The notes: generated by a model from the letters alone, not told the origin. A stretch of DNA of 64,000 nt from Actinomycetes bacterium (GCA_031361905.1 JANLRV010000121.1:9545-73544), one strand, 5' to 3'. Shown: positions 1 through 64,000, counted from the first letter of the stretch. Numbers and translations: made by a program.

Positions 1-71
1 TCGATGATGTCGAGCGTGACCGGGTCGATCTCGATATCCGTGGGGATCTCGGCGATCCTCAGCGTTTCCAT
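1..71 (-). CDS. hydantoinase B/oxoprolinase family protein, first 23 codons only (runs off window edge)
   Basis: ATG at 71, 2 nt after the stop of the upstream hyuA-like gene. Reads METLRIAEIPTDIEIDPVTLDII, parallel to the ..VDPITLRVL.. opening of the HyuB paralog at 11682-13571. Confidence 0.6.
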   Translation of the reverse strand, partial: METLRIAEIPTDIEIDPVTLDII

Positions 72-73
72 GG

Positions 74-2128
74 TCACGCCTCCGGGTTGATCAAGAGGTT
101 GAAGTGGATGTCGACGTCGGCCGCGAAGCCGGGCAGCACCACCGTGGTCGAGTCGAACTCCGTGATCACCGCCGGGCCCGCGATGTGCGCGCCCGGGTTC
201 AGCTTCGTGCGGTCGTAGATGCGCGTCGGCACGCTCGTCCCCTCGAAGAGGATCGCGTGCTCCTCGACGACCGCGGCTGACGGGTCGGCCCCGCCGAGCG
301 TGCCGGTGGGGAGCTCGGGCTTCTGCACGGCCCCGTTGCCGATCGCGCGCAGGTTGACGATCTCGCTCGCGGTCGAGTGCATCCGGAAGCCGTAGAGCTG
401 CTCGTGCAGCGCGTTGAAGCGCTGCTCGAGATCGCCGAGCCCCTGGGCGCGCACGGAGGCTGCGTCGAGCGTGACCGGGATCTCGTATCCCTGCCCGTGG
501 TAGCGCATATCGGCGACGTAGCTGAGCCGCTGGTCGGAGGCCGCGATCCCCTCGGAGTCCATCCACGAGCGCGCGCGCCCGCCGAGGTCGTCGAGGATGT
601 CCGCGACGTCGCCCGGAGGCGCCTCGCGCGTCAGCCGGATCAGCGTGCGGGCGAACTCGTTGCGGAAGTCGGCGACGAGGTCGCCGATCGCGCAGAGCAG
701 CCCGGGCGACGGCGGCACGATCACGGGGAAGCTCCCCATCAGCTTCGCGACGGCATTCGCGTGGAGCGGGCCGGCACCGCCGAACGCGACGAGCGCGAAG
801 TCGCGCGGGTCGTGGCCGCGCTGCACCGAGACGAGCCGCAGCGCGCCCGCCATGTTCTCGTTGACGATCGAGAGGATCCCCTCGGCCGCCTGCTCGAGCG
901 ACAGGCCCATCCCGTCGGCGATCTTCTGCACCGCCGTGCGGGCACCCTCGACATCGAGCGTCATCTCGCCGCCGAGGAGCCGCGGCGGCAGGTGGCCGAC
1001 GACGACGTTCGCATCGGTCACGGTCGGCTCGTCGCCGCCCTTGCCGTAGGCGGCGGGACCGGGCTCGGCGCCCGCCGACTGGGGCCCGACGCGGAGCGCG
1101 CCGGTCAGCGGCGGCACGTGGGCGATCGAGCCGCCGCCCGCGCCGACGGTGTGCACGTTGACGCTCGGCACCTTGATGCGGAAGTGGCTGATCGACGTCT
1201 CGCGCCCGATCGTCGGCTCGCCGTTCTGGCACAGCGCGACGTCGGTGGACGTGCCGCCCATGTCGAACGTGAGGATGTTCGGGTAGCCCGCCCTGGTGGC
1301 GACGTAGAGCGCTCCGGCGACGCCGCCGGACGGCCCGGAGAGCACGCCGTAGATCGGGTTGCGCTGGGCCTCGGTCGTGGTCATCAGGCCGGCGTCAGAG
1401 CGCAGGATGTTGACGTCGCAGGTCGTGCCGAGCTCCTTCAGCGAGCTCTGCAGGCCCTTCACGTAGTCGGCCACCTTCGGCCGCACGTACGAGTTCATGC
1501 AGGCCGTCAGGGTGCGCTCGTACTCGCGGAACTCGGGCAGCACGTGCGAGCTGAGCGTGACCGGGAAGCCCGGGTAGAGCTCCTCGACGATCGCCCCGAT
1601 CTCCTCCTCGTGCGCGCTGTTGACGTACGAGTTGATCAGGCCGACCGTGAGCGACTCGACGCCCGAGTCGACGAGGTCGCGGACGATGCCCTTGACCTGC
1701 TCGCGGTCGACGGGGGTGATCGTATTGCCGCGCGCGTCGAGCCGCTCGATCGCCTCGCGGGTATCCGACAGCAGCGCGGGCGGATCGGGCTTGATCATGA
1801 TGATCCAGCCCGCGAGAGGGCCGGGCGTCTGCGAGCGCGCGAGGTGCAGGATCTGCTTGAACCCCGTCGTCGTGATCAGCCCGACGCGCGCGCCCTTGCT
1901 CTCGAGCACCGCGTTCGTCGCCACGGTCGTGCCGTGCAGGATGTTGCGCAGCTCGGACGGAGCGACGCCGGCCTCGGCGCAGATGCGCTTGACGCCGGCG
2001 AGCACGCCGAGCGATGGGTCGACCGGCGTCGAGGGCGTCTTCACCCGGAACTGCCGGTCGTCCTCGTCGTTGACGAGGACCAGGTCGGTGAACGTCCCAC
2101 CGACGTCCACGCCGAGGCGAAATGCCAT
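74..2128 (-). CDS. hydantoinase A / oxoprolinase family protein (HyuA-like)
   Basis: 684-aa ORF. N-terminus MAFRLGVDVGGTFTDLV is the ATPase motif of the hydantoinase A family. SD-like GGAAGGACGG before the ATG. Paralog of 13588-15711. Confidence 0.9.
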   Translation of the reverse strand: MAFRLGVDVGGTFTDLVLVNDEDDRQFRVKTPSTPVDPSLGVLAGVKRICAEAGVAPSELRNILHGTTVATNAVLESKGARVGLITTTGFKQILHLARSQTPGPLAGWIIMIKPDPPALLSDTREAIERLDARGNTITPVDREQVKGIVRDLVDSGVESLTVGLINSYVNSAHEEEIGAIVEELYPGFPVTLSSHVLPEFREYERTLTACMNSYVRPKVADYVKGLQSSLKELGTTCDVNILRSDAGLMTTTEAQRNPIYGVLSGPSGGVAGALYVATRAGYPNILTFDMGGTSTDVALCQNGEPTIGRETSISHFRIKVPSVNVHTVGAGGGSIAHVPPLTGALRVGPQSAGAEPGPAAYGKGGDEPTVTDANVVVGHLPPRLLGGEMTLDVEGARTAVQKIADGMGLSLEQAAEGILSIVNENMAGALRLVSVQRGHDPRDFALVAFGGAGPLHANAVAKLMGSFPVIVPPSPGLLCAIGDLVADFRNEFARTLIRLTREAPPGDVADILDDLGGRARSWMDSEGIAASDQRLSYVADMRYHGQGYEIPVTLDAASVRAQGLGDLEQRFNALHEQLYGFRMHSTASEIVNLRAIGNGAVQKPELPTGTLGGADPSAAVVEEHAILFEGTSVPTRIYDRTKLNPGAHIAGPAVITEFDSTTVVLPGFAADVDIHFNLLINPEA

Positions 2129-2156
2129 CAGCCGTCCTTCCGTTGCGTGTCGATGC

Positions 2157-3371
2157 TCATGCGATTCCCGCTTCCCGCAGCTCGGCGATCTCGCCGGCCG
2201 TGAGGCCGAGCTCGCCGAGCACGTCGTCGTTGTCGGCCCCCACGGTCCAGCGCGCCCCGTGCCGCACGCCTCCGGGCGTGCTCGCGAGCTTGGGGACGAC
2301 GCCGTTCGCGGCGATCGTGCCGTGCACCTCGTCCTCGTACTCGACGACGAGGCCCCGCTCGCGGAACCACGGGTCGGCGTGCACGTCGGCGGCCGTGTAG
2401 ACCGGCGCGCAGACGACGCCCGCCGCGTTGACCTGCTCGTCCAGCTCCGCCGCCGTGTGCTTGGCCGCCCACTCGCCGATCAGCTCGTCGAGCAGCGCCT
2501 GGTGCTCGCCGCGCGCGGCGTGGTCGGCGAAGCGCGGGTCATCGCCCCACTCCGGATGGCCCATCAGCGCCGCGAGGCGCTTCCACAGGGTGTCGTGGTT
2601 CGCCGCGATCACGACCCACTTGCCGTCGCGCGAGCGGTAGACGTTCGAGGGCGCGATCTTCGGCAGGAACGGTCCGGTCGGCTCGCGCACGAAGCCGCAC
2701 TTGTCGTACTCGACGACCATCGCCTCGGTCATCGCGAAGCACGCGTCGGCGATCGCGGCGTCGACGACCTGCCCGGTCGCGCCGCGCGCGTCGCGCGCGT
2801 AGAGCGCCATCAGGATCCCCTGGAACGCCGATTGCGCGGCCAGCGTGTCGCCCAGCGAGATGCCGCAACGCGGCGGCGCCTGGTCGGGGTAGCCGTTGAT
2901 GTAGCGGAGACCGGCGATCGCCTCGCCTCCCGCAGCGAACCCCGCGCGATCCCGGTAGCTGCCCGTCTGGCCGTAGCCGGAGATGCGCGCGTAGATGCAC
3001 CCCGGGTTGACGGCGTGCACCTGCTCGGGCCCGAGCCCCCACCGCTCCATCGTGCCGGGACGAAAGTTCTCGACGACGACGTCGGCGGTCGCGCACAGCT
3101 CGGCGGCGATCTCCTGGCCGCGCGGCTCGCGCAGGTTGAGCGCGACGGAGCGCTTGTTGCGCGCCAGCACCGACCACCAGAGCGAGTGGTCGTTGTGCCG
3201 CAGCCGGCCCCACTCGCGCATCGGATCGCCAGCGGGCGGCGCCTCGACCTTGACCACGTCGGCGCCGAAGTCGCCGAGCAACGTGCCGACGAACGGGCCG
3301 GCAAGCAGCTGCCCGAACTCGATCGCCCGGAGGCCCGTGAGCGGGCCCGCGGAGAGCGCGTCAGCGACCAT
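2157..3371 (-). CDS. family III (CaiB/BaiF) CoA-transferase
   Basis: 404 aa. The opening LRAIEFGQLLAGPFVGTLLGDFGADVVKVE is typical of CoA_transf_3 proteins. Its ATG overlaps the GntR stop by 11 nt. Confidence 0.9.
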   Translation of the reverse strand: MVADALSAGPLTGLRAIEFGQLLAGPFVGTLLGDFGADVVKVEAPPAGDPMREWGRLRHNDHSLWWSVLARNKRSVALNLREPRGQEIAAELCATADVVVENFRPGTMERWGLGPEQVHAVNPGCIYARISGYGQTGSYRDRAGFAAGGEAIAGLRYINGYPDQAPPRCGISLGDTLAAQSAFQGILMALYARDARGATGQVVDAAIADACFAMTEAMVVEYDKCGFVREPTGPFLPKIAPSNVYRSRDGKWVVIAANHDTLWKRLAALMGHPEWGDDPRFADHAARGEHQALLDELIGEWAAKHTAAELDEQVNAAGVVCAPVYTAADVHADPWFRERGLVVEYEDEVHGTIAANGVVPKLASTPGGVRHGARWTVGADNDDVLGELGLTAGEIAELREAGIA

Positions 3372-4023
3372 TCATCGCCTCGACGAGCGAGTCTTTCGCG
3401 CGCACGATGTGCATTCTCATGACCGCGGCGGCGCGCTCCGGCGAGCGTGCGTCGAGCGCCGAGACGAGCTCGCGATGGCACATCTGCGAGAACGCGCGGT
3501 GCTCGTCGTCACGCCAGAACGCCGTGCGGAAGGCCCGCGGGATGCCCGCGGTCGCCCGCAGCGCAGATGAGAGGCGCGGGCTGCCGGCCGCCTCGATCAC
3601 GACCGCGTGGAACTCCTCGTTCCAGGCGATCTGGTCGTCGATCGCGGCAGGCGTGCGGCCCGCACGGGCATCGGAGAGCACCACCAGCGAGCGCAGGCGA
3701 TCGAGCTGATCGCCGCTCGCGCGCAACGCGGCACGCGCGGCGGCCTCGGGCTCGAGCAGCGCCCGGATCTCGTAGAGATCGATCAGATCGGCGCTCGCGA
3801 ACGAGCGCACGAGCGCGCCGCGCCGGGGCTCGATGTCGACGAGCCCCTCGCCCTCGAGCTGCACGAGCGCCTCGCGGACGGGCGTGCGCGAGCTGCCGAA
3901 GCGCTTCGCGAGCGAGACGGTGCGGAGGCGCTCACCGGGCTCGAACTCGCCCGAGAGGATCGCCTCGCGCAGCTCCTCGGAGACGCGCAGCGAGCTGGTC
4001 AGGCTGGGAGTGATCGCATTCAA
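3361..4023 (-). CDS. GntR family transcriptional regulator (FadR/FCD type)
   Basis: wHTH RLRTVSLAKRFGSSRTPVREALVQLEGEGLV followed by an FCD-like C-terminal domain. I prefer the TTG start at 4023, which leaves the AT-richer palindromic region 4024-4102 non-coding. The alternative ATG at 4119 would overlap the HNH gene. Confidence 0.8.
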   Translation of the reverse strand: MNAITPSLTSSLRVSEELREAILSGEFEPGERLRTVSLAKRFGSSRTPVREALVQLEGEGLVDIEPRRGALVRSFASADLIDLYEIRALLEPEAAARAALRASGDQLDRLRSLVVLSDARAGRTPAAIDDQIAWNEEFHAVVIEAAGSPRLSSALRATAGIPRAFRTAFWRDDEHRAFSQMCHRELVSALDARSPERAAAVMRMHIVRAKDSLVEAMNGR

Positions 4024-4039
4024 GGGAGTGCATACAAAA

Positions 4040-4056
4040 TCACGACGCCATCGTGA
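4040..4056. promoter_or_regulatory. perfect palindrome TCACGA-N5-TCGTGA upstream of the GntR gene (candidate auto-operator)
   Basis: tcacgacgccatcgtga, flanked by an imperfect outer inverted repeat (tgcatacaaaatcacg / cgattttgca). It lies in the 79-nt gap between the HNH stop and the preferred GntR start. Confidence 0.4.
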
Positions 4057-4102
4057 GCGCAAGCTCGTCAGCCACGATTTTGCATTCAAAGTGCCTCCCG
4101 CG

Positions 4103-5236
4103 TCAGCGAGGCGGCGCATGCGGCTGGTTGTCCGTGAGCGCGCGTCCGGTGTCGTCTGCAAAGACGGGATGCTCGGCGTTGCCGCTCGCACGGATGCGGT
4201 GATCGTGCAGCAGCTTGTGGTGCCGAGGGCAGAGCAGGATCAGGTTGTCGAGCTCCGTCTTGCCGCCACGCTCGACCGGGACGACGTGGTGCGCCTCGAT
4301 CTCGCGTGCGGCGGTGCAGCCGGGGTATTGGCAGTGCGATGAGCGCTTGTGGAGCGCGCGCTGCTGCGCGTACGAGGCACAGCGCCCCACCCGCGAGTGC
4401 ACGAGGTCGCGCCCGCTCGGCTTGATCGCGAGGCGGCGCGCGTCGCAGACGAGCCGCTCGGCGGTCTCGACACTGAGCGGCCCCGCGCCCTCGAGCAGCG
4501 GGGGCCCGTCGTCACTGACGTGCACGATCAGGGTGGTGGAGCTTCGCTTCACGCCGCCATCTGCGCTCCCGCGCGGCGCGTTCTGCCCGGCGAGCGTGAC
4601 GAGCGCGTCCGCGGCGGACTGCTGCCAAGCGAGGATGACGCCGGCCCCCTTGTCGATCGCGCGCTGGCTCTTGGCGACGCTCCAGATGGCCTGCTCGAAG
4701 GCGGCGCCCTGCTCGAGCGGCAGGCGGCCGCTGAACACGAGCTCGCGCCGTCCGCGCGTCCAGGACATGCTGAGCGCCCGTCGCTCGTAGAGCGCACGAT
4801 CGTCTTCCACCGTCGGCGGAACGATCGTGCGGGCGGCGAGCGCGATGTCTGCGGGCGGCTTTCCGACTGCGATGCGCGCCAGCTCGGCATCGGTGTCGGG
4901 AGTCGCGAACTGGGCAGCGGCTGCGACCTGATCGAGGGTCAGCGCGCCCGTGCTCAACGCGTGATCGAGCGCGGGCAGGCTGCGCAGCGCGGTGCTCGTG
5001 CGCGTGATGCGCTCGGCGGTGCGATGGTCGCTGCTGCAGATCTGCGCGAGCCACTGCGCGCTCGACGAGCATCCCGCCGCCTGCCAATCGGCATCGTCAT
5101 CGGCCTCGCGCACGATCTGCGTGACCCGCTGCTTGATGCGCGCCTCCTGCTCGCAGAGCGAGCGCAGCTCGAGTCGGCGCGCCTCGCGGCGACGCTCGCG
5201 CACCTGGCCGATCGTCCCATCCGCTGTGGCGAACAT
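4103..5236 (-). CDS. DUF222 domain / HNH endonuclease (REP13E12-like family)
   Basis: Start at ATG 5236 (MFATADGTIG..). DUF222-like N-terminal region. C-terminal HNH motif EIEAHHVVPVERGGKTELDNLILLCPRHHKLLH. Confidence 0.85.
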   Translation of the reverse strand: MFATADGTIGQVRERRREARRLELRSLCEQEARIKQRVTQIVREADDDADWQAAGCSSSAQWLAQICSSDHRTAERITRTSTALRSLPALDHALSTGALTLDQVAAAAQFATPDTDAELARIAVGKPPADIALAARTIVPPTVEDDRALYERRALSMSWTRGRRELVFSGRLPLEQGAAFEQAIWSVAKSQRAIDKGAGVILAWQQSAADALVTLAGQNAPRGSADGGVKRSSTTLIVHVSDDGPPLLEGAGPLSVETAERLVCDARRLAIKPSGRDLVHSRVGRCASYAQQRALHKRSSHCQYPGCTAAREIEAHHVVPVERGGKTELDNLILLCPRHHKLLHDHRIRASGNAEHPVFADDTGRALTDNQPHAPPR

Positions 5237-5268
5237 ATGTTCGTAGACTAGCAACACGAAGACGACGA

Positions 5269-5301
5269 AAGTGTGCCGAAAGTGTGCCGATATCGTGCCG
5301 A
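5269..5301. repeat. 3 x 11-bp tandem direct repeat (AAGTGTGCCGA AAGTGTGCCGA TATCGTGCCGA)
   Basis: Read directly from the sequence, 33-65 nt upstream of the DUF222/HNH start. Units 1 and 2 are identical; unit 3 differs at 3 of 11 positions. Confidence 0.8.
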
Positions 5302-5451
5302 TTTCCAGGACCTTTCGACACGCACACCACCGGCCGCGGAGCGAGCATTGCGAGCAGAGCGAAGCGGCCGGGCCACCCACGGCACGAAAAGCATCCACCA
5401 ATACGCTCACCGCCGAGCAGAGCAACGCAGAGCGACAGGCCGCGATCCACC

Positions 5452-5546
5452 CTACCGCGCGAGCTCGTCACACTCTGCGTGCGGCCGCATCCCGGTCGCG
5501 TGCGCCAGGCGGGCCGTGAGGTTGAACGTCGCGGTCACCTCGATCG
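5452..5546 (-). pseudogene. 3'-terminal fragment of an AhpD/carboxymuconolactone-decarboxylase-family gene (paralog of 6217-6783)
   Basis: Hand alignment gives about 78/94 nt identical to 6217-6310, including a perfect 26-nt core cggccgcatcccggtcgcgtgcgcca. It encodes ..IEVTATFNLTARLAHATGMRPHAECDELAR versus ..IEVAAMFNFTNRMAHATGMRPNAEYHGLAR. Similarity stops abruptly at about 5546. Confidence 0.7.
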
Positions 5547-5639
5547 ATGGCTCTCGCCACCCACGACCGCTGGGCGGCGGGAGCGCACCGTTCGGCGACC
5601 GTATGCGCGGCGACGTGGCCGGCGGACGAGAGTCGTTGC

Positions 5640-6152
5640 ATGAACCTGCAGTCACGTCCATGGCAGCTCGGGTGCAACATCGGCATTGCGGTCGCCGTCG
5701 CGCTCCTCGCGGCGGCGTGCGGGTACGACAACCGGGGAGAGCCGCGCGCGCCCGCCGAGGAACTGTCGGCGCCGAACCTCGGCGACGTGCATGTCTACTG
5801 CGTGGAGAGCCAGAACGTGCGCGTCACGGCGTGCTCGGTCGACCTCGCCGCGGGCGCGGGCCACTCGCCCGCGGAACTCCAGCGCTGGTGGCTGCGCGCC
5901 GCGCACGCGCTGCACGCGGCCGGGACGTTCCACTACATGGACGGCGACTGGCGGTTCGAGGGCGTGTTCATCGAGGCTCGCGACAACGACGGCGCGAAGG
6001 TCGACTACGGCTGGGGCTGCCGCGGGGACGAGCGCCACGCCAACGCCGACGTGGTGAAGCTGATGGTCGACCGCATGCCCGGCGGGCCGAGCGGGATCGG
6101 GTCGCTCGCGGCGGCGCAGGCGAAGGGCTGCACGATCGGACGCGTTCCCTAG
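5640..6152 (+). CDS. hypothetical lipoprotein
   Basis: ATG at 5640 gives MNLQSRPWQLGCNIGIAVAVALLAAACGYD, a signal peptide with lipobox LAAAC. I recognise no family. Confidence 0.6.
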   Translation: MNLQSRPWQLGCNIGIAVAVALLAAACGYDNRGEPRAPAEELSAPNLGDVHVYCVESQNVRVTACSVDLAAGAGHSPAELQRWWLRAAHALHAAGTFHYMDGDWRFEGVFIEARDNDGAKVDYGWGCRGDERHANADVVKLMVDRMPGGPSGIGSLAAAQAKGCTIGRVP

Positions 6153-6216
6153 ACGGGCGGTGCACGGCAGGGGCAGACCCGCTCAAATGCACCGTCCCAG
6201 CCAGATCGTGCGCGCC

Positions 6217-6783
6217 TTACCGCGCGAGCCCGTGATACTCGGCGTTCGGCCGCATCCCGGTCGCGTGCGCCATCCGGTTCGTGAAGTTGAACATGGCCGC
6301 GACCTCGATCACGTCCCAGAGGTCCTCATCGCTCAGCCCGTGCGCTCGCAGCGCGTCGAGGTCGGCCTCCTCGCACTCGGCGGGCCGCACGGTCAGCTTC
6401 GTCGCGTAGTCGAGGATCGCGCGCTGCCGAGGGGTGAGCTCGGCGCGCCGGTAGTCGAGCGTGATCAGGTCGCCATTGACCGGATCCCTCGTCAGCTTGC
6501 GCACCGAGTAGCCGTGCGAGACGAGGCAGTAGGAGCACGCGTTCGCCATCGAGACGGCGACGGCGATCATCTCGCGCTCGGCGGCCGGAAGCGTCTCCGT
6601 CGGCGCCATCACGGCATCGAACTGGCCGACCCAGGCGGCGAGACGGCTCGGGCGCCACTGGTAGGCCAAGAAGACGTTCGGCACGAACCCGAGCTTCTCG
6701 CGGCAGCGCGCGTAGACGGCCTGCAGATCGGGGGAGAGCTCGCGCTCGTCGCCGGAAGGGAACCAGCTGATCGGAGTCGACAT
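6217..6783 (-). CDS. peroxidase-related enzyme, AhpD/carboxymuconolactone decarboxylase (CMD) family
   Basis: 188 aa. CxxC-type motif ANACSYCLVSHG typical of AhpD-like CMD proteins. Confidence 0.8.
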   Translation of the reverse strand: MSTPISWFPSGDERELSPDLQAVYARCREKLGFVPNVFLAYQWRPSRLAAWVGQFDAVMAPTETLPAAEREMIAVAVSMANACSYCLVSHGYSVRKLTRDPVNGDLITLDYRRAELTPRQRAILDYATKLTVRPAECEEADLDALRAHGLSDEDLWDVIEVAAMFNFTNRMAHATGMRPNAEYHGLAR

Positions 6784-6883
6784 GCGCGCAGACTACGGCG
6801 TAGGCAAGGGACTCGCAGACTCCGGATTCCGATGCGCTAGCCTCGCGGCAGAATCGCTCGATAGCGTCGGTGAGGAGACGAGT

Positions 6884-8203
6884 ATGTCGACATCGGAACA
6901 ACCCGAGATCGATCCTGCGGCGTTCGCCGCAATGCTGGCTGATTCGTTCGTCGATCGGCTCGGCGACTGCCATCAGGCCCACTCCCTCGAGGAGCTCGCA
7001 CGCGGTGTCGCCGGCCCGGACGTGATTGCGATGCTGCCGGACGCGTTCGTCAAGCGCACCTTCGATGCGCTTGCACAGCGACCGGGGACGAGAGTGCTCT
7101 TCGAGGCCGCGAGCCGGGTCTGCGCGCCGCACCTCGTCGCGCGCATGCAACAGCTCGCCGCCGACCGTGAGGCCGCGGGAGACAGCACATCAACGCTCGT
7201 CTCGCAGGTTGGCGAGCTCACGGTCGACGAGTTCTTCCGGATCGACAGCGAGGGCGACGAGGATGCCTGCGTCGTCCGCCTGACCCGGCCGAAGCAGAAG
7301 CGCTCGCAGCTCTTGCTGTTCTCGCGCGACCGTCGCCTCCCCCACCTCCCGCTTCGTCTCGGATCGCTCACGGAGCCGCTCTCGCCGCACCGGATCAACA
7401 GGCTCTTCGCCGACCTGCGAGGCGACCGGGAGATTCCCGTTCCGGCCACCGTCGACGAGTTTCCGGCATGGCTCGTCGAGGGGGCGCGCGCCTCCGCAGA
7501 GCTGATGCTCGGACCGACGGCAGAGGGCGGAGAGATCGCCGTCCAGCTCTTGCGTCAGCTCGGCGAGCCGGAGCTGGCGGACAGGCTCTCTCGGCTGTTC
7601 CCGCTCGAGCTCGACTACGACGAGGACGGCAGCGAGCTCGATGAGGCAAGCTATGACGACCTGATGGACGAGGTCGACGACGTGGCGAACGACTTCGCGA
7701 GGTGGCTCGGTGAGGACGCGAGCGGGCTCGGCGACGACGAGATCTCACAGGCGCGCCAAGACGTCGAGCTCGCGCTCGAGTTCCGGGCGAACTACCTGGG
7801 CATAGGGCCGAGCGGCGTCTGGACCGACGAAGAGCTCGACGCGTTCCTGCTCTCGTTCGTTCCGCGCAAGGTGATGACGAGCGAGGACGACCGCGCCCGG
7901 ATGCCCGCCTCGCTGGTGCAGATGTTCTGCTTCCTCGGCGAGCGCGGCGACGTGATCCCGCCGGCGGCAGAGAAGCTCGCGCATCGGGCGGCCGCGCTGT
8001 CTGAGACGTTCGCACGGCGGGCGGGGGATCCCACGAGGCGGGGACCGTCCGGCGCGCTGATTGCCGCGATGGTCGCAGAGGGCGTCGACCTTGCCGCCCC
8101 GGACGCGCTGCAGGCGTGGATCGCCGGGTTCAACGCGCGGCCACTGGAGGATCGCGACGCGATTCTCGGCATGTCCCTGCCGACGATCCTCGAGGAGGAA
8201 TAG
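6884..8203 (+). CDS. hypothetical protein, highly acidic
   Basis: ATG at 6884 preceded by GGAGA. 439 aa with D/E-rich stretches (LDYDEDGSELDEASYDDLMDEVDDV). No motif I recognise. Confidence 0.6.
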   Translation: MSTSEQPEIDPAAFAAMLADSFVDRLGDCHQAHSLEELARGVAGPDVIAMLPDAFVKRTFDALAQRPGTRVLFEAASRVCAPHLVARMQQLAADREAAGDSTSTLVSQVGELTVDEFFRIDSEGDEDACVVRLTRPKQKRSQLLLFSRDRRLPHLPLRLGSLTEPLSPHRINRLFADLRGDREIPVPATVDEFPAWLVEGARASAELMLGPTAEGGEIAVQLLRQLGEPELADRLSRLFPLELDYDEDGSELDEASYDDLMDEVDDVANDFARWLGEDASGLGDDEISQARQDVELALEFRANYLGIGPSGVWTDEELDAFLLSFVPRKVMTSEDDRARMPASLVQMFCFLGERGDVIPPAAEKLAHRAAALSETFARRAGDPTRRGPSGALIAAMVAEGVDLAAPDALQAWIAGFNARPLEDRDAILGMSLPTILEEE

Positions 8204-8219
8204 CCCGTCTTGCGCACGC

Positions 8220-9425
8220 TCAGATCGCGTGCCGCTTGAGCAGCCCCCGCGCGATGATCAGCCGCTGGATCTCGTTCGTGCCCTCGCCGATCAGCATCAG
8301 CGGGCTGTCGCGGTAGAGCCGCTCGATCTCGAACTCCTTCGAGTAGCCGTAGCCGCCGTGGATGCGCATCGACTCCTCGACGCAGCGCTGGGCCACCTCC
8401 GTCGCGAACAGCTTCGCCATGCCGGCCTCGACGTCGGCGCGCCCGCCGGCATCCTTGGCGCGGGCGGCGGCGACGATCAGGTGCTTGGCCGCCTCGATCC
8501 CGGTCGCCATGTCGGCGAGCTTCGCCTGGATCAGCTGGTGCTGTGCGATCGGCTTGCCGAAGGCGTGGCGCTCCTGGGCGTATTGGATCGCCAGCTCGTA
8601 GGCCCGCAACGCGATCCCGAGGCCCCGCGCGCCGACGTTGATGCGGCCGGTCTCGATGCCGCTCATCATCTGGTAGAAGCCCTGGCCCTCGCCCGCAGGG
8701 CCGCCGAGGATCGACGAGGCCGGCACGCGGTGGTCGTCGAAGATCATCTCGGTCGACTCGACGCCCTTGTAGCCGAGCTTCTGGAGACCCGGCAGCGGGA
8801 TCGTGATGCCGCCCTGCACGGCGACCCCGGGCTCCTTCTCGACGATCAGCGCCGTCATCCCCGCCTGCGGCGGATCGGCCTTCGGATCGGTCTTCACGAG
8901 CAGCGCCATCAGGCCCGAGCGGAGGCCGTTCGTGACCCACATCTTCTGGCCGTTGATCACGAGCTCGTCGCCCTCGCGCCGCGCCGTCGCGCGGATCGCG
9001 CGCACGTCGGAGCCCGCCTCGGGCTCGGTCATCATGAAGCAGCAGCGGAGCTCTCCGGCGGCCAGCCGGGGCAGGTAGCGCTGCTTCTGCTCGGCGGTCC
9101 CGTGGCCCGCGAGCATGCCGCTCACCATGTAGACGCCGTTGACGATCCCGGCGACCGACATCCAGCCACGCGAGAGCTCGGTGATCGCGAGCGCGTAGGT
9201 CGTCAGGTCGAGGCCCATCCCGCCGTACTCCTCGGGGATGCGCATGCCGAACAGGCCCATCGCGCGCAAGCCCTGGACGATCTGCTCGGGGTACTCGTCG
9301 CGTGCCTCGAGCTCGTGGGCGACCGGGATGATCTCCCGGTCGACGAACTCCCGCACCGCGTTGAGGATGTCGCGCTGCTCGTCCCCGAGATCGAGGCCAT
9401 CGAAGCTGCAGATCCGCTCGCCCAC
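8220..9425 (-). CDS. acyl-CoA dehydrogenase
   Basis: 401 aa with full-length ACAD-like sequence (..GGMGLDLTTYALAITELSR.. and ..IHGGYGYSKEFEIERLYRDSPLMLIGEGTNEIQRLIIAR). GTG start. Confidence 0.9.
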   Translation of the reverse strand: MGERICSFDGLDLGDEQRDILNAVREFVDREIIPVAHELEARDEYPEQIVQGLRAMGLFGMRIPEEYGGMGLDLTTYALAITELSRGWMSVAGIVNGVYMVSGMLAGHGTAEQKQRYLPRLAAGELRCCFMMTEPEAGSDVRAIRATARREGDELVINGQKMWVTNGLRSGLMALLVKTDPKADPPQAGMTALIVEKEPGVAVQGGITIPLPGLQKLGYKGVESTEMIFDDHRVPASSILGGPAGEGQGFYQMMSGIETGRINVGARGLGIALRAYELAIQYAQERHAFGKPIAQHQLIQAKLADMATGIEAAKHLIVAAARAKDAGGRADVEAGMAKLFATEVAQRCVEESMRIHGGYGYSKEFEIERLYRDSPLMLIGEGTNEIQRLIIARGLLKRHAI

Positions 9426-9447
9426 GTGTCGCTCCCACGTCGGTTGA

Positions 9448-9476
9448 TAGGTCAGACGTTTTCGGAGACGAGTCTA
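9448..9476 (-). promoter_or_regulatory. candidate promoter (-10 TAGACT, 9476-9471) with operator-like 22-nt motif copy A (9469-9448)
   Basis: Minus strand reads cggTAGACTc GTCTCCGAAAACGTCTGACCTA. The motif would cover the predicted transcription start of the ACAD gene. It is 21/22 identical to copy B at 15822-15843. Confidence 0.5.
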
Positions 9477-9544
9477 CCGCGACGCGATCTCGCGATCGGG
9501 ACCGACGAGCGCGGCGCCTGCGCGATCGGTAGTCTGACCCATTC

Positions 9545-10513
9545 ATGAAGGGCCTCGGCGAGCGCATCCCCGTCCCCGTGCTGCTGCTCTTCACGATGGT
9601 GTTCTGGGGCGCGGCGTTCAACGTCACCGACGTCGCGCTGCACCACACGACGCCCGCGTTCACGGCGTTCGCGCGCGGCATCTTCGGCTTCCTGATCCTG
9701 CTGCCGTTCCTGCCGCTGCTCGGCTCGCGCCTGCCGCGCACCTGGCGGCTGTGGGGGTTCGCGGCTCTGATGGGCTTCGGCGGCACCTCGCTCTCGCTCG
9801 CCGGGCTCGCCGAGGGCACCGCGCGCGCAGGTCCCGCGATCGCGGCGGTGCTGCTCAACACGGCGCCGCTCTTCGTCGCGGTGATCGGCCGGTTCGCCCT
9901 GCACGAGCGCGTCACCGCGCTGCGCGCCGCCGGCCTCGTGATCGGCTTCGCGGGGGTGCTCGTGATCATCCTCGCCGGCGGATCGTCGAGCGGCGAGGAC
10001 GTCGTGATCGGTGGGGTGCTGACGCTGGCCGGTGCGCTCGGATATGGCTGCGCGGGCCTCTTGATCCGCTATCTCTCGCTGACCGGCGAGCCGTTCGACG
10101 TGGTCGGCATGACCGCCGCGCAGTTCCTCTGCGGCGGCGTCCTGCTGATCCCGTACCTGTTCCTCTCCGGCGATCTCGGCGGAAGCGACTGGGGCTCGGG
10201 CGAGCTCTGGTGGTCGATCGCGTTCGTGGTGATCGGCGCCCAGGTGCTCGCGTACCTGACGTTCAACATCGCGCTGACGCGATGGCCCGGCTCACGCGTG
10301 TACCCATGGGCGTTCCTCGCGCCGGTCGTCGCGATCCTGATCGAGGCCGTGCGAGGACACCTGCCCGGCGTCTTGCCGACGCTCGGCATGGCGATCGTCG
10401 TCGTCGGGCTCGTGATCGTCAACCTGCCGGCCGCAGACGCGCCCGACGATCAGACGACGACGTCCCCGAACACGCCCGACTCGGCGAGCCGCTCGACGTC
10501 CGCTTCGGCGTAG
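9545..10513 (+). CDS. DMT superfamily (EamA-type) transporter
   Basis: 322 aa with about 10 hydrophobic segments and duplicated EamA-like halves. The C-terminal tail overlaps the convergent CoA-transferase by 64 nt. Confidence 0.8.
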   Translation: MKGLGERIPVPVLLLFTMVFWGAAFNVTDVALHHTTPAFTAFARGIFGFLILLPFLPLLGSRLPRTWRLWGFAALMGFGGTSLSLAGLAEGTARAGPAIAAVLLNTAPLFVAVIGRFALHERVTALRAAGLVIGFAGVLVIILAGGSSSGEDVVIGGVLTLAGALGYGCAGLLIRYLSLTGEPFDVVGMTAAQFLCGGVLLIPYLFLSGDLGGSDWGSGELWWSIAFVVIGAQVLAYLTFNIALTRWPGSRVYPWAFLAPVVAILIEAVRGHLPGVLPTLGMAIVVVGLVIVNLPAADAPDDQTTTSPNTPDSASRSTSASA

Positions 10514-11685
10514 CCGCAGCGCTCGACGAGAACCTCGCGCGTGTGCTCGCCGCGCCTCGGAGCCGGGCGCAGCTCGGTCAGCCGGCCGTCGACGCGAAGC
10601 GGCGAGCGGATCTGGCGCACGGTGCCGAGGACGGGATGCTCGGTCTCGGCGATCAGCCCGCGCGCCGCGGTCTGGGGATCTTCCACCGCGCCGGCGATGT
10701 CGTTGATCGGACCGCAGGGGACGCCCGCGGCGCCCAGGCGCTCGAGCCACGCCGCGGAGGTGTCGGTGGCAAGCACGGCCGCGAGCTCGCCGACGCACGA
10801 CTCGCGATGCTCGAGCCGTGCCGCCATCGCCGAGAAGCGCGGGTCGGTGACCATCCAGCCGAGGCCGAGCACGTCGCAGAGCAGGACGAAGAACTTGTCC
10901 TTCGCGCAGGCGACCACGATGTAGCCGTCGCTCGTGGCGAAGTTCTGGAACGGCACCACCGAGGGGTGCGCCGAGCTCGCGGTGCGGTAGGGCTCCCAGC
11001 CGCGTGAGAGGTGCCAGGTCGTGATGTACATGTTCAGGTTCATCGCCGTCTCGAACAGCGAGATGTCGCAGTCGCAGCCGACGCCGTCACGCCGCGCGCC
11101 CCAGAGCCCGCACATCAGCGCCAGCGCGGCGACGTACCCCGTCGACATGTCGACGAGCGACAGCCCGGTCTTCTCCGGCGGGCCGTCCGGCTCGCCGGTC
11201 AGCGACATCCAGCCGGCATAGCCCTGCAGGATGTAGTCGTAGCCGCCCTCCGCGGCGCGCGGCCCCGTCATGCCGAAGCCCGAGAGCGAGCAGCAGACGA
11301 CGGCCGGGTTGACGTCCTTCAGGTCCTCGTAGCGGATCCGCAGCTTCTCGGGACCGTCACCGCGCAGGTTGCTGTAGACCGCGTCGGCCGCGCGCACGAG
11401 GTCCTCGAAGACCGGCCGCGCCTGCGGGTGCGAGAGATCGAGCGAGACGCTTCGCTTGTTGTGGCAGAAGGTCTCGAAGAAGAGCGAGTCCTCGCCCTCC
11501 TGGAAGGGCGGGACGTAGCGCCCGACGTCGCCGCGGCTGCGCGGGTCCTCGATCTTGATCACATCTGCGCCGAGGTCTGCGAGATGCACGCTTCCCCACG
11601 GCCCCGCGCCGTACTGCTCGATCGCGATGATCGTGATGTCCTCGAGCGGCGGGCGCCGCCGATCGGGCACCCCGTCCTCGCTCAC
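10450..11685 (-). CDS. family III (CaiB/BaiF) CoA-transferase
   Basis: GTG start at 11685 shares GTGA with the hyuB stop. VSEDGVPDRRRPPLEDITIIAIEQYGAGPWGSVHLADLGADVIKIEDP is a CoA_transf_3-like opening. The long upstream extension in the ORF track is antisense-type artefact. Confidence 0.85.
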   Translation of the reverse strand: MSEDGVPDRRRPPLEDITIIAIEQYGAGPWGSVHLADLGADVIKIEDPRSRGDVGRYVPPFQEGEDSLFFETFCHNKRSVSLDLSHPQARPVFEDLVRAADAVYSNLRGDGPEKLRIRYEDLKDVNPAVVCCSLSGFGMTGPRAAEGGYDYILQGYAGWMSLTGEPDGPPEKTGLSLVDMSTGYVAALALMCGLWGARRDGVGCDCDISLFETAMNLNMYITTWHLSRGWEPYRTASSAHPSVVPFQNFATSDGYIVVACAKDKFFVLLCDVLGLGWMVTDPRFSAMAARLEHRESCVGELAAVLATDTSAAWLERLGAAGVPCGPINDIAGAVEDPQTAARGLIAETEHPVLGTVRQIRSPLRVDGRLTELRPAPRRGEHTREVLVERCGYAEADVERLAESGVFGDVVV

Positions 11686-13571
11686 GGCACCTTCGCGTAG
11701 GGCGAGATCGCCATCGGGTGCGGCGTCGAGACGAGCGTCAGGAGCTCGCCGTGGAAGTCGTCGCCGCGCGCCGCGCGGAGCTCTGCCCGCAGCTTCGTCG
11801 AGGCGGCCTCGTCGATCACGAGGTCGTCCGAGATGACGACGCCGTAGGCCTCGCGCGCCAGCTCGATCGTGGTGAAGTCGTCGAGCACGTCCTCGAGCAC
11901 CATCCGGGGCTCGCGATCGAGCGGGTTGCCGTAGCCGCCCGAGTTCGGCTCGGTCAGCTGGATCACCTCGCCCGCGTCGCAGAGGAAGCCCGTCACCTTC
12001 GCCGGGATGTCCCGCTCGTTGCCGTCCTTGTCGATGAATGTCGACTTGCCGGGCAGGCCGTCGTAGCCGCCGAAGATCCCGCGCGGCGGATCGGTGTGCC
12101 GGTCGCCCTCGCAGGAGTAGACGCCCGGCTCGAGGAAGCGGTTCTTGCGCACGATGCCGATGCCGCCGCGCCACTGGCCCGGCGCGGCCGGATCGTCGCG
12201 CAGCTCGTAGCGGTCACAGCGCATCGGGAAGCGCATGTCGAGCTCCTCGATCGGGTTGTTGCGCGTGTTCGCCATCAGGCAGTCGACGGAGTCCATGCCG
12301 TCGCGGCCCTTGCGGCCGCCGTAGCTGCCCTCGTCGACCTCGAGATAGAGCCAGTACTCGCCCTTCTCGGGGATGAAGCCGGCGTACGAGCAGAAGTGCA
12401 GCGCGGCCGAGTTGCCCGCCGTGACGAGCTCGGGGACGACCGCCGAGAGCGCCACGATCGTGTTGTCGACGACGCGCTGGCACTGGCAGAAGCGCGAGAA
12501 GCAGGCGCGCGGGAAGTTCGGGTTGAAGATCGTCCCCTTGGGCGCGATCACGGTGACGCAGCGGAAGATCCCGTCGTTCTGCGGCACGGGCTCGTCGAGC
12601 CGGTCCTGGTCGAGCAGCAGCGTGCGGATCGCGAAGTACGCCGCGACGAGCAGCGACCCCTCGAATGGCACGTTGTAGCCCGTCGGCACCTCGGCGTTCG
12701 AGCCGGTCAGGTCGATCGTGATGTGGTCGCCCTCGACGACGATCTTCGTCTCGACCCGCAGGCGCACGTCGCGGTTGCGCCCATCGTCGTCGAGCCACGC
12801 CGTTGGCGCGACGTACTCGCCGTCGGGAAGCTTCGAGATCTCCGCGCGCAGGCGCTTCTCGGAGTAGTCCATCCAGTCGTAGGCGGACGACATGCAGACG
12901 TCGGCCCCGTACTTCTCGAGCAGGCGATAGAAGCGGTCGCGCCCGAGGATGCAGGCGGCCATCATCGCGTGCATGTCGCCGCGGTTCATCGTCTCGGTGC
13001 GCACGTTGTCGAAGACCATGCGGTCGAGGTCCTCGTTGAGCTTGCCCGCGTCGTACCACTTCAGCCCGTTGTAGATCTTCGACTCGGCGTACATGTCGAA
13101 CGAGTCGGCGTTGATGCCCGGGTAGGAGCCGCCGACGTCGAGCACGTGCGCGGTCACGGCCGTGAAGCCGATCAGCTCGCCCTTCCAGAGGATCGGCACC
13201 GCGACCGCGATGTCCGGCGTGTGGGAGGCGCCGAGGTAGGGGTGGTTGTGGATGATCACGTCGCCCTCCTTGAGGTCCTCCTTCTTGATGCGCTGGAGGA
13301 ACCCGCGGATGTACCAGGGCAGCGAGCCGATGTGCATGGGCGTCGACTCGGACTCGCACAGCTCGCGGCCCTCGGCGTCGAAGATGCCCGCGCCGAGATC
13401 CTCGGACTCGCGGATGATCGAGCTGTAGCTCATGCGGAAGAGGACGCCCGCCATCTCCTGGGCGATCGCGTCGAACGCGCCGCCGAGCACGCGCAGCGTG
13501 ATCGGGTCGACCTTGACGCGCTTGCGCGTGGGGGGGCCGGGGGAGACACCGACTTCAGGCAGATCAGCCAT
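11682..13571 (-). CDS. hydantoinase B / oxoprolinase family protein (HyuB-like)
   Basis: 629 aa. ..VDPITLRVLGGAFDAIAQEMAGVLFRMSYSSIIRESEDLGAGIFD.. is the canonical HyuB N-terminal region. SD GAGGAA before the ATG. Confidence 0.9.
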   Translation of the reverse strand: MADLPEVGVSPGPPTRKRVKVDPITLRVLGGAFDAIAQEMAGVLFRMSYSSIIRESEDLGAGIFDAEGRELCESESTPMHIGSLPWYIRGFLQRIKKEDLKEGDVIIHNHPYLGASHTPDIAVAVPILWKGELIGFTAVTAHVLDVGGSYPGINADSFDMYAESKIYNGLKWYDAGKLNEDLDRMVFDNVRTETMNRGDMHAMMAACILGRDRFYRLLEKYGADVCMSSAYDWMDYSEKRLRAEISKLPDGEYVAPTAWLDDDGRNRDVRLRVETKIVVEGDHITIDLTGSNAEVPTGYNVPFEGSLLVAAYFAIRTLLLDQDRLDEPVPQNDGIFRCVTVIAPKGTIFNPNFPRACFSRFCQCQRVVDNTIVALSAVVPELVTAGNSAALHFCSYAGFIPEKGEYWLYLEVDEGSYGGRKGRDGMDSVDCLMANTRNNPIEELDMRFPMRCDRYELRDDPAAPGQWRGGIGIVRKNRFLEPGVYSCEGDRHTDPPRGIFGGYDGLPGKSTFIDKDGNERDIPAKVTGFLCDAGEVIQLTEPNSGGYGNPLDREPRMVLEDVLDDFTTIELAREAYGVVISDDLVIDEAASTKLRAELRAARGDDFHGELLTLVSTPHPMAISPYAKVP

Positions 13572-13587
13572 GGAAACCCTGTTCCTC

Positions 13588-15711
13588 TCAGTGTCCGCGT
13601 TCCGCGGCCTGCTGGACGGCCTTGGAGTAGGTGATGACGAGGTTGCCGACGCGGTCGACCTTGCACGAGAACCCGGGCGGCACGACCGTCGTCGAGTCGA
13701 ACTGCGTGATGATCGCCGGGCCTGCGATGACGTTGCCGGCGACGAGCTCGGTGCGCTCGTAGAACGCGGTCTTGAGCTTCTTCAGCTTGCCCTTGTCGCG
13801 GAACCAGGCATCGGCTGAGAGCTTCAGCGCGCCCTTCGGCGGCGTCGCCTTGCCGCGCGCCACCTGCGGCGCCTCGAGGCCGGGCATCACGCCGACCGCA
13901 CGGACGCGCACGTTCGCGATCTGGACGTCCGCGTCCTCGAAGCGACGCGAGTACTCGCGCTCGTGGATGTCGTGGAACGCCTCCTTCATCGCGTCGATCC
14001 AGCCGGCGTCGACCGATCCGGAGCCCACGTCGATCCGCAGCTCGTAGCCCTGCCCCTCGTAGCGCGCCTCGGCGATCCGCTCGAGCCGGACCTTCTTCCG
14101 CGCGATGCCGTCGAGCTTGAACTGCCCGAGCGCCTCGGCCTCGAGCCGCTCGAAATGCCGCTCCAGCACCTTGCACGCCGCGCGGTCGCCGTAGAGCTGA
14201 GACGCCATCGCGTACGACGTCGCGGCGTACTCGTAGACCATGTCCGTCGTCAGCAGACCGAGCGCCGCGGTGATGCCCGGATAGCTCGGCACGAGCACGT
14301 TCTTGACGCCGACCTCCGGCGCGATCTCGGGCGCGAACAGCGGGCCGCCGCCGCCCTCGGCGACGAGCACGAACTCGCGCGGATCGAAGCCCTTGCGCAC
14401 CGAGGCCTGCTCGATCGCATCGACCATCGAGTGCACGAGGATCCGGTAGGCGCCCATCGCGGCATCCTCGATCGAGGTGCCGAGCTTGCTCGCCAGGTGC
14501 TCGGCGATGGCGGCGCGGGCGAGATCCTCGCGCAGCTCCATCTTGCCGCCGAGGAACAGCTCGGGCCGCAGCCAGCCGAGCACGATCATCGCGTCGGTCG
14601 CGGTCGGCTCGGTGCCGCCCCGGCCATACGCCACGGGGCCCGGATCGGCGCCTGCCGAGCGCGGGCCGACGCGGAAGATGCCGCCCGCGTCGATATAGGC
14701 GATCGAGCCGCCGCCCGCGCCGATCGTGTCGACGTCGACCATCGGGATCATCGCCTGGTACGGGCCGACCTTGGTGTCGAGCAGGTGCTTCATGCGCAGC
14801 TTGCCGTCCTGCGCGAGGCCGATGTCGGCGGACGTGCCGCCGACATCGAGCGTGATCACGTTCGTCTCCTTCGACTGGCGCCCCGTCCAGATGCCGCCGA
14901 CGACGCCGGCGATCGGCCCCGACATCAGCAGGTTGACGGGCTTCTCCATCGCCCCCTGCGGCGTCGCCACGCCGGCGGCGGAGGTCATCAGGTGGATGCC
15001 CGACTTGAGGTTCATCGCGCGCAGCGCCGCGTCGAAGCGGCCGATGTAGCTCGAGACCTTGGGCCCGACGTACGCGTTCAGACCGACCGTCGAGAAGCGC
15101 TCGTACTCGCGGTACTGCGGGATCACCTCGCTCGAGACCGAGAGGAACGCCTCGGGGAACTCCTCGCGCACGATCGCCGCGACGCGCTGCTCGTGCTCGG
15201 GGTTGAGGAACGAGAACAGCAGGCAGACGGCGACCGACTCGACCTTCGCCTCCTTGAGCCGCCGGACCTGGGTGCGCACCTCGTCATCGTCGAGCGGGAT
15301 CAGGACGTTGCCGTCCTTGTCGATGCGCTCGTCGACGGTCAGCCGGAAGCGCCGGCGCACGATCGGGAAGGCCTGCCAGGGCAGGTTCTGCCAGAGCGAG
15401 AAGTTCATCGGCTTCTTGTGCCGCGCGATGTGCAGGATGTCGCGGTAGCCCTTGGTCGTGATCATCCCGACCTTGGCGCCGTTGTGCTCGATCACGATGT
15501 TCGTGGCCACGGTCGTGCCGTGGAAGACCTGGTCGAGCTGCGCCGGCTCGATGCCAGCCATGGTGCACAGCTCGGTGATGCCCTGGACGGTTCCGATCGA
15601 GGGATCGGCAGGCGTCGACGGGGTCTTGTGGACGATCACCGTCCCCGCCTCGTCGTCGATGTAGATGAGGTCGGTGAAGGTGCCGCCGACGTCGACTCCG
15701 ATTCGACGCAT
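13588..15711 (-). CDS. hydantoinase A / oxoprolinase family protein (HyuA-like)
   Basis: 707 aa. MRRIGVDVGGTFTDLIYI.. SD AAGGAGAGG directly upstream of the ATG. Confidence 0.9.
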   Translation of the reverse strand: MRRIGVDVGGTFTDLIYIDDEAGTVIVHKTPSTPADPSIGTVQGITELCTMAGIEPAQLDQVFHGTTVATNIVIEHNGAKVGMITTKGYRDILHIARHKKPMNFSLWQNLPWQAFPIVRRRFRLTVDERIDKDGNVLIPLDDDEVRTQVRRLKEAKVESVAVCLLFSFLNPEHEQRVAAIVREEFPEAFLSVSSEVIPQYREYERFSTVGLNAYVGPKVSSYIGRFDAALRAMNLKSGIHLMTSAAGVATPQGAMEKPVNLLMSGPIAGVVGGIWTGRQSKETNVITLDVGGTSADIGLAQDGKLRMKHLLDTKVGPYQAMIPMVDVDTIGAGGGSIAYIDAGGIFRVGPRSAGADPGPVAYGRGGTEPTATDAMIVLGWLRPELFLGGKMELREDLARAAIAEHLASKLGTSIEDAAMGAYRILVHSMVDAIEQASVRKGFDPREFVLVAEGGGGPLFAPEIAPEVGVKNVLVPSYPGITAALGLLTTDMVYEYAATSYAMASQLYGDRAACKVLERHFERLEAEALGQFKLDGIARKKVRLERIAEARYEGQGYELRIDVGSGSVDAGWIDAMKEAFHDIHEREYSRRFEDADVQIANVRVRAVGVMPGLEAPQVARGKATPPKGALKLSADAWFRDKGKLKKLKTAFYERTELVAGNVIAGPAIITQFDSTTVVPPGFSCKVDRVGNLVITYSKAVQQAAERGH

Positions 15712-15779
15712 CCCCTCTCCTTCTGGTCAACGTGGCAGACGCCCGGTCAGGCAGCGCGGCGAGCGCAGCGCGTCAACCG

Positions 15780-15808
15780 TTTATAGACGCGGCGGACGCG
15801 CGGGTCAA
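15780..15808 (-). promoter_or_regulatory. sigma-70-type promoter TTGACC-N17-TATAAA for the hyuA-hyuB-CoA-transferase operon
   Basis: Minus strand: TTGACC (15808-15803), 17-nt spacer, TATAAA (15785-15780). The ATG at 15711 lies about 70 nt downstream. Confidence 0.6.
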
Positions 15809-15821
15809 CATCGAGCTGGAT

Positions 15822-15843
15822 TAGGTCGGACGTTTTCGGAGAC
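15822..15843 (-). promoter_or_regulatory. operator-like 22-nt motif copy B
   Basis: Minus strand GTCTCCGAAAACGTCCGACCTA. It begins immediately after the Fe-ADH stop and ends 13 nt upstream of the -35 box. 21/22 identical to copy A. Confidence 0.5.
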
Positions 15844-17106
15844 TCACAGGCTCGCGCGCAGGATCGCCTCGAGATCGCCGGCGGCGACCGGGCAGGGCGT
15901 GCAGACGAGCAGGCGCTGCTGCTTGAGGGCGCCCTCGACGAGCGACGGCAGATCGTCCTCGCCATAGCCGAGCTCGCGCAGCCCGTGCGGCGCGCCCGTG
16001 TCACGCATCAGCTGCTCGAAGGCGCGCGGGAGGGCGTCGTGGTCGTCGGCCTCGACGGGAGCGCCGGTGAGCAGCTCGGCCGCGCGCCGGTGGCGCTCGG
16101 GTGCCGCCGGCTCGGTGAACCGGAAGGCGGCGGGCGCGGTCAGGACGACCGCGAACCCGTGCGGGACGAAGCGGCTCTCGCCCGGATACCCCGGCGGCTT
16201 CCACTCGTGTCTGAGGCCGGCCACCGGATAGGAGCACGCGTGCGGGATGTGGACGCCTGCCTGGCCGAACGCACGGCCGGCCGTCGACGCGGCGAGCGCC
16301 ATCTCGGTGCGCGCGCCGTGGTCTGAGCCATCGGCGACAGCGCGCCGCAGCGCGCCGCCGGCGAGCCGGATCGCCTGCTCGCTCCAGAGATCCGAGACGG
16401 GGTTCGCGCCCTGGTAGGGCGGGCGCAGGTCGGGCGAGGCGGCTCGGGGGCGCGCGTCGTAGGCGATCGCCGTGTACGACTCGATCGCGTGACAGAGCAC
16501 GTCAAGGCCCACCGCCGCGGTCACTGCCGCGGGCGTCGTCAGCGTCAGATCGGGATCGACGATGCCGAGCAACGGGCGCAGGTAGGCGTGGGAGATGCCG
16601 CTCTTGACGTGATGGTCGGGCAGATCGATGATCGCGACGGTCGTCGCCTCGGCGCCGGTTCCGGCGGTCGTCGGCACGCCGATCAGGGGTAGGAGCGGCC
16701 CCGGCACGGGCGTGCCGAGCCCGATCGGCGCGTTGAGGTAGTCGTAGATGCCGCCCGGATGCGTCGTCAGCAGCGCGGCGATCTTGGCCGTGTCGATCGC
16801 CGACCCGCCGCCGAGCCCGACGAAGCCGTCGAAGCCGCCCTCCCGCGCCGCCTCGACCGCGACCGCGACCGTCTGCTCGCTCGGCTCGACGCCGCTACCG
16901 GCGAAGACCTCGACCTCGACGCCGGCGGCCCGGATCGCCTCGACCACGGGGCCGGGCAGCCCGATCGCCGCGAGGTGCGGATCGGTCACGACGAGCGCGC
17001 GCGTGACGCCGGCCTGGCGTAGATGCCAGCCCGTCTCGAGCGCCGCGCCGGGCCCGAACACGAGCGGCGTGCCGGCGACGGTGAAGATGCGCTCGTGGTC
17101 GCTCAC
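15844..17106 (-). CDS. iron-containing (group III) alcohol dehydrogenase / hydroxyacid-oxoacid transhydrogenase-like
   Basis: 420 aa. GGGSAIDTAKI and later His-rich metal-site regions are typical of Fe-ADH. The GTG start shares GTGA with the upstream stop. Confidence 0.85.
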   Translation of the reverse strand: MSDHERIFTVAGTPLVFGPGAALETGWHLRQAGVTRALVVTDPHLAAIGLPGPVVEAIRAAGVEVEVFAGSGVEPSEQTVAVAVEAAREGGFDGFVGLGGGSAIDTAKIAALLTTHPGGIYDYLNAPIGLGTPVPGPLLPLIGVPTTAGTGAEATTVAIIDLPDHHVKSGISHAYLRPLLGIVDPDLTLTTPAAVTAAVGLDVLCHAIESYTAIAYDARPRAASPDLRPPYQGANPVSDLWSEQAIRLAGGALRRAVADGSDHGARTEMALAASTAGRAFGQAGVHIPHACSYPVAGLRHEWKPPGYPGESRFVPHGFAVVLTAPAAFRFTEPAAPERHRRAAELLTGAPVEADDHDALPRAFEQLMRDTGAPHGLRELGYGEDDLPSLVEGALKQQRLLVCTPCPVAAGDLEAILRASL

Positions 17107-17957
17107 GGATTCACGTCCCAGTCGTCCTTGCCAAGGGTCTCGTTGAGCTCGTCGAACGGCATCATCCGCGGCACGAAGGCACGCGTCGAGCCGCTCTCGC
17201 GCAGCGAGGCGGCGAGCTCCTTCGTCGACTGCGCGGCGGCGAACAGCGTCGAGGTCGGATACAGCGCGATCGCGAAGCCGAGCGCCTGGAGCCCCTGCGC
17301 GCCGAGATCGGGCGTGCGGCCGTACTCCGAGATGTTGACGAGCAGCGGCTTGCCGATGCCGGCGGCGCCGATCGCGCGCAGCTCGTCCTCGGAGCGCGGG
17401 GCGTCGACGAAGATCACGTCGGCGCCCGCGGCGGCGTAGCGATGGGCGCGCGCGATCGCATCGTCGAGCCCGGTGACCGCGATCGCGTCGGTGCGCGCGA
17501 CGATCACGGTGCCGGGGTCGCAGCGCGCGTCGAGCGCCGCGCGGAGCTTCTGCTCGTGCTGCTCGACGGGGATCACGTCCTTCCCCTCCATGTGGCCGCA
17601 GCGCTTCGGGAAGACCTGGTCCTCGAGCTGGATCGCAGCGACGCCGGCGCGCTCGAGCTCCTGCACGGTGCGGATCACCTGCGCGACCTCGCCGTAGCCG
17701 GTGTCGGCATCGGCGATCACGGGGATGCCGACGGCCGAGCAGAGCCGCCGGGCGTGGTCGACCATCTCGGTCGAGCTCGTGATGCCGAGGTCGGGGAGCC
17801 CGAAGGCCGCGGCCGAGGCGGCATACCCGCCGCGGTAGATCGCCTCGAACCCGGCCCGCTCGAGCAGCCGTCCCGTGAGGGCATCGAAGGCACCCGGCAC
17901 GACGAGGACCTCGCCGGTCGCGAGGCGATCGCGGAGCACCTGACCGGGAGACGCCAT
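17103..17957 (-). CDS. isocitrate lyase / PEP mutase superfamily enzyme (methylisocitrate lyase or oxaloacetate decarboxylase-like)
   Basis: ..VVPGAFDALTGRLLERAGFEAIYRGGYAASAAAFGLPDLG.. and ..EDQVFPKRCGHMEGK.. are superfamily signatures. I prefer ATG 17957 (ATGA overlap with the maoC stop) over GTG 17969. Confidence 0.85.
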   Translation of the reverse strand: MASPGQVLRDRLATGEVLVVPGAFDALTGRLLERAGFEAIYRGGYAASAAAFGLPDLGITSSTEMVDHARRLCSAVGIPVIADADTGYGEVAQVIRTVQELERAGVAAIQLEDQVFPKRCGHMEGKDVIPVEQHEQKLRAALDARCDPGTVIVARTDAIAVTGLDDAIARAHRYAAAGADVIFVDAPRSEDELRAIGAAGIGKPLLVNISEYGRTPDLGAQGLQALGFAIALYPTSTLFAAAQSTKELAASLRESGSTRAFVPRMMPFDELNETLGKDDWDVNP

Positions 17958-18472
17958 CAGACGCCCCACTCGGCGTCGGTGATCGGGAAGAGGTCTTGCA
18001 CCTGCTCGGCGCCGCGACGGTAGACCATCATCGTGCGCCGGAACTCGATCACGACCTCGCGACGCTGGTTGATTCCGCGCGAGCGGATCCCGACGATGCC
18101 GGCGTAGGGGCGCGAGGCCGACTCGCGCAGCTCGAGCACCTCCGACTCACACCACAGGGTGTCGCCGGCGAAGACCGGCTTCGGCAGCCTGATGTCGTCC
18201 CAGGCGAGGTTCGCCATCGCGTTCTCGGAGACGTCGGTGACCGACAGCCCGGTCACGAGCGAGAGCGTGAACGCGCTGTTGACGAGCGGCTTTCCGAACG
18301 GCGAGCGCTCGCCGAACGGCGTGTTGAAGTGCGACTGGTTCGTGTTCATCGTGAGGTTCGTGAACCAGATGTTGTCGGTCTCGGTGATCGTGCGACCGAG
18401 CCGGCTCCGGTAGATGTCGCCGACCGTGTAGTCCTCGAAGAACCGGCCCTGCCAGCCCGTCACAACGCCCAT
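17957..18472 (-). CDS. MaoC-family (R-specific) enoyl-CoA hydratase/dehydratase
   Basis: 171 aa with hot-dog-fold MaoC-like sequence (..ITETDNIWFTNLTMNTNQSHFN..). SD GGAAGGTG. Confidence 0.8.
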   Translation of the reverse strand: MGVVTGWQGRFFEDYTVGDIYRSRLGRTITETDNIWFTNLTMNTNQSHFNTPFGERSPFGKPLVNSAFTLSLVTGLSVTDVSENAMANLAWDDIRLPKPVFAGDTLWCESEVLELRESASRPYAGIVGIRSRGINQRREVVIEFRRTMMVYRRGAEQVQDLFPITDAEWGV

Positions 18473-18479
18473 GGCACAC

Positions 18480-18502
18480 CTTCCGGATTACGTCAGACCA
18501 AT
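18480..18502 (+). promoter_or_regulatory. degenerate copy C of the operator-like motif
   Basis: CTTCCGGATTACGTCAGACCAAT shares the TCCG..ACGTCnGACC core with copies A and B. It starts 8 nt from the maoC start codon, in the divergent gap to the GST gene. Confidence 0.3.
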
Positions 18503-18604
18503 GCAGGAGTGTACCGCGTGCGCCAGCGCGCGCAGGCGGTGACGAGATCGGGGCGGGCGGGACGGCTTGACCGTACGATCCCTGAATTCGACCCAGGAGA
18601 TCCG

Positions 18605-19243
18605 ATGTCGCTCGTCGTCCACTCGAACCCGCACTCGTCCAACGCGCAGAAGGTGCTCTTCCTGCTCGCAGAGCTGGGTCTCGAGGCCGAGATCCGCACC
18701 GTGCCGCTCGCCAACCCCCGGCCGGACTGGCACCTGGCGGTCAACCCGCTCGGCGGGATTCCCGCGATCGTGCTCGACGGCTTCGAGCTCGCCGAGTCGA
18801 ACACCGTGCTGCGCTTCCTGGCGACGCGCGCGGAGAGCGACGAGCTCTACCCCACCGCCCTGCAGGACCGGGCGACCGTCGACTGGCGGCTCGACGCGCT
18901 CGCCACGTTCCTGCGGCCGGCGCTCTTTCCGATCGAGGTCGCGGCGTTCGGCCTGCGGCCCGGCCTCGGCCTCGGCGCCGCCCCGCCGGATCTCGACGAT
19001 GCGCGCGCGAAGTTCGCCGACGCGCTCCCCAAGCTGAAGCAGTTCGAACGCCTGCTCGACGCCACCTCGCCGTGGGCCTGCTGCGGGCGCTTCACGATCG
19101 CGGACATCGCCGCCACGCCCGTGCTCTATCGCCTGCTGCGCTGCGGCGTCGCGCTCGATGAGATCCCGCGCATCGTCGACTGGGCGACGGCCTGCTCGGG
19201 GCGTCCGGCGTGGGCCACGGTCGCGGCGACGGCGGGCGTCTGA
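18605..19243 (+). CDS. glutathione S-transferase family protein
   Basis: ATG 18605 after AGGAGA. Thioredoxin-like N-domain (..SSNAQKVLFLLAELGLEAE..GGIPAIVLDGFELAESNTVLRFL..). Confidence 0.8.
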   Translation: MSLVVHSNPHSSNAQKVLFLLAELGLEAEIRTVPLANPRPDWHLAVNPLGGIPAIVLDGFELAESNTVLRFLATRAESDELYPTALQDRATVDWRLDALATFLRPALFPIEVAAFGLRPGLGLGAAPPDLDDARAKFADALPKLKQFERLLDATSPWACCGRFTIADIAATPVLYRLLRCGVALDEIPRIVDWATACSGRPAWATVAATAGV

Positions 19244-20082
19244 TGCGCGTCGGGCTGGTCGTGCCGCAGAACGAGCTCGGCGTCGATCCGGGTGCGCTGC
19301 GCGAGCTCGCGCAGGGCGCGGAGCACGCCGGGTTCTCCCACCTGCTCGTCTTCGATCACGTCGTCGGCCGCTCCTACGATCCCGACGACTACGCGGGCAG
19401 GCCGTGGCGCGAGCCGCTGCTCGTGCTCGCCTTCCTCGCCGCGCTGACGACGCGCATCGAGCTCGCGACGGGAATCGTGATCGCGCCGCAGCGCCAGACG
19501 GCGCTGCTCGCGAAGCAGGTCGCCGAGCTCGAGCTGCTCTCCGCCGGCCGCCTGCGGCTCGGCCTGGGCGTCGGCTGGAACCCGCAGGAGTACGCCGCGC
19601 TCGGCCAGGACTTCGCCACGCGCGGGAAGCGCCTCGACGCGCAGATCCCGCTCTTGCGGCAGCTCTGGGAGGAGCCCGCCGTCGAGGCCGAGCTGGGGGC
19701 GGAGCGGCTCGAGCGCGTCGGCCTCAACCCGCTGCCGCCGCGGCGCATCCCGCTCTGGTTCGGCGGCAAGGGCCCGGCTGCGATCCGGCGCGCGGTCGCG
19801 CACGGCGAAGGCGTGATGCTAACGGTGCCGACGAGCGCCGAGTATCCCCGCGTGCGGGCAGAGCTCGACGCAGCCGCGACCGCAGTCGGCCGCTCGGCGG
19901 ACGAGCTCGGCGTCGAGGTCTGGATCAACGCCTGCGACCTGCCGGAGGGCGAGTGGGCCGAGGAGATCGAGCGCTACCGCTCCCTCGGCGCCTCCCACCT
20001 CAGCGTGATGCTGACCGGAGCGACGCCATCGACGCCGGCGGAGCTGCTCGAGCGGGCCGCGGCGGTGGCTCAAAGGCTGTGA
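19243..20082 (+). CDS. LLM-class (luciferase-like) flavin/F420-dependent oxidoreductase
   Basis: MRVGLVVPQNELGVDPGALRELAQGAEHAGFSHLLVFDHV.. is typical of LLM proteins. The ATG shares one base with the GST stop (TGATG). Confidence 0.8.
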   Translation: MRVGLVVPQNELGVDPGALRELAQGAEHAGFSHLLVFDHVVGRSYDPDDYAGRPWREPLLVLAFLAALTTRIELATGIVIAPQRQTALLAKQVAELELLSAGRLRLGLGVGWNPQEYAALGQDFATRGKRLDAQIPLLRQLWEEPAVEAELGAERLERVGLNPLPPRRIPLWFGGKGPAAIRRAVAHGEGVMLTVPTSAEYPRVRAELDAAATAVGRSADELGVEVWINACDLPEGEWAEEIERYRSLGASHLSVMLTGATPSTPAELLERAAAVAQRL

Positions 20083-20258
20083 GCTTAAGAAGCTCTAACA
20101 GAATGCCTCGCGGCGTCTGGCGGCGTCCCGCCGGCGCCTGTCGTGTGATCGCCTCTTGCGGTTCCGTTTGGCATAGGAGCCGCTTCGAGGCCATCACACG
20201 ACAGGCTTGCGAGCCACTCGCCAGCCGCTCACGAATCATTCTGTTAGACCTTCTAAGC
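20083..20258. repeat. 176-bp imperfect palindromic repeat element (MITE/REP-like)
   Basis: Termini gcttaagaagctctaacagaatg and cattctgttagaccttctaagc are inverted copies. The arms pair imperfectly along their whole length (for example cctgtcgtgtgatcgcctc / gaggccatcacacgacagg). It fills the LLM-PPOX intergenic gap. Confidence 0.7.
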
Positions 20259-20308
20259 GGCTACGCGCAGCCGCGATACCGTTGCCGCGACGTCGACCGG
20301 AGGCACCC

Positions 20309-20785
20309 ATGAGCAACAGATCGACCGCGACCGCCGAGAACGCCCTCGACCAGTCGGAGATCGACGAGTACCTGAACCGCAGGATCATGGCGCGCATGGC
20401 GACGCAGCGCGCGGATGGCTACCCGCACCTGACGCCGATCTGGTTCGTCTGGGAGAACGGTCGCTTCCTGCACACGCTCGGTGCCGGCCGCGTGCACCTC
20501 GCGAATCTCGCGCGCGATCCCAAGATGAGCCTCGTGATCGACGAGGACTACCGCCTCGCGGACGGCCTCGGCGCGGGCGCGCGCTCGATCACCGTCCGTG
20601 GCGATGCAGAGCTGTCGCAGGACCCGGCGTTGATCCATGACGTGACCTACAAGGCGCTCGTGAAGTACCTCGGCGAGGAGGACGCGAAGCTCTACACCGA
20701 GCCGATCATGGCCGAGGGGCGCACGATCGTGACCATGACGCCGACCGCGTGGGTGACCTGGGACTACCGCAAGGGCGACGAGTAA
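20309..20785 (+). CDS. pyridoxamine 5'-phosphate oxidase family (PPOX-class, probably F420/FMN-binding) protein
   Basis: ATG 20309 after GGAGG. ..RIMARMATQRADGYPHLTPIWFVWENGRF.. is the typical PPOX split-barrel opening. Confidence 0.75.
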   Translation: MSNRSTATAENALDQSEIDEYLNRRIMARMATQRADGYPHLTPIWFVWENGRFLHTLGAGRVHLANLARDPKMSLVIDEDYRLADGLGAGARSITVRGDAELSQDPALIHDVTYKALVKYLGEEDAKLYTEPIMAEGRTIVTMTPTAWVTWDYRKGDE

Positions 20786-20838
20786 ACATCCGAATCGGAG
20801 TGACGGGACTCGGCACTTCGAGGACTGAGAAGCCAAGA

Positions 20839-21306
20839 ATGGATCACGAAGAGCAGGTAGCTCAAGCAGGAATTCCGGCGGCCGCAGCGGCCGCCGGGGC
20901 ATCAGCCGACAAGGAGCTTGAGACCCTCGGGGTTCGCGGAATCCTCCGGCAGCTTGCCCGGCACGGCCAGCTCGTCAAGGTTCGCTGCGAAATGCCGCAG
21001 TGCTACTGCTCCCGGGGTCGTAGCCACTTCGATCAGAGCTCGCCGCCTGCCAAGTGGTCGCCGACGGCCGACCACTATCCGAAGCTCAAGATGCACGGAG
21101 GTCACCTCAAGCCGGAGAACGTCCGGCTCGCGCATCGGCTCTGCAACCAACGTGACTACCTGTGGCGGGTGAAGATCAACCCGATGCTCGCCAAACGGAT
21201 GTCGCTGGAGGAGATCGCCGCAAAGCTAAACGCGCAGAAGGTTCCGCCGATCCACGGCACGAACTGTTGGACGGCTTCCTCCGTTCGGAATGCATTCGTT
21301 TCCTAG
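20839..21306 (+). CDS. small HNH nuclease-motif protein with C-terminal recombinase-like HTH segment
   Basis: CEMPQCYC..ADHYPKLKMHGGHLKPENVRLAHRLCN fits an HNH pattern (Cys pair, DH, N, HxxCN). The C-terminal SLEEIAAKLNAQKVPPIHGTNCWTASSVRNAF resembles the recombinase-domain helix region of serine recombinases. About 60% GC in a hand count of 21121-21300. Confidence 0.55.
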   Translation: MDHEEQVAQAGIPAAAAAAGASADKELETLGVRGILRQLARHGQLVKVRCEMPQCYCSRGRSHFDQSSPPAKWSPTADHYPKLKMHGGHLKPENVRLAHRLCNQRDYLWRVKINPMLAKRMSLEEIAAKLNAQKVPPIHGTNCWTASSVRNAFVS

Positions 21307-21330
21307 AGAAGCGGCACATCCGCCAGACGC

Positions 21331-22098
21331 TCAATTGCACGGCTGGGTAGCCGCGATCTCATACGACCGCCGCTCGACCGGCGCCGCGAGGATCCGCGCC
21401 GCGCAGTCGGCGTCGTCCGTGTAGCCCGTCAGCGGCACGACGCGCACGGGCACGTCGACCGTCACGGGCTCGCGCACGAGGGGGTAGGGCCGCAGCGAGC
21501 AGCCGTCGACGGTGGGCTCGACAGCGAGCTCGCCGCCGTCGGGCAGGGCGATGCGCATGCTGCCTGTGCCCGCCGGATCGCCCTTGCAGAGCCACAGCGA
21601 GAGACGATCGAAGACCTGCAGCAGCACGTAGTTTCGCCAGAACTCCTCGTCGGAGACGCCGAGCTCGCGCTGCAACGCCTCGAAGCGCTGCTCGATCCCG
21701 GCGACGAACTCGTCGACCTTCGCCTGCGCCGCCGGGGCGCGCGAGATCTGCAGGGCGGCCTGCGTGCCGTAGCGCTTCCGGTAGATGCCGGCCAGATGCT
21801 TGGCCACCAGCATCCCGGCGTAGCGATCCTGCGCGGTGACCTCGGTGATCGCCATCTCATAGAACCGCAGGTGCAGGTCGATGTCGACGTTGAGGAAGTT
21901 CTCCGGTCGCCCGCTCTCGGGATCGAGCCGCGGCGACGCCTCCCACGACCGCCAGCCGCAGTCGTGAAGCGCCGCCGCAGTGAGCATGGACGCGCGCGGC
22001 TCGAGGCCGACCCAAAGCTCCGCGAGCTCTCCGGCCACGAGCGAGTGGTCGACCTGCATGACGATCTCGGCGTTGTCGCCGACGGCATGCACGATCAT
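21331..22098 (-). CDS. DUF3891 family protein
   Basis: 255 aa. Family assignment is from memory of DUF3891-like sequences (..HSLVAGELAELW..AALHDCGW..). ATGA overlap with the upstream SDR stop. Confidence 0.55.
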   Translation of the reverse strand: MIVHAVGDNAEIVMQVDHSLVAGELAELWVGLEPRASMLTAAALHDCGWRSWEASPRLDPESGRPENFLNVDIDLHLRFYEMAITEVTAQDRYAGMLVAKHLAGIYRKRYGTQAALQISRAPAAQAKVDEFVAGIEQRFEALQRELGVSDEEFWRNYVLLQVFDRLSLWLCKGDPAGTGSMRIALPDGGELAVEPTVDGCSLRPYPLVREPVTVDVPVRVVPLTGYTDDADCAARILAAPVERRSYEIAATQPCN

Positions 22099-22826
22099 CG
22101 GATGATGTACCCGCCGTCGACGACGAGCGCCGCACCCATCGTCGAGCTCGCGCCCGGTCCGGCCAGGTAGGCGACCGCATCGGCGACCTCCTCGGCCGTG
22201 ACGAGGCGGGAGTGCAGCTGCATCGCCTCATAGACCTTCCGCTCGGCCGCCGGGTCGGCCGCACCGCCGAAGTACGGCTCGAGCAGCGGCGTGTCGGTCG
22301 GCCCGGGACAGACGCAGTTGACGCGAATGCCCTCGGCGCCGTGATCGACCGCCATCGCGCGCGTGAGCTGGATCACGCCGCCCTTCGAGGCGCAGTACGC
22401 GGCGGCGCCGGCCGCCGCGACAAGCCCGAGCTGGGAGGCGATGTTGACGATCGCGCCGCCGCCCGCGGCTCTCAGGTGCGGGATCGCCGCGCGGCCGGTC
22501 AGGTAGACGCCCCGCAGGTTCACGGCGAGCACGCGATCCCAGTCGGCGGGGTCGGTGTCGGCCACGGTGCCACGCGCGGCGATGCCCGCCGATGCGACCA
22601 CCACGTCGAGCCCGCCGAGCTCCGAGGCCGCTCGGGCGACGGCGGCCGCGAGCGCATCGGCGTCGGTCACATCACAGGGCAGCGTGACCTCGGCCGGGCT
22701 CGTCGCGAGCAGCCCCGCCGCATCGCGGTCGAGCACCGCCACCTTGCATCCGTCCGCCTGGAACCGTTGGACGCACGCGGCGCCGATGCCCGACGCGCCT
22801 CCAGTGATCAGCACTCGCCGTCCCAT
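22095..22826 (-). CDS. SDR family oxidoreductase
   Basis: ATG 22826. MGRRVLITGGASGIGAAC (TGxxxGxG) and YCASKGG (YxxxK). The SD GGAGGAG lies in the end of the upstream gene. Confidence 0.9.
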   Translation of the reverse strand: MGRRVLITGGASGIGAACVQRFQADGCKVAVLDRDAAGLLATSPAEVTLPCDVTDADALAAAVARAASELGGLDVVVASAGIAARGTVADTDPADWDRVLAVNLRGVYLTGRAAIPHLRAAGGGAIVNIASQLGLVAAAGAAAYCASKGGVIQLTRAMAVDHGAEGIRVNCVCPGPTDTPLLEPYFGGAADPAAERKVYEAMQLHSRLVTAEEVADAVAYLAGPGASSTMGAALVVDGGYIIR

Positions 22827-22831
22827 CGTCC

Positions 22832-23581
22832 TCACTCCTCCATCGACAGACCGAACAGGGCCAACGCGTTTCCACCGAGCACCGCCGCCCGCTCGCAATC
22901 ATCCATCCTGGCTCGGCGCACGCGCTCGAGCTCGTAGCCGAGGTCGAAGACCGGCGCGCAGGACCCGTACAGCAACCGGGAGGCGCCGAACTGCTCGACG
23001 CAGCCCTCAAGCCAGTCCTGCCGGTACATCCCGGCCGAGAGCGCGCAGAGGTTCGGCGCGGCCGCGAGGGCGAGGTCGGCGGACTGCTGCGCGAGACCGG
23101 CCATGTTGACCTGGCCCCCGCGCGTCATCACGACGGTCCCATCGACCCGGCGCGCGAGGTCCGCCAGCGAGAGCGCCTCGGCGACGAGCGGATGTCCCGC
23201 CTCGACGACGACCGGATAGCCGCGAGCGGCGGCCTGTGACGCGAGCGCGACAGCGCGCGGGTGATTCGCAGGGAACGTCTCCTCCCACGGGTGCAGCAGC
23301 AGGCCGCGCACGCCGGGATGCTCGAGCAGCCAGGCGAGGCGATCCGAGGCGTCCTGGCGCCACGGGTCGAGCCGCGCGAGGCAGACCGCCCGGCCACCGG
23401 TCCGACCGCATGCGCGAGCGAGCTCCTTGCTGGCCCGCGCGAGGTCATAGTCCGGCGGCTTCGCAGGCGCGACGACGAGCCGGTCGACCCCGGCGATTCG
23501 CACCTCGGCGAGCAGGCTTCCGACCGAGCGCCCCCCGCCGTAGAGGCTCTCGCCGGCGTAGACGAGCGCGTCGACGATCAC
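22832..23581 (-). CDS. amidohydrolase-2 (TIM-barrel metal-dependent hydrolase) family protein
   Basis: GTG 23581 shares GTGA with the upstream stop. 249 aa, VIVDALVYAGE..LLLHPWEE..MTRGG... The 1052-aa ORF in the track is a read-through artefact. Confidence 0.7.
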   Translation of the reverse strand: MIVDALVYAGESLYGGGRSVGSLLAEVRIAGVDRLVVAPAKPPDYDLARASKELARACGRTGGRAVCLARLDPWRQDASDRLAWLLEHPGVRGLLLHPWEETFPANHPRAVALASQAAARGYPVVVEAGHPLVAEALSLADLARRVDGTVVMTRGGQVNMAGLAQQSADLALAAAPNLCALSAGMYRQDWLEGCVEQFGASRLLYGSCAPVFDLGYELERVRRARMDDCERAAVLGGNALALFGLSMEE

Positions 23582-24330
23582 CGCTCGACCCGATCGATCA
23601 GCCGGCGCTGGTTCTCGTAGAGCACCTTGCGCAGGTCGGCCGGGCCGAGGCACGCGCGTCGGACCTTCTCGAGCTCGATCGCCGGCGGGCAGCCCGGACC
23701 GTCGGAGCCGAAGATCACGCGCTCGGCGCCGACGCGACGCACCGCCTCGCCGATCAGGTCCGGATAGGGGCATCCCGACGTCTCGAGGATCACGTTCTCG
23801 CAGCGCTCGGCGACCGCCAGCGCATCGGCGCCGTGATAGTACGCGCCCATGTGCCCGAACACGATCGTCGCCTCGGGCACCCGGATCGCGGCCTGCTCGA
23901 GCTCGAGCGGCGTGCAGAACGGATCGTCGCCGCAGTGGATCAGCGTCGGCGCGCCAAGCCGAGCCGCCACCCGGATCAGGCGCAGAGAGCTCTCGTCCGC
24001 GGGATGCGAGATCGTCGTCACGGGGTGCAGCTTGAGCCCTACGAAGCGGAGCTCGCGGATCGCCCGCACGAGTAGCCGCTCGGCCTCGTCGCCGTACCAC
24101 GGGTGGATACGGGCATACGCCTCGAAGCGCCCGGGGTACTGCGCGCAGACATCCGCGATCATCTCGAGCGCGGTCGGGTTGACCTCGGGCGCGTCGGTGA
24201 TCGTCATGATCACGGCGGTCTGCACGCCCGCGGCGTCGAGCTGCTCGATCGCGAGCTCGGCTGGCATGTGCCAGCCGAGCGCCGGCACGTCGTCGACGTG
24301 GAAGTGGGCATCGATCACAGGCTCGAGCAC
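23578..24330 (-). CDS. amidohydrolase-2 family protein
   Basis: 250 aa. The MLEPVIDAHFHV opening (HxH metal site) and ..LKLHP.. and ..FGHMG.. are typical. Confidence 0.8.
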   Translation of the reverse strand: MLEPVIDAHFHVDDVPALGWHMPAELAIEQLDAAGVQTAVIMTITDAPEVNPTALEMIADVCAQYPGRFEAYARIHPWYGDEAERLLVRAIRELRFVGLKLHPVTTISHPADESSLRLIRVAARLGAPTLIHCGDDPFCTPLELEQAAIRVPEATIVFGHMGAYYHGADALAVAERCENVILETSGCPYPDLIGEAVRRVGAERVIFGSDGPGCPPAIELEKVRRACLGPADLRKVLYENQRRLIDRVER

Positions 24331-24354
24331 GTGCCGACCCTACTCCGAGTACCG

Positions 24355-24387
24355 CTCCGTGAAAAGTCAGACGTAGGCAGCTATGCT
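24355..24387 (+). promoter_or_regulatory. copy D of operator-like motif (24355-24377) overlapping a candidate promoter (-10 TATGCT, 24382-24387)
   Basis: CTCCGTGAAAAGTCAGACGTAGG followed by cagcTATGCT. Lies in the divergent gap between the amidohydrolase operon and the alpha/beta hydrolase. Confidence 0.4.
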
Positions 24388-24418
24388 CGCGGCGCCCACC
24401 TGAGCTCCGGAGATCGCC

Positions 24419-25255
24419 ATGCCCTACGCCACCCTGCCCGACGGGATCCGCCTGTACTACGAGTTCACCGGCCCCGAGGACAAGCCGGTGATCCTCCAGT
24501 TCGGGGGATCGCTGTTCGGACGGCAGAACTTCGGCATGGTCAATGACGGCTTCCGCGAGAGCTTCCGCCTGCTCTCGTTCGACGCGCGCGGCTACGGCCG
24601 CTCGGATGTGCCAAGCGAGAAGTACACCATCGAGGGCTGGGCCGACGACGGAGCCGCGCTGCTCGACGCCGTCGGGCTCGAGCGGGTGCTCGTGCACGGC
24701 ACCTCGATGGGCGGGATGATCGCGCTCGCCTTCGCCTGCAAGCACCCCGCGCGCTGCATCGCGGCCTGCCCCGACGTCGCGTTCGCCCGCCCGGACGTGC
24801 ATCGCAAGGCGATCTTCCGCTTCTGGCGGCGCTGCGCCGAGACGATGAGCTGGGACGACTTCGCCGACCACGTGACCACGCAGGCCGTCGGGTGCCACCA
24901 CCTCGAGAAGCCCGAGGGCGAGAACACCTTCGAGATGGTGCGCGAGATCACGCGGCTGAACTCGACGTTCACCGTGCGGCAGGCGTGCCTCGCGATGGAG
25001 GAGATGGACCTCGAGCCGCTCGTCCGCACGCTCGAGCGCCCGATCCTGATGACGAACGGGACCTACGACATGCTCTGCCCGCCGGTGCTCGCGAAGTCGG
25101 GCTTCTCGGCCCGCCAGATCGCCGAGCTGAAGCCCCAGCTCGCCCGGCTGCAGGAGTTCCCCGAGATCGGTCACGCGGATCTCCTCGAGTGCCCCGACGA
25201 GGCGGTCGAGATCGTCACCGCGTTCTTCCACGAGGTGCTCGCGCGCGAGCAGTAA
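24419..25255 (+). CDS. alpha/beta-fold hydrolase
   Basis: 278 aa with nucleophile elbow HGTSMGG (GxSxG). SD GGAGA. Confidence 0.85.
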   Translation: MPYATLPDGIRLYYEFTGPEDKPVILQFGGSLFGRQNFGMVNDGFRESFRLLSFDARGYGRSDVPSEKYTIEGWADDGAALLDAVGLERVLVHGTSMGGMIALAFACKHPARCIAACPDVAFARPDVHRKAIFRFWRRCAETMSWDDFADHVTTQAVGCHHLEKPEGENTFEMVREITRLNSTFTVRQACLAMEEMDLEPLVRTLERPILMTNGTYDMLCPPVLAKSGFSARQIAELKPQLARLQEFPEIGHADLLECPDEAVEIVTAFFHEVLAREQ

Positions 25256-25275
25256 GAAGCTGTGAGAGCTTCTTA
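25253..25275. terminator. perfect 9-bp stem / 5-nt loop hairpin between convergent genes
   Basis: TAAGAAGCT-gtgag-AGCTTCTTA, starting in the hydrolase stop codon. It shares CTTAAGAAGCT with the terminus of the 20083-20258 element. Confidence 0.5.
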
Positions 25276-25277
25276 AG

Positions 25278-26036
25278 TCAGACGACGCGCGCCCGCCAGG
25301 CGTGCCGGACGACGCTCCAGTAGAACGCGCCGCTCGCAGCGGACGCGTCGATCTCGGCCTCGAAGCGCGCGAGATCGTCGGCCGAGACGGTTCCGGACCG
25401 CTCGAGCGCATGGCGGAATCCGGGCCAGTTGTGCGCGATGAACGTGTCACCGCCCCACTCCGTCGCGTCGAGCACGACGACGCGCCGCTCCTCCGGCACG
25501 AGGCCGGCCGCCTCCAGCCAGCCGCGCAGGCGCCGCCCGGCCCAACCGTCGGGCTTGCCATCGGCCCAGGCCTGCACGACGCGTCGCCCGAGCTCGCGAT
25601 CGGCGACGTTGAAGCCCTGCGTGTCCCAGTCGGTGTCGGCGGCGAGCACCATCCCGCCGGGCCGCACGATGCGCGCCGCCTCGCGCAGCGCGGCGACGGG
25701 ATCCTCGAGATACTCGAGCACCTGCACGAGGCACGCCGCGTCGTGTGAGCCGGACGCGAGCGGGAGCGCGAGCGCGTCGGCCTCGACGAGCTCGCAGCCG
25801 AGGCCGCGCGCATCGACGGCATCGAGCATCGCGCGCGCCGAATCGACTGCGGTGACGTGCGCCCCGCGTGCGTGCAGGGCGGCGGCGAATGCGCCGGGCC
25901 CGCAGCCGATGTCAGCGACGCGCCAGCCCGACTGCGGGCCGAGCAGGTCGATCTGGAGCTCGCGCACGGCGGAGACATCGGGCGCCGCATACGCCCGTGC
26001 GACGCGCTCGGCGACGCGCGCCGAATTCCAGCTCAT
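25278..26036 (-). CDS. class I SAM-dependent methyltransferase
   Basis: ATG 26036 (ATGA overlap with the upstream stop). Motif I VADIGCGPGAF. Confidence 0.85.
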   Translation of the reverse strand: MSWNSARVAERVARAYAAPDVSAVRELQIDLLGPQSGWRVADIGCGPGAFAAALHARGAHVTAVDSARAMLDAVDARGLGCELVEADALALPLASGSHDAACLVQVLEYLEDPVAALREAARIVRPGGMVLAADTDWDTQGFNVADRELGRRVVQAWADGKPDGWAGRRLRGWLEAAGLVPEERRVVVLDATEWGGDTFIAHNWPGFRHALERSGTVSADDLARFEAEIDASAASGAFYWSVVRHAWRARVV

Positions 26037-27271
26037 CGAAGCTCGGTCGCGTTCGCCTCGAGCATGCGGGCCACGAGGATCTGCCGCGACTCGAGCAGCG
26101 GGACCTCGGGAGCACCGTAGGCGCCGACCTGCAGGAGCAGGCTCCCATGCACCCACAAGAGGTCGTCCCGGAGGCGTTTGCCGGGTCGGATGACGCGCAT
26201 TCCGGCCGGAACGGAGCTCGCCGGCGTGGCGCGAACGCCGGGCTGCCGCGCGGTCGCGCGCAACGCTGCCTGCGCCGCGCGCGGGCTCGGGAACGCCCAC
26301 GCGTACGCCACGTAGCTGCCGGCGATCTGCGCGACCGAGATGACCTGCGTCGAGGCGCCGCGCAGCCCGAGCGTGCGATAGCGGCGCCCGAGCCGTAGCG
26401 CGGCCGGGTCATCGCGCAACCGGGCGCGCGCGTCGGGCCGGGCGCGGACCTGCCACGACCTCGTGTCGATGCCCCCAGGGAGATCGTTCTCGACGATCCG
26501 CAGCGAGCTGAGACGGCCGACGAGCGTCGTCGGGTCATAGCTCGGCGGCGACGCCGGCTCGGCGCCGCCGATCAGCGGCTCGGCGCTGATCTTGGCGTCG
26601 ATCGCGCGCGCGACGCGGTCGCGCTCGGCGACCATCGACCCGCCGCCCTGCTCGGAGCCGGCAGTCGCGCGCACGAGCGCGCGGCCACGCACCCAGAGCA
26701 GATCGCTCACGCCCGTGCCGGGCAGCGAGAGCATCACCGCGCCGGGAGCGAAGTCGCTCGGGCTGGCCCGCAGGCCGGAGAGATCGCGCAGGGCCCGGAG
26801 GCTCCGGAAGGCGCCCTCGGGGCGGCGAAACGCCCAGAGCACGACCGCGACGTTGCCCGGCCGTGAGCGGCCCCGCAGGTTCTGGGCCTTGCCGAGCACG
26901 AAGCCCCCCGCGAAGAACTCGGTGTTCATCGGCGAGTTCGGCGTCTGGCCGGGCAGCGGCCAGCGGAACGTCGCCGCGGGATCGGGCGGGTAGCTGTTGT
27001 CGAACGTGTTGGAGTTGATCGTGAAATCGAGCTTCTGCGCCTCGGCGGTGCTGAGGAAGAGCGCCGGCAGGACGGCGTCCATGCGCGCGAGCAGCGGCTT
27101 CGACGAGCTGACGGACGTCGCTGCCCTGACGGGCGCCGCCTCGGCCTGCCGGCTTGGCGCCTGCGCGAGCAGGCTTCGCGTTGCAAGCATCGCGACCGTC
27201 GCGGTTCCGAGCAGCGCCATCGCAGCGAGTGCCACGCCGAGCGTCCGACGCACCACCTGTCGTCGCGGCAT
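26033..27271 (-). CDS. hypothetical secreted protein with two internally repeated domains
   Basis: Signal-peptide-like N-terminus MPRRQVVRRTLGVALAAMALLGTATVAMLA. Internal repeat visible (..DLLWVRGRALVRATAG.. and ..DLLWVHGSLLLQVGAYG..). Confidence 0.65.
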   Translation of the reverse strand: MPRRQVVRRTLGVALAAMALLGTATVAMLATRSLLAQAPSRQAEAAPVRAATSVSSSKPLLARMDAVLPALFLSTAEAQKLDFTINSNTFDNSYPPDPAATFRWPLPGQTPNSPMNTEFFAGGFVLGKAQNLRGRSRPGNVAVVLWAFRRPEGAFRSLRALRDLSGLRASPSDFAPGAVMLSLPGTGVSDLLWVRGRALVRATAGSEQGGGSMVAERDRVARAIDAKISAEPLIGGAEPASPPSYDPTTLVGRLSSLRIVENDLPGGIDTRSWQVRARPDARARLRDDPAALRLGRRYRTLGLRGASTQVISVAQIAGSYVAYAWAFPSPRAAQAALRATARQPGVRATPASSVPAGMRVIRPGKRLRDDLLWVHGSLLLQVGAYGAPEVPLLESRQILVARMLEANATELR

Positions 27272-27279
27272 CGCCTCAG

Positions 27280-27593
27280 TCTAGATGAGTGATTGCGTTT
27301 CGTCGGGGGTTCTGGGGTGTGTCTCGGCTGGTTCTGGCGTTCTGCTCGCCGCGAGTCGGCCCCCGGTCCGCTGCTCGAGAGGCGTGGCGGCGGGTGCGGG
27401 CCGTCTCGCGGCGAGCGTCACTCCGGGGTTTCCGGGCTTGTCGTTGCGTCTCTGCAGCGCCTGCGCCCGGAAACCCTCTTCGCAGATCTGCGTTGATCGC
27501 AGATCAGCTCACATCGCTGTCAAGCTTCGCTTGACAGCTGACGCAACGATCCAGCGCCCAGAACCCCCGACGAAACGCAATCACTCATCTAGA
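27280..27593. mobile_element. 314-bp element with perfect 37-bp terminal inverted repeats and nested hairpins (MITE-like or structured intercistronic RNA)
   Basis: 27280-27316 is the exact reverse complement of 27557-27593 (core ctagatgagtgattgcgtttcgtcgggggttctgg). Internal stems are listed in the corresponding finding. No credible ORF. Confidence 0.7.
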
Positions 27594-27977
27594 TCAGCCG
27601 GTGCTCTCGTCCGCGAGGATCTTGCGGGCGGCGCGGAACGCCGAGACCCCGGCCGGCACGCCGGCGTAGACGGTCACCTGCACGAGCGTCTCGCGCAACT
27701 CGTCAGCCGTGCAGCCGTTGCGCAGCGCACCCCGGAAGTGCAGCTCGAACTCCTCCATCCTCCCGAGCGTCGCCAGGATGCAGAGGTTGTTGAGGCTCCG
27801 TTGCCGGTCGTCGAGCGCCGTCCCCTCGCCCCACACCTTGCCCCAGCAGTACTCGGTGACGAACTGCTGGAACTCGCTCGAGAACGAGTCGGCACCGCCG
27901 ATCGCCCGATCGACGTACTCGTCGCCGAGCACCTTGCGTCGCTTCGCGAGGCCCAGCTCGAACAGTCGGTCGTCCAC
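27594..27977 (-). CDS. carboxymuconolactone decarboxylase family protein (PcaC-like)
   Basis: 127 aa. ..FQQFVTEYCWGKVWGEGTALDDRQRSLNNLCILATLGR..ELRETLVQVTVYAGVPAG.. is classic gamma-CMD family sequence. GTG start after GAGAGGA. Confidence 0.85.
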   Translation of the reverse strand: MDDRLFELGLAKRRKVLGDEYVDRAIGGADSFSSEFQQFVTEYCWGKVWGEGTALDDRQRSLNNLCILATLGRMEEFELHFRGALRNGCTADELRETLVQVTVYAGVPAGVSAFRAARKILADESTG

Positions 27978-28104
27978 GTCTCGTCCTCTCGGTGAAGGGT
28001 GCGGCGCCCGCGCCGCGATCGGCCGAGGGTGAGTGTTTCAGATGCCGGGCGTGCGATCCCCGTCTCGCGCGCAGCCGCGTCCTCCTCTCGATCGAGCTCA
28101 GCGT

Positions 28105-29208
28105 CTAGGTCATCGTGACGACGACGCGCCCGGCCGTGCCCGCGAGGCTCGCCGCGAAGGCGTCGTTGATCGCCGTCAGCGGAAACGTCGAGCCGAGCAG
28201 CGGCTCGAGCTGCAGGGCTCCCGAGTGCACGTGGCCGAGCAGCACGGGGAGCGCCACCGCAGGGTCCTCGGACCCGTACATCGTGCCGGTCAGGAGCTTC
28301 TCCCGCCGGATGAACTCGGCCGGATCGAGGTCGAGCCGGCGTCCTGCCGCCGGCAGCCCCACGATCACGGTCGTCCCGCTGCTGCGCGAGTGCGAGAGCG
28401 CGAGCGCCGTCGTCTCCGGGTCGCCGACGGCATCGAACGAGTAGTCGACGCCCTCGGGAACGATGCGGGCGAGCAGCTCGGCGAGCTCGTCGGGCTGCGC
28501 GACGTGCGTCGCGCCGAGCGTGGTGGCGAGCGCGAGCCGTTCGCGCAGCGGGTCGACCGAGACGATCGCCGAGGCGCCCGCGATCCGAGCCGCCTGCACG
28601 CCGAACAGCCCCACCCCGCCGGCCCCGATGATCAGCACCGTCGCACCCGCCGGCACCCTCGCCGCGTAGGTGACGGCACCGAACCCGGTCAGCGCCGCGC
28701 ATCCGAGCAGCGCCGCCTGCTGGAGCGGCACGCGCCCGCCCGTCGGCAGCGCGACGCGCGCGTCGACGACGATGCGCTCGGCGAGCGCGCCGGTCGCGGT
28801 GCCTCGATAGACCGTCTCGCCCTCGAGCGAGAGGCCGGTGCTGCCATCGACGAGCGTGCCGGCGCCGATCGCGCGGTGAAGCGGGACGCAGGCGGCGGGC
28901 CTGCCGCGGGCGCAGTCCGCGCACGCCTGGCAGGACGGTGCCCACGAGAGCACCACCTCGTCGCCGACCGCGAGGCCGCGCACGTCGGCTCCCACGTGCT
29001 CGATCACGCCCGCGCCCTCGTGGCCGAGGACCATCGGCGTCGGGCGCATCCACTCGCCGCGGATCGAGTGCAGGTCGGTGCCGCAGATGCCGACCGCGGC
29101 CATCCGCACGACGACCTCGCCCGGCCCGGGGTCGGCGACGTCGATCTCGACGAGCTCGAGGGGCGAGCCAGGCCCTGTGAACACCGCAGCGGTCGTCTTC
29201 ACGAGCAC
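28105..29208 (-). CDS. zinc-dependent (MDR) alcohol dehydrogenase
   Basis: ..MAAVGICGTDLHSIRGEW..VLGHEGAGVIE.. and IIGAGGVGL. Start is GTG 29208 or GTG 29202, after GGGAAGAGG. Confidence 0.85.
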   Translation of the reverse strand: MLVKTTAAVFTGPGSPLELVEIDVADPGPGEVVVRMAAVGICGTDLHSIRGEWMRPTPMVLGHEGAGVIEHVGADVRGLAVGDEVVLSWAPSCQACADCARGRPAACVPLHRAIGAGTLVDGSTGLSLEGETVYRGTATGALAERIVVDARVALPTGGRVPLQQAALLGCAALTGFGAVTYAARVPAGATVLIIGAGGVGLFGVQAARIAGASAIVSVDPLRERLALATTLGATHVAQPDELAELLARIVPEGVDYSFDAVGDPETTALALSHSRSSGTTVIVGLPAAGRRLDLDPAEFIRREKLLTGTMYGSEDPAVALPVLLGHVHSGALQLEPLLGSTFPLTAINDAFAASLAGTAGRVVVTMT

Positions 29209-29227
29209 CTCTTCCCGGTCGCGTCGC

Positions 29228-29548
29228 TCAATCGTCGAGCGCGACGAGGAGCCTACCGGCCTCGCTGCGGAGCCGGTACACGGGAAGCGGCTCGTTCGCC
29301 GGCGGCAGCAGCACCGCGCCCGTGCGCGCGTCGAACGCGGCGCCGTGGCAGCTGCAGTGGAGCTCCGCGCCGCGCAGCTCGCCGTCGACGAGCGGGCAGA
29401 GATCGTGCGTGCAGTCCGCCGAGAGCGCGAGCCAGCCCCCGTCGACGCGCGCGAGCAAGAGCGGTGCGCCGGCCGCGACAGACTCGCGGAGCGTGCCGTC
29501 GGGCGCATCGTCGTCGGCCCCCGCGTCGTGCCACTCGGGCTCGCTCAC
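29228..29548 (-). CDS. Rieske [2Fe-2S] domain protein
   Basis: 106 aa. CTH-X16-CSCH (ADCTHDLCPLVDGELRGAELHCSCHGAAF). The GTG start shares GTGA with the P450 stop. Confidence 0.8.
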   Translation of the reverse strand: MSEPEWHDAGADDDAPDGTLRESVAAGAPLLLARVDGGWLALSADCTHDLCPLVDGELRGAELHCSCHGAAFDARTGAVLLPPANEPLPVYRLRSEAGRLLVALDD

Positions 29549-30759
29549 CGATCCCACCGGACGTGCAGGTACGTCGGCGCGCGGAACTCCCAGCCACGCA
29601 GCTCCGATCGCTTGCCGGGGTCGAAACGGAGGTTGCGGCAGCGCTCGTAGAGCGCCTGGATCGCGAGGCGCATCTGCACGCGGGAGAGGTGATGGCCGGG
29701 GCAGAAGTGCGTGCCGAAGCCGAAGCCGCCGTGCGGTCGCTTCTCGCGGTAGAGGTCGTACCGCTCGGCGTCGTCGCCCCAGGCCAGCGGGTCGCGGTTC
29801 GCGGCGGAGACGAGCAGGCCGAGGTTCGCGCCGGCGGGCACCGCGATGCCCGCGAGCGTCGTCGCGCGCGTCGCACGGCGCGTCTGCGTGCCGATCGGCG
29901 AGATCCAGCGCAGGCCCTCCTCGAGCGCGGGGCGCACGAGCGCTGCCGGATCGGCAGCCAGCGCCGCGCTCTGCTCGGGATTCCCGAGCAGGCCGAAGAC
30001 GGTCGATCCGCCGGCGTGCCCCGGCTCCTGCATGCCGCCCGTGATGATGATCTTGATCGTCGGCATGATCCAGGCCACGCGCTCCTCGAGCGATCCGTCG
30101 GCCTCCTGCAGCATGTTCGAGATCGTCGACCCGTCCGGCTCGGCGAGCATGCGCCGCATGATCGGTTGCAGGCGCTCGTCGACCTCCGCGCTGGCGCCCA
30201 TCCCGATCCGGTCCTTCTCGGCGTCGCCCTCGAAGTTCGTCGCCCCGATCGCCATCTCGGCGAACCAGCGCCGCAGCGTGTCGTCGTCGATCTCGGCGAT
30301 CCCCAGCACGAGCGCGAGGCTGCGAACGCTGATCGGCTCGAAGTACTCGGCCATCAGATCCGCGTGTCCGCGAGCCTCGATGCGCTCGAGGTAGGTGTCG
30401 ACGAGGGGTGCGATCAGCGGCGCCGCGTTCTGCTCGACCTGGCGCGGCCTCAGCGACGGGTCGAGCGCCTGGCGCAGCCGCTTCTGCCGCGGCCCGTCGA
30501 TCAGCAGGATGTTGCCCTCGCCCATCGTCCGCTCGAGCGGCGAGGGCGTGACGCCCGCCGAGAACGTCGCGGCATCGGTGGCGGCCTCCTCGACCGCGAC
30601 CCACGTCGTCACGAGCCAGAGCCCGACCGCCGGGATCCAGGCGACGGGAGCGTGCTCGCGAAGCCACGAGTAGACCGGATAGGGATCGTCGTCGAGCTGC
30701 TCGAGCGTGATGCGCGCGAGCGCAGCGGCGAGCTCGCCGCCGGCCTGCTCGCTCGTCAT
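29545..30759 (-). CDS. cytochrome P450
   Basis: ATG 30759, 404 aa. Heme loop FGFGTHFCPG, I-helix region ITGGMQEPG, ExxR (EEGLRW). Confidence 0.9.
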   Translation of the reverse strand: MTSEQAGGELAAALARITLEQLDDDPYPVYSWLREHAPVAWIPAVGLWLVTTWVAVEEAATDAATFSAGVTPSPLERTMGEGNILLIDGPRQKRLRQALDPSLRPRQVEQNAAPLIAPLVDTYLERIEARGHADLMAEYFEPISVRSLALVLGIAEIDDDTLRRWFAEMAIGATNFEGDAEKDRIGMGASAEVDERLQPIMRRMLAEPDGSTISNMLQEADGSLEERVAWIMPTIKIIITGGMQEPGHAGGSTVFGLLGNPEQSAALAADPAALVRPALEEGLRWISPIGTQTRRATRATTLAGIAVPAGANLGLLVSAANRDPLAWGDDAERYDLYREKRPHGGFGFGTHFCPGHHLSRVQMRLAIQALYERCRNLRFDPGKRSELRGWEFRAPTYLHVRWDR

Positions 30760-30847
30760 CGCTCGTCGTCCGGCGTGCGGTGCTCGCGCATCGAGGCGAC
30801 TATGCCAGCTTGACCGGTCTATCGTTCCCCGGGGAGGAGTTCGCGAC

Positions 30848-31309
30848 ATGGCCGAAACCGAGCAGGAGCATCTCAACCGCAATCTCGAGCAGCTGCTGCA
30901 GGAGATGCGCGTGGTCCTGCCGGGAGTCCAGGTGCTCTTCGGCTTTCTGCTCGCCGTGCCGTTCGCGCAGCAGTTCGACCGTGTGACCGACTTCCAGCGC
31001 GACGTCTACTTCGTCGCGCTCTTGCTCTCGGCGCTCTCGACCGTGCTCATGCTGGCGCTCTCGATCCAGCACCGCATCCTCTTCCACCGAGCCGAGAAGG
31101 CCTACCTGATCGGGGTCGGGAACGCGTGCATGATCGCCGGGATGACCGCGGCGGCGCTGGCGATCACGCTCTCGCTCGTGCTCGTCGCCGACTTCCTCTT
31201 CGGCACCGCGCTCGCGTGGGTCGCCGGGCTCGCCGGCTTCACGGCGTTCGCCCTGCTCTGGTACGCGATGCCGCTCACGCGACGGCTACGGCCGCGCCCG
31301 CCGACGTAG
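30848..31309 (+). CDS. DUF6328-like membrane protein
   Basis: ATG 30848 after GGGGAGGAG. ..LNRNLEQLLQEMRVVLPGVQVLFGFLLAVPFAQQF..FQRDVYF.. matches my memory of the DUF6328 pattern. 3-4 TM segments. Confidence 0.6.
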   Translation: MAETEQEHLNRNLEQLLQEMRVVLPGVQVLFGFLLAVPFAQQFDRVTDFQRDVYFVALLLSALSTVLMLALSIQHRILFHRAEKAYLIGVGNACMIAGMTAAALAITLSLVLVADFLFGTALAWVAGLAGFTAFALLWYAMPLTRRLRPRPPT

Positions 31310-31310
31310 C

Positions 31311-31667
31311 TCAGACCCCGCGAGGCAACGCATCGACCGCCTCGCGCTGCGTCTCGAAGAGCGGCGTCAACCGGTCGAGCTGCACGAGCTTGATCACCCT
31401 CCACGCCGGCGACAAGGCCGGGGCGACGAGGTGCAGGACCGTGCCCTCGTCCTGCAGGCGGCGTGCAAGGCGGTGCAGCAGCGCGGCTCCGGCGCTGTCG
31501 AGATACTCGAGCATCGACATGTCGATCACCGCGCAGTGCGCCTCTGCGAACGCGGTCGCGAGCTCCTCGTCGGTCTGCATCGCGCTCGCGAGGTCGATCT
31601 CACCCGACAGCGAGCCGACCACGGTGCCGCCCGGCAAATGCTCGATCACGACCGTCCCGCTTGTCAC
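31311..31667 (-). CDS. STAS domain protein (anti-sigma-factor antagonist-like)
   Basis: ..GGTVVGSLSGEIDLASA..VIDMSMLEYLDSAGAALLHRLARRLQDEGTVLHLV.. is a STAS/SpoIIAA-like pattern. Start uncertain (GTG 31667 or GTG 31649). Confidence 0.6.
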   Translation of the reverse strand: MTSGTVVIEHLPGGTVVGSLSGEIDLASAMQTDEELATAFAEAHCAVIDMSMLEYLDSAGAALLHRLARRLQDEGTVLHLVAPALSPAWRVIKLVQLDRLTPLFETQREAVDALPRGV

Positions 31668-31759
31668 GGGGCGGCAGGAGACGGCACGGCACCCATGCCA
31701 GAGTCTCCCACATCCGGCACTCCGCCCACACAGGGTTTTTCCACATCCTTCGAACGTAT

Positions 31760-32974
31760 TCAGGCGGAGCGCTCGATCACGAGCGCCATCCCCTGCCCGA
31801 CGCCGATGCACATCGTCGCCAGGCCATAGCGCCCGCCACGGCGCTCGAGCTCGTGCAGCAGCGTCACGACCATGCGCGCTCCGGTCGAGCCGAGGGGATG
31901 TCCGATCGCGATCGCGCCGCCGTTGACGTTGACGCGATCGGGATCGAGCCCGAGCTCGCGCAGCGACGCCAGCACCTGGCTCGCGAACGCCTCGTTGAGC
32001 TCGATCAGGTCGAGATCGCCGATGCCGAGGCCGGCGCGGGCGAGCGCCTTGCGCACGGCGGGCACCGGGCCGACTCCCATCACGCCCGGCTCGACGCCCG
32101 CGACCGCGCTCGCGATCACGCGGGCGCGCACGGGCAGATCGTGTGCGCGCGCATAGGCCTCCTCGGCGATCACGAGCGCCGCAGCGCCGTCGTTCAGCCC
32201 CGCGGCGTTGCCGGCGGTGACCGACCCGCCGTCGCGGAAGGCGGCGCGCAGCCTCGCGAGCCCGTCGAGCGTCGTCGCAGGCCGGGGATGCTCGTCGCGC
32301 TCGACGAGCTCGCTGCCCTGGCGCGTCGTCACCTCGACCGCCGTCAGCTCGGCGGAGAACCGCCCCTCGGCGTCGGCGGCCGCCCACCGCTCTTGCGACC
32401 GGAGCGCCCACGCGTCCTGATCGGCCCGCGAGATGCCGTAGCGCTCGGCGACGTTCTCGCCGGTCTCGCCCATCGACTCGGTGCCGTGCCGCTCGCGCAG
32501 GCGCGGGTTGGGGAAGCGCCAGCCGATCGTCGTGTCCTGCAGCGTCTGCTCGCCGCGTGGGAATGCCGCCTCGGGCTTACCGAGCACGTGCGGCGCGCGC
32601 GTCATCGACTCGACGCCGCCGGCGACGAAGACGTCGCCCGCGCCGGCTGCGATCGCGTGCGCCGCAGTCACGATCGCCTGCAGCCCCGAGGCGCAGAGGC
32701 GATTGACCGTGAGGCCCCCGACCTCGACCGGGAGCCCTGCGAGCAGCGCGGCCATGCGCCCGACGTTGCGGTTGTCCTCGCCCGCCTGGTTGGCCGCCCC
32801 GAGCACGACATCCTCGATCGCCGCCGGGTCGACGCCTGAGCGCCGCACCGCCTCGGCGACGACGATCGCGGCGAGATCGTCGGGTCGCAGCGAGGCGAGG
32901 GCGCCGCCGTAGCGGCCGACCGGGGTGCGGCAGGCCGAGACGATCACGGCACGGCGGCAGCTCTGATTTCCCAT
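31760..32974 (-). CDS. acetyl-CoA C-acyltransferase (thiolase)
   Basis: ATG 32974, 404 aa. Active-site regions [40 protein letters not shown]. Confidence 0.9.
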
Positions 32975-33071
32975 CTGCGAACTGTAGGCCGACGCCACGC
33001 GATCCGGTCCGCCCGCCTCGATCGACCCGAACCGGGTCACGATTGCCGTCCGTCCGCGACACTTCCCGCAC

Positions 33072-33731
33072 GTGACCGTGCACACCCTCTCGACGGCGAT
33101 CGAGGCGATTGCCCAGATCCGCTCCGGCGACGCAGTGATGGTCGGGGGCTTCGGCCTGGTCGGCGCGCCCCTCACGCTCGTCGACGCGCTCGTCGACCAC
33201 TCCGACGCGACGGATCTCACGATCATCTCGAACAACATCGGAGAGGCGGGGAAGGGGCTCGGAAAGCTGCTCCGTCAGGGCCGGATCCGACGGGGAGTCT
33301 CGTCGTATTTCACCTCGAACCCCGAGGCCGTGGCTGCGGTCAACGCCGGGACCATGGCCGCGACCCTGATGCCGCAAGGCACGTTCGCCGAGGCGATTCG
33401 CGCGGCCGGTGCGGGAATCGGAGGCTTCTACACCCCCGTCGGCGTCGGCACGCTGCTCGCCGAGGGCAAGGAGGAGCGCGAGATCGACGGCGTGCGTCAC
33501 ATCCTCGAACCGCCGCTCCGCGCCGACGTGGCCTTGATCTACGCCGCGCACGCAGACGAGCTCGGGAACCTCGCCTACCGGCGGACGGCCCGCAACTTCA
33601 ACCCGATGATGGCGACTGCAGCACGGATCACGATCGCGGAGGCGGCCGAGATCGTGCCGGTCGGCGAGCTCGATCCGGAGTCGATCGTGACCTCGCATCT
33701 GTTCGTCGACCACCTGGTGCAGCGGGCATGA
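33072..33731 (+). CDS. scoA: 3-oxoacid CoA-transferase (family I) subunit A
   Basis: 219 aa. ..GDAVMVGGFGLVGAPLTLVDAL.. is typical of subunit A. ATGA overlap with subunit B. Confidence 0.85.
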   Translation: MTVHTLSTAIEAIAQIRSGDAVMVGGFGLVGAPLTLVDALVDHSDATDLTIISNNIGEAGKGLGKLLRQGRIRRGVSSYFTSNPEAVAAVNAGTMAATLMPQGTFAEAIRAAGAGIGGFYTPVGVGTLLAEGKEEREIDGVRHILEPPLRADVALIYAAHADELGNLAYRRTARNFNPMMATAARITIAEAAEIVPVGELDPESIVTSHLFVDHLVQRA

Positions 33732-34372
33732 CGGACGACGTCAAGACGCGCATCGCCCGGCGAGCCGCGCGCGAGCTGCACGAGGGCGAGGTGGTCAACC
33801 TCGGAATCGGCATCCCGAACCTGATCCCGGAGTTCATCGCTGCCGGAACGAACGTCTACCTGCACACCGAGAACGGCCTGCTCGGCGTCGGCCCGCGTCC
33901 GAGCGACGAGGAGCACGACTCCGATCTGATCGATGCTGCGAAACGCCCCGTCACCGCCCTCCCCGGCGCCTCGTATTTCGACAGCGCGACGAGCTTCGCG
34001 ATGATTCGCGGTGGCCATATCGATGTCGCGGTGCTCGGCGCGCTGCAGGTCAGCGCGACGGGAGACATCGCAAACTGGTCGGTGCCCGGGAAGGACGTGC
34101 TCGGCGTCGGCGGGGCGATGGACCTCGTCGTCGGCGCGCGGCGCGTGATCGTCACCATGACGGCGGCGAGCGCCTCTGGCGCGCCCAAGATCGTCGAGGG
34201 CTGCACCTATCCCCTGACCGCGGTCGAGGCCGTGGACGTGATCGTCACCGAGCTCGCGGTCTTCCGAATCCACGATCGCACGCTGCACCTCACGGAGCTG
34301 CTCGATGGCGCGTCCCTCGAGGCGGTGAGGGCCGTCACGGCCGCGCCGTTCGTGGTTCAGCTCGACGGCTGA
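33728..34372 (+). CDS. scoB: 3-oxoacid CoA-transferase (family I) subunit B
   Basis: 214 aa. The catalytic-Glu motif LHTENGLLG (xENG) is present. Confidence 0.85.
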
Positions 34373-34627
34373 CGTCCGGCCCTACCGCGCGGCCGGAGCA
34401 TCCAGACGGTGCGAAACGGCCGAGAGCTTCCAGAGGGGACGCTAGCGAGCGGGGCGCCGATCGCGACGATCGTGCTCCGGGCTGCGCTGTCTGGCCGAGG
34501 CGTCCGGCCGCGCCTGCGACAGCGCAGCCCGTCCTGACGGCCACCAGCAGGCCCGCCACGAACCCACCAGACGGTGGATCCAGGCTCAGCTCCAGACGAG
34601 CGCCGACGCTACCAGGCGGGTGCCAAA

Positions 34628-34655
34628 CCGAAACGGAGTCCGGTTCCGCTAAGAT
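34628..34655 (+). promoter_or_regulatory. imperfect palindrome CCGAAACGG-AGT-CCGGTTCCG abutting -10 TAAGAT (candidate TetR operator and promoter of the MFS-tetR operon)
   Basis: Read from the sequence 31-58 nt upstream of the MFS ATG. SD AGGAG follows. Confidence 0.4.
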
Positions 34656-34685
34656 GCCGGGACGTCCCCCGTCAGGAGCCATTCC

Positions 34686-36185
34686 ATGTCCCACGCCCCG
34701 ACCCGTGAGCGGCAGCGCCCCGGCCTCACGCTCGCAGTGCTCGCGCTGTCTGCGCTCGCCTACATCCTGCTCCAGTCGATGGTGCTCCCCGCGCTGCCCG
34801 AGATCGGCAGGGCGCTGCACACGACGCAGTCGACCGTCGCCTGGGTGCTCACCGCGTATCTCGTCAGCGCGTCGGTGGCCACGCCGGTGCTCGGCAGGCT
34901 CGGCGACATGTTCGGCAAGCGGCGCGTGCTCGTGGCCGTGCTCGCATCGCTCGTCGTCGGGTCGATCGTGGCCGCGCTGACGACGTCGGTCGTGGTGATG
35001 ATCATCGCGCGCGTGATCCAGGGCGGCGGCGGCGCGATCTTCCCGCTCGCCTTCAGCATCATCCGCGACGAGTTCCCCCGCGAGCGCGTCGCGGGGGCGA
35101 TCGGGCTGATCTCGGCGATCATCGGGATCGGCGCCGGCGTCGCGATCGTGATCTCGGGGCCGATCGTCGAGAACCTCTCGTTCCACTGGCTGTTCTGGAT
35201 CCCGGGCATCATGTCGGCGATCGCGATCGTCGCGACGGTGCTGTGGGTGCCCGAGTCTCCGATCACGGCGCCCGGCCGCATCAACGTTCGCTCGATCGCA
35301 ACGCTCTCCGGCTGGCTCGTCTGCCTGCTGCTCGGGGTCAGCGAGGGCGGTGACTGGGGCTGGACGTCGGCGCGCGTGCTCGCGCTGTTCGCCGGCGCCG
35401 TCGTGCTCTTCTCCACCTGGCTGTTGACCGAGCTCACCGCCGCCGAGCCGCTCGTCGACGTCCGCATGATGCGGATCCCGGCGGTCTGGTGGACGAACGT
35501 CTCGGCAACGCTCTTCGGCTTCGGCATGTACTCGCTGATGCTCGCCGTGCCCGCCTACCTGCAGACGCCGTCGAGCGCGGGCTACGGGTTCGGCGCCTCG
35601 ATCACGCGCTCGGGCTTCGCGCTCTTGCCGATGTCGGGCGCGATGCTCGTCGCCGGGGTGCTGACGGGCGCGCTGACGACCCGTTTCGGCTCCAAGGTCC
35701 CGCTCGTGCTCGGCTCCGCGCTGAGCGCGCTCGGCATGCTCTTCCTGAGCCTCGAGCACGGCAGCGAGTGGAACTTCTACGCTGCCATGCTGATGGTGGG
35801 GCTGGGCATCGGGTTCGCGTTCTCGGCGATGTCGAACCTCGTCGTCGAGGCCGTGCCGCCGAGCCAGACCGGCGTGGCGACGGGCATGAACGCGAACGTG
35901 CGGACGATCGGCGGCTCGATCGGCAGCCAGGTCGTCGCGACGCTGATCGCCGCGGGCGTCGTCGCCCGAGCGCTGCCCCACGAGCGGGGCTACGTGGTCG
36001 CGTTCGTCGTGATGGGCGTGGCCCTCGCGGGAGCGGGCGTCGCCGCGGTGTTCGTCCCATCGCGGGCGAAGCGAAGCGCGCCGACACACGACCGAGAGGC
36101 GCACGAGTTCGACGCCATGGCAGACGACGCGAGCCTGTTCGGACCCGCCGAGGCGGGTCTCGCGATCGGGGAGCGTCTGGCATGA
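34686..36185 (+). CDS. MFS transporter, DHA2 (EmrB/QacA-like, 14-TMS) type
   Basis: 499 aa with many TM segments. Motif-A-like LGRLGDMFGKRRV. Confidence 0.85.
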   Translation: MSHAPTRERQRPGLTLAVLALSALAYILLQSMVLPALPEIGRALHTTQSTVAWVLTAYLVSASVATPVLGRLGDMFGKRRVLVAVLASLVVGSIVAALTTSVVVMIIARVIQGGGGAIFPLAFSIIRDEFPRERVAGAIGLISAIIGIGAGVAIVISGPIVENLSFHWLFWIPGIMSAIAIVATVLWVPESPITAPGRINVRSIATLSGWLVCLLLGVSEGGDWGWTSARVLALFAGAVVLFSTWLLTELTAAEPLVDVRMMRIPAVWWTNVSATLFGFGMYSLMLAVPAYLQTPSSAGYGFGASITRSGFALLPMSGAMLVAGVLTGALTTRFGSKVPLVLGSALSALGMLFLSLEHGSEWNFYAAMLMVGLGIGFAFSAMSNLVVEAVPPSQTGVATGMNANVRTIGGSIGSQVVATLIAAGVVARALPHERGYVVAFVVMGVALAGAGVAAVFVPSRAKRSAPTHDREAHEFDAMADDASLFGPAEAGLAIGERLA

Positions 36186-36829
36186 CCGGGCTCCGCGCCG
36201 ACGCCGTGCGCAACCGCAAGCGCGTGCTCGAGGCGGCGCGCGCCGCCCACGCGCAGAGCGGCACGGCGCTCTGCATGCACGAGGTCGCCCGCCGCGCCGG
36301 CGTGGGAGTCGGCACGGTCTACCGGCACTTCCCGTCGCGCCAGGCGCTGATCGACGCGATCGCCCACCCGTTCTTCGAGCGGGGCCTCGCGCTCGCGCAC
36401 GCGGTCGCCGAGACGGAGCCGCAGGGCGAGCGCTTCGCGCGCTTCCTGCGCGGCTTCGCCGAGGCGCTGGCGAGCCACGGCGTGCCCGGCCATTGCATGT
36501 GGGATGCGCCGGCCGCACGCCCCGTGCGCACGGAGCTGCGCGGGCTCGTCGCGTCGTTCGTCGACTCGGGCCGCCGCTCCGGCACGCTGCGCGCCGATCT
36601 GACGGCCGAGGACGCGTTCGCGCTGCTGTGGACGATCGCGATGCTGATCGACGCGTCCGATGGCCGGCGTCCGGAGATCTGGCGCCGTCACGTCGAGCTT
36701 GCGCTCGACGGCCTGCGGGTCGGCGCGCCCGCCCGGCTCGAGGCGCCGCCGTTCGCTCTCGGCCAATGGGACGGGTTCGTGCATGAGACGGCAGCACGGG
36801 CCGGCAGCGGCGAGGCCGACGAGCTGTAG
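36182..36829 (+). CDS. TetR/AcrR family transcriptional regulator
   Basis: The ATG shares ATGA with the MFS stop. HTH MHEVARRAGVGVGTVYRHFPSRQALI. Confidence 0.85.
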   Translation: MTGLRADAVRNRKRVLEAARAAHAQSGTALCMHEVARRAGVGVGTVYRHFPSRQALIDAIAHPFFERGLALAHAVAETEPQGERFARFLRGFAEALASHGVPGHCMWDAPAARPVRTELRGLVASFVDSGRRSGTLRADLTAEDAFALLWTIAMLIDASDGRRPEIWRRHVELALDGLRVGAPARLEAPPFALGQWDGFVHETAARAGSGEADEL

Positions 36830-36904
36830 GCGCCTCGGCCTCGCTCGCGATGCTCGGCGAGCGAGCAGAGGATCTGCGATCTTCCCGCGCATGGAGCGAG
36901 ATCG

Positions 36905-38158
36905 ATGAGAGTCGCGATCGTCGGTGGCGGGGTGATCGGCGCAGCCTGCGCGTTCTCGCTGCTCGACGTCGCCGACGAGATCGTGCTGCTCGACGCGGGT
37001 GCGATCGGGGGCGGAGCCTCGGCGGGCAATGCCGGCTGGGTCACACCGAGCCTCGCCATGCCGCTCGCGTCGCCCGGGATCGTACGCACGGGCTTGCGCT
37101 CCGCGTTCGATCCGCGCGGCGCGCTCGTGATCCGCCCGACCCTCGACCCGACCTGGCTGCGCTGGCTCTGGCGCTTCACGCGCAGCAGCCGGGCGGCCGT
37201 CTTCGACCGGGGCGTCGAGGCCCTGCTCGGCATGACGACCCGCTCGCTCGAAGGCCTCGACCAGATGCGAGCGGCCGGCGTGCAGTTCGAGGAGCACCGC
37301 GCCGGGCTGCTCGCCGTCGCGCGGAACCGCGAGGGCCTGCACTGGTTCGACCAGACGTTCGCGGCCCTCCGCGCCCACGGCTTCCAGGGCTCGCTCGAGG
37401 CGATGGACGGGTCGGCCGCTCGCACGCTCGAGCCTGCCCTGAGCGACGCCGTCGGCTGGGCCGTGCGCACCGAGATCGACCGTCATGTCGCGCCAGAGAG
37501 CCTCGTCGCCGGCCTCGGCGAGCACGTCCGCCGACGCGGTGTGCTTGTGAGAGAGCACACTCGCGTGGACGCGCTGCGCCGCGCGGGAAGCGAGTGGGCG
37601 CTCGACGGCGACGCGGGGGAGCTCGCGCGCTCCGACCTCGTCGTGCTCGCGAGCGCGCTCGGAACCGCAGAGCTCGTTCGCCCGTTCGGGCTGCGCCTGC
37701 CGCTCGTCGGCGCCAAGGGCTACTCCGTGACCGTTCCTGCGCCCGAGCCCTCGCCCGCCCTGCCGCTCTACCTCTGCGAGCCGAAGCTCGGGCTCTCACC
37801 GCTCGCGGCCGGCCTGCGGATCGCGGGGTTCTTCGAGCTGGGCGCCCGCGATGGAGCGCCCAGCCCGTCGCGCGCCCGCCAGCTCGTGGCCGACACCGCG
37901 CCCTACCTCGCGAGCCCGTGCGACGGCCCGCCGCTCGAGGGACCGGCAGGCTGGGCCGGCTTCCGGCCGGCCACGCCGGACAGCCTGCCGTTGCTCGGCC
38001 CCGCGCCGGGCCTGCCCGGCGTCGTGCTCGCGACCGGCCACGGGATGCTCGGCATCACGCTCGCCCCGGCCACCGGGCTCGCCGTCGCGGCGCTCGCCCG
38101 GGGGGAGCGGCCGGCCTGGATCACGCCGTTCGACCCCGCACGCTCCGTGCGCGGCTGA
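36905..38158 (+). CDS. FAD-dependent oxidoreductase (DAO/DadA-like amine or amino-acid dehydrogenase family)
   Basis: 417 aa. MRVAIVGGGVIGAACAF (GxGxxG) and a C-terminal GHGMLGITLAPATG region typical of the DAO family. Confidence 0.8.
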   Translation: MRVAIVGGGVIGAACAFSLLDVADEIVLLDAGAIGGGASAGNAGWVTPSLAMPLASPGIVRTGLRSAFDPRGALVIRPTLDPTWLRWLWRFTRSSRAAVFDRGVEALLGMTTRSLEGLDQMRAAGVQFEEHRAGLLAVARNREGLHWFDQTFAALRAHGFQGSLEAMDGSAARTLEPALSDAVGWAVRTEIDRHVAPESLVAGLGEHVRRRGVLVREHTRVDALRRAGSEWALDGDAGELARSDLVVLASALGTAELVRPFGLRLPLVGAKGYSVTVPAPEPSPALPLYLCEPKLGLSPLAAGLRIAGFFELGARDGAPSPSRARQLVADTAPYLASPCDGPPLEGPAGWAGFRPATPDSLPLLGPAPGLPGVVLATGHGMLGITLAPATGLAVAALARGERPAWITPFDPARSVRG

Positions 38159-39594
38159 TGTTCACGAACCGCTTCCCACGACTGGAGCCGCTCTCGAACG
38201 AGGCGATCGCAGTGCTCGAGGGAGGCTGGAAGCGGCTCGTCTCCGAGATCGGCATCCAGTTCGACCACCCCGAGGCGCTCGCGCGCTTCCGCTCCGCGGG
38301 ACAGCAGGTCGAGGACACGATCGTCAAGCTCGACCCGGAGTTCGTGCTCGAGCAGATCGCGAAGGCCCCGGCCGAGTTCACGCTGCATGCGCGCAACCCG
38401 GCGCGCAGCGTGGCGATCGGCGGTGACGCGATGGTCTTCGTGCCGGTCCAGGGCCCACCGTTCGTGCGACGTGGCGACGAGCGGCGCGAGGCCACGCTCG
38501 CCGACCTCGACGACTTCTGCCGGCTCGCCCAGAGCCTCGACGATCTCGACACGGCCGGCGGGCTGCCCTGCGAGCCGAACGACCGCCCGCTCGACTCGCG
38601 CCATCTCGACATCGTGCGCAGCCTCGTCACGCTCACGGACAAGCCGTTTCAGGGATCGCAGATCTCCGGAGTCGCCGCAGCCGACTCGCTCGCGCTCGGG
38701 CGGATCGTCTTCGGCGATGCGCTCGACCGGCAGGCCTGCATGTACACGAACGTGAACGTGAACTCCCCGCTCCGCTACGACGAGCGGATGCTCGAGGCGC
38801 TGCTCGCCTACGCCGAGGCGGGCCAGGCGGTGATCGTCACGCCGTTCCTGCTGATGGGCGCGATGGCGCCGGTCTCGATCCCGGCCGCGCTCGCGCAGCA
38901 GACCGCCGAGGCGCTCGCCGGCATCGCGCTCGTGCAGCTCGTGCGGCCCGGGTGCCCGGTCGTGCTCGGCTCGTTCCTCTCGAACACCGATATGAAGTCG
39001 GGCTCACCGGGGTTCGGCGGACCTGAATCCGCGTTCGGCCTGCTCGCGAGCGGCCAGCTCGCACGGCACTATCGTCTGCCCTGGCGGTCGGGCGGCGGAG
39101 CGCTCACGACGAGCCCTGTGCCCGATGCGCAGGCCGCGTTCGAGGGCACGAACACGATGATGTCGGCCTTCCTCGCGGGCGCCAACGTCGTGATGCACAC
39201 GGCCGGCTGGCTCGAGGGAGGTCTCGTCGCCTCGTTCGAGAAGGTCGTCGTCGACCTCGACATCGTGCGCACGCTCTGCGCCGAGTTCACACCGATCGAG
39301 ATCGACGCGGAGAGCCTCGCGTTCGAGGCCCACGACGAGGTGCGCCACGGCGGCCACTTTCTCGGGGCCGCGCACACGATGACGCGCTTTCGCGACTGCT
39401 TCTACCGGCCGCTGCTCTCAACCACCGAGAACTTCCAGCGGTGGACCCGCAACGGCTCGCAGGACGCCGCGACGCGTGCGACTGCGATCGTCGCCGAGCT
39501 GCTCGCCGCCTACGAGCCGCCCCCGTTCGACGCGGCAATCGCCGCAGAGCTCGACGAGCACGTCGCACGCCGGCGGCGCGAGCTCGGGGACTGA
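38158..39594 (+). CDS. trimethylamine methyltransferase (MttB) superfamily protein, non-pyrrolysine type
   Basis: 478 aa uninterrupted (no in-frame TAG). Full-length MttB-like sequence (..LSNEAIAVLEGGWKRLVSEIGIQF..MSAFLAGANVVMHTAGWLEGGL..). The ATG shares one base with the upstream stop (TGATG). Confidence 0.8.
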   Translation: MFTNRFPRLEPLSNEAIAVLEGGWKRLVSEIGIQFDHPEALARFRSAGQQVEDTIVKLDPEFVLEQIAKAPAEFTLHARNPARSVAIGGDAMVFVPVQGPPFVRRGDERREATLADLDDFCRLAQSLDDLDTAGGLPCEPNDRPLDSRHLDIVRSLVTLTDKPFQGSQISGVAAADSLALGRIVFGDALDRQACMYTNVNVNSPLRYDERMLEALLAYAEAGQAVIVTPFLLMGAMAPVSIPAALAQQTAEALAGIALVQLVRPGCPVVLGSFLSNTDMKSGSPGFGGPESAFGLLASGQLARHYRLPWRSGGGALTTSPVPDAQAAFEGTNTMMSAFLAGANVVMHTAGWLEGGLVASFEKVVVDLDIVRTLCAEFTPIEIDAESLAFEAHDEVRHGGHFLGAAHTMTRFRDCFYRPLLSTTENFQRWTRNGSQDAATRATAIVAELLAAYEPPPFDAAIAAELDEHVARRRRELGD

Positions 39595-39605
39595 CCGGGC
39601 GCCGT

Positions 39606-40433
39606 CTACTCGACGGCGAGCGCCATCAGGGCCACGGCGACGGCGACGAGCGCGAGGCCGAGCTGCTGCCTCCGTCGCAGCCGCTCGCCGAAGAAGAGCA
39701 CGGCGCCGAGCGCTCCCACCGTGCCGAACTGGGCCGCCAGCACGCCCGCCATCGAGGCGGGCCCACGGTCGGCCGCGACGACGAACGAGAAGTAGGCGAC
39801 CGCGTCGCCGACGCCCCACGCGACGACCGGCCAGATCTGCGTCCGCGCTGCCGCGAGCACGTTCCTGCTGATCGCGAGCGGCACCATCAGCGCCACCGCG
39901 GTGAGCCGCACCAGCACGAACGCCCAGATCACGCCGAGCTCGCTCGCGAGCGGCGCCGAGAGCGCGAGCACGCCGCCCCAGAGGATCGCCGCGGTGGCCG
40001 CAGGCAGCACGCCGCCGCGACCGCCGCCGCCACTGCTCGAGACCAAGACGACGCCGAGGAGCGCGAGCGGGATGCCGACGAGGATCAGCGACCCCACGCG
40101 CTCGCCGGCCGCGAGCGAGAGCGCAGCCGCGACCCCGCCCTCGCACGAGACGATCGGGGCGACGACGGACACGGCGCCCTTGGTGAAGGCCATCAGGCCG
40201 GCCTGGAAGCCGAGCACCGTCAGCACCGCCACGAGCAGCACGAGCCCGAGCGCCCGCTCCGAGAGGTTCGGTCTCCCGGCGACGACGACGAGCGGCACGC
40301 TCAGCGCGGCGCCGAGCGCCGTCGACGCGAACACCATGGGAAACGCGCCGATGTTGCGCACGCCTCGAGCGAGAACCGAATCCGGCGCGCCCCACGCGAA
40401 CGCGGCGAGCAGGCCGAGGAGGATCGTCAGCAC
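39606..40433 (-). CDS. DMT/EamA-like membrane protein
   Basis: 275 aa, very hydrophobic (about 9-10 TM). GTG start. Confidence 0.65.
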   Translation of the reverse strand: MLTILLGLLAAFAWGAPDSVLARGVRNIGAFPMVFASTALGAALSVPLVVVAGRPNLSERALGLVLLVAVLTVLGFQAGLMAFTKGAVSVVAPIVSCEGGVAAALSLAAGERVGSLILVGIPLALLGVVLVSSSGGGGRGGVLPAATAAILWGGVLALSAPLASELGVIWAFVLVRLTAVALMVPLAISRNVLAAARTQIWPVVAWGVGDAVAYFSFVVAADRGPASMAGVLAAQFGTVGALGAVLFFGERLRRRQQLGLALVAVAVALMALAVE

Positions 40434-40472
40434 CGCATTGGCCTCTCGGAGATCCCGTCGATGCCCGGGCCG

Positions 40473-41843
40473 CTAGCGCTCGAGCTGTTCGAGCAGCCCG
40501 AGCCAGACCTCGGTGCGGGTCGGGAAGGTCGGCACGGCGTGGGCGAGGTCGTCCAGGGGCACGGCTCCCGCGATCGCGACCGTCGCGCTGTGCACGAGCT
40601 CCGCCACGTCGGGCCCGGTGAAGGTCGCGCCGACGAGCACGCGTCGTCCGCGGTCGACGACGAGGCGGCACGTGCCGGGCGCGTTGCGGCCGTGGAAGCT
40701 CGCCCCCGCGTTCGCCGACGTCTCGACGTCGACGGCCTCGACGTCGAGACCCGCGTCCTCGGCCGAGGCGAGCGTGTGCCCCGACGCGGCGACCTGCGGG
40801 TCGGTGAAGATCACGCGCGGCGGCGGCCCGCTCTCGCGCACGCTCGCCGCGCGCCCGCGGATCACGTCGGCGGCGATGCGCGCGTGGTACTTGCCCATGT
40901 GCGTGAGCGGCGCGCGGCCGTTGACATCGCCGATCGCCAGCAGCCACGGCGCCCCCGCAACCTGAAGACGGTCGTCCACGGCGATCGCCTCGCCGGGAGC
41001 GAGCCCGATCGTCTCGAGGCCGAGATCGCTCGTGTGCGGGCGCCGGCCGGCGGCGACGAGCAGCTCGTCGGCTCGCAGCAGCTCGCCGCCTTCGAGCTCC
41101 ACCGTCACCCCTCGGTTCGCCTCTCGATCGACACGCCTCACCGGCTTCGCCAGGCGAAGCTCCACGCCGAGCTCCGTCAGAGCAGCGGCGACCTGCTCGC
41201 GCGCGAACGGCTCCTCGCGCGAGATCAGCGAGCGGGACCGGTGCACGAGCGTGACGTGCGAGCCGAGCGTCGCCCACGCCTGCGCCAGCTCGACCGCGAC
41301 CACGCCGCCGCCGAGCACGATCAGGCTCTCGGGAGCGGCCTTGGCAGTGGTCGCCTCGCGGCTCGTCCACGGCCCCGCCTCCACGAGGCCCGGGATGCCG
41401 GGCAGCGCGGCGACGCTCCCGACCGCGACGACGACCGCGCGCTCGGCGGTGAGCGTCACGTCTGCGACGACGACGCGCCGCTCGCCGTCGAAGCGGCCGT
41501 GGCCGCGCACGAGCACGACGCCCCGCTGTTCGAGCCACGGAAGCTGCGAGGCGTCATCGAGATCGTGGATCACCTCGTCGCGCCGCCGCAGCGCCGAGCC
41601 GACGTCCAGCCTCCCCGTGACGGCCTCGCGCGCACCCGGCACGCGCTCGACCTCGGCCAGCAGCTGGGCCGGGCGGAGCAGCGCCTTCGACGGCATGCAG
41701 GCCCAGTACGAGCACTCCCCGCCGACGAGCTCGCGCTCGACGATCGCCACGCTGAGCCCCGCCTCGGCGAGCCTCCCCGCGCAGACCTCGCCTGCGGGCC
41801 CGGCGCCGATCACGACGACGTCGAAGCGCTGGTCGGCCACCAC
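40473..41843 (-). CDS. class I pyridine nucleotide-disulfide oxidoreductase (dihydrolipoyl dehydrogenase / mercuric reductase-like)
   Basis: 456 aa. FDVVVIGAGPAGEV (FAD), redox-active GGECSYWACMPSK, and a C-terminal dimerisation region with HPT-like FPT. Confidence 0.85.
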   Translation of the reverse strand: MVADQRFDVVVIGAGPAGEVCAGRLAEAGLSVAIVERELVGGECSYWACMPSKALLRPAQLLAEVERVPGAREAVTGRLDVGSALRRRDEVIHDLDDASQLPWLEQRGVVLVRGHGRFDGERRVVVADVTLTAERAVVVAVGSVAALPGIPGLVEAGPWTSREATTAKAAPESLIVLGGGVVAVELAQAWATLGSHVTLVHRSRSLISREEPFAREQVAAALTELGVELRLAKPVRRVDREANRGVTVELEGGELLRADELLVAAGRRPHTSDLGLETIGLAPGEAIAVDDRLQVAGAPWLLAIGDVNGRAPLTHMGKYHARIAADVIRGRAASVRESGPPPRVIFTDPQVAASGHTLASAEDAGLDVEAVDVETSANAGASFHGRNAPGTCRLVVDRGRRVLVGATFTGPDVAELVHSATVAIAGAVPLDDLAHAVPTFPTRTEVWLGLLEQLER

Positions 41844-41850
41844 GGGCGAG

Positions 41851-41856
41851 ACTCTA
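41851..41856 (-). promoter_or_regulatory. -10 box TAGAGT placed 7 nt before the GTG start (candidate leaderless promoter)
   Basis: Minus strand reads ccggTAGAGTctcgcccGTG. The same cGGTAGAGTC context occurs upstream of the SDR at 56853, and cGGTAGACTC upstream of the ACAD at 9425. Confidence 0.4.
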
Positions 41857-41888
41857 CCGGCTGCAGAGTCGCGGCCGGAGCCGCGCTC

Positions 41889-42461
41889 CTACTCCACCGG
41901 GTCGGCGATCAGCCGGACGCGGTGGGCCGCCATCCAGTGATCGCGCCAGTCCCGCACGCGGCGGACCTGCTGAAGATCGGCCGGCTTGAACGCGAAGGCA
42001 ACCTGGCGAACGCCGAACGACATCGTCAGAACCCGCGTCACGTAGGCCGCGACCCAGGTCGGCTCGGCCTGGCGCTCGACGTTCTCATCGATGCCCCACG
42101 CGAGCTGGACGACATCGCCCACCGACGGCGGATCGGCGTGCCACGTCGTCCGGCAGCCCGACTCCGAGAAGTCGAGGCAGACCGCCCGCGAGCGCTGCCC
42201 CTTCGTGAAGGGCCCTTCGCTCTCGGTGCGCACGAGGATCGGCGACCGGCCGGCCGGAGCCCGCGAGTCGCGCCGGTCGCCCGAGCGCGTGACGGGTGCG
42301 GTCGAGACCGAGGCATGCCAGACGCCCGTCTCGCTCGTGCAGCGCACGCGGCCATCCTCCGGGGTCTTGAGACCACCGGCGTCGACGCAGACGATCCAGC
42401 TTCCGTCCTCGAACTGCTCGAGCACGCCCGTGCCGAGCAGCTCGTCTTCGGTCGAGGACAT
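41889..42461 (-). CDS. PilZ-like domain protein (putative c-di-GMP receptor)
   Basis: RRDSR followed 29 residues later by DFSESG fits the PilZ RxxxR..(D/N)xSxxG pattern. Start is ATG 42461 (GGAGA upstream) or GTG 42521. Confidence 0.45.
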   Translation of the reverse strand: MSSTEDELLGTGVLEQFEDGSWIVCVDAGGLKTPEDGRVRCTSETGVWHASVSTAPVTRSGDRRDSRAPAGRSPILVRTESEGPFTKGQRSRAVCLDFSESGCRTTWHADPPSVGDVVQLAWGIDENVERQAEPTWVAAYVTRVLTMSFGVRQVAFAFKPADLQQVRRVRDWRDHWMAAHRVRLIADPVE

Positions 42462-42566
42462 CTCGATGATGTCTCCGACCTGCGGCGTCGCGTCCGGGGA
42501 GTCATGCGGTACAGCGTTCACGTCCGTGTCATCGGAAGACGGCGCCGGATCTTGAGCACTTTCGCG

Positions 42567-42611
42567 CCTCAGAAGCTCTAACGGAATGAATCGTGAGCGG
42601 CTGGCGAGCGG
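42567..42611. repeat. half-copy (one arm) of the 20083-20258 palindromic element
   Basis: cctcagaagctctaacggaatgaatcgtgagcggctggcgagcgg matches the reverse complement of 20211-20258 at about 39 of 46 positions by hand alignment. Confidence 0.6.
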
Positions 42612-42615
42612 GGAT

Positions 42616-43473
42616 TCAGACGAACAGCGGCGCGAGCGCGCGGCGCTCGACGAGCGCGTCGATCGCCCCGGCGGCCGGAGCCGCCTCGAATCGCGCCGCC
42701 GCGGCGAGCACGTGCGGCACGAGCGACGTGTCGCCGACCGTGTTGATGAAGGCGCCCGGACGGGCCATCGCCCAGTGAACCGCGAGCTCGATCTCGTCCG
42801 GCTCGGTGAGCGGCTCGTACCACGTCTGCGAGGTCTGCGGCCGGCCGTTCCACGGGGCGAGCGCGATGCTCTTGATCGTCTGCAGCGCGACGCCGCGCTC
42901 GGCGCAGGTCGCGGCCAGAGCGTCGAACTCGGCGGCATAGCGGGCGTCTCGCATCTGCACGGCGTTGTACGGCAAAAGCACGGAGTCGAACGGGAACCGG
43001 TCGAGGCTGCGCCGGTGCATCGCCGGGACCGAGAGGCCGTGGCCCGTCACGCCGATGAAGCGCACGAGGCCCTCGTCGCGCGCCTCGATCGCGGCCTCGA
43101 GCGCGCCGCCGTCGCGCAGCGCCGTCTCCCACTCGATCACGTCGACGAGGTTGTGCAGCTGGATCAGGTCGAGGCGGTCGACACCGAGGCGCTCGAGCGA
43201 GCGGTGGATCTCCTCCTTCGCGCCGCGGTACTCGCGCTGGCCGGTCTTCGTGCCGACGAAGAACGTGCCCGGATGCCGGGCGAGCCAGCTCGCCACGCGC
43301 AGCTCGGAGTCGCCGTAGGACGCGGCGGTGTCGATGTGATTGACGCCGTGCTCGAGCAGCAGCTCGAGGGTCGCCTCGGCTGCGGCGCGCGAGACGTCGC
43401 CGAGCGCGGCCGCGCCGAAGATCGTGCGAGTGCTGTCATGTCCCGTGCTGCCGAAGGGCGCTGTCGCGATCAT
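42616..43473 (-). CDS. aldo/keto reductase
   Basis: 285 aa. ..[15 protein letters not shown].. and ..FVGTKTG.. and ..LDLIQLHN.. are AKR signatures. Confidence 0.9.
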
Positions 43474-43514
43474 GCACGCAGCGTATACGGCAGCGGCGCG
43501 TGTTCTAGCGTGTT

Positions 43515-45902
43515 CTAGTGAGAGCGCGCGTGCGTGCGCGCGAGCAGCGTCGCGGCGGCGGCGGCGATCGCGTCGGCGCTGATCTCATAGGCGTCGTAGA
43601 TCTCGGACAGCGCACCGGCCTGGCCGAAGCGGTCGACGCCGAGCGGCAGCTGGCGCGCTCCGATGGCCCCGCCGAGGAAGCCGAGGCTGTGCGACGCGCC
43701 ATCGATCACGCTGACGATCGGGGCTGCACGATCGGGCGCGAAGATCGCCTCGAGGTGCGACGTGCGCGGCAGGCCGAGCGGCTCCGTGATGCCGGCCCCC
43801 TCGCACGCGCGCCACTCGGAGAACAGCAGGTCGGGGGAGGTCAGACAGACCACGCTCGCGGCGATCCCCTCCTCGTCTGCGAGCAGCTCGGCTGCCCGCA
43901 CGGCCTCGGCGACGAGCGCGCCGCACGCGGCGATCGTGACGCGCGGGCGCGTCGCATCCGCGGCGGGCTCGTGCAGGCGGTAGCCGCCCCGCAGCACGTC
44001 GTCGCGCAGGTCGTCGCCGCGCAGCGCGTGAAGCTCGTCGAAGGCGGTCTGGTCCCTCGGCGCGGTCGAGAGCCGCAGGTAGAACGCACCCGGTGCGACG
44101 TCGCGCGCGATCCGCGCGACCATCTCGCGGAGCAGCCAGTCGACCTCGCGCACGAACGCCGGCTCGTAGCTCGTGAGGTTCGGCAGCTCCATCCCCAGGC
44201 TCGGCGTCACCGTCGACTGGTGCGCGCCACCCTCGCGGCAGAGCGTCACCCCCGACGGCGTGCCGGCGATGATGAACGACGACTCGGAGTAGAGCGAGTA
44301 GATCAGGGCGTCGAGGCCGCGGCAGACGAACGGGTCGTAGACCGTGCCGATCGGGATCAGGCGCTCGCCCGTCAGCTCGTCCGACAAGCCGAGCTGGCCC
44401 AGCAGCAGGAACAGGTTCATCTCGCTGATCCCGAGCTCGATGTGCTGGCCCTGACGGGAGACGCGCCAGGCGAGCCCGCCGCCGGCGTCGACGTCGGGCT
44501 CCTCGTCTGGGCCGAACACCCCGACGCGGTTGATGAAGCCGCCGAGGTTCGTGGACACGCTCACGTCCGGCGCCGTCGTCACGAGACGGTCGGCGATGTC
44601 CGAGTCGCGGGAGATCTCGACGAGCGCCCGTCCGAACCCCTCCTGCGTCGTCCGGCCGCCGAGCGGAGCAGCCGACGCCTGCGGCACGTGCGCCTCGCGC
44701 GGGCTGCGGACGCGCCGCTCGCGTGGACCGAGCCGCGCGGCGGTCTCGGCCGCGAGCAGGCCGCCCGGCGAGCCGGCCGCGAGCCGGTCCCACTCGCTGG
44801 CCTCGTCGAGGCCGCACTGCTCGCGCAGCGCGTCGATCTGCCGGCCCGAGAGCAGCGCCGAGTGGTTGAGCGGGTTGCCCGCGATCGGCAGCCCGTATCC
44901 CTTGATCGTGTACGCCAAAACGAGCGTCGGCCTGGTAGCGGTGCGAGTCGCCGCGAGCGCCGAGCAGAGATCGCCGAGGTCGTGCCCGCCGAGATCGCGG
45001 ATCAGCGCGCCGATCGCTCCCTCGTCCGGAGCGAGACAGCTCCGCAGGAGGCGGCGCTCGGCCGCATCGAGGCCCGCCTCGAGCGTCGCACGCACCGTCT
45101 CCTCATCCGCCGCGAAGAGCTGCTGGTAGACCTGGTTCGGCAGCTCGTCGATGCGGCGGCGCAGGATCTCCCCTCCCTCGCGCTCGAACGAGGCGCGCAG
45201 TCGCCTGCCGTACTTCAGCTCGACGATCTCCCAGCCCGCGGCCTCGAAGACGCGCGCGAGCTCGAGGGTGCGGATCATCGGCACGACGCGGTCGAGCGAC
45301 TGGCGGTTGAGATCGACGATCCAGACCGCCCGGTCGAGACCGCGCGTCGAGGCGTCCAGGATCGCCTCCCAGACGTTGCCCTCGTCGAGCTCGGCGTCGC
45401 CCAGCAGGGCGAAGTAGCGCCCGCGCTCGCCGCCGCCGAAGCGGTGCGCGACGAACCGCTGCGTGAGGGCGCCGAAGAGCGGCGCCGCGGCGCCGAGCCC
45501 GACCGACCCGGTCGAGTAGTCCACCGGGACGGGGTCCTTGGTGCGGCTGGGATACGGCTGCAGGCCGCCGAACCCGCGCAGGCGCCGCAGGTAGGAGCCG
45601 TCGAGCTGTCCGAGCAGGTACTCCGCGGCGTGCAGCACCGGCGAGGCGTGGGGCTTCACGGCGACGAGGTCGTCGCGTTGCAGCTCGCTGAACCAGAGCG
45701 CCGTCATGATCGAGACGATCGACGAGCTCGAGGCCTGGTGACCGCCGACCTTCATGCCGTCCTCGGACGGCGCATCGCGGTTCGCGTGATCGACCATGCG
45801 CACGGCCAGCCAGAGCAGGCGGCGCTCCACCTCGCCGAGAGCGGCGAGCGGGAAGCCTCCCTCGCTCAGAGGGACGACGGGATCGGCGGTGGGAGTCTCC
45901 AT
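43515..45902 (-). CDS. AceE-like thiamine-diphosphate enzyme (homodimeric 2-oxoacid dehydrogenase E1 / transketolase-like)
   Basis: About 795 aa. ..[37 protein letters not shown].. parallels the AceE N-terminal region, and [14 protein letters not shown] is the ThDP motif. Start is ATG 45902 or GTG 45920. Confidence 0.7.
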
Positions 45903-45966
45903 CTGCCGGCAACCTTGCACGATCCGGCCCTTCGCGTAAAGCGCGCAGACGATCTGAGGGTGACGA

Positions 45967-46788
45967 TCACTCGCCCGCGCGAGCGAGCGGCAGGCGCAAC
46001 GAGGCGCCCGTGACGAGCTTGACCGTGATCAGGATCGCGGCGCTGACGATCACGAGCAGCGCGCTGATCGCGAGCGTCAGGTTGAAGCTGACCTCGAAGC
46101 GCTGGTAGATCAGCAGCGAGAGCGTCTGGGTCACGCCCTGGAGGTTCCCGGCGAACATGATCGTCGCCCCGAACTCGCCCATGCCTCGCGCGAACGCGAG
46201 CGCCGCACCGGCCGCGAGCCCGGCGGATGAGAGCGGCACCGCGATGCTGAGCAACAGGCGGAGCGGCCCGGCTCCGTCGACGCGAGCGGCGTCGACAATG
46301 TCGCGGTCGAGCGTCTCGAACGAGGCGATCGCCTGGCGGAGGTAGAACGGCCCCGCGACGAAGCAGATCGCGAGCACGACGGCCGTCGTCGTGAAGACGA
46401 CGTCGATGCCGAGCGGATCGAGCACGCCCGCGAGCAGTCCGATCCGGCCGGCGAAGGCCGCGAGCAGGCCGATCCCGGCGACGGCCGGCGGCAGCACCAG
46501 CGGCAGCTCGATCAGCGTGATCACGGCCGCCCGGCCGCGAAAGCGCCTGGTCCCGATCAGGTAGGCGGCCGGCGTGCCCAGCAGGACGATCGCGGCCAGC
46601 GCCAGCGCGTTCGTCGTCGCCGTGAGCACGAGCGCGTCTCGCACCGCCGCGTCGTCGAGTTGGTCGACGAGCAGGTGGACGGGGACGCGCGCGAAGATCG
46701 CGATGATCGGCAGCACGAGGAAGCCGAGCACGACCGCGACGCAGAGGAACAGCGCGGCGGCGAACGCCGCGCCGCGCGCTCTGCTCAC
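45967..46788 (-). CDS. modB: molybdate ABC transporter permease
   Basis: ModB-like sequence with a typical C-terminal half (..ARGMGEFGATIMFAGNLQGVTQTLSLLIYQ..). I prefer GTG 46788, 5 nt after the modA stop, to the track start 46845. Confidence 0.85.
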   Translation of the reverse strand: MSRARGAAFAAALFLCVAVVLGFLVLPIIAIFARVPVHLLVDQLDDAAVRDALVLTATTNALALAAIVLLGTPAAYLIGTRRFRGRAAVITLIELPLVLPPAVAGIGLLAAFAGRIGLLAGVLDPLGIDVVFTTTAVVLAICFVAGPFYLRQAIASFETLDRDIVDAARVDGAGPLRLLLSIAVPLSSAGLAAGAALAFARGMGEFGATIMFAGNLQGVTQTLSLLIYQRFEVSFNLTLAISALLVIVSAAILITVKLVTGASLRLPLARAGE

Positions 46789-46792
46789 CGGC

Positions 46793-47593
46793 TCACTGCT
46801 TGCTCTTCTTCTTCGCAACGGGGAGCTTCGGGACACCGAAGCCATTGTTCACGAGCAGCTTGCGCCCTGCGGTGCTCGTGAGGCGCTTGATGAAGGCCGC
46901 GGCGGCAGCGCGGCTCTGCGTCGATCTGACGATCGCGATCTGGTAGCGCACGGGCGGCTGCGCCCAGGCCGGCAGCTTGATCAGGGTGACCTGTGCCGCG
47001 ACCGGTCGCGCATCGGTCACGTACATGAAGCCGGCATCCGCGGTCCCCAGCGCGACCTTGGCGGCGATCGACTTGACGTCCTTCTCCTGGCTGACGACGT
47101 TCGCGAGCGCGGAGCTCGTCAGGCCGAGGTTCCCGAGCACCTGTCGCGTGTAGACGCCGATCGGCACCGTCGGCGTGCCGATCACGAGCTTGATGCCCGC
47201 TCGCCTGAGGTCGTAGACGCTCGTGATCCCTGCGGGGTTGGCCGTGGGAACGGCGAGCACCAGCCTGTTCGTCGCGAACGTGACCGGCCGCTCGACGAGC
47301 CCCTCGTTGAAGAGCGCCTGCGGAGCGGCGGTGCTCGCCGCCGCGAAGATGTCGGCGGGCGCGCCAAGCCAGATCTGTGCCGCGAGCGTGTCACTGCCGG
47401 CGAAGTTGTACCTCTGCCCGCCGTCGAACACCGGGAACGCCTCGGTCAGCGACGCGGCCGCGAAGACCGAGAGCTGCGTGTCTGACCGTCGCTCGGGCCG
47501 CGCCGAGGCGTTCGCGCTCAGCAAGGCGAGCAGCGCGAGCGCCACGGCGACGACGAGGCCGGGCCGGAGATATCTGAATGCATAGGTTTTCAT
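46793..47593 (-). CDS. modA: molybdate ABC transporter substrate-binding protein
   Basis: 266 aa with a signal peptide and a ModA-like body (..VFAAASLTEAF.. and ..YPIA-type region VRYQIAIV..). Confidence 0.85.
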   Translation of the reverse strand: MKTYAFRYLRPGLVVAVALALLALLSANASARPERRSDTQLSVFAAASLTEAFPVFDGGQRYNFAGSDTLAAQIWLGAPADIFAAASTAAPQALFNEGLVERPVTFATNRLVLAVPTANPAGITSVYDLRRAGIKLVIGTPTVPIGVYTRQVLGNLGLTSSALANVVSQEKDVKSIAAKVALGTADAGFMYVTDARPVAAQVTLIKLPAWAQPPVRYQIAIVRSTQSRAAAAAFIKRLTSTAGRKLLVNNGFGVPKLPVAKKKSKQ

Positions 47594-47599
47594 CGGGCC

Positions 47600-48181
47600 C
47601 TAGGAGAGAAACTGTCCAAGCTGGTTCGAGGCGTCCTCGAGGCTGATCGGCCGCGCCAGACCGCTCGGGATCGGCGAGCGTCCGGCGAGCGCGCTGAGCG
47701 CCGAGACGTGCTGGGCGTCGCTTGCCGCGACACGCGTGAGAGACTCGCCGACGCCGACGTCCTGCGTCGTCGAGGCCGCGGCGATCGCGATGCCGAGCAG
47801 CAGGCTCTCGAGCGACAGAGAGAACGCCGTGGCCGTCTCGGACGAGCGGAGCGCGCCCGCGGGGAGCGTGTAGTCGAAGTCGTCATCGGACGGCGCGGTC
47901 CCGTTCAGGAGCGGCGCGAGGAGCGCGTAGTGCGCCTGCTCCTGCTTGCGCAGCTCGAGCACGAGCGTTCGCGTGCCAGCGTCTGGTCGAGCGGCGGTGC
48001 CGGCATTCAGCCAGCGCGTGTACCACGTGATCGCGAGGCGCTTGCCCGAGCAGACGAGCCGGACGTTTGCCAGGTCGAGCTCGGCTGCGGCCGCCGGCTG
48101 AGCGGCGATTCCGGCCAGGGCCACGACCCCGGCTGCCACCCCTGTAGGCGCGAGCAGCGCGCGCCGATCCATCACGTGCAT
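47600..48181 (-). CDS. ferritin-like domain protein with twin-arginine (Tat) signal
   Basis: ATG 48181 after GGAGG. MHVMDRRALLAPTGVAAGVVALAG (RR motif). ..LRKQEQAHYALLAPLL.. is typical of Ferritin_2-like proteins. Confidence 0.7.
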   Translation of the reverse strand: MHVMDRRALLAPTGVAAGVVALAGIAAQPAAAAELDLANVRLVCSGKRLAITWYTRWLNAGTAARPDAGTRTLVLELRKQEQAHYALLAPLLNGTAPSDDDFDYTLPAGALRSSETATAFSLSLESLLLGIAIAAASTTQDVGVGESLTRVAASDAQHVSALSALAGRSPIPSGLARPISLEDASNQLGQFLS

Positions 48182-48196
48182 CGAGCCTCCAACGCA

Positions 48197-48213
48197 TATG
48201 TATTGCCTATGTA
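48197..48213. promoter_or_regulatory. direct repeat TATGTA-N5-TATGTA in an AT-rich divergent promoter (candidate ModE-type operator)
   Basis: cgcaTATGTAttgccTATGTAattg lies between the ferritin-like/modAB operon and the HTH-TOBE regulator gene. It resembles the TATAT/TAYAT half-sites of ModE operators. Confidence 0.4.
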
Positions 48214-48274
48214 ATTGTTGGAAGATAGCACAGCCCAACGACACGGCGACGGGACGGTAGGCTTGTCCCCAGCG

Positions 48275-48703
48275 ATGCCACCACCACCCGATAGCGCCGA
48301 CTCCGAGGCGAGGGAGGTCGGCTCGACCCGCCTGCGCATCGGCGCTGCCGCAGCAAGCCTCGGCGTCAGCGTCGACACGCTCCGACGCTGGGAGAAGGAC
48401 GGCCGGATCCAGTTCGAGCGCGTCGGCGGCCAGCGTGTGATCGCCTCCAGCGAGATCGATCGGCTGCTTCGCGAACGACCAGCTCACGCACGCGTCTCGA
48501 GCGCGCGCAACCGGCTCGACGGCACCGTCGTCGCGATCAAGCGGGGTCGCGTGATGAGCCAGGTCGAGCTCGCCTGCGGGCCCTTCCGCGTGGTCTCGCT
48601 GATGTCGACCGACTCCGTCGCCGAGCTCGGGCTCGTGCCGGGAATGGCCGCCACGGCGGTGGTCAAGGCGACGACCGTGATCGTCGAGCGCGACGCTCCG
48701 TGA
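48275..48703 (+). CDS. MerR/excisionase-type HTH + TOBE (molybdate-binding) domain regulator, ModE-like
   Basis: HTH LRIGAAAASLGVSVDTLRRWEKDGRI. TOBE ARNRLDGTVVAIKRGRVMSQVELACGPFRVVSLMSTDSVAELGLVPGMAATAVVKATTVIVE. Start uncertain (ATG 48275, or the track start at 48215). Confidence 0.75.
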   Translation: MPPPPDSADSEAREVGSTRLRIGAAAASLGVSVDTLRRWEKDGRIQFERVGGQRVIASSEIDRLLRERPAHARVSSARNRLDGTVVAIKRGRVMSQVELACGPFRVVSLMSTDSVAELGLVPGMAATAVVKATTVIVERDAP

Positions 48704-48737
48704 ACCCGCGCGCGCTGCACGACCTCGAGCTCCGGGG

Positions 48738-50714
48738 CTACGCCGCCGCGCGCGCCTGCCGGGCGGCGTAGCCGAGCGCGCCGAGGAGCGCCTCGACGAC
48801 GATCGGGTCGAAGTGCGTTCCCGCGCTCCGGCGCAGCTCGACCGCCGCTGCCTCGTGGCTGCGGGCGGCGGCGTAGACGCGATCGACGGTCATCGTGGCG
48901 AAGGCATCGGCGACGGCGACGATGCGCGCGTCGAGCGGGATCGCCGACCCGACGAGCCCGTCCGGATAGCCGCCGCCGCCGAACAGCTCATGGTGATGCC
49001 GGACCGCCGTCGCGGCCTCGCTGAGCATGGGAATGCGCCGCACGATCTCCTCGCCGACCACGGGGTGCGTGCGCATGATCGCCCACTGCGCATCGTCCAG
49101 CGGACCGGGAAGCGTCAGCACGTCGTCGGGGATCGCGATCTTGCCGACGTCGTGCAGCCAGCCCGCGAGCGTGCAGCGGAAGGCGACGGACGCCGAGAGC
49201 GCGAGCTGTGACGCCGTCAGCCCCGCGAGGCTCGCCACGCACTCGGCGTGCGCCTCGAGGGTGCCCTCCCGTGCGCTCGCAGCAAAGACGAGAGCGCGTG
49301 CGATCGAGAGCGCCTCGGGCTCGCTCGCAGGCGCCTGGTCGAGCTCGATGTCGGAGAGCAGGCGCACGCGATTGCGTCCGCTGCGCTTGGCTGCGTAGAG
49401 GCAGCGGTCGACCGCCTCCATCAGCGAGTCGAGCGTCGCGAGCTGCGCGCTCGCCCGCACGGCGCCGATCGAGATCGTCAGCTTGAGCGTGACGCCACCG
49501 GCCGAGATCGGGGTCTCGGCGACCGCGCTCTGCAGGGCGCCGGCGCGCGCCGCGAGCGCCTCCTCCGAGCCGACCTCGCGAAGCAGCACGCCGAACTCCT
49601 CGCCGCCCCAGCGGGCGAGGCAGTCGCCGGGCTCCAGGGAGGTCTCGACGAGACGTGCGAGCGCGACGAGCACGGCATCGCCGGCGAGGTGGCCGTAGAC
49701 GTCGTTGACGTGCTTGAAGTGGTCGACATCGAGCAGCAGCAGGCCGCAGCTGTCGTCGCCTCGCGCGAGCGCATCTGCAACGCGCTCGGCGAAGTACCGG
49801 CGGTTGAGCGCGCCCGTCAGGTCATCGGTGCGGGCGCGCAGCTCGGCCTCGGAGTGGGCGCGCTCCAGCTCGGCGTGGGCCTCGCGCATCGCGTCGAGCA
49901 GGCGCCTGCGCTCGGTCACATCGGAGACGATGCCGCTGACCTCGACGACGCCGTCCTGCCGCAGGCGCGTCGCGGCCCGGTCGTGCACCCAGCGGGTCAC
50001 CCCGTCGGCGCCGATCAGCCGGTACTCGACGTCGGCGTCACGACCCGCGCCAAGCTCGGCGTTGAACCCGTCGTAGACCTCGCGGTCCTCGGGATGCACC
50101 GCGGCGTCCCAGTTCTGCATCTCCGGATCGGGAAGCGCGCCGCCCAGCAGGCGATCGGCGCCTGGCCCCTGGAAGAGCTCCTCGAGGGTTCCGTCGGGCA
50201 GCGCCAGCGCGAGGTACACGTGCGCGCCGACGACGTCGAGAAGCCGGGTGAAACGGTCGCTCGCCTCGTCGAGCCGCACGGCCGTGGCCTCGCGCAGCGT
50301 CATGTCGGAGACGACCCCGCCGACCGCCACCCCGCCGCTCGGCTGGGAGCGAGCGCGGGCGCGATCCCAGAGCACGCGGGTGACCCCGTCGAGCCCGATC
50401 AGCCGATAGCTGCCCTCGGCCTCCTCGCCACGACAGAGCTGCGCGAAGAAGGTCGCGTACGCCTCGGCATCCGCGGGATGCACCCGCGAGCGCCAGAGGT
50501 CGCCCGGGTCGGTGCCCGAGGGCACCGCACCGCCGAGCAATCGCTCGAGCTTCGGACCGGAGAAGACCGCGCGCGCACGCCCGTCCGGTCCGATCTCGAG
50601 GCGGTACACGTGCTCCTCGAACAGGTCGAGGACGCCCTCGAGTAAGTCGGGCTGGAGCGGAGCGGACGGAACGGCTCCGTCTGCTCCTGGCGGCTGGGGG
50701 GTTCTCTCGGACAC
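48738..50714 (-). CDS. PAS-PAS-GGDEF-HD-GYP multidomain c-di-GMP turnover protein
   Basis: 658 aa. Two PAS-like repeats, then LTGALNRRYF..RWGGEEFGVLL (GGDEF), then HDVGKIAIPD..HHELFGGGGYPDGL (HD-GYP). Confidence 0.9.
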   Translation of the reverse strand: MSERTPQPPGADGAVPSAPLQPDLLEGVLDLFEEHVYRLEIGPDGRARAVFSGPKLERLLGGAVPSGTDPGDLWRSRVHPADAEAYATFFAQLCRGEEAEGSYRLIGLDGVTRVLWDRARARSQPSGGVAVGGVVSDMTLREATAVRLDEASDRFTRLLDVVGAHVYLALALPDGTLEELFQGPGADRLLGGALPDPEMQNWDAAVHPEDREVYDGFNAELGAGRDADVEYRLIGADGVTRWVHDRAATRLRQDGVVEVSGIVSDVTERRRLLDAMREAHAELERAHSEAELRARTDDLTGALNRRYFAERVADALARGDDSCGLLLLDVDHFKHVNDVYGHLAGDAVLVALARLVETSLEPGDCLARWGGEEFGVLLREVGSEEALAARAGALQSAVAETPISAGGVTLKLTISIGAVRASAQLATLDSLMEAVDRCLYAAKRSGRNRVRLLSDIELDQAPASEPEALSIARALVFAASAREGTLEAHAECVASLAGLTASQLALSASVAFRCTLAGWLHDVGKIAIPDDVLTLPGPLDDAQWAIMRTHPVVGEEIVRRIPMLSEAATAVRHHHELFGGGGYPDGLVGSAIPLDARIVAVADAFATMTVDRVYAAARSHEAAAVELRRSAGTHFDPIVVEALLGALGYAARQARAAA

Positions 50715-50840
50715 GCGCTACGCGCGGTTATCGGCAGATCCCGGCGTTCGCTTGATGCGATTGACGCGAACCGCTACGAACGTCGAGCGAGGCCGGGCAC
50801 GCGCCGCGCACGCCCAGGTCGCCTCTGACAAGCTCCGGAG

Positions 50841-52430
50841 ATGACGTTCACGCACGCCGACGAGGTCGTTCTGCTCGCCATGCTGCTCGGCGTCGCAGCG
50901 CTCTTGACGCTCGCCCCGATCGCGCGCGTGCCCTACCCGATCCTGCTCGTGCTCGGCGGCCTCGCGTTCGGCGTGGTCCCCGGCATGCCCCGGCTCGAGC
51001 TGCCGCCCGACCTCGTGCTGATCGCCGTCCTGCCGCCGCTCCTCTACGGCGCGGCGTTCTTCACATCGCTGCGCGAGTTGCGCCGCAACCTCCGGCCGGT
51101 CGCGCTGCTCTCGATCGGGCTCGTGCTGGCGACGACGGTCGCCGTTGCGGTGGCCGCGCACGTGGGCGTCGGCTTGCCCTGGGCGAGCGCGTTCGTGCTC
51201 GGCGCCGTGGTCTCACCGACCGACCCGATCGCGGCGAGCGAGATCGCACGCCGCTACGGCATCCCGCGCCGCGTGATCGCCGTGATCGAGGGCGAGAGCC
51301 TGCTCAACGACGGGACCGGCCTCGTCGCCTATCGCGTCGCCGTCGCCGCGGTCGTCGCGGGAACGTTCTCGCCGGCCGCGGCCGGCGGCCGCTTCGTGCT
51401 GACCGTGCTCGGCGGCATCGCGATCGGTCTCGCGGTCGGCCACGTCGTGCGCCTCGTGCGCCGGCGCCTCGACGACCCGCCGACGGAGATCACGATCTCG
51501 CTGCTGACGGGCTACTTCGCCTACCTGCCCGCGGAGGCGCTCGGCGTCTCGGCCGTGCTCGCGGCCGTGACCGCCGGCATCTATCTGGGCTGGCACGCCC
51601 CCGAGCTGACGACGGTGCAGCAGCGCCTGCAGGGGACGGCCGTCTGGGAGATCGCGACCTTCATCCTCAACGCCCTCCTGTTCACGCTGATCGGCCTCCA
51701 GCTGCCGACGATCCTCGACTCGCTCTCCAACCGATCCGCGCTCGGCCTGACCGGTGACGCGGCTCTCGTCGCGGCCGCGGTGATCGCAATCCGCTTCGTC
51801 TGGATCTTCCCCGCGACGTACGTGCCGCGCGCGCTCAGCGCGCGCATCCGCGAGCGCGACCCGGCCCCGCCCTGGCAGCAGCCCGCCCTGCTCGCGTGGT
51901 GCGGCATGCGCGGAGCCGTCTCGCTCGCCGCGGCCCTCGCGGTGCCGCTCGCGACCTCGGACGGCGCGCCGTTTCCGGGCCGGGACCTGATCGTCTTCCT
52001 GACCTTCGGGGTGATCCTCGCCACGCTCGTCGGGCAGGGCCTCACGCTGCCCGCCGTGATCGGCCTGCTGGGCCTGCGCGACGACGGCGCCGGCGACCGC
52101 CAGGAGGCCGATGCGCGCATCCACGCGGCCGAGGCCGCGCTCGCCCGGCTCGCGGAGCTGCGCACCGAGGAGTGGGTGCGCGAGGAGACGGCCAGCAGGC
52201 TGCACGGTGCCTACCGATTCCGGGTCGACCGCTTCCGATCACGGCTGGACGACGGCGATTCGAGCGCGATCGAGGAGCGCTCGGCCGCCTTCCAGCGCCT
52301 CCGCCGGGAGCTGCTCGAGGCCGAGCGAGCGGCGATCATCGCGCTGCGCTCGGCCGGCCACATCGACGACGACATCATGCACCGCGTGGAGCGCGACCTC
52401 GATCTCGAGGACGCCCGGCTCGACCTCTGA
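50841..52430 (+). CDS. Na+/H+ antiporter (CPA1, NhaP type)
   Basis: 529 aa. About 11-12 TM segments plus a cytoplasmic tail. ..GESLLNDGTGLV.. is the CPA1 signature. Confidence 0.9.
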   Translation: MTFTHADEVVLLAMLLGVAALLTLAPIARVPYPILLVLGGLAFGVVPGMPRLELPPDLVLIAVLPPLLYGAAFFTSLRELRRNLRPVALLSIGLVLATTVAVAVAAHVGVGLPWASAFVLGAVVSPTDPIAASEIARRYGIPRRVIAVIEGESLLNDGTGLVAYRVAVAAVVAGTFSPAAAGGRFVLTVLGGIAIGLAVGHVVRLVRRRLDDPPTEITISLLTGYFAYLPAEALGVSAVLAAVTAGIYLGWHAPELTTVQQRLQGTAVWEIATFILNALLFTLIGLQLPTILDSLSNRSALGLTGDAALVAAAVIAIRFVWIFPATYVPRALSARIRERDPAPPWQQPALLAWCGMRGAVSLAAALAVPLATSDGAPFPGRDLIVFLTFGVILATLVGQGLTLPAVIGLLGLRDDGAGDRQEADARIHAAEAALARLAELRTEEWVREETASRLHGAYRFRVDRFRSRLDDGDSSAIEERSAAFQRLRRELLEAERAAIIALRSAGHIDDDIMHRVERDLDLEDARLDL

Positions 52431-52466
52431 CGGAGGCCTATACTCGGCTGAACTCGAAAGGGCGCA

Positions 52467-52841
52467 ATGCAGCACTGGGATCTCTCCCCCGCCATCCAGC
52501 CGAGCGGTCAGGACGGCCCGTTCGTGCTGTTCTCGACGCCGGAGGCGCGAGGGATCGTGATCGCGCTCGCGCGCGGCAGGCAGCTCGGCGAGCACCAGGT
52601 GCGCGAGCGGGCGATCGTCTGCGTGCTCGACGGCAGCGTCGAGCTGCGCGCGGGAGCGACGACGCTCGCCGGGAAGAGCGGGACGATCACGACCTTCGAT
52701 CCGAGCGAGGCGCACTCGGTGCGAGCGCTCGAGGACAGCCGCCTGCTCGTCGTGCTCGCGCCGTGGCCGGCGCCCGGTCACGCGCTCGAGAGCGACGACG
52801 CGACGGCGATGCCCGCGAACGCGACCTGGCCTCAGAGCTGA
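52467..52841 (+). CDS. cupin domain protein
   Basis: 124 aa. ..GEHQVRERAIVCVLDGSVEL..FDPSEAHSVRA.. fits the two cupin motifs. Confidence 0.7.
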   Translation: MQHWDLSPAIQPSGQDGPFVLFSTPEARGIVIALARGRQLGEHQVRERAIVCVLDGSVELRAGATTLAGKSGTITTFDPSEAHSVRALEDSRLLVVLAPWPAPGHALESDDATAMPANATWPQS

Positions 52842-52844
52842 CGG

Positions 52845-54041
52845 TCAGACGAGCTCCGCGACCCCTGCGAGCAGCCGGTCGACCTCCTCCTCGGTGTTGT
52901 AGTGCACGATCCCGGCACGCACCGCGCCGACAGCGAGGTCGAGGCCGAGCTGCTTCATCGTCTCGACCGAGTAGTAGTTGCCCCACCAGACGGCGACGTC
53001 GTGCGCGTCCGCCAGGTGGATCGCGACCTCCTGCGAGGTGTGCCCCGGGACGTTGAAGCAGAACGTCGGGACGCGCCCCTCCATCGTCGGCAGCCCGTAC
53101 AGGTCGACGCCCTCGGGCACGCCGGCGAGGAACCGCTCGCCGAGCCCGCGCTCGTGCGCGACGATCGCATCCCAGCCGATCTCATCGAGGTACTCGACGG
53201 CGGCGACGAAGCCCGCCAGCAGCTCGTGCTGGCACGTCCCATGCTCGAAGCGATGGGCGACGGGATCGTCGGCCGCAGGACGGACCTTGTAGGGATCCCA
53301 CGACTCGAGCAGCTCTTTCCGGCCGTAGGCCATGCCCATGTGCGGCCCGAAGAACTTGTAGGGCGAGCAGAGCAGCACGTCGACGCCCCACGCCTCGACG
53401 TCGATGCGCCCGTGCGGGCCGTAGTGGACCGCGTCCGCCCAGGCGAGCGCCCCGGCCGAGTGCGCCAGCTCGACGATGCGCGCCACGTCGGGGGCCGTCC
53501 CCACCGAGTTCGCGGCCACCGGGAAGGCGACGACGCGCGTGCGCTCGCCGAGCTTGCGCTCGAGGTCATCGAGGTCGAGCGAGAGGTCGTCGTGCAGATC
53601 GACTGCGCGCACGACGATGCCGAGGTCGCGCTCGAGATGGAGCCACGGCGCCACGTTGGCATCGTGGTCGAGCTTCGTCACGAGCACCTCGTCACCGGCC
53701 TTGAGCTCGCGTGCGAGCGCGCGGGTGAGGAGAAAGTTGAGCGAGGTCATGCTCTGCGCGAACGCCACCTCGTCGCCCGAGCAGCCGAGGAAGCGGCCGG
53801 CGGTCGCGTGCGCCACCTCGACGAGCTCGGTGGTCCGCTTCGACGTGCCGTAGGCCGCGCCGACGTTCGCGTTGTCATTTCGCAGGTACGCGGAGATCGC
53901 ATCGATCACGGAGTCAGGGCACTGCGTGCCGCCCGGCCCGTCGAAGAAGGCGAGGCGCCGCTGGAGGGCGGTGAATCGCCCACGGATCGCGGACACGTCG
54001 AGCATGCTGACACTCACGGGACTCCCCCTCGTTCCGGTCAC
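52845..54041 (-). CDS. class V aminotransferase / cysteine desulfurase-like protein
   Basis: ..CPDSVIDAISAYL.. and ..LLCSPYKFFGPHMG.. (PLP-Lys region). Start ambiguous: GTG 54041, GTG 54017 (best SD, GGGGGAG) or ATG 54005. Confidence 0.8.
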   Translation of the reverse strand: MTGTRGSPVSVSMLDVSAIRGRFTALQRRLAFFDGPGGTQCPDSVIDAISAYLRNDNANVGAAYGTSKRTTELVEVAHATAGRFLGCSGDEVAFAQSMTSLNFLLTRALARELKAGDEVLVTKLDHDANVAPWLHLERDLGIVVRAVDLHDDLSLDLDDLERKLGERTRVVAFPVAANSVGTAPDVARIVELAHSAGALAWADAVHYGPHGRIDVEAWGVDVLLCSPYKFFGPHMGMAYGRKELLESWDPYKVRPAADDPVAHRFEHGTCQHELLAGFVAAVEYLDEIGWDAIVAHERGLGERFLAGVPEGVDLYGLPTMEGRVPTFCFNVPGHTSQEVAIHLADAHDVAVWWGNYYSVETMKQLGLDLAVGAVRAGIVHYNTEEEVDRLLAGVAELV

Positions 54042-54116
54042 GGCGACCGCGCTGAGCCCACGATATGCGAGCCGGTCGCCCGGCTAACGCGATTGCCTCT
54101 TGCTTTTCGTGACGAT

Positions 54117-54139
54117 CGGCACATAAATCAGATGTGCCG
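54117..54139. promoter_or_regulatory. perfect 8-bp inverted repeat CGGCACAT-N7-ATGTGCCG overlapping a candidate promoter (TTGCTT-N17-ATAAAT, 54100-54128)
   Basis: Read from the sequence in the AT-richer divergent gap between the aminotransferase and the patatin-like gene. Confidence 0.4.
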
Positions 54140-54190
54140 GTGCAGCAGCAGCTCGAGCCGCGCCGGATGCTGATTCGACTGGGAGGAACG

Positions 54191-55246
54191 ATGGTGGCGT
54201 CCAGAAATGCCGACCTCGTGCTCGAGGGCGGCGGCGTCAAGGGCATTGCGCTCGTCGGGGCGATCAGCGTGCTCGAGGAGCACGGCTACCGCTTCCCGCG
54301 CGTCGCAGGCACGAGCGCGGGCGCGATCATCGGAGCCTGCGTCGCAGCCGGCCTGCACGCGCCGGCGATGCGCAAGATCATGGAGGCCGTCGACTACCGG
54401 CGCTTCAAGGATGAGGGTCTGATCGACCGCTTCGGCCCGCCCGGCAGGGGGCTCTCGCTGCTCTTCGAGCAGGGGATCTTCGAGGGCGACTACCTGCGCG
54501 GCTGGCTGGGCGCGCTGCTCGCCGAGCACGGCGTCGAGACGTTCGCCGACCTCGCGCTCGAGGAGCCCGAGCTGAAGCTCGACGAGGCGATTCCCGAGCT
54601 GCAGCGCTACCGGCTCGTCGTGATGGCGTCGGATCTCTCGAGCGGACGGCTCGTCCGCCTGCCCTGGCACTACCGCGAGCTGTACGACCGCGAGCCGTCG
54701 AGGCAGCGCGTCGCCGATGCCGTGCGGGCCTCCATGAGCATCCCGTTCTTCTACGAGCCCGTGCGGCTCGTGCACGGCGATCAGCGCGTGCGCGCGCTGC
54801 GCGATCTCCACCGCAGCGAGTCGTGGCTCGTCGACGGCGGCCTGCTCTCGAACTTCCCGGTCGACGTCTTCGACCGGCCGGCCGCGGCGGGCGCGCCACG
54901 CTGGCCGACGATCGGGATCAAGCTCTCGCTGCGCGATCGGCACGGCGCGCCGCCCCACGAGGTGCACAGCACGATCGACCTCGTCAAGCGGATGGTCCAG
55001 ACGATGACGGGGTTCTACGACCAGATGCACATCGACGATCCGGGAACGACGGCGCGCACGATCTTCGTCGACACGCTGGGCGTGCGGGCGACCGACTTCG
55101 AGATCTCGCCGCAGACCCAGCGCGCGCTCTACATGAGCGGCCGCAGCGCCGCCCGCCAGTTCCTGCGCGCGTTCGACTTCGACGAGTACGTGGCCGTGCA
55201 CCGGACCCCCGGCGGCACGCGCGCGCTCGCCGGCAGCGCCCGATGA
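54191..55246 (+). CDS. patatin-like phospholipase
   Basis: ATG 54191 after GGGAGG. Oxyanion LEGGGVKG, nucleophile GTSAG (GxSxG), catalytic Asp in LVDGGL. Confidence 0.9.
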   Translation: MVASRNADLVLEGGGVKGIALVGAISVLEEHGYRFPRVAGTSAGAIIGACVAAGLHAPAMRKIMEAVDYRRFKDEGLIDRFGPPGRGLSLLFEQGIFEGDYLRGWLGALLAEHGVETFADLALEEPELKLDEAIPELQRYRLVVMASDLSSGRLVRLPWHYRELYDREPSRQRVADAVRASMSIPFFYEPVRLVHGDQRVRALRDLHRSESWLVDGGLLSNFPVDVFDRPAAAGAPRWPTIGIKLSLRDRHGAPPHEVHSTIDLVKRMVQTMTGFYDQMHIDDPGTTARTIFVDTLGVRATDFEISPQTQRALYMSGRSAARQFLRAFDFDEYVAVHRTPGGTRALAGSAR

Positions 55247-56061
55247 CCTACGGCTGGCCGCTCGAGCCCTTCGGGCGTCAGCATCCGGTGCGCGGGTTCT
55301 TCAACGATCCCCGGATCGACGGTGCGAGCCACGCGTTCCACTTCGGCATCGACATCTCCGCGCCCGACGGGACGCCGGTGTTCTCGGTCGCCCCGGGCAC
55401 GGTCTTCATCGAGGACAAGGGCAACGCGATCGCGGTCCGCAACGGCACGCGGGTGTTCGCGTACTGGCACGTCAAGCCCGTCGTGGCGCACCACCAGCGC
55501 GTGGGCACGCACGAGCTGCTCGGGCACATCGAGCCCGGCTGGGCCCACGTCCACTTCGCCGAGCGCAGCGCGGGCCGCTACCTCGATCCCCTGCGGGACG
55601 GGGCGATCACCCCGTTCGTCGACGTCGGGCACCCGACGGTCGCGGCGATCCTCCTGCAGCGAGGCGCGGCCGAGATCGCGGGCGCGGTGATCAGCGGCCT
55701 GATCGACATCTGCTGCACGGCCTTCGACACGACCCCCCTCGCGGTGCCCGCTCCGTGGTCGCACATGCCGGTCTCGCCGGCGCTCGTGCGGCTGCGGATC
55801 GTGCGCAACGGAGCGCCGCTCGTGCCGTGGCGCCACGGCGTCGACCTGCGCAGCTTCCGCACGCCCGACGCGTTCCGGGCGATCTACGCGCCGCAGACCC
55901 GCCAGAACCATCCGGGAAAGCCGGGGACCTATCGCTACTGGCTGGCGCGCGAGCTCGACACGCGCCGCCTCGGCAACGGCTCGTGCAGGATCGACGTCGA
56001 GGCGCAGGACGTGCACGGAAACCGCGCACGCGCGAGCCGCACGGTCACGGTCGAGAACTGA
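55243..56061 (+). CDS. M23 family metallopeptidase-like protein with extra C-terminal domain, no signal peptide
   Basis: ATGA overlap with the patatin stop. HFGID (HxxxD) and HVH (HxH) metal motifs. The N-terminus MTYGWPLEPFGRQHP lacks a hydrophobic leader. Confidence 0.75.
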   Translation: MTYGWPLEPFGRQHPVRGFFNDPRIDGASHAFHFGIDISAPDGTPVFSVAPGTVFIEDKGNAIAVRNGTRVFAYWHVKPVVAHHQRVGTHELLGHIEPGWAHVHFAERSAGRYLDPLRDGAITPFVDVGHPTVAAILLQRGAAEIAGAVISGLIDICCTAFDTTPLAVPAPWSHMPVSPALVRLRIVRNGAPLVPWRHGVDLRSFRTPDAFRAIYAPQTRQNHPGKPGTYRYWLARELDTRRLGNGSCRIDVEAQDVHGNRARASRTVTVEN

Positions 56062-56070
56062 CGCGCGTCG

Positions 56071-56853
56071 TCAGCGTGCCGTCCAGCCACCGTCGACGAG
56101 AATCGTGTGGCCGGTGACGAGCGACGCGGCCGGAGATGCGAGGAAGAGGACCGCGCCCGCGACGTCGATCGGGTTCCCCACGCGATGGAGCGCCGCGATG
56201 CGCTCGATGATGTCGTCGCGCGCAGCCGGATCGTCCAGCACCGCCGCCGTTCCGGGCGTCACGATGAAGGTCGGCGCGACGCCGTTGACGGTCACGCCGT
56301 GCGGGCCCCACTCGACCGCGAGGCACTTCGTCAGATGCGCGATCGCGGCCTTCGTCATGCAGTAGACCGACTCGCCCGGGAGCGCCACGAACCCGGCCTG
56401 CGACGAGAGCATCACGATCCGTCCGCCGCCCTGGCGGATCATCACGCGCCCGACGGCCTGCGAGACGAAGAAGGTGCCCTTCAGGTTGACGTCGCAGGTC
56501 AGATCGAAATCGGCCTCGCTGACGTCGACCGCGGGATTCTCAGGCCCGAGACCGGCGTTGTTGACGAGCACGTCGATGCGCCCGAACGCCGAGACCGCCG
56601 CAGCGACCGCGGCCGTGACCTCGTCGAGACGCGTGACGTCCATCTGCAGCCGGAGCGCGCGACGCCCCATCGCCTCGATCTCCGCGGCCAGCTCGGCAGC
56701 GGTCGTCACGTCGCGCAGGCCGAGCACGACGTCCGCGCCGGCATTCGCGAGCGCGAGGGCCAGCGCATGGCCGATCCCGCGCGCCGCGCCGGTCACGAGG
56801 GCGACCTGCCCCTCGAGGTCGAAGCGCGGGAACGCGCGGGGCTCCTGAGACAT
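56071..56853 (-). CDS. SDR family oxidoreductase
   Basis: ATG 56853, 260 aa. TGAARGIGHA, NNAG, YCMTKAA. Upstream are the candidate -10 TAGAGT (56897-56892) and SD GGAGAGG. Confidence 0.9.
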   Translation of the reverse strand: MSQEPRAFPRFDLEGQVALVTGAARGIGHALALALANAGADVVLGLRDVTTAAELAAEIEAMGRRALRLQMDVTRLDEVTAAVAAAVSAFGRIDVLVNNAGLGPENPAVDVSEADFDLTCDVNLKGTFFVSQAVGRVMIRQGGGRIVMLSSQAGFVALPGESVYCMTKAAIAHLTKCLAVEWGPHGVTVNGVAPTFIVTPGTAAVLDDPAARDDIIERIAALHRVGNPIDVAGAVLFLASPAASLVTGHTILVDGGWTAR

Positions 56854-57015
56854 GCCGATCCTCTCCACAGCGGGTGTGTCAGACGCGCAGGACTCTACCG
56901 CCGTGACTGCCGCCGCAGGTAGAGCCAGACGAGGAGTGCGAACATGTGGCCGCAGCCTATGGCGCTCGGCCGCGACCCTGGGCCGATCCGCGCCAGCACG
57001 GAGCCGGAACGCACG

Positions 57016-57291
57016 ATGGCATCGATCACACCCCTCCCATCCGCCCGCCACCTCCTGCGGGCGAAGGATCTGATCGACTCCGGCTACCGCGAACCGCTCG
57101 AGGTGCGCACGCTGGGCACGGGCGTGCTCGGCGGCCTGTTCTTCTCCACCGACGACTGCCGCGGGATGTACGAGGACCTCAAGAGCCGCGGCGTCGAGTT
57201 CACCCAGGAGCCGACCGAGCAGCCGTACGGGATCGACGCGGGGTTCCGCGACCCGTCCGGCAATGGGATTCGCATGGTGCAGCGAGCGTAG
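57016..57291 (+). pseudogene. probable remnant of an AraC-HTH/VOC (glyoxalase) fusion regulator
   Basis: The short ORF joins ARHLLRAKDLIDSGYREPLEV (like the start of AraC-type effector/HTH regions) directly to about 55 aa of a VOC C-terminal half (..FFSTDDCRGMYEDLKSRGVEFTQEPTEQPYGIDAGFRDPSGNGIRMVQ). The central part of such proteins is absent. Confidence 0.4.
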
Positions 57292-57300
57292 ACAGGTTTC

Positions 57301-57338
57301 CGCGTCCGGGAGGCGGAGAGCGACGCCTCCCGGACGCG
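57301..57338 (+). terminator. perfect 15-bp GC-rich hairpin (8-nt loop)
   Basis: CGCGTCCGGGAGGCG-gagagcga-CGCCTCCCGGACGCG, 10 nt after the TAG at 57289-57291. No U-tract. Confidence 0.5.
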
Positions 57339-57405
57339 AGCGATCCCCGGGCTCAGATTTCGCGGACCGCGCGAGCAAGAGCTAGCTGCAGCTCCTGCAA
57401 CCTCC

Positions 57406-59484
57406 GTGGCTCTGCACGCGGATTTCGGTGCCAGCACGGTGGCCGAACGTGCGCCGCTGAACGAGAATGGCAGCGTGCGGATTGCGCCGCGTCTTGTCGC
57501 CTGGTGCCTCGCGCTCGCGGCTGTCGCCCTGATCACGGGGGGGTTGTTGCTCGACCGCATCGCCGCGGCGGAGCACGTTTCCGGTTCTGGCGTGGTCTGG
57601 CTGTATCCCTTCCTCCTCGCGGCGGTCTCGGCCCCGGCTCTCGTCGGCGCCGTGATCGCGGCCCAACGGCCCGGCGGCCCGATCGGGTGGATCCTCGTCC
57701 TGGGCTCCTTGTCGCTCGCGGCGGTGCTCGCCGCGACGCCGTACGCGTGGGTGGCGCTGGACGCCCACCCGGGCGCGCTGCCGGGCGGCTCCTGGGCCGC
57801 GCTGGTCTCGTCGCTCTGGCCGACCTTCTTCGCCTGGCCGGTCGCGGTCGCGTTCGTCTTCCCTGACGGCCGGCTCCCGTCGCGGCGCTGGCGCCCGTAC
57901 GCGATCTTCGCGGCCGGCGCGTTCGCGGTCCTGCTGGTCGTGCTCGTGATGGCGGATCAGCTCGAGAAGCCATTCTCCGATGTGACGAATCCCTTTCCGC
58001 TGCGTGTGCCGGATGGCCTCGGCTTCGTCCGGCTCCCAGCCTGGTTGTCGGTGTTCGCCAGCCTGTTCGTCGGGGCCGGGGCAGCACGGGTTCGCTACAA
58101 GCGGTCGGCCGGGATCGAGCGGCTGCAGATGCTCTGGCTGGCCTATGCCGCGCTGCTGATCCCTTTGGGGATCGCCGGCTTTCTGCTCTGGGGCCTGGTC
58201 GTCGGCGAGCCGGGTGGCGCAGTGCTCGGGTTTCTCCTCGCGATGGAGTCGGCCGTCGCGCTCGCGGTCGGCATCGCCGTCACCCGCTATCGGCTGTACG
58301 AGATCGATCGGCTGCTCAACCGGACGCTCGTCTACGCGGCTGTCACCGCATCGCTCGGGCTCCTCTACGCGATCGTCTCGCTGCTCGCAGGCGTTGCAGC
58401 CGGCCAGGGGTCGACGTGGGTCACGGCAGTCGCGGTGCTCGTCGTCGCAGCGGCCTTCGCGCCGTTGCGACTCCGCGTTCAGGCTGCGGTCGACTGGCGG
58501 TTCGATCGCCAGCGCTACGACGGGCTGCGTCGAGTGAGCGCGTTCGTCGACGACGTCCGAGAGGGCCGGCGAGAGCCGGAGGAGGTCGGCGACGTGATCG
58601 CCGCAGCCCTTCGCGACCCGAGCGCCGAGCTGCTGTTCCGGCTGCCGGAGAGCGAGCTGTACAGCGATGGCCTTGCGGGGATCGTCGTCGAGCCGCCCGC
58701 TGACGGCCGCACCGTCACGCGCGTCGAGCACCGCGGTCGGGAGATCGCGTTGCTGCGGCACGATCCTGCTCTGCTCGACCGTCCCGATCTGCTCCGCAGC
58801 GTGCTCGCCGCCGCGAGCCTGGCGATCGAGATCGCACGCCTGCGGGTCGAGGTCAGACTGCAGCTCGCGGAGGTCGAGGCCTCGCGAGCGCGGGTCGTGC
58901 AGGCGGGGTACGAGGAGCGTAGACGCTTGGAGCGGGACCTCCACGACGGCGCACAGCAACGGCTCGTGTCGCTCGGGATCGTGCTGCGGCGGCTGCAGCG
59001 GTCGCTGCCGCGGGAGGCGCAGATCCTCGGACCTCCGCTCGATGCCGCGGTCGACGAGGTCGGGAGGGCGATCGACGACCTGCGCAGGATCGCGGCCGGC
59101 GTGCGGCCGCCGCGCTTGGACGAGGGGCTCGCGGCGGCACTTGCCGATCTGGTGCGCGCGCTCCCGGTTCCGGTCGAGCTCGAGGCGACGGCCGAGCGTC
59201 TTCCTCCGCAGATCGAGGCGGCCGCGTACTTCGTCGTCTGCGAGGCTGTCACGAATGCCGTCAAGCACGCGTCCCCGTCGCAGATCACCGTCGATGCGGC
59301 GGTCGCGAACGGCGCTCTCACGCTGGAGATCGCCGACGACGGCATCGGTGGCGCGACCGTGAGCGCCGGCACCGGGCTGATCGGCCTGACCGACCGGGTC
59401 GAGGCGCAGGGCGGGACGTTCTCGCTCACGAGCCCGGCCGGTGGCGGCACGACGATCAAGGTGGAGATCCCGTGCGGATCGTGA
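57406..59484 (+). CDS. sensor histidine kinase (NarL-partner type, HisKA_3) with large polytopic N-terminal domain
   Basis: 692 aa. About 10 TM segments, then H-box RRRLERDLHDGAQQRL, then an HATPase region ..GLIGLTDRVEAQGGTFSLTSPAGGGTTI. Confidence 0.9.
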   Translation: MALHADFGASTVAERAPLNENGSVRIAPRLVAWCLALAAVALITGGLLLDRIAAAEHVSGSGVVWLYPFLLAAVSAPALVGAVIAAQRPGGPIGWILVLGSLSLAAVLAATPYAWVALDAHPGALPGGSWAALVSSLWPTFFAWPVAVAFVFPDGRLPSRRWRPYAIFAAGAFAVLLVVLVMADQLEKPFSDVTNPFPLRVPDGLGFVRLPAWLSVFASLFVGAGAARVRYKRSAGIERLQMLWLAYAALLIPLGIAGFLLWGLVVGEPGGAVLGFLLAMESAVALAVGIAVTRYRLYEIDRLLNRTLVYAAVTASLGLLYAIVSLLAGVAAGQGSTWVTAVAVLVVAAAFAPLRLRVQAAVDWRFDRQRYDGLRRVSAFVDDVREGRREPEEVGDVIAAALRDPSAELLFRLPESELYSDGLAGIVVEPPADGRTVTRVEHRGREIALLRHDPALLDRPDLLRSVLAAASLAIEIARLRVEVRLQLAEVEASRARVVQAGYEERRRLERDLHDGAQQRLVSLGIVLRRLQRSLPREAQILGPPLDAAVDEVGRAIDDLRRIAAGVRPPRLDEGLAAALADLVRALPVPVELEATAERLPPQIEAAAYFVVCEAVTNAVKHASPSQITVDAAVANGALTLEIADDGIGGATVSAGTGLIGLTDRVEAQGGTFSLTSPAGGGTTIKVEIPCGS

Positions 59485-60122
59485 TCGCAGAGGACACGGT
59501 GCTGCTTCGAGAGGGCCTCGCGGGCTTGCTCGAGGACGCCGGGCACGAGGTCGTCGCGCGGGTCGGCGACGCCGAGGCGCTGCTCGCCGTCGTGGCCGAG
59601 CACGAGCCGGACCTCGCCGTCGTCGACGTGCGCATGCCACCCGACTACCAGGACGAGGGCATGCGCGCCGCGGCCGAGATCCGGCGGGCGCACCCGGCCA
59701 CCGCCGTGCTCGTCCTCTCGCAGCACATCGAGACCCGCCACGCGCTCGAGCTCGTCGCGACCGGAGGCGGCTTCGGCTACCTGCTGAAGCAGCGCGTGCT
59801 CGACGTGGACGACTTCCTCGACGCCGCACGGCGCGTCTGCGACGGAGGCTCGGCGCTCGACCCGGAGGTCGTCGCCACGCTGATCTCGCCGACGCCGAAG
59901 CGAGACGCGCTCGGCGAGCTCACGCCCCGCGAGCGCGAGGTGCTCACCGTGATGGCCGAGGGCCGGACCAACGCCGCGATCGCGAAGCGGCTCTGGCTCA
60001 CCGAGCGGACCGTCGAGGCACACGTGCGCTCGATTCTCGGCAAGCTCGGCCTGCCGATCAGCGGCGACGACCATCGGCGCGTGCTCGCGGTCTTGACCTA
60101 CCTGCGTGCCTCCGGCGCCTGA
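59472..60122 (+). CDS. NarL/LuxR family response regulator
   Basis: 216 aa. Receiver MRIVIAEDTVLLREG..DLAVVDVRMPP and LuxR HTH LTPREREVLTVMAEGRTNAAIAKRLWLTERTVEAHV. Overlaps the kinase gene by 13 nt. Confidence 0.9.
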   Translation: MRIVIAEDTVLLREGLAGLLEDAGHEVVARVGDAEALLAVVAEHEPDLAVVDVRMPPDYQDEGMRAAAEIRRAHPATAVLVLSQHIETRHALELVATGGGFGYLLKQRVLDVDDFLDAARRVCDGGSALDPEVVATLISPTPKRDALGELTPREREVLTVMAEGRTNAAIAKRLWLTERTVEAHVRSILGKLGLPISGDDHRRVLAVLTYLRASGA

Positions 60123-60209
60123 CATCTCGGTGCTGGCACCAACGGGCATTTAGGTGCCTGTCACGACGACGGACGGCCGCTGCGGTCGTAGCGTGGTTTC
60201 CAACGCGCG

Positions 60210-60920
60210 ATGCGCGCCCAACCTGGAGGTTCGACAGTGTCCGCGACCGCGACAGTAGGCACACACACGGCAATCGCCACGAGGGTGAGAGGCGGAAGAG
60301 CCGGCGCGATCGCAGGCCTTGCGTTCTCCCTGCTCTTCTTGCTCGGAACCGCGATGCTGAACATCCCCCTCGGCGCCAGCGACGAGAAGCTCGTCGCCTT
60401 CTGGTCGGACAGCGGGAACCAGGTGACGAGCATCATCTCCATGTACAGCTTCGTCCTCGCGGGACTCTGCTTTCTCGTCTTCCTCGTCCAGCTGCGCTCC
60501 CGCCTGCTCGCCGCAGAAGGCGGTGACGGCAGGCTGAGCGCCCTCGTCGTCGCAAGCGGGGGCGTCTTCGTCGCGATGCTCATCGTCGCGGCCGCTTCGC
60601 GCGGCATGATCGGATTCGCGCTCAAAGCCCCCGGAAGCAAGGAATCGCTCCCCGGAGCCGACACGCTCCGCTACATCCCGCAGATCGGCTACGCCGCGCT
60701 CGGCGCCGGCGGCATGCTCGCCGCGGCAGTCGCGATGGCGACGACGTCGTGGCTGATCGTGCGAACCGGAGCCTTCTCGCGCTGGCTCGCCTGGGTTGGC
60801 GGCGTCGCCGCGATCCTGATCATCGCCGCGAACGCGGCCCTCGCGGGAATGCTCGCGATTCCCGTGATGCTCGTCTGGGCACTCTCCACCAGCGTGGCGA
60901 TGTGGCGGGGCGCGCGCTGA
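60210..60920 (+). CDS. hypothetical integral membrane protein
   Basis: 236 aa with about 6 hydrophobic segments. No motif recognised. Confidence 0.6.
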   Translation: MRAQPGGSTVSATATVGTHTAIATRVRGGRAGAIAGLAFSLLFLLGTAMLNIPLGASDEKLVAFWSDSGNQVTSIISMYSFVLAGLCFLVFLVQLRSRLLAAEGGDGRLSALVVASGGVFVAMLIVAAASRGMIGFALKAPGSKESLPGADTLRYIPQIGYAALGAGGMLAAAVAMATTSWLIVRTGAFSRWLAWVGGVAAILIIAANAALAGMLAIPVMLVWALSTSVAMWRGAR

Positions 60921-61201
60921 GCGGACCGGCTCAGGACGACGGGCGCCACGCCGGGTCGTGATCGTCGGCGAGCTGATGCGTGATGGTTGGCCGACATCAG
61001 CGGCGCGACGGAGTCCGGCATCAAGCGCGCATCATCACCGTCCAGCGCGCCATCATCGAGTCGCCGGACGACGCGTAGTTTTCCGCAGCACTGGAGCGGC
61101 ACTCCGCCGACGACAGACGCCCACGGTGGTCATACGTTCTGAGGAGAGGTTGAGTCCGCCAGTAGAGGAGCGTCATCATTTCCACCCACACCCCGCCCGG
61201 C

Positions 61202-62317
61202 GTGGACCCAGAACCCGCCCCGCAGGAGCAGCGGGGCTGGGCTGCGGCGCGAGTCGTCCTCGCGATCCTTCTCCCCGGACTCCTCGGTCTCGCGGTTTTC
61301 ATGGTTTGGGCCACGGGCCGGTCTTCGGCGGAACGGGCAGTCCCGGTAGTCGCGCCTGCGATCACACCCACAGGGGCGACTTCGAGCATGGCCGGCATGG
61401 CCACAACGGCTTCGACGGCTGCGACTGCGGCGGCGGCCACGCCCGCACCGCCGCATGCCCTCTACGACGCGACGCTGCCGCCCGTCGGTCCGGGAACCGT
61501 GCACAAGTACACGATTCGGCTGAAGGACGAAGTGCTCGAGATCGCTCCGGGTGTGCGCTACCAGGGCTGGACGTTCGAAGGCACGGCACCGGGACCCGTG
61601 ATCCACGTGCGGCAGGGCGACAGGGTGGACATCACGCTCGTGAATGGTGGTGCAATTCCGCATTCGATCGACTTCCACGCCGCGCTCACGGCTCCGAACG
61701 TGTCGTTCGCGTCAGTGCCGGCGGGGGGCAGCTTGCACTTCCGGTTTCGCGCCGAGACGCCGGGCGCCTTCATGTACCACTGCGGCACGCCTCCGGTCCT
61801 GGCCCACATCGCCAATGGCATGTACGGAGCGATCGTCGTCGACCCCAAGGGAGGCATGCCACGCGTGGCCAAGAGTGTCGTGCTCGTCTCGGGGGAGTGG
61901 TATCTCGCAGGTGACGGCAAGAAGGAGCCCGCTTCGCTCGATTTCGAGAAAGCGCGGCAAATACGGCCCGACTATGTGACCTTCAACGGCTACGCGAACC
62001 AATACAAGGACCACCCGCTGCGTGCGAATCCCGGTGACACGGTGCGTTTCTACGTCGTCGATGCCGGACCGAGCCTCGACACCGATTTCCATGTCGTCGG
62101 CGCGATCCTCAATCGCGTCTACCTCGACGGCACGACCACGGATGTCCTCCACGGAGTCCAGACGCAACTCGTACCGGCGGGCGGCGGGATGATCTTCGAC
62201 GTCAAGTTCCGCGACCGCGGGATCTTCCCGTTCGTGAGCCATGCATTCGCGGCCGTCGACATGGGTGAGGTCGGCCTCGTCAACGTCGGCAACGTCCCCG
62301 GAACGATGAATCACTGA
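61202..62317 (+). CDS. nirK: copper-containing nitrite reductase (two-domain multicopper, NirK-like) with N-terminal membrane anchor
   Basis: IPHSIDFHAA (type-2/type-1 Cu His ligands), MYHCGTPPVLAHIANGMYG (Cys-His-Met type-1 ligands), and a second cupredoxin domain. The N-terminus has one TM helix plus an Ala/Thr-rich linker. GTG start without an obvious SD. Confidence 0.8.
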   Translation: MDPEPAPQEQRGWAAARVVLAILLPGLLGLAVFMVWATGRSSAERAVPVVAPAITPTGATSSMAGMATTASTAATAAAATPAPPHALYDATLPPVGPGTVHKYTIRLKDEVLEIAPGVRYQGWTFEGTAPGPVIHVRQGDRVDITLVNGGAIPHSIDFHAALTAPNVSFASVPAGGSLHFRFRAETPGAFMYHCGTPPVLAHIANGMYGAIVVDPKGGMPRVAKSVVLVSGEWYLAGDGKKEPASLDFEKARQIRPDYVTFNGYANQYKDHPLRANPGDTVRFYVVDAGPSLDTDFHVVGAILNRVYLDGTTTDVLHGVQTQLVPAGGGMIFDVKFRDRGIFPFVSHAFAAVDMGEVGLVNVGNVPGTMNH

Positions 62318-62429
62318 CGCAGCGACGGTCGCCCAGGTGCTGTGGATCGACGTACACCCCGACCTGGACAGCCCGTAGCCGCGGGCGGCGTAGTCGAAGC
62401 CGCCGAGCTTGTTCCGAAACGAACAGTCG

Positions 62430-63323
62430 TTAGCGCTCGAGTGTCCGGGCAGCTGCCGCCGTGAGCTGCGCCCACGGGCCGCTCGCCGCTCCGGGCGGGC
62501 GCGCCTCGGCGAGGATCCGCCTGATCGCCGGTGCGCCGCGGAGCGTCTCGCGACCATCGATCAGCAGGACCTGGTCGTGCCGGCTGACGAGCTCGAGTGC
62601 GATGCCGAGTCGATCGATCGTGAGGCCGAGGGCCGCGATGTCGTCGTGGCGATAGGCGCAGACGTCGACCGCGGGCGGAGCCCCGAATCGGGCGCGCCAG
62701 ATCCGGCTGACGGCGTCATGCCAGGTCGCCTCATTTGCGACCTCGCTCGAGGCGTCGCGGAGATACCGCATCACGGCGCTGCAGTCGGCGATCAGGAGCC
62801 CGACGCGCTTGCCGTGGAGGTCCGGTGCAAGCGCCGCGACCTCGCGGTCGAGCGCCTCGAGCAGCGCGTCGGGGTCGAAGTCGGGCGTCGCGTAGGGGTG
62901 GGCGCCCAAGGCGAATCGTCGGGTCGTCGCGCGGCTTCCCGAGTCGTCGGCGGCGTCGCGCGGGTCGACGATGTGAAGCCAGTGGTCGACCGTGGCGCCG
63001 TACTTCGCCTCGAGCGTCCCGAGAATCCCGCCGACCGGCGGTGAGAGGACGTACGCGAGGACGTGCGGACCGTCGGCGGATGGCGGCCCCCCACGCTCGA
63101 TCAGCGTCGCGACATCGAGCTCCAGCGCGTCGGCCAGGCGCTGCACGATGGCGAGGCTCAGCACCGGCGGTCGCCCGGTGCTCGGGTTGTTCGCGGTCTC
63201 GATCGCCGTCACGTACGCCGGCGAGATCGACGCGCGCGCCGCCAGTGCCCGTACGGAGAGACCGAGCTGATGGCGCCGCTCGCGCACCTCGACACCGATC
63301 TGGGAATCCTCGTCTGCGCTCAT
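62430..63323 (-). CDS. XRE-type HTH + MEDS domain regulator (DcmR-like)
   Basis: ATG 63323. HTH VRERRHQLGLSVRALAARASISPAYVTAIE. The C-terminal about 200 aa resemble the MEDS (methanogen/methylotroph DcmR sensory) domain. Confidence 0.65.
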   Translation of the reverse strand: MSADEDSQIGVEVRERRHQLGLSVRALAARASISPAYVTAIETANNPSTGRPPVLSLAIVQRLADALELDVATLIERGGPPSADGPHVLAYVLSPPVGGILGTLEAKYGATVDHWLHIVDPRDAADDSGSRATTRRFALGAHPYATPDFDPDALLEALDREVAALAPDLHGKRVGLLIADCSAVMRYLRDASSEVANEATWHDAVSRIWRARFGAPPAVDVCAYRHDDIAALGLTIDRLGIALELVSRHDQVLLIDGRETLRGAPAIRRILAEARPPGAASGPWAQLTAAAARTLER

Positions 63324-63403
63324 CAGCCCGGAACTGCCACTCGATCGACCAACCGCTAAGCCGCGGCGCCTGATCACTCTATCAGCCGGCGTGTTCAGCA
63401 AAG

Positions 63404-63432
63404 TTGACGCCTCGAACCTCGGTCATTATAGT
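63404..63432 (+). promoter_or_regulatory. sigma-70-type promoter TTGACG-N17-TATAGT
   Basis: Read directly from the sequence. It predicts a roughly 175-nt leader before the GcvT-family ATG at 63614. Confidence 0.55.
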
Positions 63433-63613
63433 AGGCGTCGTTCAGTCTAGTGTTCGGTGGAAGAGATTGCGACGTGGATTGCCCAGTGGCGTCGGAGACA
63501 CGAGAGCGGCGCCGAGACGGCGCTCGGCTTCGCCGGACTCGACGACTGCTCGTCCAAGGTCACCGCGTCGCAGGCGGGGCGCGCGACCGTCCGCAGCAGG
63601 CAGGAGCTTCCCG

Positions 63614-64000
63614 ATGACCGAGTCCATCCACGCCGACGCCTCCAACACGGTGCACGTCAGCGCACGGCGCTTCGAGCAGTCCCCGTTCGAGGACCGCTGG
63701 AAGACGCCAGAGACGATCATGGGCGTCTACGCCGGCCGCTACTACAGCGCCTTCAACGGCGAGGACGTCGAAGACGCCTACTGGACGCTGCGCCGGAAGG
63801 CGGTGCTCTACGACGTGCCAGAACGGCCGGTCGAGATCTCCGGGCGAGATGCCGAGCGCTTCCTCGAGCACGTCTTCGCACGCAGGATTGGCGATCTGAG
63901 CGAGGGCCGCGGGCGCTACACGATCGCCTGCACACACGAAGGTCGACTGTTCATGGACGGAATCCTGTTCAAGCTCGGAGCGAACCGCTTCTGGTACGTC
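63614..64000 (+). CDS. aminomethyltransferase (GcvT/DmdA-like, folate-binding) family protein, N-terminal 129 codons (runs off window)
   Basis: My own translation after AGGAG: MTESIHADAS..YWTLRRKAVLYDVPERPVEISGRDAERFLEHVFARRIGDLSEGRGRYTIACTHEGRLFMDGILF.. The pattern (..lyDvs..v.i.G.DA..fL..) is typical of the GcvT family. This ORF is not in the track because it has no stop in the window. Confidence 0.75.
   Translation, partial: MTESIHADASNTVHVSARRFEQSPFEDRWKTPETIMGVYAGRYYSAFNGEDVEDAYWTLRRKAVLYDVPERPVEISGRDAERFLEHVFARRIGDLSEGRGRYTIACTHEGRLFMDGILFKLGANRFWYV

Follow-up and report, generated by a model that had tools for sequence, protein, structure and literature searches.

The Correia elements (NEMIS or CREE) of Neisseria appear to be the closest known system, in architecture and in probable consequences, to the repeat family described here. 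Both are small and non-coding, with long inverted ends and a conserved core; both carry a terminal TA with target duplication, insert beside as well as within genes, and have no known parent transposase (PMC2229807, PMC2649163, PMC10969869). Correia elements come in length classes that differ by an internal block (∼107 versus 155 bp), and they are co-transcribed with their neighbours, the end-to-end stem of the transcript being a substrate for RNase III (PMC2229807, PMC2649163, PMC10969869). In contrast, the present family shows no sequence similarity to them and belongs to a different phylum, is two to three times longer (215-306 bp), possesses several nested hairpins rather than one core, and is known in a handful of copies, versus 100-250 per Neisseria genome. 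The element in the window (the whole 64,000-nucleotide stretch of DNA analysed) has ends that read GATGAGTGATTGCG... and a core unrelated to that of CREE, the resemblance being architectural only (PMC2649163). Cleavage by RNase III, the creation of promoters and the binding of host factors, as described for Correia elements, would be no more than putative for the present element.

BOX and ERIC repeats combine a fixed frame with optional internal modules, as does the present family. Their transcripts fold into long stem-loops (PMC3049150, PMC2229807), as would be predicted here too, but BOX has neither inverted ends nor target duplication, and both BOX and ERIC lack any sequence relationship to this family. 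RUP, from Streptococcus pneumoniae, is likewise a non-coding, TA-inserting MITE, attributed to an IS630-family transposase, that of IS630-Spn1 (PMC2229807); however, it is 107 bp long, with short inverted ends matching a known IS, whereas the ends of the family described here span 33-44 nt. The IS630/Tc1-mariner elements themselves (ISY100, IS630) are comparable in their TA target, 2-bp duplication, transposase-bound inverted ends and rare non-TA insertions (PMC2170065), but are 1.0-1.4 kb long and encode a transposase, whereas the window element encodes nothing. ISY100, of the IS630 family, inserts at TA and duplicates it, with 2 of 39 insertions in non-TA dinucleotides (PMC2170065).

The repeat in the window is very probably a non-autonomous DNA transposon (MITE). 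To judge from its sequence, it represents a new and apparently undescribed MITE family of ordinary mobile-DNA type, unrelated in sequence to Correia or RUP and set apart from both by its greater length, its several exchangeable hairpins, its rarity and its uncultured actinobacterial lineage, and a search of published papers found no description of MITEs for the Gaiellales or Thermoleophilia. It provides a clean, well-bounded example of such a family in this abundant, almost uncultured soil lineage, and matters modestly, for annotation, target choice, assembly and possible follow-up.

The insertion and its empty sites

The element lies between two genes of the minus strand, and its sense is defined as the direction of these flanking genes. 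The features of the locus are listed below, with the strand where one applies.

26033-27271, minus strand: downstream gene, 412 aa, no Pfam family, N-terminus resembling a signal peptide
27282-27283: TA target-site duplication on the downstream-gene side, from comparison with L017 and L019
27284-27589, minus strand: element proper, 306 bp, ends GATGAGTGATT...AATCACTCATC (GATG...CATC)
27284-27316: terminal inverted repeat (TIR) arm beside the downstream gene, 33 nt, perfect
27310-27344: three direct copies of GTTCTG (27310-27315, 27331-27336, 27339-27344)
27557-27589: TIR arm beside the stop codon of the upstream gene, 33 nt, perfect
27559-27564: CAGAAC, one inverted copy of GTTCTG, in the opposite arm
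27590-27591: TA target-site duplication on the upstream-gene side, from comparison with L017 and L019
27594-27977, minus strand: upstream gene, carboxymuconolactone decarboxylase (CMD) family, PF02627, E = 9e-19

The two inverted arms, 27280-27316 and 27557-27593, are 37 nt long and 100% complementary, and with up to 3 mismatches allowed this 37-nt arm occurs at only these two places in the 64-kb window (0.00 expected, from 100 shuffles). The initial annotation of this DNA had read the first arm as the exact reverse complement of the second, and had delimited a 314-bp element on that basis. The repeat is confirmed, but the element proper is shorter: it measures 306 bp, and its inverted ends are 33 nt long. 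On each arm, the 4 outermost nucleotides lie outside the element, and correspond to the duplicated TA and two flanking bases of the target; the arm looks 4 nt longer than the element's own ends because the target is itself a palindrome, TCTAGA. The boundaries were set by the empty sites described below (L017 and L019), and by the termini common to the copies in L013/L028, L017 and L018. The end sequences GATGAGTGATTGCGTTTCGTCGGGGGTTCTGGG and GATGGTTGATTCCACGGGATCG can be used as queries.

The TGA stop codon of the CMD gene abuts TCTAGA, and 8 nt (CTGAGGCG) separate the repeat from the ATG of the 412-aa gene, whose GAGG (27274-27277, numbered on the plus strand) and start codon are intact, within the original spacer. 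The gene placement proposed initially, with a stop at 27594, a start at 27271 and 8 nt containing GAGG before the ATG, is therefore correct. Without the insertion, the gap between the two genes amounts to 14 bases, and the element is inserted at a TA within it.

The named homologues of the 412-aa protein come from Gaiellales MAGs, and the host of this window, which has a G+C content of 71%, is therefore probably a member of the Thermoleophilia, namely an uncultured, Gaiellales-like soil actinobacterium. Exact-protein look-ups retrieved about a dozen assemblies of near-identical strains carrying the same locus, and the element is present in all of those with an identical CMD protein, as far as their contigs reach.

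Empty sites, which the initial annotation had proposed looking for, were found at the orthologous loci of two related metagenome contigs, L017 and L019, whose orthologues of the 412-aa protein are 80% and 83% identical, respectively. In both, the CMD gene is followed directly by the 412-aa homologue, with 43-46 nt between them, and the only sequence linking the two genes is ..CTAGACTGAG..ATG. The empty junctions read ..GGCTAGACTGAGCCGGATG in L017 and ..CATTAGACTGAGCCGGATG in L019, compared with ..TGATCTAG[ATGAGTG...CACTCAT]CTAGACTGAGGCGATG in the window. Removal of 27284-27589 and one TA from the window yields TGATCTAGACTGAGGCGATG, matching both contigs; equivalently, their junction ..CTAGACTGAGCCGGATG is the window sequence minus 27284-27591. 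As read from these aligned junctions, the comparison shows that the element entered a pre-existing CTAG, and duplicated its central TA.

These empty sites also bear on the second reading offered initially, in which the repeat would be an evolved, structured intercistronic RNA of this operon (an attenuator, a processing site or a protein-binding site) and not mobile. Such an RNA could account for the exact fill of the gap between the cistrons with the ribosome-binding site left intact; however, orthologous operons exist without it, and a target duplication flanks it. The remark that it resembles no known RNA family is borne out, as a search of Rfam at E <= 10 left the element without a match, and the whole window likewise gave none at the gathering score.

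No recognisable coding capacity was found. The sense frames of the element are interrupted by stops, and a 236-aa antisense ORF has no Pfam match; the element-encoded part of this ORF (103-aa translation) had zero homologues among 5.8 billion proteins, in a search aimed at mis-called ORFs over other element copies. A promoter and terminator scan found no sigma-70-like promoter and no sense-strand terminator, with a single weak terminator-like site on the antisense strand only.

Copies at unrelated loci

Further copies, whose search had also been recommended initially, were identified at three unrelated loci. I scanned one genome per species for a degenerate end pattern (185,579 species), which returned one true relative (L013) and three chance matches. 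In L013, which is a MAG contig labelled Chloroflexota, a cupin gene (105 aa) and a hydantoinase gene are separated by a 248-nt copy with ∼91% identity to the window element. Here, the TAG stop codon of the cupin gene is the TAG of the CTAG. Cupin protein look-up provided further alleles of this locus (L028, L029 and L035). The L028 allele has nearly perfect ends, with 27 of 27 outer bases, whereas that of L029 (the same contig as L013) carries three uncompensated substitutions in its ends; this looks like neutral decay.

In L035, a Logan contig from 2 samples, positions 1250-1275 of the cupin-hydantoinase locus read CTCTAGATGAGTGACTGTAAGG: the element is gone except for its first nine bases, and the right flank is seven bases short. 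I considered that this might be a never-occupied empty site, but because the first 9 nt of the element remain, a deletion between two GTGA motifs is a better explanation. In L038, L043 and similar contigs, whose cupin protein is 87% identical, a 431-aa aminotransferase gene is found between the cupin and hydantoinase genes, in convergent orientation and overlapping the cupin stop by 4 nt. The element-carrying lineage (L028/L029) does not have this gene, a loss that may or may not be linked to the insertion.

Both the window locus and the cupin locus were recovered from the ENA sample ERZ27314300 (L001, the window's strain, and L028) and from SRR20217173 (L007, L015 and L037). One population therefore probably possesses at least two copies, possibly within a single genome.

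A blastn comparison of the element with the fetched orthologous loci revealed two older relatives, in L017 and L018. The L017 copy (5950-6164) is 215 nt long, with 44-nt ends at 91% complementarity (nhmmer E = 8e-60; blastn versus the window element E = 7e-13). It lies between convergent methyltransferase and hydrolase genes, flanked by a GA/GA duplication, and comparison with L019, L018 and the window strain confirms what the site looked like before the insertion, which provides a second pair of filled and empty sites (the L017 copy versus L019 and L018). The insertion occurred three codons before the stop of the alpha/beta-hydrolase gene and replaced its last three codons (L017 6150-6170), so that the C-terminus changed from ..EVLAAE(stop) to ..EVLDG(stop), the new TGA being supplied by the inverted end of the element. 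The L018 copy (2974-3202) is 229 nt long (blastn E = 2e-28), has TA/TA flanks, and lies in a divergent promoter region.

All copies start with GATGRNTGATT and end with its complement, and the ends of the relatives are 44-46 nt long and 74-91% complementary. CAGAAC or GCAGAA(N)CGCC is also found near the corresponding end in L017 and L018, and I suggest that the GTTCTG repeats near the ends are putative transposase-binding sites.

The initial annotation could not tell a duplicated CTAG from a duplicated TA, and the additional copies settle this question in favour of 2 bp. The flanks are TA/TA in the window and in L018, GA/GA in L017 and TA/GA at the cupin locus, where one base has probably mutated; a 2-bp duplication is thus found in 4 of 4 loci, TA in three and GA in one, and two of the TA duplications lie in CTAG. 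Longer duplications of the IS5 or IS481 kind (4-bp CTAG or 6-bp TCTAGA) were rejected, because GATG...CATC is constant in all copies and in L018, whose left flank is ATAG and whose right flank is CTAG, the two sides have only the central TA in common.

The element thus displays several characteristics of a MITE: small size and absence of coding capacity, TIRs, a target duplication seen in filled and empty sites, and dispersed copies at four loci. The gene contexts of these are diverse, with co-directional genes in two, convergent genes and overlap with a coding end in one, and divergent genes in one. This diversity, together with the empty sites, already largely refutes an RNA evolved for the operon, at least as far as sequence comparison goes. 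It is true that the window and cupin-locus copies are both in sense orientation between co-directional genes, as such an RNA would be, but two of two is not significant, and homologous copies occur in unrelated contexts that include a coding 3' end.

IS427-group elements, which belong to the IS5 family, have ends beginning with GA or GG and generate 2-4-bp duplications. It is possible, if rather unlikely, that an enzyme of this kind, or another outside the IS630/Tc1-mariner group, mobilised the MITE. The GA at the start of the ends and the 2-bp size of the duplication would suit such an enzyme, no IS630-type transposase was seen near any copy, and one copy has GA duplicated instead of TA, which is also a point against an IS630-style mechanism. 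However, no IS5-type partner was seen either, and TA is duplicated in three of the four cases, twice within CTAG, the classic IS630 target. The rare non-TA insertions documented for ISY100 (PMC2170065) fit with three TA and one GA. A TA-targeting element in the style of IS630/Tc1-mariner is the best reading, a putative superfamily assignment that is derived from the target.

No transposase or autonomous partner is present in any of the fetched locus tables. The scan of 185,579 species representatives found no autonomous relative, and no IS with similar ends was found among 72,556 plasmids, against which blastn with the whole element and the two end types gave no match or chance-level matches. 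An nhmmer profile of the four members detected no further copy in the window and all 49 loci, so that four loci are known in the window and roughly 150 kb of related contigs, a low copy number for a MITE. JGI metagenome contigs gave 0 matches, both with the junction of inverted end and body and with a 20-base degenerate core fitting all four members, and the scans of viral contigs gave chance matches or none. As found so far by these sequence searches, the family appears small, and confined to Gaiellales-like actinobacteria of a few metagenomes.

Modular architecture and folding

The interior of the element is composed of the following stems and modules.

27344-27362 with 27398-27416: stem, 19 nt, 95%
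27426-27437 with 27465-27476: stem, 12 nt, perfect
27482-27492 with 27498-27508: stem, 11 nt, 91%
27516-27525 with 27529-27538: stem, 10 nt, perfect
27441-27450 with 27540-27549: long-range pair, 10 nt, perfect, left arm within the loop of the 12-bp stem
27426-27476: conserved core, 12-bp stem GGGTTTCCGGGC/GCCCGGAAACCC and 27-nt loop holding GCGCTGCAGAGACGCAACGA (sense)
27482-27538: optional two-hairpin module, 11-bp and 10-bp stems
27344-27416: optional 19-bp hairpin module, variable 35-nt loop
27441-27450: alternative-pairing arm, in the loop of the core stem, pairing with 27540-27549

All pairings read by eye in the initial annotation were recovered. Its 18-bp stem with 1 mismatch (27344-27361/27399-27416) extends to 19 nt at 95%, and its 8-bp stem (27485-27492/27498-27505) is the core of the 11-nt, 91% stem; the perfect 12-bp and 10-bp stems, and the 10-bp long-range pairing with its left arm in the loop of the 12-bp stem, are as described. 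For the latter, an alternative structure or a pseudoknot had been proposed, and the first proposal is favoured here. In an H-type pseudoknot combining the 10-bp pair with the core stem, a linker of only 3 nt between the two 3' arms would have to cross a 10-bp helix, for which it is too short, and a full pseudoknot is sterically unlikely; on this geometry, the two are better read as competing pairings. The long-range pairing is absent from the minimum-energy fold, and while intact in L013/L028 it is weakened by indels in L017 and L018.

The element folds with -208.9 kcal/mol on the minus (gene-sense) strand (z = -18.3 versus shuffled sequences), and with -216.8 kcal/mol on the plus strand (z = -15.2). 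A very stable fold, with z = -18, might be expected of an RNA that serves the operon, but the antisense strand folds as well or better, and sense and antisense energies are about equal in all four family members. Together with the varied contexts (convergent, divergent and at a coding 3' end) and the lack of an Rfam match, this makes the structured-RNA reading of the initial annotation very improbable. From these comparisons I conclude that the structure is likely a property of mobile DNA, and not that of a dedicated regulatory RNA.

The organization of the four members is modular. Common to all are the outer 11 nt (GATGRNTGATT), GTTCTG/CAGAAC near the ends, a central stem GGGG(A)TTTCCGGGC / GCCCGGAAA(T)CCCC, and a loop containing GCGCTGCAGAGACGCAWCG. 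The two-hairpin module (27482-27538) is shared by the window and L018 copies, where it is 79% identical, and is absent from L013/L028 and L017. The 19-bp hairpin (27344-27416) is found in the window and at the cupin locus, with an unrelated 20-bp hairpin in its place in L017 and nothing in L018. An apparent short form at the CMD locus, in L010, was rejected: its interior is identical to that of the cupin-locus copy (L030, L031), and the scaffold is probably a chimeric join of the two copies.

In a five-sequence alignment, double changes were observed in 12 of the 33 pairs of the end-to-end helix and in 2 of the 12 pairs of the core stem, but in none of those of the two small hairpins, with only 5 sequences compared. 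Between the window and L018, changes in the small hairpins break or restore pairs without pattern, and across members the hairpins decay by uncompensated changes; those compatible with G-U pairing are few, too few for testing. The co-varying ends are no argument for an RNA, because covariation is expected of transposon termini read by one transposase.

The core is the best conserved block, with 76-88% identity between distant members versus 58-67% for the inverted ends. This is a point against a simple MITE, as it is not obviously required of a purely selfish element. One could envisage that the host has taken over a MITE, with the core or the rod formed by the long stem serving as a signal for regulation or processing in the operon mRNA, or being bound by a host protein at the DNA level. 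All four loci retain the core stem, to which L017 has added one A-T pair with a base on each arm, and the element occurs in every contig with an identical CMD protein; Correia elements provide a precedent, with IHF binding and RNase III control (PMC2649163, PMC2229807). Yet the core could equally be a site required for transposition, or simply be inherited from the parent element. The four loci have no gene context in common, folding shows no strand asymmetry, and a population variant (L035) lacks the element at the cupin locus. I therefore regard take-over by the host as improbable. Similarly, there is only a slim chance that the conserved stem-loop (27426-27476) is a functional module, whether as a site for a host nucleoid protein or the transposase, or as an RNA signal, with the rod sparing the operon from polarity or tuning the gene ratio. 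Were it so, copies would swap their optional hairpin blocks with one another, and the family would be to actinobacteria what the regulatory Correia elements are to Neisseria.

Target choice and possible consequences for the operon

IS630 and IS870 have a preference for CTAG. This tetranucleotide is ∼12-fold under-represented in the window, with 14 observed versus 170 expected, and the TA dinucleotide stands at 0.38 of expectation. Two of the 14 CTAGs flank the element, and several others coincide with the ends of listed ORFs, as TAG stops. The position of the element at a gene end can be explained by this, because the rare CTAG mostly coincides with TAG stop codons. In high-G+C genomes, an element seeking TA or CTAG would thereby be funnelled to stop codons and intercistronic gaps. 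The window shows a strong tetranucleotide bias, with ratios of observed to expected of 0.08 for CTAG and 0.07 for TTAA, but of 4.5 for GATC and 4.9 for TCGA; an enrichment of 6-bp palindromes was considered and rejected (7 versus 10 expected).

In L018, a different and unrelated repeat (type B) has taken the CTAG upstream of the 412-aa gene that the window element entered, and the site is therefore an insertion hot spot, struck by two different elements in two relatives. The type B repeat is ∼165 nt long, with imperfect ends (AGTGKCCTNTC...) and TA flanks. Its two copies in L018 (1-108 and 3203-3368), one of which is that at the CTAG of the window element, are 96% identical and 3 kb apart, and the second directly abuts the copy of the family described here. 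A 59-nt remnant of type B, 80% identical, is present at 34388-34444 in the window, in the 313-nt stretch that separates the genes for a CoA transferase and an MFS transporter, and ends at the CTAG at 34442-34445.

I propose that a transposase acting in trans bound the inverted ends, and perhaps also the GTTCTG repeats, then excised the element and pasted it into TA, as IS630/Tc1-mariner enzymes do. In a 71% G+C genome where CTAG is rare, and would survive mostly as a TAG stop with a preceding C, an enzyme seeking TA or CTAG would land at gene ends, which may be why the element appears to fill an intercistronic gap. The element is probably transcribed within the operon mRNA, because no sense-strand terminator is predicted. 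In the transcript, the 33-37-bp perfect stem would fold the element into a rod, at whose base no more than about 10 nt would lie between the CMD stop codon and the GAGG and ATG downstream. Keeping the stop codon and ribosome-binding site close in this way may account for tolerance of the insertion. A perfect duplex of 33-37 bp is also a likely substrate for RNase III, to judge from the Correia precedent. I regard such RNA effects, themselves argued from analogy, as by-products of the insertion and not as the element's reason to exist, and it is plausible that they are secondary to its mobility. If the core or the long stem does affect mRNA processing, this locus would provide a natural system for studying operon polarity in Actinomycetota.

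The element also has consequences for assembly. Most short-read contigs with the CMD or cupin gene (L002-L008, L030-L037) cover 8-170 nt of the element before they break off, in many cases after ∼30 nt of the inverted end. MAG assemblies break here because the perfect inverted repeat exceeds the assembler k-mer and is shared between copies, and elements of this kind thus fragment MAGs. L002 has four substitutions in its end; these could reflect true divergence, or else the contig could be joined to a third copy.

Two further observations were made elsewhere in the window. ARAGORN called a 96-nt tRNA-Ala(CGC) on the minus strand at 54308-54403, while Rfam reported no tRNA anywhere in the window at the gathering score; the call is over-long, and is probably false, or else represents an unusual tRNA. 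A third MITE-like element is located at 20085-20258, with 23-nt ends that are 87% complementary (AGAAGCTCTAACAGAATG...) and a 20-bp internal hairpin, and has a higher A+T content than the neighbouring DNA. One further occurrence of its 12-nt terminus, TTAAGAAGCTCT, is at 25265-25276, within a 9-bp mini-palindrome (TAAGAAGCT/AGCTTCTTA, 25253-25276) in the spacer where the methyltransferase and hydrolase genes converge, which may be a footprint or a collapsed copy of this third element.
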